From positions 98,687,646 to 98,714,766 of the forward strand of contig NC_057718.1 of the NCBI RefSeq assembly GCF_004010195.1: a stretch of DNA of 27,121 nt. The letters are read 5' to 3'. A program made the translations under genes and the position numbers. The notes beneath the pieces were generated by a model, which was not told where the DNA came from, made no database searches, and saw nothing but the letters and a program-made list of their open reading frames with translations. Below are positions 1 through 27,121 of the stretch, piece after piece. The first letter of the stretch is position 1. Every line of letters starts with the position of its first letter. This DNA comes from Chiloscyllium plagiosum (lineage: Eukaryota).

Positions 1-11
1 TGGTGTTTTTG

Positions 12-14
<3 letters not shown>

Positions 15-42
<28 letters not shown>
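15..42. repeat. (CT)n microsatellite
   Basis: Pure CT dinucleotide run visible in the sequence. Confidence 0.95.
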
Positions 43-46
<4 letters not shown>

Positions 47-139
47 GATATAGTTATACAGTAGACATTAGAACTAAAGTGTTATCAATATGTTTTAGAA
101 GGGAACACTTCAAAGCTGTACCTCAGAACCAGAAAGCCA

Positions 140-420
140 TGCAGAGTGATGCCAACAGTGTGGGTTCAATTCCTACACCAGATGAGGTTACCATGAAGAT
201 CCTGCCTTCTCAACACCTCCTTTATTGGTGGAAGGTGGAATTAGTGTAGACTTAGTGTAGCTTATACAGTGTGAACTTGATGGGCTGAGAGGTCTCTTCT
301 GCAATCTATGATTCTATGATTCCCCTTGCTTTGAGGTGCGGGGTGACCCTGAGATTAAATTCACCTCCAGTCCTTTGTCTCGCTCTCTCCCTAGTGAGAG
401 AGTGGGACTATGGCGACTTG
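140..420 (+). mobile_element. Degenerate tRNA-derived SINE interrupted by a short CR1-type 3' tail (~222-321)
   Basis: B-box-like GGGTTCAATTCC near 162-173. The inserted piece ends in the CR1-type tail CTATGATTCTATGAT. Family assignment is from recall only. Confidence 0.5.
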
Positions 421-502
421 GTTTTTTGTTCAGCCATGTACAGTACTTATACACTGAAGACCCACTAAGTTCAGGTTTGCTATCAGACAAGTATGATAGC
501 CA

Positions 503-626
503 TGATAAGGAGGTTCCAGTGCTGGACTGGGCTGGACAAAGTCAGAAGTCACACAACACCAGGTTATAGTCCAACAGGTTTATTTAAAATCACAAGCTCT
601 CGGAGCGCTGCTCCTTTGTCACCTGA
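503..626 (-). mobile_element. Penelope-like element terminal (pLTR) remnant, family B
   Basis: Similar to 14571-14690 (TCACACAACACCAGGTTATAGTCCAACAG...GGAGCGCTGCTCC). The hammerhead core is degenerate. Confidence 0.7.
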
Positions 627-1140
627 TATATAGCACTTAATTTTAAATACTGCAAGATATACAGGTACAGTTATGTGTGTGTAATATATATGTATATATA
701 CATTGCATGTAATTATATGCAATGCAAGATGTACACACAGGGATGTTTATGTCTATATAAACATATATAGGTGATATATATATATACACATAGAGCACCT
801 ATTTATACTATAATGCACACACAGATATTTATATAAAGATATGTGTGTGATTTCTATGCTGCAAGAGATATACACACATATGTATATATATATAAACATC
901 TTGCATCTAATTATATATACTGCAAGGTATATACACGGGTATGGATATATATAAACATACATATGTGTAATACGTATAGCATCTAATTATATATGCTGCA
1001 CCATATACACAGAGATATATGTATATATAAATTATGTGATCTGTATATTGCCCCTAATTATGTATACTGCAAGATATACACAGACAGATATGTATATATA
1101 AACATATATATGTGTGAGATATATACATAGAGAGAGAACC
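627..1140. repeat. AT/AC-rich degenerate minisatellite (~70-bp period) in the ANKEF1 intron
   Basis: Motif CTAATTATATATRCTGCAAGATATACAC recurs at about 645, 710, 855, 907, 983 and 1054 among (TA)n/(CA)n runs. Confidence 0.8.
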
Positions 1141-1230
1141 TAATTGGACCAAAACCTGCTGGTTTTCATTTTATAAATGCATGCTTTGTGTTTTAACAGA
1201 GGCATAAGGGCATTAGCAGCCACACTTTAC

Positions 1231-1579
1231 CTTTGCCCTTCTTGTCTACGATGGACATGTCCGTGTTGGCGTCAGCCAGTACCTCCAGGACATTGTCGTG
1301 GCCGGCTTCAGCGGCGATCATCGCGGCGGTGCGGCCATCCTTATCCACCACGTTCGGCTCAGCCCCCAGAGAGAGCAGCAGCCTACAGATCTCCACATCG
1401 TTGGCCAGCGCGGCCAAGTGCAGGGCATATTCCCCCTGGCTGGGCTCACTCAGATTCACCAAGTGCGGCACCCCCACGGTCAGCAGCTTCTCGATCTCGG
1501 CTTTGTTCCGCTGCCGGACGTACTGGATGAGTTTGTAAACCTGCAGGATCTGGAGGCGTCCTTCTGCAATGTTTGTCAT
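1231..1579 (-). CDS. ANKEF1: Ankyrin repeat and EF-hand domain-containing protein 1, first coding exon (exon 1231-1607; gene continues left of the window)
   Basis: The translation MTNIAEGRLQILQVYKLIQYVRQRNKAEIEKLLTVGVPHLVNLSEP...ALHLAALANDVEICRLLLSLGAEPNVVDKDGRTAAMIAAEAGH...DMSIVDKKGK matches my recall of the ANKEF1 N-terminus (MALADKRLENLQIYKVLQ...ADMTIVDNEGKG). Phase-1 donor AAG|GTAAAG has GT at 1230-1229. Acceptor TTTGTGTCCAG has AG at 1609-1608. Confidence 0.93.
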
Positions 1580-1587
1580 CTCGCCAT
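1576..1587 (-). promoter_or_regulatory. Minimal upstream ORF (M-A-R-stop) whose TGA overlaps the ANKEF1 ATG
   Basis: Minus strand reads GCA ATG GCG AGA TGA CAA, and the main ATG lies within AGATGA. Confidence 0.6.
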
Positions 1588-1876
1588 TGCAACGTCAAAC
1601 TTCCCTCCTGGACACAAACTTAAAATGAAACAATGAAACATTGAGAGGTTACAATGAAACTGTATCCCTTTCCACTACCAAAAGAAAAGTCTTTGCATGT
1701 TGCTTTTGACTTTAAACAACTTGCTACATACTTTCCTAATGCTTTCGCCTCCGCTCAGGGAGAATTTGCCCTCATCCCGAGTCTCTCAACTGTCTTCAGA
1801 ACACAACATACCCGGTCGGCAGAGAAACTCTTCAGTGAGAGAGACGGTGGTGGAAACTGGAGATTGAAACGCTTAC

Positions 1877-2060
1877 TGGTGTCCCGCAGTTGCCAGAGAC
1901 ACAGGAGGATGTGGGGGTTGGGATGCCGGAATCCTGAAAGGGGCACTCGTTGGGGAATGTGCCCCGGAGCTGCAGCACCGAGCTGGAGGCAGCACTCAGG
2001 AGACACAATAGAATGAAAGGGCTTTGGAGCCAAAGCAACATCTGCTCCCATAGCAACAGA
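1877..2060 (-). promoter_or_regulatory. Putative ANKEF1 promoter and non-coding first exon
   Basis: GC/CpG-retaining unique sequence with candidate donor CCA|GTAAGC (GT at 1876-1875) and X-box motifs nearby. The TSS cannot be determined from sequence. Confidence 0.45.
2044..2057. promoter_or_regulatory. RFX X-box motif
   Basis: GCTCCCATAGCAAC closely matches the X-box consensus GTNNCCATRGNAAC and lies ~470 bp upstream of the ATG of a cilia/flagella-associated gene. Confidence 0.6.
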
Positions 2061-2262
2061 ACGCGGCCACATCACAAATAATGCCAAATCACAAGGAAAT
2101 GGAAAAGGGTTTGCTTTCGGTAACTGGAGAGGAACATTCAAAGATTCAGCAACTTTAGCCAGAATGGGCAACTGTCAGCGGATATAAAGGACAGCTGCTG
2201 CTGAAGATTAATTTACCTTGGCACTGGGTAACTGGGGAACAGAAGTACCACTGTTTGAGGGT

Positions 2263-2520
2263 TTTGTGGTAGTGTCCCTACCTCTGAGCCAAGATTTGGA
2301 GATGCCGGTGTTGGACTGGGGAAGCTAGTGTGCTTCCAATTAAACCTGTTGGACTATAACCTAGTGTTGTGTGATTTTTAACTCTGAGCCAAGAGACCTT
2401 GTTCAAGTTCCGCCTGGTCTGGGGATTTATGGTAGTGCCCCTACCTCTGAGCTAGGAGACCCAGGTTCAACTCCCATCTGCTCTGGGGCTCTTGTTATTG
2501 TGCCCCTATGCCTGAGCCAG
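2263..2520 (+). repeat. Tandemly reiterated tRNA-like SINE head (about three copies)
   Basis: GTAGTGYCCCTACCTCTGAGCYARGAGACC...GTTCAA recurs at ~2269, ~2432 and ~2495. A further B-box piece at ~2792-2812 follows a CR1 insertion. Confidence 0.6.
2295..2381. mobile_element. Tiny fold-back-type PLE remnant (family B) with 13-bp TSD
   Basis: CTCTGAGCCAAGA occurs at 2282-2294 and 2382-2394. The interior matches both ends of the 14574-14871 element. Confidence 0.75.
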
Positions 2521-2524
2521 GTGT

Positions 2525-2790
2525 CATATAGTACAGAAACAGACCCTAATCTCAAGCTTCAGCCCATATCCTTCCAAAATTTCCTTCTTCATGTATTTAT
2601 CCAGATGTCTTTTAAACGTTGTAACTGGACCCACATCCATCACTTCCTCTGGCAGTTCATTCCACGCACAAACCACTGTGTGTAAAATAAAAATTGCCCA
2701 TTACCTCTTTCTAAAATCTTAATCCTCTCACCTTAAAAATATGTCCCCTTGTCTTGAAAGTGGAACCCCATTGAAAGTCACCTGCTATTC
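2525..2790 (-). mobile_element. CR1-clade LINE 3' fragment
   Basis: Reverse-strand similarity to the CR1 3' ends at 22372-22710 and 25330-25840. Confidence 0.75.
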
Positions 2791-3119
2791 ACCTGGGTTC
2801 AACTCCGACCTGCGGTGGAACTGTGTAATGACATCACAGACTTATGGAAAATGACTACGAGTGACTGGCCACAGGCACTCAGCCGGTCTCAGGTGCACAG
2901 GGAGATGTAACAGCTCAGTCCACAAAGTGCAGAGTCAGTGAGACAATCAGTGAAGGTTTATTTGGAGGAGGGGATGAGAACTCCCTGACACTTTCTCGGC
3001 TGCTGTCCACTCTTTCAACAAACTGTAAACAATCAGGCCAATTTGCATGTGGTTGGCACAGTGGCATGTTAACTATGGCTCACTCTGTCGCACTCTCACC
3101 TGTGAGTCACAGATGGTTT

Positions 3120-3250
3120 TTAAAAGATTATTCTGGGATGTGGGCTTCACTGATTGGACCAGCATTTATTGCCTGTCCCTAAATGCCATTGAGAAAGTGG
3201 TGATGAGCTACCTTCTTGAACCACTGCAGTCAATCTGAGTGTAGGTATAT
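3120..3250 (-). mobile_element. LINE 3'-end fragment (CR1/L2-type)
   Basis: Shares CAGCATTTATTGCCTGTCCC...CTTGAACCACTGCAGTC with 23550-23575 and 25870-25890. Confidence 0.55.
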
Positions 3251-4239
3251 CTGATGGTGGACAGACATTAAGAAAGCAGGAGTTGCATTCATCACTGCAG
3301 GATTCCAAGCCTTTGGCCTACTTGTGTAAAAACTGTACTTATATGTTGTAAAAAGCATGCACTTCTATATCCTTTGGTTTTGAACCATGGACTAAGAAAG
3401 GAAAATAACGCTTTAAACCAAGGAGACATCACAAATAGATGTTTCTGTTTATTGGAATACAGTGTAATTTCAATGCAACAATGGTAGCAAAAGGAGACAT
3501 CATGGAACCAAGGGACAACTGCTTCATAACAAGATTTTGATTAGATCCTGACCAGCTGACCATAGCTTGTGTGGAAGCACTGCAGATAAGAGCACTTAAC
3601 CTGCAAAGTATAAGCATCAAAAGAAATCTCTCTTTGTGTCTCTTATTTCAGTGCAGAGGTGCCAGAAAATGTGCAGTAACAGTTGGCTGTCTTCCACTCA
3701 CCTTTCCATGTAAATCTCCTGTTGAGAAAGGGAAAAATCACCTTCAGAAACTGTGAGTGAAAGACTGAACATTAGAGTGTAAACAACCTTCTGTCAACTT
3801 GAAAGAATTGAAAGGAAAAAAAAGAAAATAACACATTGAATCCTGTATTCCTGTCTGGTGCTATCAAGCTGTGTTTCCTTAATTTTTCTTTCTTTTTCCA
3901 TACTCAATAACCTTGTCTGTCTTTGAGTCTGTTTGTGAAGAAGGGAATTTAAAGTGGGTAGAACTTGAGTTATAAAGTTACATGTTAGCAATTCAAACTT
4001 CCTTATTGCCATTGGTTTACAATATCTTGTTCACAATAAACAGTCACATTTCTTGTTAAGTTCAGAAACCTGGTGAGTGTTTTCTTTTAACGTGAGTTCA
4101 TCAGTTAGGTAAATTGGGGACATTGGATGCTTTGACTAAGTCTTTTCTCTGTTTTGGTGGCCCAGGGAATAGTGAGTCTTGATTTCCAGCATACTATCTC
4201 ACAATTGCAGAATGCTGATAATAGATATTCATTTATATT

Positions 4240-4670
4240 AATGCCATTGAATGTCAAGGAAAAATAGTTACATCTCTCTTATGTGAGATGGCCATTGTGT
4301 GGCACTCGTGCTATGGATGATACTTGCCACTTGTCGTTCCAAGCTGGACATCATCCAAGTCTTGCTGCATTTGGGCACGGACTGCTTCAGTACCCGAGGA
4401 GTCATGAATAGTGATGAATATTGTGCGATCATCAGGGAACATCTCTATTTCTGACTTTGTGATGGAGGGAAGGTCATTGATGAAGCAGCCAAAGATGGTT
4501 GGGCCTAGGACACTACTCTGAGGAACTCTTGCAGTGATGCTCCTGGCCTGAGATGATGGACTTCTAATAATCACAACTGCCTTCCGTTTTGCAAGATATG
4601 TCTCCAGTCAGAGTTTAACCCTCCCCCCAATTCCTATTGACTCTAATTTTGCTTGGGCTCTTTGAAACCC
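4240..4670 (-). mobile_element. CR1-clade LINE reverse transcriptase fragment
   Basis: ORF 4311-4574 reads VPQSSVLGPTIFGCFINDL...MFPDD...QQDLD, corresponding to the PQGSVLGP and FADD motifs. Confidence 0.85.
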
Positions 4671-4679
4671 TTATCTAAG

Positions 4680-4985
4680 AATAATGGGTCATGCACCTAA
4701 AACAGAGGCAAAGAGGAAATTCAATTCTCATAGTATAATGAATCTAATAATAATAATAATAATAATAGTAGTATAATTACCATAGAGGACTTTTGAGGCT
4801 TGGTCAATAAGTATATTGAAAGCTGAGATGGGCAGATGGTTGATCAGTAAGGGAATCAAGGTCAATAGAGAATGGCAAGAAAGTGAAGTCAAGAATTATC
4901 AGATCAGTCACGGTGTCCTTGAATGGTGAAGCAGACTCAGTGCACTGAATGATGTACTTTTACCCCTAAGTCGTATGGTCTTATG
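4680..4985 (+). mobile_element. CR1-clade 3' fragment containing an (AAT)n microsatellite (~4746-4768)
   Basis: Similar to other CR1 3' ends and terminates in TATGGTCTTATG. Confidence 0.6.
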
Positions 4986-6070
4986 TTACCCCTGTCAAAT
5001 GTGGGTTGATGCTTGAGCCAAAGCTGTAATGAGGTCAGGAGTTGACTGGCCCTTGCTGAACTTAATGCTTAAGTCTTCCAAGCAATTTAACTATGAATGG
5101 ATAACTTCATAACAATGTTTAGTTCCATAACAGGGGCGGCACGGTGGCACAGTGGTTAGCACTGCTGCCTCACAGCGCCAGAGACCAGGGTTCAATTCCC
5201 GCCTCAGGACTGTGGGGAGTTTGCACGTTCTCCCCGTGTCTGCGTGGGTTTCCTCCGGGTGCTCCGGTTTCCTCCTACAGTCCAAAGATGTGCAGGTCAG
5301 GTGAATTGGCCATGCTAAATTGCCCCTAGTGTTAGGTAAAAGGGGTAAATGTAGGGGCATGGGTGGGTTACGCTTCGGCGCGTCGGTGTGGACTTGTTGG
5401 GCCGAAGGGCCTGTTTCCACACTGTAAGTAATCTAATCTAATCTAAACTGAGCATCACTAGGCAGGATTTTGTGAAACAAGTGCTGTGTGATTGTATTGT
5501 TGATGCCCTCTTCTATCACAATGCTGATGATCGAGAGACAGGTTGGTAATTAGCTAGATTGAACTTGTCCTGCGTTTTGTGTACAGGACATACCTGGGCA
5601 ATTTTCCATGTTGTCAGGTAGATGCCAATGTTGTTTCTGTATTCAAACAACTTGGCTAGGATCATGGAACGTTCAAACCATATTTCAGTCCTACTGCCAG
5701 AATGTCGTCAGGACTCATAACTTTTGCATTGTCCAGCACCTTCAGCCATTTCTTGATGTTAATTGGAGTGAATTGAATTGGCTGAAGATTGGCATTTGTG
5801 GTGCTGGGGGCGTTCAAAGGGTACTGGATTGGATCATGTCACATTTGCTTCAGCCATATCTTTTGCAATGACGTGCTGGATACCCCCATCGTTGAGCATA
5901 GGAATATTTGTAGATCCTCCTCCTTCTCCAATGAGTTGTTTAGCTGTCCACCACTATTCACAACCGGACGTGGCAAGACAGCAGCATTTAGATCTGATCA
6001 GTTGGTTATGGAATTGCTTAATTCTGTCAATCACTTGATGCTTATGCTGTTTGGCATGTGAGTATTCCTG
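4986..6070 (-). mobile_element. Continuation of the minus-strand CR1-clade LINE, interrupted at 5062-5446
   Basis: Same LINE family on both sides of the insert (…GGCCCTTGCTGAAC | ACTGAGCATC…). The sequence is degenerate. Confidence 0.6.
5133..5446 (+). mobile_element. Young full-length tRNA-derived V-SINE (HE1-type elasmobranch SINE)
   Basis: A box TGGCACAGTGG, B box GGTTCAATTCC, V-domain GTTTGCACGTTCTCCCCGTGTCTGCGTGGGTTTCCTCCGGG, CR1-like 3' tail and (TAATC)n end. CpGs are retained. Confidence 0.9.
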
Positions 6071-6640
6071 GGTCCATTGTTGTTTGTCATTCATATAAAC
6101 AATTTGGATGAGAATTCAGGAGGTGTGGTTTGTAAGTTTGCAGATGACACCAAAATTGGTGATAATTTCAACTGTGAAGGACGTTATCTAATATTATATG
6201 GGGATCTTGATCAATTGGGTGAATGGGCCGAGGAGCGCCAGATGGAGTTTAATTTGCATAAATGCAAGGTGTTGCACTTTGATAAAGTGAACAAGGGCAT
6301 GACTTACACAATTAATGGTAGAACTCTGGGTAGTGTTGTCGAACAAAGAGGCCTAAGGGTTCGGGTATGTAGTTCTCTGAAAGTTGCGTCACAGGTAGGC
6401 AGGGTAGTTAAGAATATGTTTAGCACGCTTGCCTTCATTGCCCAGACCATTGAGTATAGAAGTCAGGACACCATCCTCAAGTTGTACAGGACATTAGTGA
6501 GGCCTCTTTTGGAGTACTGTGTACAGTTCTATTTGCCCTGCTACAGGAAGGATATTATTAAATTGCTGGGACTGCAGGATTTGAGTTCTAAGGATAGGCT
6601 GGATAGGCTGATACTTTCCTCACTGGAGCAGAGGAGGTTC
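6070..6640 (+). mobile_element. CR1 LINE RT fragment
   Basis: ORF 6077-6643 contains INNLDE...KFADDTKIG...QMEFNLHKCKVLHF...LYRTLVRPLLEYCVQF. Confidence 0.92.
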
Positions 6641-7704
6641 TGAACAATGATGATTCAGCAGTTGCCATAAGATCATGTGGTGTGAGCTTGCTATTTTTAA
6701 CCCTTCAAATGTATGTGGAAGAAAGTTAATCATGTATGAGCTTGTGACAAGTGTAATGAGCAAGATGAAGGATCAGTTTCTTAAGGCTTCTTGCTTAATT
6801 CCAAAAAGCTGTTGGCTACTAGTTACGATTTCATTCCAATGGTTGTATATGCTTCCATAACATTTTTGTGAGTCACATTGTAACACCCCTTCAAAGGAAC
6901 AAAATTAAATACTTAAGATCATTTTAATAAAACTTCAATTACATATAACACTCTTTAATTCCATTCCAATTAATCACGTAACTCAACAAGATCTCATAAA
7001 ATATAAAACAGCAATTTTTCATTACTTTGAAAGGAAAGGTAATTTGCACTTCAAATTTATTGTTAATCTGCCTCTGTTAATTTGAAGTTATATTGTTTGA
7101 ATTATTAGACATTTTGGCATTATTTGCTTTGGTTAATTTAAAATACTCTGTTTTGTTTAATGCGGAAAATAACAGAACTACAAGGAGTTGATTGCATTAT
7201 AAATATTTGTGCAACAGAAAGGTGAGAGAATATTTAGGAAATAGTGGCAACTGCACCATAAGGTTTATATTTATCATGGAAAAGGATGTGGACCAATCCA
7301 GAGCAAGAAAACTGGGGAGGACAAATATCATTGGGAGAGAAGGGATCTGGCTCAGAAAAGATGTAATCTAAGATTGGCAGACAAAATTATGATGGGATAA
7401 TGTACTTCCTTTCAGGAAGAGATGCATTATCATGAAGAGGAAAGGTTGGGCGAAAAATCCAGTTCTCCTTGGATCCAAAAAAAGCTAGAAAGTGAGTTGA
7501 AGCCGAAAAAGATGTATATGATTTATGACAAGTGGATAATACAATTGAGAGCCATTGGAAGATTCAGCGGAGAAATATAAAAACAAATTAGAGAAGTGAA
7601 GAGAGAGTACGAGAGGAGACTGGCAGTTAACATAAAAAGGAGTCCACAAGTCTTCAGCAGGCATATCAATAGTAAAAAGCTGGAAAATGAGGAGTGAAGA
7701 TGAT

Positions 7705-8165
7705 TATCATAGAATCACAGCAGTGTGGAAACAAGCCATTCAGCCCTTTGAGTCCACACTGACCCTCCAAAGAGCATTCCACTCAGACCAATCCAGATAA
7801 CTCTGCATTTCCCTCTAAACCCATCGCATTCAATACCCATCCAGATGCCTTTGAAATTTGTTCCAGCCGCCACCACTTCATCTGGCAGTTTATTCCATAC
7901 ATGCACCATCCTCTGCATGAAAAGTTGCCCTTAGGTCTCTTTTAAATTTTTCATCTCTCACCCTAAATCTATGCCTTCTCGTTCTGGACTCCCCCACCCC
8001 AGGGAAAAAGACCTTGTCTATTTACCCTATTTGTCATGATGTTGTAAACCTCCATGAGGTCACCCCTCAGCCTCCGATGCTCCAGGGAAAACAGCCCCGG
8101 GACCTATTCAGCCTCTCCCTATATCTCAAACTCTCCAACTCTGGCAACATCCTCATAAATCTTAT
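7705..8165 (-). mobile_element. CR1 LINE 3' fragment
   Basis: ORF 7715-7918 contains QRMVHVWNKLPDEVVAAGT, and the reverse-strand tail is TCATAGAATCACAG. Confidence 0.85.
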
Positions 8166-8297
8166 CTTTGGACTATGGGAAGAAATCCACAGGGAGAACG
8201 TGCAAACACCGCAGACAGTCGTCCAAGAGTGGATTTGAACCCAGGTCCCTGGAGTTGTGTGGCAGCAGTGCTAACCACTGAGCCACCATGTCACCCC
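8166..8297 (-). mobile_element. Older, internally deleted V-SINE 5' part
   Basis: Reverse complement GGGGTGACATGGTGGCTCAGTGGTTAGCACTGCTGCC...GGTTCAAATCC...GTTTGCACGTTCTCCC, with CpG decay relative to the 5133 copy. Confidence 0.85.
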
Positions 8298-8399
8298 TGT
8301 TATGGAGGAGAAAGTGAGGTCTGCAGATGCTGGAGATCAAAGTTGAAACTTTATTGCTGGAACAGCACAGCAGGTCAGGCAGCATCCAGGGAACAGGAG

Positions 8400-8435
8400 A
8401 TTCGACGTTTCGGGCACAGGCCCTTCTTCAGGAAT
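8400..8435 (-). ncRNA. Minimal type-I hammerhead ribozyme (PLE family A), intact
   Basis: Minus strand AUUC-CUGAAGA-A-GGGC(CUGU)GCCC-GAAA-CG-UC/GAAU gives helix I AUUC/GAAU, helix II GGGC/GCCC, a palindromic ACGU in place of helix III and a GUC cleavage triplet. Confidence 0.85.
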
Positions 8436-9023
8436 GAGCAGAGAGTGTTCAGCAGGAGAAGATAAAAGGTAGGGAGGAGGGACTTGGAGGAGGGGCGTTG
8501 GAAATGTGATAGGTGGAAAGAGGTCAAGGTGAGGGTGATAGGTCGGAGTAGGATGGAGGCGGAGAGGTCAAGAAGAAGACTGCAGGCCAGGAAGGCGGTG
8601 CCGGGCTGGAAGGATAGTAAGTTTGCAGATGACACTAAAATAGGAGGGTTCCAATGAGGAACATTACCAGAAATTGCAGCAGTACCTTGATCGGCAGCAG
8701 AAGTGGGCTGAGAAATAACATGTGGAGTTTAACATAAGTAAGGGTCACGTCTTGCATTTTGGAAAGCCAAATCCAGGTAGGAGTTTAATAATGAATGAGA
8801 GGGTCTTAAGGAGTGTAGTGTAACAAAGGAAATTAGAGATCAGGTGCATGGTTGTCTAAAATTTGAGTCACAGATACACAGGACAGTGAAGAAGGTTGTT
8901 GGCACACTGGCCTGCATCAGGGCATTGAGGTTAGAAGGTGGGACGTTATGTTGCAGTTGTGCAGGATGTTAAATGTGTTGCTGGAAAAGCGCAGCAGGTC
9001 AGGCAGCATCCAGGGAACAGGAG

Positions 9024-9059
9024 AATCGACGTTTCGGGCATAAGCCCTTCTTCAGGAAT
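9024..9059 (-). ncRNA. Minimal type-I hammerhead ribozyme (PLE family A), core intact
   Basis: AUUC-CUGAAGA-A-GGGC(UUAU)GCCC-GAAA-CG-UC/GAUU, with a different loop II and one helix I mismatch. Confidence 0.8.
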
Positions 9060-9163
9060 GAGGAAAGTTTGTCCAGCAGGCTAAGATAAAAGGTAGGGAG
9101 GAGGGACTTGGAGGAGGGGAGTTGGAAATGTGATAGGTGGAAAGAGGTCAAGGTGAAGGTGAT

Positions 9164-9682
9164 TCCTTCGACTCCCTCCTTCGACTGACTGAACTGGTCC
9201 TCACCCTGTACAACTTCTCTTTCCAATCCTCCCACTTTCTCCAAACGAAAGGAGTAGCCATGGGCACCCGCATGGGCCTCAGCTATGCCTGCCTCTTCGT
9301 AGGGTATGTGGAACAATCCATCTTCCGCAACTACACTGGCCCCACCCCCCACCTTTTCCTCCGCTACATCGATGACTGTATCGGCGCCGCCTCGTGCTCC
9401 CACGAGGGGGTTGAACAGTTCATCCACTACACTGACACCTTCCACCCCGACCTCAAATTCACCTGGAGAGTCTCGGACTCCTCCCTCCCCTTCCTAGACC
9501 TTTCTGTTTCTATCTCGGGCGACCGAATCAACACGGACATCTACTACAAACCTACCGACTCCCACAGCTACCTGGACTACACCTCCTCCCATCCTGCCCC
9601 CTGTAAAAACGCCATCCCATTCTCCCAATTCCTTCGTCTCCGTCGCATCTGCTCCCAGGAGGACCAGTTCAAAATACGTACA
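9164..9682 (+). mobile_element. Penelope-like reverse transcriptase fragment (open frame)
   Basis: ORF 9137-9697 contains QTKGVAMGTRMG, FLRYIDD (YIDD at 9365-9376), LPFLDL, YYKPTDSHSYLDYTSSHP and FSQFLRLRRICS, all typical PLE RT/thumb motifs. Confidence 0.93.
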
Positions 9683-10454
9683 CTGTTATGGAACTAAACA
9701 TTGTTATGAAGTTATCCATTCATAGTTAAATTGCTTGGAAGACTTAAGCATTAATTTGATTTATTTCTAGTTTTGTAGAAATATGTGGACTGGTTTTTAA
9801 ATAGAGGTTATTGTGAACATTGAAGCTTTTTTTTTAACAAGGCTTCTTTGAGATCATGTTGACTGATGATACCTGCTTGATTTGCTGTAGATTCCTTGCT
9901 GGAGTTTTTTGAACAGTAACTAGCTGAGAGAGGTTCTTATTTTATCTAATTTAGTTTGAGGAAAGCCTGCTAAGAACAATCTATCCAGGTGCTGTCGCAT
10001 TTTTGTAAAGAATACACTTTTGTTGTCTGATGAAATCCATTTGCTCTTTTGAAGGAGTGATTGAAGGAACATCTCAATATTGTGTTCCTGAATCTGTATC
10101 TGCAAGAATCCAGAGGCAGTTGTGTATATGCCTTGAATGCAAGTACCACAACATCAGAGCAACCAACATTTTAACCCTAACCTAACATTTTATCCTTTTT
10201 CCTTCCTGAATAACTCTTTTAGTCAAAATATTTTGTTTCAGAGAATCAATCTCTGCAGAGACTGCTTATTTCTTTTCTTTCCTTTCTTGTGAAGAGTATT
10301 TGCCTGTGTGTCTTAGAGCTATTTAGTAGGATAAGCATTTATTTTTCTGCTAATTAATGACTGCGTTTTCATTGAATAAGATTTGATTTGATGATAAACT
10401 AATAAATATGTTTATTAAGAAATCAAGTTGATCGATTTTATTCTTTAAAACACT

Positions 10455-10920
10455 GAGTCATAGAATCATACGGCATGGAAATAGACCTTTCTGTCCAACC
10501 AGACCATGCTGACCATAATCGCAAACTAAATTGGTCCCACCTGCCTGCTCCTGGCCCATATCCCTCCAAACATTTCCTGTTCATGCACTTATCCAAAAGT
10601 CTTTTAAACATTGTAATCATACACACATCCAGCACTTCCTCAGGAAGTTCATTCCACATACGAACCAACCTCTGTGTCAAAACTTTGCCCCTCATGTCTT
10701 TTTTAAGTCTCTCTCCCCCTTCCTTAAGAATGTGCCACTCTACTCTTGAAATCCCCCATCTTAGGAAAAAGACAACTACCATTAACTCTATCAATACCAC
10801 TCACTATATTATATACTCTGAAAGGTCACCTGTCAGCCTCACATGCTCCAGTGAAAAAAGTTCCAGCCTATCCAAACCTTCCATATCCAGAACCTTCTCC
10901 AGCTTACTAATATCCTTTAT
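10455..10920 (-). mobile_element. CR1 LINE 3' fragment
   Basis: ORFs contain TQRLVRMWNELPEEV...FKRLLDKCM and LDRLELFSLE, and the reverse tail is GAGTCATAGAATCATA. Confidence 0.88.
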
Positions 10921-11079
10921 ATAACTGGGCACAAATAATGTATTTAATTGGTTATCTTGGTAACTGGAAATAATATATATTTTTAATTTTTTGCTGTGAC
11001 TGTGGACTAGACAAGATTGACATTGCACCCCTCCATTCTTGATGTCCACCAAGTGCATTCACACAGAAGGCATGGTTGA

Positions 11080-12300
11080 GGTAGTACAGGAGAAAGAAAG
11101 AAGATTCTGCCGAGGTCACAGTAAAAGAAGATGGTTGTACTTAAAGTTGGATAAGCCAAGGAGATTGGTGAGATACACAGAACAAAACTGAGGGAAATTG
11201 GGGCAGAAATTGCAGCTACATTGATTGTAATTTTCTGATCCTTCTTAGATACGGGAGTGGTGCCAGAGGACTGGAGAGTTGCAAATCTTCAGACTTGTTA
11301 AAAAAAAAGGCATAAGGAAAAGCCCACTTCTGGCCAATAGTTTTAATGGTTGTGAAAAAGAACTGTGGATGCTGGAGATGTGAAACAAAAACAGAAATTG
11401 CGGAGAAACTCAGCATCTGAGAGGAGAAAACAGAGTTAACATTTTGCTCCAGTAACTCTTCAACAGTTCTAATTAATAGTTGCTTGGGGTAATGTAGATT
11501 AATTAAGGAAAGTCAACACGGATTGCTTAAGTAACTTGTTTGAGGTTTTATTGCAGAGGTACCTGAGCGGATAGATGATGGTAATATGGTTGATGTAGTG
11601 TACATGAACCTTGCAAGGACATTTGATAAAGTGACACATGACAAGCTTGTGAGCAAAGTTAGGGCTCTTGGATGAAAGGGATAGTGACATTCTGAATGCA
11701 ATATTGGCTAAATGTCAAGGAGCAGAGAGTAATATGAATAGTTGCTTTTTAAATAGCAGATGGTTTATGGTGAGGTTTGCCAAGGGTTAGTGTTGGGGCC
11801 CTTGCCTTTCTAGATTTACATTAATAATCTAGACTTAGGTGATCAAAGTTGAAATCTCAAATTTGAAATGGATGACACAAAACTTTTAAGTGTGGGGAGA
11901 ATATTTGGAATTTCAAAGCACTTGAACTCTTAGAACAGACAGAAGTAGCAGATGAAATTTAATGCAGAGCAGCATGAAGTGAGGCAGTATAAAACAAAGG
12001 GTACAATTGTAAAGAGTGTACAGAAGCAGAGGGCGCTGGTTATATATTTGTACAAGTCTTCAAAGGTAGTAGAGTATGTTGAGATAATGGTTAATACGAT
12101 GCAAGATGCAAGTGGAGGTCAAGTCACTGACTAAATTCAAGATAGAGATAGATACATTTTTAGATTTTAAAGTCATCAAAGGCTATGAAGAGAATGCAGG
12201 AATATGGCATTGAGGTAGAGGATTAGCCAAGATCATCTTGCATTGTGGAGCAGGCTTGTAGGGCTGAATAGCCAACTCCTGATCCTAGTTTCTATGTTCC
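11080..12300 (+). mobile_element. Highly decayed CR1 LINE fragments
   Basis: Remnants of VPEDWRVAN, VDVVYMNL..FDKV.H and QG.VLGP, with a CR1-type 3' end near 12300. Confidence 0.7.
11357..11470 (-). mobile_element. Degenerate PLE pLTR remnant (possible third family)
   Basis: Starts ACTGTGGATGCTGGAGAT like other pLTR ends, with an eroded hammerhead-like segment at ~11434-11470. Confidence 0.5.
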
Positions 12301-12621
12301 TACATTTCGTTTTTAATGCCCTTGTGGTGTACTGAGGAGAGACTTCCCTGGGGGCAGTGTCATGTGTGGCAGGGCTCAGGGGAAATCAGATATTAGCTTT
12401 GATCTGGTATAAAGGGGTAATTGTAGGTGGTGCTGAGGTCAAATGAACTTGAGATGGTGGGTGGGGAGTCTAGGTTGGCTCTAACTGAGGGCTGCCCGAT
12501 TATGGGAGTCAAAAGAGGGGAAACATGGTGAGTCAGGGGCAGGTGATCAGTTCAATAGTTAGCCAGGAGTTAGAGCAGGTTTTAGTTCCTATAACTTCTT
12601 TTGGGTAAACTACAAGTTAGG

Positions 12622-12844
12622 AGAAAATGAGGACTAGGTATTCCTGATAAAGGACTTTTGCCCGAAACATCAATTTTCCTGCTCCTCAGATGCTGCCTGA
12701 ACTGCTGTGCTTTTCCAGGACCACTCTAATCCAGCAAATGAGGACTGCAGATTGATGAAGGGCTTATGCCCGAAACATTGACATTCCTGCTCCTCGAATG
12801 CTGCCTGACCTGTTGTGCTTTTCCAGTGCCACATATTTCAACTC
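12622..12844 (+). mobile_element. Tandem dimer of PLE family A pLTR/hammerhead units with ~16-bp TSD
   Basis: Two units AAATGAGGACT...TGATRAAGGRCTTWTGCCCGAAACAT...TTCCTGCTCCTC..ATGCTGCCTGA..TG.TGTGCTTTTCCAG. Flanks are TAAACTACAAGTTAGG (12606-12621) and TAAACTTTAAGTTAGG (12845-12860). Confidence 0.8.
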
Positions 12845-13104
12845 TAAACTTTAAGTTAGGTCAGTCAGAACCCTCTGAAGTCTCTGACTCAAACTCAGAA
12901 GGTTGAGACTTTGTTTGAAGGTATCTAAGTATTGGATAACTGTCCATTAGAAGTTTCAATGCCAGGATAATTGCCCCAGAGTGAGCTGCATCATAACTGC
13001 AGCATAGTTCCAATGTGCAACTCTCCTCTGCACTAATATAGTAACTGTCTTCCTGTTGGCAGTTCGAGGCTAATGTACTCAGTTCTGGGAATGACACTTC
13101 AGGA

Positions 13105-13640
13105 ATGATGTGAAAGCAGATAAGATTCAGAGAGTACATTCAGAGATGAGGAGCTTCAGTTTTTGTGGACAGATTGGTCATGCTGGGGTTTTTTGTCATC
13201 AGAAGAGACGCTTAAGAGATTCATTGAGATACTTCAAAATTGTATGTCAGGACAGATTGGATAGGGGCACACTATTCCAGTTGGATAGGGGCACACTATT
13301 CCAGTTGCACACTATTCCAGTTGGATAGGGGCACACTATTCCAGTTGGATAGGGGCACACTATTCCAGTTGGTGGAAGTAACGAAAATGAGCAGATACAG
13401 ACTTAAGGTGATTAGCAAAAGTATTATTGGTAACATGAGGAAGAAAGTCATTACACAGCAAATGGTTAGGACCTGGAGGCAGAGTCTATCTTTTGAAAGA
13501 GAAATGGGTAGTTGACTGAAAAGGAAAGATTTTGCAGGTCTATGGGGAAAAGAATGAAACTAAGTGAGTGGTACTTGCAGCGAGCCAGTACAGACCCAAC
13601 AGGCTGAATAACCTCCTTCTGAGCTCCAACCATTCTATTT
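13105..13640 (+). mobile_element. Decayed CR1 3' fragment hosting a minisatellite
   Basis: Translation remnant RYRLKVISK...RKKVITQQMVRTW. Confidence 0.65.
13257..13372. repeat. 24-bp perfect minisatellite
   Basis: TTGGATAGGGGCACACTATTCCAG occurs four times, with one 16-bp deleted unit in the middle (24,24,16,24,24). Confidence 0.95.
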
Positions 13641-14573
13641 GATTCTAATCCCTAGTAGGGCTCAAAGTACATTATTTCTTCAAATTCAAAACAATTCAAG
13701 CTTTGGTCCGGCATTCATAAAGGAAAATTATATGCGAATGATTAACAAACACAAGCTAATACTAACTAATAATATCCTGAGGAGTGGAGTAGAGATCATA
13801 ATCAGGGCAGTATTTGTTTCTGTTAAGTTTTGGACTGTGCACTTTTTCACATTACATCTTACAGCATGTGGAGAAATTAAATTGTCAGTTTAACACAAGA
13901 GTTACAAGGATGCCTGGTGTAAGAAGTGATAAATGTCACAGTGGTGCATCTTTTAGAGAGTCATTTAGACAGGCCACAGGAAATTTCATCCTGAATGAAC
14001 ATCTGATATTTTTTACTTGAGTGAGTTCAGTGCTGTTACTGGATGTCTAGTAAAAAGATGTCCCATTTGACACATGTCAATAACCAGGTATTGAGCAGAA
14101 CATGGTATTGCTTTTGGTAAAAATTGAAACAATTCAATGCCACAAACTCATTGGTGGTGGTGTGTTATTGATCACTGAGTCTGAGTTGTTGTTACAATCT
14201 GGAGCTATGGAAATTGACAATAGAAGCTCCAATGTTCTTTCTAGGACCTGGTCGACCAAGACTCTCTCCCATCCTTACCATCTGCTGTTGGCACGTGTGG
14301 GAAAATACTCAAACTGTTTGGCCATATCAAGTATGCAGGTTGTTTGGTCATCAAGTTCCGGTGTGGAAGTTGAACTCTTAGTTTCTAGCTTCAGAAGCAG
14401 GTGGTGGGTTTTGATAAGAAAAGCATGAACAGACAATATAACATGGGGAATACATTACTTACAGGGTGCAGAAGCAGAGGGACCTGGGTGTACACATGCA
14501 TAGGTCGCTGAACGAGGCAAGACTGGTGGAGAAAGAAATTAATAAAGCATAAAGTGTCCTAGGTTTTAATGAT

Positions 14574-14871
14574 TTGGAGGAGCCAGTATTGGACTGGGGT
14601 GTACAAAGTTAAAATCACACAACACCAGGTTATAGTCCAACAGATTTATTTGGAAGCAGTAGCTTTTGGAGCGCTGCTCCTTCATCAGGTGGTTGTGGAG
14701 GTTAAGATGGTAAGACACAGAATTTGTAGCAAAAGTGTGTCAGCTTTTGCTATAAATTCTGTGACTTACAATCTTATACTTCACAACCTACTGATGAAGG
14801 AGCAGCGCTCCGAAAGCTACTGCTTCCAAATAAACCTGTTCGACTATACCCTTTTGTTGTGTGATTTTTAA
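14574..14871. mobile_element. Fold-back (palindromic) PLE family B element with two hammerhead motifs and 15-bp TSD
   Basis: Inverted arms ~14607-14735 and 14744-14873 with an 8-bp spacer. TSD is CTAGGTTTTAATGAT (14559-14573) / CTAAGTTTTAATGAT (14872-14886). Confidence 0.85.
14788..14822 (+). ncRNA. Minimal hammerhead motif (PLE family B), core intact but helix I lost
   Basis: CUGAUGA-A-GGAGC(AGC)GCUCC-GAAA-GC-UA with palindromic AGCU. The mirror copy at 14657-14691 (-) has GAAA changed to AAAA. Confidence 0.7.
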
Positions 14872-16238
14872 CTAAGTTTTAATGATAGGGGCATGGAAAC
14901 AAACAGCAAGGAAGCTATGCTGAACGTACACAATATACTTGCTAGACTGCAGCTGCAGTATTGTGCGCAGTGCTGAAAGGCTGTAATGCATAGGAAAGAA
15001 TATAGGATAGATTTACAAAATGTCTTCAAGAATGATAATGAGGGCACAGATTTAAAGTGATTTACAAAAGAAGCAAATGTGATGTGAGAAAAAAAAATTC
15101 ACACACGAGTGATTCAGATATTAAGTGCACTGCTGAGAAGTGTAAGGGTGAAAGAGTCAATTCAGGCACTCAGGATGAGATAATTACTTAAATAGAAACA
15201 ACAGCAAAGGCAAAATCATATTGCCCTTTGGAGAACCTGTTGGGCTGAATGTTAGGCTGATTCTGTGACTTTGTTCGGTGTGTGATAATATCTACCAAAG
15301 CATAACTGCTTCAATGGAACATACAACACTGCAAAAAATGTCAATTTGGTCCAATCTCTCCGTGACAGCACTTCCTTTCCACACTGTTCGGCGTTCTCCA
15401 GTAACCTGAAATTTGAAGGATAATTTGATGAGTGTGGAACCTATTCCAATCAAATTGACCATTTCTTCCACTGAGCAAACTTTACCTTTTTCCTTTTTGG
15501 ATGGAGATTTGACGAGATGTTCAAACAAAATCCACAATTTTTATCCCCCCATAAGGCTGCATGCTTTTGTTTATTTTCTGTACACTCAACCTAATGAATA
15601 ACATCTAATATGTTGTTATAAAGCAGTGGTTGACCTCCTTCTGAGAACTAAAACCGAAACACCCAAACAGGAGCACCTCACCCTATAATCTGCAAAAGGA
15701 GTGTGAATAGTGGTGTAACCTGATTTTCAGCAACTTCTAGTGGTTAAATAAAATAAATTCCGGACACTCACTTTAAATTCAACAAGTAACAATTTATTTC
15801 TCTAACTCTAACACTGATCAAATTAACTAAACTATTAACAAAGCAAATAAATCCCTTCTAACTACTAACTATTCCTGAAAAAAAGCAAGATTCTAATGAT
15901 ATGCTGTTCCAATTAATATGAATCCCACTCATACATAGAAACAGTATTTAGTCTCTCGAAATTACAGCCAGGTTACATGTCATCTGGAATGTTCTGCATC
16001 TTTTCTGTTAATTCTTCTGGGAGGAATGCCTTCTCTATCAATTCTTCGGTTGGGGGGGAATCTAAGATGGTGGCGATCTGAGAGGTCTGCTTTGCTGATC
16101 TCTGCATCTCAGTTTAGGCAAAGTCACACTCTCATCTCCTCAAATAAATTACTTGTATGAAAATTTGGTACTTAAAGAGCTTTTGGACTTATAGAACTTT
16201 TTCAAATGCTGTTATAAAGTCTGCTTGATTAAGGAAAC

Positions 16239-17105
16239 ACGACAAAAGGTAAAGGCTCCAGCAAACCCCAACACCCGGGACACTCACCTGAGTAGTCAGA
16301 CACTTCAGCGGCCGCAGCTGCAGCTCCCTCTACTAGCCCATCGGAGTCATTCACTCACCAGGCCTTAGCTGTAGAGTTTGCAAAACTCCGAGAGATGATT
16401 GAGTCTTCGATTGAAGAAAAGTTCCGCACCAGACAGGACCCAGTCATGGCCATGCTCTACAAGCACAAAGAGCAGCTGGAAGGCCTTGGACGCCGAACGG
16501 AGGAAGTTGAGAGGAGGTCCGTGGTTTTGGAAACCAAGATCGATTCCTTAAAAGAGCGAATTTGAATACTGGAGAAGCAGGTACTTACCTTACAGGAGCA
16601 CGTCAATGACCTTGAAAACAGAGGTAGGCGGGAGAATGTTTGTGTGGTGGGATTCCAGAGGGAGTAGAAGGTGACCAGCCAGTGACCTTCTTTGAAAGCT
16701 GGCTGCCACGATTTCTGAGCCTGGAGACCACATCAGACCAAGTGAAAGTTGAAAGGGCCCATCAAATCGTGATGCGCGGGCCTGGCTCAGACCAATGCCC
16801 TCATATGGTCCTAATGCAACCCCACAGCTACAGGGACAACGTTAAAGTTATGGAGGCCTGCAGAATAAAGGGACAGGATCCACAGGCCTTAACTTACCAA
16901 GGTTCTAAGATGAAGTCCTTCCAGGACTTCTCTGCAACTGTAATTCATAAAAGGAAGACCTTTGATAAAGGCAAGAGCAGATTGAGAGACCTTGGTATCC
17001 AGTATTCCCTAAGGTACTTGGCAATGCTTCTCTTTATGTGTGATGGGTCTGTGCGTACTTTTGACTCTTTAGAAAAAAGTGAATAATGTTTTGGATACTT
17101 TAAAT
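16239..17105 (+). pseudogene. L1 ORF1p remnant (coiled coil plus RRM/CTD, Transposase_22-like)
   Basis: DLENRGRRENV...GIPEGVEG...VERAH...FQDFS, with stops and frameshifts. Confidence 0.85.
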
Positions 17106-17575
17106 AGATCAGGTGGCTTAAAGGGTGTGGACAATAGTGTTTCTTTTTTTTCTTTTTCCTCTTTCCCCTTTTTTTAAGAAGGTGTTGCTGAACTTTTATT
17201 TCCCTGATATTAATGAGTGATAATGTATATTTGGGGATGGGTAGAGTGTGTATTTTTAATTTCCATTTTAATATTTTTTTATTTCTTCTTCTCCTTTTTT
17301 GGCCTGAGTCTGGGATGCGGCTCAAGCTGGAAGGAGATACAAAGGTGTTTTTGGGATACTTAAGTGCCTCCAATGGGCAGTGGGTAGAGTCTCTTGTTAT
17401 ATGGTTTGTACTTGCTTTAGTCTGTTGGTTTTTTGTACACGTAGTTATTAGGATGTTAGTTGTAGTCATTTTAGCTTATGCAATTTTTAGGTTTTGTGAA
17501 TTTTTTTTGTCTATGCTCAGCAGTTGATATGTTGAATTCTTCCTTTTTGGAGATCAAATGATGTTATAGAGAGTC

Positions 17576-20500
17576 ACGGCTAATTGTTTCCTTAAATGGT
17601 GTACATGGAATGTTGGAGGGATCCATTGCCAATTAAAGGAAAAAGGTGCTTTCTAGTCTTAGAAAGGAGAGGGTGGACATTACCCTTTTACAGGAGACTC
17701 ATCTCAATGATAATGGACACTTGAAATTGCAACGGGGTGGATTTGATCAGGTGTATTGCAGCAGGTTATTATAAGGGGAGACTTTAATTGTCTCATGGAT
17801 CCTCCGGCGGGTAGAATGCCTAAAGGCCCCTTAACAGGTTCTTCACAATCGAAACAACTAGTGGATTTATGTGCGGAATTGGGATTGGTAGTTGTCTGGA
17901 AGCGTCTGCACCCCAAGGGTCGGGACTTTATGTTTTTCTCTAATTCGCACAAGTGTCATACTAGGATTGATCTTTTCCTAACCCCTGCACTATCCCTCGA
18001 TTTGGTAGCAGCCAGTATAATTGGAAATGTCACTATTTCGGATCATGCTGCAGTATATTTAGAGACTGAGGTTATGGGCAATATTGCGGACGCTTGACAC
18101 TGGCGAATGAATCCCTCTATTCTGAGAGACAGTAAATTCATTGAATATTTCCTCAATGAATTTAAGGTATTTTTAATCCATCAATTCGGATACGGCTAGT
18201 AACTTGTCTATTCCTTGGGAGACAGCTAAGGCTTATGCTAGGGGGATAACCATTTCTTACTCTGCTAGTCAGAAACGACAGAAGGGGGAGCAACAGCACC
18301 TGCTTGAGGTGCAGTTAAAGACCACTGAAAAGTCACATTTTGATAAGCCATCAGTGGTTAAGTTGCAGTGGGTTACGGCTCTTATGCAGACAGCAAGGAA
18401 GGAACTTTCCTTCATGAAACAAAGACTGTTTGAACATGGTGACAAGCCGGGCAGGTGCCAGCATATCTCGCCAGGAGAACGAATGCTCCCCAAGCCATTA
18501 CCTCAATCAGGGGTGGGACTGGAATGGTCACTTTCGACTCTAAAAGGATCAATGCAGCATTTTGGAAATTCTATTCTAAATTATATCAGTCTGAATGTTG
18601 TAAGGGTGGATGGGCTAAGATGGAGTCTTTCTTTAAGAACCTGGATCTTCCAAGAGTTACTTCTAAGCAGGCGTCTTTCCTTAATGCCACTTTAACAGTG
18701 CAAGGGTACAGGAGGCTGTGAAACAGATGCAGAGTGGGAAGGCGTCTGGTCCTGATGGTCTCCCTAGCGAGTATTACAAAGAATTTATAAGTATAGTGTC
18801 GGGACCAATGTTAGACATGTATACTTACTCGTATAGTCAAGATCGTCTCCTGTCATCCCTACGAGAGGCTAATATTTCTCTCATTCTCAAGAAAGGGAAG
18901 ACTCCAGAACAATGTGCCTCCTATAGGCCCATCTCACATTTGAACTCTGATTTTCAAATTTTGTCTAAGGTTCTTGTGTTAAGGTTGGAAACTGTGCTGC
19001 CTTCTATTGTGAAGGATGACAAACGGGTTTTATAAAAGGCCATAGATGCTCTAATAATGTCAAGAGGTTGCTGAATATGATTCAAGCTTGTCAGCAGCAG
19101 TCAGTTCAGGGGCTAGTGATCTCCTTAGGTGCAGAAAAGGCACTGATTGGGTCGCGTGGCCATATCTTCTTTATACCCTGGAGCGATTCGGATTGGGGGA
19201 GGTTTTTATTAGGTGGGTGAGGTCCTTTATACTGATCCTTTGGTGGCGGTTCTCACCAATGGTGTGATGTCTAGTAATTTTAATATCTGTGGGGCATTCG
19301 ACAAGGCTATCCCTTCTCGCCATTCCTTTTCACATTGGTGATTGAGCTGCTGGCAGAGGCAATCCGCAGGGATCCTAATATGGCTGCCCCAAAAGTAGGA
19401 TCTAAATCACATAAGATCTCATTATACGCAGATGATATTTTTGTTTTTCTGTTGAATCCAGTGGTCTCTGTATCCCATCTGATACAATATCAATTCATTT
19501 GGCTCCATTTCGCGGTATCAGATTAATTTCTCAAAATCAGAGGGTATGCCTGTGGGTGAGGTCTTAGGAGAGTATTTGATATGCAGGGTGAATCACGGTT
19601 CCCCTTCAAATGGTCCCAGGAGGGTTTTCTTTATTTAGGCATCTTTGTTACACTTGTCTTTGATCGGTTGTTCAAGGCCAATTTTGCCCACTCGCTCGAC
19701 AGGATTAAGCAAGATCTTCAGTGATATGAGGCGCTTCCAATACCCTGGCTAGGCCGGCTAGCTCTTTTCAAATGAATGATCTCCCCCGTTTGCTGTATCC
19801 TATACGAATGCTCCCCTTAATTTTTCCGAGACAAACATTCCAGAGACTTAACGGATGGTTTAGCTCCTTTACTTGGAGCCGCGGGCAGCTTCTTACCAAG
19901 CTGTCTAAGTTGCAGTTGCCTCAGGGGAGGGAGGGGAACAGATTTCCCGGATACCAATTAAGTTCCCTTCTTTCGCTTGTTAGTGACTGGGCTTGTAAAG
20001 ACCCGGCATCAATACGGCTGGATATAGAGGCCTCCCAGGCAATCCCTTATTAGCTTGCTGTTTTTCGATAAATTGAAGACGGTCATGGAATATTGCAGTA
20101 ATCCGATAATTATTAATAGCATCACGGTATGGAGGACAATGCGACAGAGGGAGAGTAATATATCCAAAACGCTTTTTCTTACTCCTCAAGCTGATATGTT
20201 GGGTTTTCAGCTGGGGATAATGGATTCTGGATTTAAGCTCTAGGCAGCTATGGGAATCTCTTGTTTGGGCGATTTTTTAGAAGGTGAAATAATGGTGTCA
20301 TTTGACTAAATAATCCGTAAATATAGTTTAGATAGCAGAGACCTATTTTGCTTCTTTCAGGTCAAGGATTTTATTCAAAAAGGTACCACGTTTTTGACCG
20401 ACCCCTGCAGATCTGTTATGGAGAAGATGATGCTTCATGCTAAAAGTACTCTCTCTATTAGTAATCTTTATCATTTGTTAGGGGGTGATCTTTCAAAGTG

Positions 20501-21105
20501 GCTTTGTGGGGTCTGGGAGAGAGAATTAGGGTCAAAATCTCTCGGGAGACATGGGGGTACATTTGCGTGAATGCTAGGAAGATTTCAATCTGTAAGAGGA
20601 CCCATGTCATGCAGGTGAAGATTTAGCATAGGGTTCCACCTGGCCCCAGACCGTCTCTCAAAATTGTAGGTGGGAGTATCTTCATTATGTCCTAAGCATC
20701 AAACAAGCATTGGCACTCTCAATCATTGTTTATAGACTTGCCACAGGGTCCGTATATACTGGAGTGCTGTGGCAGGAGTTATAGAGAGAGTCTTGGGGGC
20801 CGATGTTGAGATGGACCCTATCTCTCTTCTCCTAGGCCTACCCAATATGTCTTCCCTGGACGTTTATGGGAAAAATACTTTTTAATATTCTTACTTCCTG
20901 TGCAAGGAAAAATATTCTAATGTGTTGGACTTCTGAACCCCCCCCCCCCCCACTCCGGGGTCTGTTGGGTTGGCATATGCTTATCATGGATCTTTATACG
21001 GAAATGGTACACCGGAAAATTTAAAATTTTTATAGGATAGGACAGCCCTTTCTGGACTATTTGGATGTAGATTTATCTGCCATCTTAATGAGGGCATGTG
21101 TGTAA
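17576..21105 (+). pseudogene. L1 ORF2p remnant (APE endonuclease plus RT plus C-terminal domain)
   Basis: TWNVGG, LLQETH, GDFN, RIDLFL, SDH, GPDG, YRPIS, QGYP.SP and YADD (19425-19436), ending LDVDLSAILMRACV*. Many frameshifts. Confidence 0.92.
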
Positions 21106-22371
21106 CCATGATGGTCTGATACAGTGTACTTGATGTCCTTGAAGGAAGAATTCCAAATAAATTTGTGTGTAACACTTGGAGGTCAGAGCTAATTTTTTGT
21201 TGTGCTGAGCTGTTTTATTTATGATTTATTAATTACTTTTATTGATCTGCCTATTTTGCACATGAGTATAGTTGTGTTTCGTTTGTATTTTTTTTCTCTT
21301 TTGTTGTTATGTACACATAGAGTATTTTTCTTCACGTGTTGGTGTTGTAATTTGTTTTAGAATTTTATTTTAAAAATCTTTCAATAAAAATATCTATAAA
21401 AAAGTTCTTCTGTCAGGAATGTCTTCTCTATTGACTCTTGTGTCAGGGATGCCTTCTCTGTTGTTGGTACTGTTGTTATTTAGATGATGTTTTCTCTAAA
21501 CCATAGAGGAGGCTGTGAGATCCAACAATTCTCTCTCAAGAGCTGAGGGCCCTTAGCTCTGGCAGTTGACAGCTAGCTCTGGGGTCTTTGTCCAACTGCC
21601 CCCTTCTATTACACCCGTGATGACATATCAATATTTCTTACAACAGGATTTGTGCTATGTTGTTAAAACCATCAGATTTAAATTTAATAGGTTTTTCATA
21701 TCAAATTACCTCTTTCAAATTGATTGGCTAAGTTCAAAAGACTGTAGTCTTGGTAAAAACTGCTACTTGGCTTGCTAACTGTACGGTCTTTCGATATAAA
21801 TATTTCAGTTCGGACTTTCTGTGCACCTGCAAACCCCCAAGCTGCTGCTCACAGACATCCATTTTAAATCTCTAAGCACGGACAAAGCACCATCTTTTAA
21901 AGGGACCACCACACAATGCTTTTCCCCTCAGCACTTTACAAATACCAATTCTGCAAGATTATCGAATTAATTAAGAATACATCATTCTTCACTTTATATT
22001 TGTCATTAAGGTATGTTTACTGAAAAAGATACTGTTCAGAATTTATAGCTGGGGTTAAGTACAATAATTATGACATCTCTCAGTTGATAATTCTGTAACA
22101 GGGGTCTTATAAAATTCATGAAATACAATATTGTTATGAAATATAAATGAAGTAATAATGGGTTTTTAAAATATTAATCATGTTTTATTCCATTTTCATT
22201 ATTTAAAATAGAATTACAACAATATCTTTTAAATGTTACATTGTTATTTTTACAGAAAGAAGCAAAGACATCATGGAAAATTGCACCTTTTGATTTATAC
22301 GAATGCAATAGAATTCATCTCAGGACAGTAAACATCTTCTAATAAATGAATTAAAGGAGAGCATGTTCATA

Positions 22372-22710
22372 GGGTAAGTAGGCATGGTCTTTTCCTCAGG
22401 GTAAGGGAGCTCAAAACTGGAGGGTGCAGGTTTAAGGTGAGAGGGAAAAGATTTAAAGGGGACCTGAGGGGCAACCTTTTCACACAGAGGGTAATGTGTG
22501 TATGGAATGATTATCTGCCAGAGGGAGTGGTGGACCTTTCTACAATTACAACAATTAAAAGGCATCTGGATGGGTATATGAATAGGAAAGGTTTAGAGGG
22601 ATATGGGCCAAATGCTGGCACATGTGACTAGATTTATTTGGAATATCTGGTTGGCATGGAAGGGTTGGATTGAAAGATCTGTTTCCATGCTGAACAGCTC
22701 TATGACTCTA
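22372..22710 (+). mobile_element. CR1 LINE 3' fragment
   Basis: RGKRFKGDLRGNLFTQRVMCVWN, with tail CTATGACTCTATG. Confidence 0.9.
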
Positions 22711-23401
22711 TGCAGGTTCATAGCTCCTTGAAAGTAGAGTTGCAGGTAGATAGGACAATGAAGAAGGTGTTTGGTGTGCTTTCCTTTCTTCAACAGAGCA
22801 CGGAGTTGGGAGATCATGTTGCGGCTATGCAGGACTGTGGTTAGGCCACTTTGGAAAATTACATACAATTCTGGTCTCCTTCCTATTGGAAGGATGTTGT
22901 GAAACTTGAAAGGGTTCAGAAAAGATTTACAAGGATGTTGCCAGGGTTGGAGGATTTCAGCTATAGGGAGATGTTGAATAGGCTGGGGTTGTTTTCCCTG
23001 GAACGTCAAAGGCTGAGGGGTGACCTTATAGAGATTTATAAAATCATGAAGGGCATGGATAGGATAAATAGACAAGGTCTTTTCCCTGGGTGGGGGAGTC
23101 CAGAACTAGAGGGCATAGGTTTAGGGTGAGAGGGGAAAAATATAAAAGAGACCTCAGGGGCAACCTTTTCACACAGAGGGTGGTATATGTATGAAATGAG
23201 CTGTCAGGTGAAGTGGTGGAAGCTGGTACAATTACAACATTTAAAAAGCATCTGGTTGGGTATATGAATAGGAAGGGTTTAGAGGGGTATGGGCCGGATG
23301 CCGGCAAGTGGGACTAGATTGGGTTGAGATATCTGGCCGGCATGGACAAGTTGGACCGAAGGGTCGGTTTCCGTGCCGTACATCACTATGACTCTTTGAC
23401 T
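22711..23401 (+). mobile_element. CR1 LINE 3' portion
   Basis: QFWSPSYWKDVVKLERVQKRFTRMLPGL...RLRGDLIEIYKIM, with tail CTATGACTCTTTGACT. Confidence 0.92.
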
Positions 23402-23677
23402 GTATTACTAAATCTCAAATAATTTAGTAAAGTTTAATGTGCTTGTAACAGGTTAGTTCTATGATAGATGTTGCATGATACTTTACCAATGTTATTTGAA
23501 AATTGATTTAAAAAAAAAAATCCATTCTTGGAATTTGGGTGTTGCTGGCTGGGCAGCATGTATTGCCTGTCCCCAGAGGTTTTGTACTTGGGAGGGATTT
23601 TCAGAGCTGGAACCATGGTGAAAATTCTTGTTCATCTCTGTCCTTTAAAGTTCCAGCATTCATAACCCAGGAAAGAG
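23205..23677 (+). repeat. Copy 1 of ~473-bp near-identical direct duplication
   Basis: Matches 24847-25319 at a constant offset of 1642 with about 6 substitutions by eye, and includes sequence beyond the CR1 tail. Confidence 0.95.
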
Positions 23678-24696
23678 TTGAAACTTTATTGCTGGAACAG
23701 CACAGCAGGTCAGGCAGCATCCAGAGAACAGGAGATTCGACGTTTCGGGCACAGGCCCTTCTTCAGGAATGAGCAGAGAGTGTACAGCAGGAGAAGATAA
23801 AAGTTAGGGAGGAGGGACTTGGAGGAGGGGCGTTGGAAATGTGATAGGTGGAAAGAGGTCAAGGTGAGGGTGATAGGTCGGAGTAGGATGGAGGCGGAGA
23901 GGTCAAGAAGAAGACTGCAGGACAGGAAGGCGGTGCGGGGCGGGGGGGATGCGGCTGAGACAAGGTGGGGGGAGGGGGGATGAAGAAACTGGTGAAGTCC
24001 AAGTTCATCCCCTGTGGTTGGAGGGTTCCCAGTCGGAAGATAAGACGCCCCTCCTCCGACCGTCGGGTTGTTGTGGTTTGGCGGTGGATGAGTCCAATGA
24101 CCTGCATATCCTCGGTGGAGTGGGAGGGGGAGTTGAAATGCTGTGCCACAGGTTGGTTGGGGTGGTTCGTCCGGGTGGCCCAGAGGTGCTCTCTGAATCG
24201 CTCCGCAAGTAGGCGGCCTGTCTCCCCAATATAGAGGAGGCCACACCGGCTGCAGCGGATGCAGTAGATAATGTGGGTGGAGCCACAGATTCACCTGTGC
24301 AGCTGGTGTGGCCTCCTCTATATTGGGGAGACAGGCCGCCTACTTGCGGAGCGATTCAGAGAGCACCTCTGGGCCACCCGGACGAACCAACCCAACCAAC
24401 CTGTAGCACACCATTTCAACTCCCCCTCCCACTCCACCGAGGATATGCAGGTCATTGGACTCATCCACCGCCAAACCACAACAACCCGACGGTCGGAGGA
24501 GGAGCATCTTATCTTCCGACTGGGAACCCTCCAACCACAGGGGATGAACATGGACTTCACCAGTTTCTTCATCCCCCCTCCCCCCAACTTGTCTCAGCCG
24601 AATCCCTCCAGCCCGGCACCGCCCTCCTGACCTGCAGTCTTCTTCTTGACCTCCCCGCCTCCACCCTACTCCGACCTATCACCCTCACCTTGACCT
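23678..24696. mobile_element. Palindromic PLE: pLTR plus GIY-YIG on minus strand (23678-24282) joined head-to-head to GIY-YIG on plus strand (24283-24696)
   Basis: IYCIRCSRCGLLYIGETGRLLAERFREH...VAHHFN...LIFRLGTLQPQGMN is a PLE GIY-YIG endonuclease. Inverted arms are 23856-24254 and 24298-24696. Confidence 0.92.
23735..23770 (-). ncRNA. Minimal type-I hammerhead ribozyme (PLE family A), intact
   Basis: Identical to 8400-8435 and located 3' of the GIY-YIG coding region on the element's sense strand. Confidence 0.85.
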
Positions 24697-24846
24697 GGAG
24701 CGTCGGAGGTTGAGGGGTGACCTTATAGAGGTTTACAAAATCATGAGTGGCATGGATAGGGTAAATAGACAAGAACTTTTCCCGAGGTTTGGGGAGATAT
24801 TGAAACTTTTTCATGCAGGGGGTGGTGCGTGTATGGAATGAGCTGC
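24697..24846 (+). mobile_element. CR1 fragment from a different copy than 22711-23401
   Basis: Homologous to ~23000-23204 but with many substitutions and an internal deletion. Confidence 0.8.
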
Positions 24847-25319
24847 CAGGTGAAGTGGTGGAAGCTGGTACAATTACAACATTTAAAAAGCATCTGGATG
24901 GGTATATGAATAGGAAGGGTTTAGAGGGGTATGGGCCGGATGCCGGCAAGTGGGACTAGATTGGGTTGAGATATCTGGCCGGCATGGACAAGTTGGACCG
25001 AAGGGTCGGTTTCCGTGCCGTACATCACTATGACTCTTTGACTGTATTACTAAATCTCAAATAATTTAGTAAAGTTTAATGTGCTTGTAACAGGTTAGTT
25101 CTATGATAGATGTTGCATGATACTTTACCAATGTTATTTGAAAATTGATTTTTAAAAAAAAATCCATTCTTGGAATTTGGGTGTCGCTGGCTGGGCAGCA
25201 TGTATTGCCTGTCCCCAGAGGTTTTGTACTTGGGAGGGATTTTCAAAGCTGGAACCATGGCGAAAATTCTTGTTCATCTCTGTCCTTTAAAGTTCCAGCA
25301 TTCATAACCCAGGAAAGAG
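24847..25319 (+). repeat. Copy 2 of ~473-bp direct duplication
   Basis: Matches 23205-23677. Confidence 0.95.
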
Positions 25320-25321
25320 AA

Positions 25322-25838
25322 CTGTGTACAAATCTGTTTGTCCTGTTATAGGAAGGATATTATTAAAGAGCTACATTGAAGATTTACAAAACTGTTCCTG
25401 GAATTGGAGCATTTGAGTTATAGGGAGAGGGTGAATAGTCTGGGACCTTTTTCAGTGGAGTGTGGGAGGTTGAGGAGTAATCTCATAGAGGTTTATACAA
25501 TCATGAGGGGCATATTCAAGGTCTTTTCCCTAAGGTAGGGGAATTGAAAACCAGAGGGTATAGGTTTAAGGTGAGAGAGGGCAGATTTAAAAGGGACCTA
25601 AGGAGTAACCTTTTCACACAGAGGGTGGTTTGTTTGTGGAATAAAATGCCAGAGGAAGTGGCAGATACAGGTACAGTTACAACGTTTAAAAGACATTCAG
25701 ACAGACACATGAGTAGGAAAGGTTTAGAGGGATATGTGCCAAACACAGGCAAGTGGGACTAGTTGAGTTTGGGAAACTTGTTCGGCATGGATGAGTTGGA
25801 TTGAAGGGTCTGTTCCCATACTATTTGACTCTATGACT
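25322..25838 (+). mobile_element. CR1 LINE 3' portion
   Basis: KTRGYRFKVREGRFKRDLRSNLFTQRVVCLWNKMPEEV, with tail TTTGACTCTATGACT. Confidence 0.9.
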
Positions 25839-25839
25839 A

Positions 25840-26300
25840 GTCATCCTTCAGAATGTGGTGGGGAGCTATCTCTTTGAATCACTGCAGTCTCTTTGATATA
25901 GGTACCCCCTGCAATGCCATTAGGAAAGGAATTCTAGAATTTTGACCCAGTGTCATTGAAAGAGCACTGGTATATTTCCAAGTTAAGATGATGGGTAACT
26001 TAGAGGGAAATTTGCAGGTTTTAATGTTCTCATGAATCTGCTGCCCTTGTCCTTCTAGATTAATTGTAATCTTGGAATGTGCTGTTGGAGGAGCTTTGGT
26101 GGATTCCTGCAGGTATTATAGATCTTACACACTGTTGCTACTGTACGCCAGTGTGATAGAAAGTAAATGTTTGTGGATGTGGTGTCAATCAAGTAGGCTG
26201 CTTTGTTGTTTAGGTTCTTGAGTGCTCTTGGAGCTGCATTCACCCAGCCAAATTGGGAATATTCCATCACATTCCTGACCTGTGCTTGTAAATGGTGGTC
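25840..26300 (-). mobile_element. CR1/L2-type LINE 3' fragment
   Basis: ORF 26055-26315 contains AQVRNVMEYS...WVNAAP. Same family as 3120-3250. Confidence 0.7.
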
Positions 26301-26477
26301 AGGTGATAGACACAAAACTGAAATCTTTCCAGACCAAATGGATTGATATCATGCCATGTAACTCCCCATTATGGAATATTTATAAGGGAGACTGTCATAA
26401 CTCCCAATGTTTTTGTGAAATCAGAGTCTTCAACCATCAAGGAATGAAATAATAACCCCAAATTAAATTTAACAGTC

Positions 26478-27121
26478 TTTTTTTTTAATAATATATTTTT
26501 ATTAAGAAAAAATAGATATTTAAATATTACAACAAATACAAAACAATGCAATTCAAAACAGTACAAAAATAGTACAAAACTAAAGCCAAATAATAAAAGA
26601 AATTCCCCAACCTACCCTCCTATACGAATGTATAAACATATATAGAGAAATATAAAATTTTAAAAAAACTAAACTAGCTATTTAACTAACTAAATAAATA
26701 TGTAACAACAAACAAATAAATAGTAATAACTCAGCCCAACCAAACAAAACACTTATACATTCATAGTTCCTCCTCCCTGGATATTGGACTCATGAAATAC
26801 AATCGTTACGACTATATAAAAGCCCTTGTTAGTGTGGCAGATAAATCTGTGTCCAGGTATTTCAAAAAGGGTTGCCATGTCTTGTAAAAATTCTCAGTTT
26901 TGAGGTGTACCATACTTGTGAGAAAATCCAGGGGAATATGCTCCATAACAATCTTCCGCCAACCCGACAGGCCTGGGGGATTTTCTGATATCCAACCTAG
27001 CAAGATATTCTTCCTTGCACAGAATGTAAAAATATTGAAAAGTTTTTCCTTATGCGAGTCTGCAGGAAATACAATGGGTAGGCCCAAAAGGAGCAAAATA
27101 GGGTCATTCTCCACCCTTACA
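26478..27121 (-). mobile_element. 3' end of a second, better preserved L1 (ORF2 C-terminus ending at 26812, 3' UTR, poly-A); continues beyond the window
   Basis: ORF 26812-27114 aligns by eye to the end of the first L1 ORF2 (DPI.LLLGLP, CARKNIL..W, QPFL.YLD.DLSA.L.RA). Minus-strand AATAAA at 26498-26503 and a T9 run at 26478-26486. Confidence 0.9.

What the first reader, a model, noticed from the sequence alone, without database searches (positions are those of the whole stretch)
8297..9692. Composite Penelope insertion carrying a dead CR1 passenger between two ribozyme-bearing pLTRs
Seen: a 10-bp direct repeat CTGTTATGGA bounds pLTR(-), CR1 RT fragment, pLTR(-), PLE RT(+). The PLE parts look young (open frame, CpGs kept), while the CR1 piece is internal, tail-less and decayed, so it is unlikely to have inserted itself. 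The two pLTRs are different variants (loop II CUGU versus UUAU). Inference: the 1376-bp block arrived in one event, either by PLE-mediated transduction of DNA between hammerhead-bearing repeats (retrozyme-like mobilisation) or by serial RT template switching.
Basis: partly seen in the sequence, partly recalled or inferred. Interest (0 to 1): 0.72.

Follow-up and report, generated by a model that had tools for sequence, protein, structure and literature searches.

The report
Likely assembly-made Penelope-CR1 chimera
A Penelope-type jumping gene sits here between two 10-base target repeats, but the dead LINE fragment inside it is likely a gap-filling error of the genome assembly, which appears to have pasted one real locus into 27 unrelated Penelope copies, so it is probably not captured cargo.

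Summary
All described parts are in the assembly, and the 10-bp repeat is very likely a true target duplication: a nearby 72-nt inverted copy keeps the empty site. The CR1 piece occurs at 28 places. One is a real founder site, a Penelope stub in a contiguous CR1 with a 9-bp duplication (L080). The other 27 look like gap fill. 21 of 27 run into N gaps at shared positions. The shared block has 4 differences in 9,840 nt, against 47 private letters in 6,639 nt of the adjoining arms. In three copies CR1 resumes in exact register without homology. Three gap-free copies lose the same 216-228 nt wherever CR1 stops. One variant is stitched from two unrelated loci over a 25-nt overlap. Unrelated host DNA shows the same pattern (control). 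Here the fill abuts an older Penelope arm exactly at a 50:50 family branch point. Verdict: ordinary Penelope insertion plus likely artefact (0.85). A real young CR1-carrying family remains possible (0.07); no reads of the assembled individual were tested. The scan has reported similar 'cargo' Penelope cases elsewhere in this genome; they deserve the same check.

The parts
8297..8306 (+). Left copy of the target-site duplication CTGTTATGGA; its last GGA also matches the element's own 3' extension (microhomology)
   Evidence: three sibling copies (L028, L046, L048) match leftwards to 8304 and one (L038) to 8303
8307..8339 (-). 33-nt optional PLE 'tail', common to the A and B subfamilies; likely real local sequence
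   Evidence: 3' ends of siblings cluster at 8303-8307 and 8339-8345; present in 12 of 25 junction loci, absent from founder L080; cf. PMC11167929
8340..8615 (-). A-type pLTR with minimal hammerhead core (C3 at 8431, predicted cut after 8404, loop II CUGU). First tens of bases may be real; the distal part is likely filler (A8611 is shared with the founder locus)
8616..8970 (+). Decayed CR1-type RT fragment; first 355 nt of a 394-nt path. Positions 1-268 equal the founder locus C8:3.659 Mb at 267 of 268 sites; the rest has no assembled native source. Likely gap filler at this locus
8971..9163 (-). B-type PLE 3' stub with hammerhead core (C3 at 9055, predicted cut after 9028, loop II UUAU); 3 differences from the majority of 14 best B copies; begins where B copies split 11 CTGA : 10 CTGG of 24
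9164..9682 (+). Inverted PLE reverse-transcriptase fragment, B-type at five diagnostic sites, open frame, 10 private letters in 520; best other genomic copies 96-97%
9683..9692 (+). Right copy of the target-site duplication
   Evidence: a contig of organism B stops matching exactly at 9683 (record 32)
8188..8296 (-). Head of a tRNA-type SINE (family label recalled, no call) whose 5' end abuts the left duplication
   Evidence: 82% match to the SINE at 5124-5238
5062..5133 (-). 72-nt exact inverted copy of 9683-9754, joined to the head of another SINE; reads SINE head - one CTGTTATGGA - right flank, i.e. a record of the empty site
   Evidence: (only two copies among 28 matches)

Best explanation
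The locus holds an ordinary Penelope-like insertion bounded by a 10-bp repeat that is likely its target duplication, and the CR1 passenger with the adjoining pLTR stretch (about 8340/8587-8970) is likely a gap-filling artefact of the assembly. Shown: one founder locus (C8:3.659 Mb) has a PLE stub inside a contiguous CR1, and the same pLTR-CR1 text stands at 27 other PLE sites. Here the right arm, built from local reads with private letters, stopped at a B-family branch point (8971). What truly lies between about 8345 and 8970 is unknown. Either an A-type PLE piece of a few hundred bases sits against an older B-type insertion (I put this at 60%), or one B-type copy of about 750 nt with tail (40%).
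For: (1) 21 of 27 non-founder copies run straight into N, at shared path positions 476 (8), 455 (7), 689 (3), 334 (2), 593 (1). (2) 410 nt x 24 loci show 4 differences from the majority; the PLE arms of 17 siblings carry 47 private letters in 6,639 nt, so about 70 were expected (Poisson P about 6e-25; 29 of the 410 nt were selected by the search pattern). Arms of 5 siblings differ pairwise by 7-14 of 300, so they share no master. (3) In 3 loci (L081-L083) ordinary PLE runs 14-17 nt past the junction and CR1 resumes in exact register with no homology. (4) In gap-free L043, L044, L047 CR1 stops at 167, 192, 283 and colinear PLE resumes at offsets -221, -228, -216; loose-null P 2.4e-4. N-gapped copies give -206, -211, -290, -329 and +221 to +468; 14 of 15 offsets lie about 200 or more from zero. 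L045 (N edge) and L047 (abutting) resume at the same PLE position 809. (5) Variant 2 is founder (1-326) plus unrelated locus L129, joined over an exact 25-nt overlap, with a base at 327 from neither. (6) Control: non-TE host DNA beside a 119-nt PLE stub (L117; empty paralogue L118) stands identical inside PLEs at 4 other loci, in register after 13, 19 and 23 extra PLE bases in 3 of them, and ends at one position (N edge in 2, abutting PLE in 1). (7) The founder lacks the 33-nt tail that 12 of 25 junction loci have. (8) The 8970/8971 junction is unique, blunt, and at a B-family 11:10 branch. PMC8557442 (passage) notes that PLE structures cause problems in short-read assemblies.
Against: No reads of the assembled individual were tested, so the case is internal to the assembly. 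The window has no N. The 8970/8971 junction has no overlap of the kind that merges two extensions. Path positions 269-394 and the CR1|PLE junction at 394 have no native locus and differ from all 15 fetched paralogues at 11-18 of about 126 sites. Exact runs of 25 nt or more between founder and paralogues also occur earlier where no jump happened, so '25' is suggestive only. L042 has offset +72, no N and a 14-bp duplication, and looks like a clean composite. Real capture of host DNA between pLTRs is documented in rotifers (PMC3846280, passages). The assembler used is unknown to me. A single B copy would need a +623 gap error, outside the -329 to +468 seen.
Confidence: 0.85

Rival explanations
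1. A real, very young PLE subfamily carries the CR1 scrap between two hammerhead pLTRs (read-through into the founder's flank, retrozyme-like) and has spread to 27 sites; here its cDNA jumped to a second, B-type RNA.
For: 28 places share the CR1 text, 11 others are 100% identical over 8600-8970, and candidate duplications of 11-17 nt bound 7 of 25 junction loci. 14 loci share the CR1|PLE junction. Precedent: Pen1_Av spacers and pLTR-flanked cargo (PMC3846280).
Against: Copies of one master should have identical upstream PLE arms; they differ by 2-5%. It does not explain the in-register chimeras, the constant -216 to -228 offsets, three stitched variants, the tail missing from the founder, or the same behaviour of host DNA. 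The duplications show only that a PLE insertion exists at each site.
Confidence: 0.07
2. Each locus is a real, independent two-template product: PLE RT starts on a normal RNA, crosses by pLTR homology to a transcript of the C8 founder, then switches back.
For: It would explain identical left blocks beside diverged arms, and tail present or absent. PLE RT starts internally and can nick its own pLTR (PMC11167929). Variant junctions lie in exact shared runs.
Against: It needs 27 switches onto one stub transcript among thousands of PLE copies (5,158 first-look candidates for the RT piece). Switch-back points have 0-1 nt of homology yet conserve total length. Exact register without homology occurs in 6 loci over two donors.
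Confidence: 0.05
3. The pieces are separate local insertions (old CR1 in place, PLEs added on each side) and the 10-bp repeat is coincidence.
For: The 10-mer occurs 4 times in the window, once unrelated at 20413. The two PLE pieces differ in subfamily and divergence.
Against: The 72-nt inverted copy joins a SINE head to one CTGTTATGGA and the right flank with nothing between. The CR1 piece belongs to a C8 paralogue cluster and is contiguous with CR1 only there. A contig of organism B stops at 9683.
Confidence: 0.03

Closest known systems
Endonuclease-positive Penelope-like elements, Neptune-type (Craig et al. 2021, PMC8557442; passages seen)
   Same: RT plus C-terminal GIY-YIG ORF (Pfam RVT_1 1e-8; GIY-YIG 3e-4, just under its cut-off), a CX4CxxC motif between them, pLTR, optional 30-40-nt tail, 5' truncation with an inverted piece, short target duplication.
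   Different: The window copy is a fragment. Clade rests on the linker motif only; no tree was built.
[quoted passage not shown]
   Same: Core with an extra base between 9 and 10.1, G10.1-C11.1 pair, palindromic ACGU in place of helix III, short helix I.
   Different: Helix II is 4 bp, against 7-8 bp in the Schistosoma motifs. The B copy has a mismatch in helix I. The monomer does not fold as a hammerhead (z +1.5 and +0.5). Cleavage untested.
Host DNA between pLTRs in Adineta vaga: Pen1_Av spacers, Pen3a-NRPS (Arkhipova et al. 2013, PMC3846280; passages seen)
   Same: Layout pLTR - foreign DNA - pLTR inside a target duplication, with an empty site.
   Different: There the spacers differ between copies. 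Here the cargo is identical at many loci while the PLE arms are not, and it abuts N gaps.
Non-LTR retrozymes (bioRxiv 10.64898/2026.07.22.740005; first of five parts and passages seen)
   Same: A pLTR-CR1-pLTR unit of about 700 nt with two hammerheads would fit the size range (51-972 bp) and a PLE origin.
   Different: No head-to-tail array of the unit was seen, the two pLTRs here are different subfamilies, and no RNA was tested.
Mis-filled scaffold gaps from gap closers (PMC9575681 and 10.1101/2021.02.26.432990; passages seen)
   Same: Both say gaps are often closed with wrong sequence at repeats; the first calls GapCloser greedy, the second says gap sizes are imprecise.
   Different: Neither passage describes this PLE-exit pattern. 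The tool used for this genome is not known to me. '-p 25' was seen only in an unrelated genome paper (PMC6995116); that it is an overlap length is recalled.

Membership tests
EN+ Penelope-like element insertion | PLE RT with C-terminal GIY-YIG in one ORF | tested here: met
   Window RT piece 152/162 identical to the 749-aa ORF at L060, which hits RVT_1 and, just below cut-off, GIY-YIG
EN+ Penelope-like element insertion | pLTR with hammerhead motif and optional 30-40-nt tail | tested here: met
   Cores by pattern; two classes of 3' end about 34 nt apart. Rfam gave no hammerhead hit
EN+ Penelope-like element insertion | Target-site duplication with an empty site | tested here: met
   10-bp repeat; 72-nt inverted record of the empty site; organism B contig ends at 9683. 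No full empty allele was read
Neptune clade | CX2-5CxxC linker motif and RT phylogeny | tested here: inconclusive
   Motif CNRRRCNTC present in the L060 ORF; no tree built; Nematis shares the motif (PMC8557442)
PLE-transduced cargo family | Daughter copies share one master: cargo and PLE arms equally alike | tested here: not met
   4/9,840 in the shared block versus 47/6,639 in arms; 7-14/300 pairwise
PLE-transduced cargo family | Donor locus with cargo next to a pLTR | tested here: met
   L080, with 14 uninterrupted paralogues; the donor accounts for only 268 of the 355 nt
PLE-transduced cargo family | Junctions supported by reads | tested here: inconclusive
   Only contigs of other individuals were laid and the tables were swamped by repeats
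Non-LTR retrozyme | Tandem units each with a complete type I hammerhead | tested here: not met
   No repeated pLTR-CR1 unit in any fetched locus; most are cut by N, so longer arrays cannot be excluded
Non-LTR retrozyme | Self-cleaved, circular RNA | not tested
   No RNA run was laid; no RNA holder listed
Gap-fill artefact | Filler identical across loci, tied to gap edges and gap length, mosaic of unrelated loci | tested here: met
Gap-fill artefact | Filler k-mers at single-copy depth and no spanning reads in the assembled individual | not testable with these tools
   No run identified as the assembly's own reads was laid

The most novel reading that the evidence does not exclude
A hammerhead-flanked scrap of dead CR1 from one chromosome-8 locus became a mobile unit driven by Neptune-type PLE enzymes and reached 27 sites so recently that copies are identical: a retrozyme caught at birth in a vertebrate, with cDNA jumps between PLE subfamilies.
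Probability: 0.07. Interest if true: 0.65.

Novelty: not a real feature. Interest (0 to 1): 0.15.

Why it matters
Biologically little remains: a routine Penelope insertion. Methodologically it matters for this scan. In this assembly, 'PLE carrying cargo inside a target duplication, with a near-identical donor elsewhere' can pass the obvious tests (donor found, many copies, duplications, empty site) and still likely be made by gap filling. The cheap discriminators used here are register, length offset against an intact copy, N-edge sharing, and divergence of cargo versus arms. If the rival were true, it would give a dated, testable case of retrozyme origin from a PLE.

Tried and rejected
Rfam gave no hammerhead; its 8 hits are weak miRNA matches to hairpins or AT-rich repeats elsewhere. 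Pfam found nothing in the 186-aa window RT frame alone and the PDB search nothing meaningful; identity came from L060. My first reading after one search was a real young composite family; I dropped it. A search for other copies sharing the B arm's private letters found only this locus. Searches for a native source of path 269-394 found none. Contigs of 3 samples of organism A and 1 of organism B (4 of 24 listed runs) were laid on 8222-10300. At 8699 and 8718 all counted depth in the 3 A runs carried another letter than the window, and X5 had no cover at 8728, 8831 or 8834. This fits absence of the CR1 path, but the founder allele was not seen either, records are filtered and counts overflowed in 3 runs, so I do not use it as evidence. 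Whether those individuals carry the insertion could not be read from the tables. Word shares of 0.54-0.57 are also not interpretable. No RNA holder was listed. The duplication finder missed the window's own repeat and L038's 15-mer (seen by eye) and gave one spurious hit (L032). Offsets are relative to L060, which has a private 20-nt insertion; add 20 for a typical copy. The founder was left out of the 24-locus count because its pLTR is internally short by 191 nt. Paper searches: 'Penelope+hammerhead+pLTR+transduction' 0 papers; 'Penelope/short-read/gap filling/chimeric/artifact' 8 listed, none on this pattern by title and abstract start. No supplements were read. Look-ups of earlier findings by sequence and by words were empty.

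Full report
OBSERVATION. CTGTTATGGA stands at 8297 and 9683. Between them lie an A-type PLE 3' end on minus (8307-8615), a CR1-type RT piece with stops in all frames (8616-8970), a B-type PLE stub on minus (8971-9163) and an inverted RT fragment (9164-9682). The RT piece is 94% identical to a 749-aa ORF at L060 with RVT_1 and a sub-threshold GIY-YIG hit. That ORF has a CX4CxxC linker motif, which PMC8557442 (passages) ties to Neptune and Nematis. Both ends hold a minimal hammerhead core, loop II CUGU and UUAU, of the kind described in PMC4209133 (passages).

THE TARGET DUPLICATION IS VERY LIKELY REAL. Bases 9683-9754 have an exact 72-nt inverted copy at 5062-5133 and no other copy among 28 matches. 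The copy abuts a SINE head exactly as the left repeat abuts a SINE head at 8296, so it reads SINE head - one CTGTTATGGA - right flank. Contigs of two other samples of organism A begin at 9725, which is where a 31-mer graph would branch if both copies exist (9755 minus 30; inferred). A 904-nt contig of organism B matches 9683-10296 and stops at 9683 with at least 26 letters that do not fit the RT (record 32).

THE CR1 PIECE HAS A DONOR AND MANY COPIES. 8600-8970 is 100% identical at 11 other loci. The pLTR|CR1 junction occurs 25 times and an inner CR1 34-mer 28 times. One place, L080 on C8, is the founder: CR1 continues on both sides, 14 fetched paralogues are uninterrupted, and TAGTAAGTT is duplicated.

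WHY THAT READING FAILS. (a) 21 of the 27 other copies run into N, at a few shared positions. (b) Over 24 loci the shared 410 nt show 4 differences in 9,840, while the adjoining PLE arms of 17 siblings show 47 private letters in 6,639 nt, like ordinary copies (117 in 18,654). Five arms differ pairwise by 7-14 of 300. One master cannot give this. (c) In L081-L083 the ordinary PLE runs on for 14-17 nt and CR1 then resumes in exact register, with no homology. (d) Where CR1 stops without N (167, 192, 283 nt), colinear PLE resumes 221, 228 and 216 nt early, the same deficit as N-gapped copies (-206, -211); 14 of 15 offsets are about 200 or more from zero, and the founder's own stub is 191 nt short. 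(e) Variant 2 of the path is the founder joined to an unrelated C41 locus over an exact 25-nt overlap. Variant 1 leaves the founder after a 25-nt run shared with 7 of 14 paralogues, although longer shared runs occur earlier without a jump. (f) The founder has no 33-nt tail, yet 12 of 25 junction loci do. (g) As a control I searched a non-TE filler found in one sibling. It has its own founder (L117, empty paralogue L118) and stands identical inside PLEs at four other loci, three of them in register after 13, 19 and 23 extra PLE bases, ending at one shared position.

THIS LOCUS. The right arm is B-type in both pieces and carries about 2% private letters found nowhere else, so it was likely built from local reads. 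It begins where B copies split 11 CTGA to 10 CTGG of 24, a natural stop for an extension. The left 664 nt carry no private letter. The junction between them is blunt and unique. I infer that a gap was filled from the left along the founder path until its estimated length was used. The true middle is unknown. Siblings keep local letters up to 8341, which suggests that the A-type start is real; an older B insertion would also have a 5-nt microhomology (TGGAA) with the empty site. So A-against-older-B is somewhat more likely than one B copy. PMC11167929 (parts 1-2 of 4 read) describes the two RT start sites behind the tail and nicking of the element's own pLTR, which would allow such tandem placement.

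AGAINST MY READING. No read of the assembled individual was tested. Path 269-394 has no assembled source. L042 looks like a clean composite. Real pLTR-flanked cargo exists in rotifers (PMC3846280, passages). The laid contigs of other individuals were swamped by repeats and are reported only under Tried and rejected.

COMPARISON AND VERDICT. The real remainder is a member of a known kind, an EN+ PLE insertion with tail, inversion and target duplication. The composite fails the one-master test for a transduced family and the tandem test for a retrozyme. I found no paper on this PLE-exit fill pattern in two searches; general statements on wrong gap closure are in PMC9575681 and 10.1101/2021.02.26.432990 (passages). 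PMC7202002 and PMC6995116 (passages) added only usage examples. Two earlier scan notes on this genome (e1-9966855, e1-9834496) describe similar cargo as real; I did not test them. Best explanation 0.85, interest 0.15.

Noticed in passing
window 5062-5445: A SINE (+) with a (TCTAA)n tail carries a 72-nt 5' extension copied exactly from the flank of another SINE 4.5 kb away (9683-9754), and sits in an old LINE without a clear duplication. It looks like a local templated insertion guided by SINE-head homology, made from the empty allele. Contig starts at 9725 in two other samples fit its being real; the organism B contig shows no such branch.
   Followed up: partly
window 23676-24696: A second A-type PLE: 3' part on minus (97% to 8341-8615, tail-less end) followed by a 399-nt inverted copy, 96% complementary; source of the weak Rfam miRNA hits.
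   Followed up: partly
L050-L063, L065-L078: Most 'ordinary' PLE copies in this assembly also lack 180-430 nt of the GIY-YIG region or hold repeated chimeric pieces (the same ref 1013-1063 scrap in L052, L054, L093; the same junction in L068, L074, L075). Gap fill likely affects PLE annotation genome-wide.
   Followed up: partly
L080, L084, L085, L145-L156: A cluster of at least 15 paralogous CR1-bearing blocks about 90% alike, mostly on C8 and unplaced scaffolds: an old multi-copy segmental duplication.
   Followed up: no
window 1196-1594 (-): Ankyrin-repeat coding exon (Pfam Ank_2 3.6e-14); the finding lies about 6.7 kb upstream of it on that strand.
   Followed up: no
window 14611-14868 and 12640-12834: Further short PLE-like ends: a 125-nt fold-back pair, and two tandem hammerhead-bearing stubs 82% alike to the pLTRs.
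   Followed up: no
window 16296-20600 (+): A long decayed LINE with coiled-coil ORF1-like, endonuclease-like and RT-like frames (L1/Tx1 type by recall).
   Followed up: no
window 13233-13395: 24-nt tandem repeat, about six copies.
   Followed up: no
L060:569-2818: The 749-aa PLE ORF holds an in-frame 39-aa tandem duplication before the RT core; real or fill not tested.
   Followed up: no
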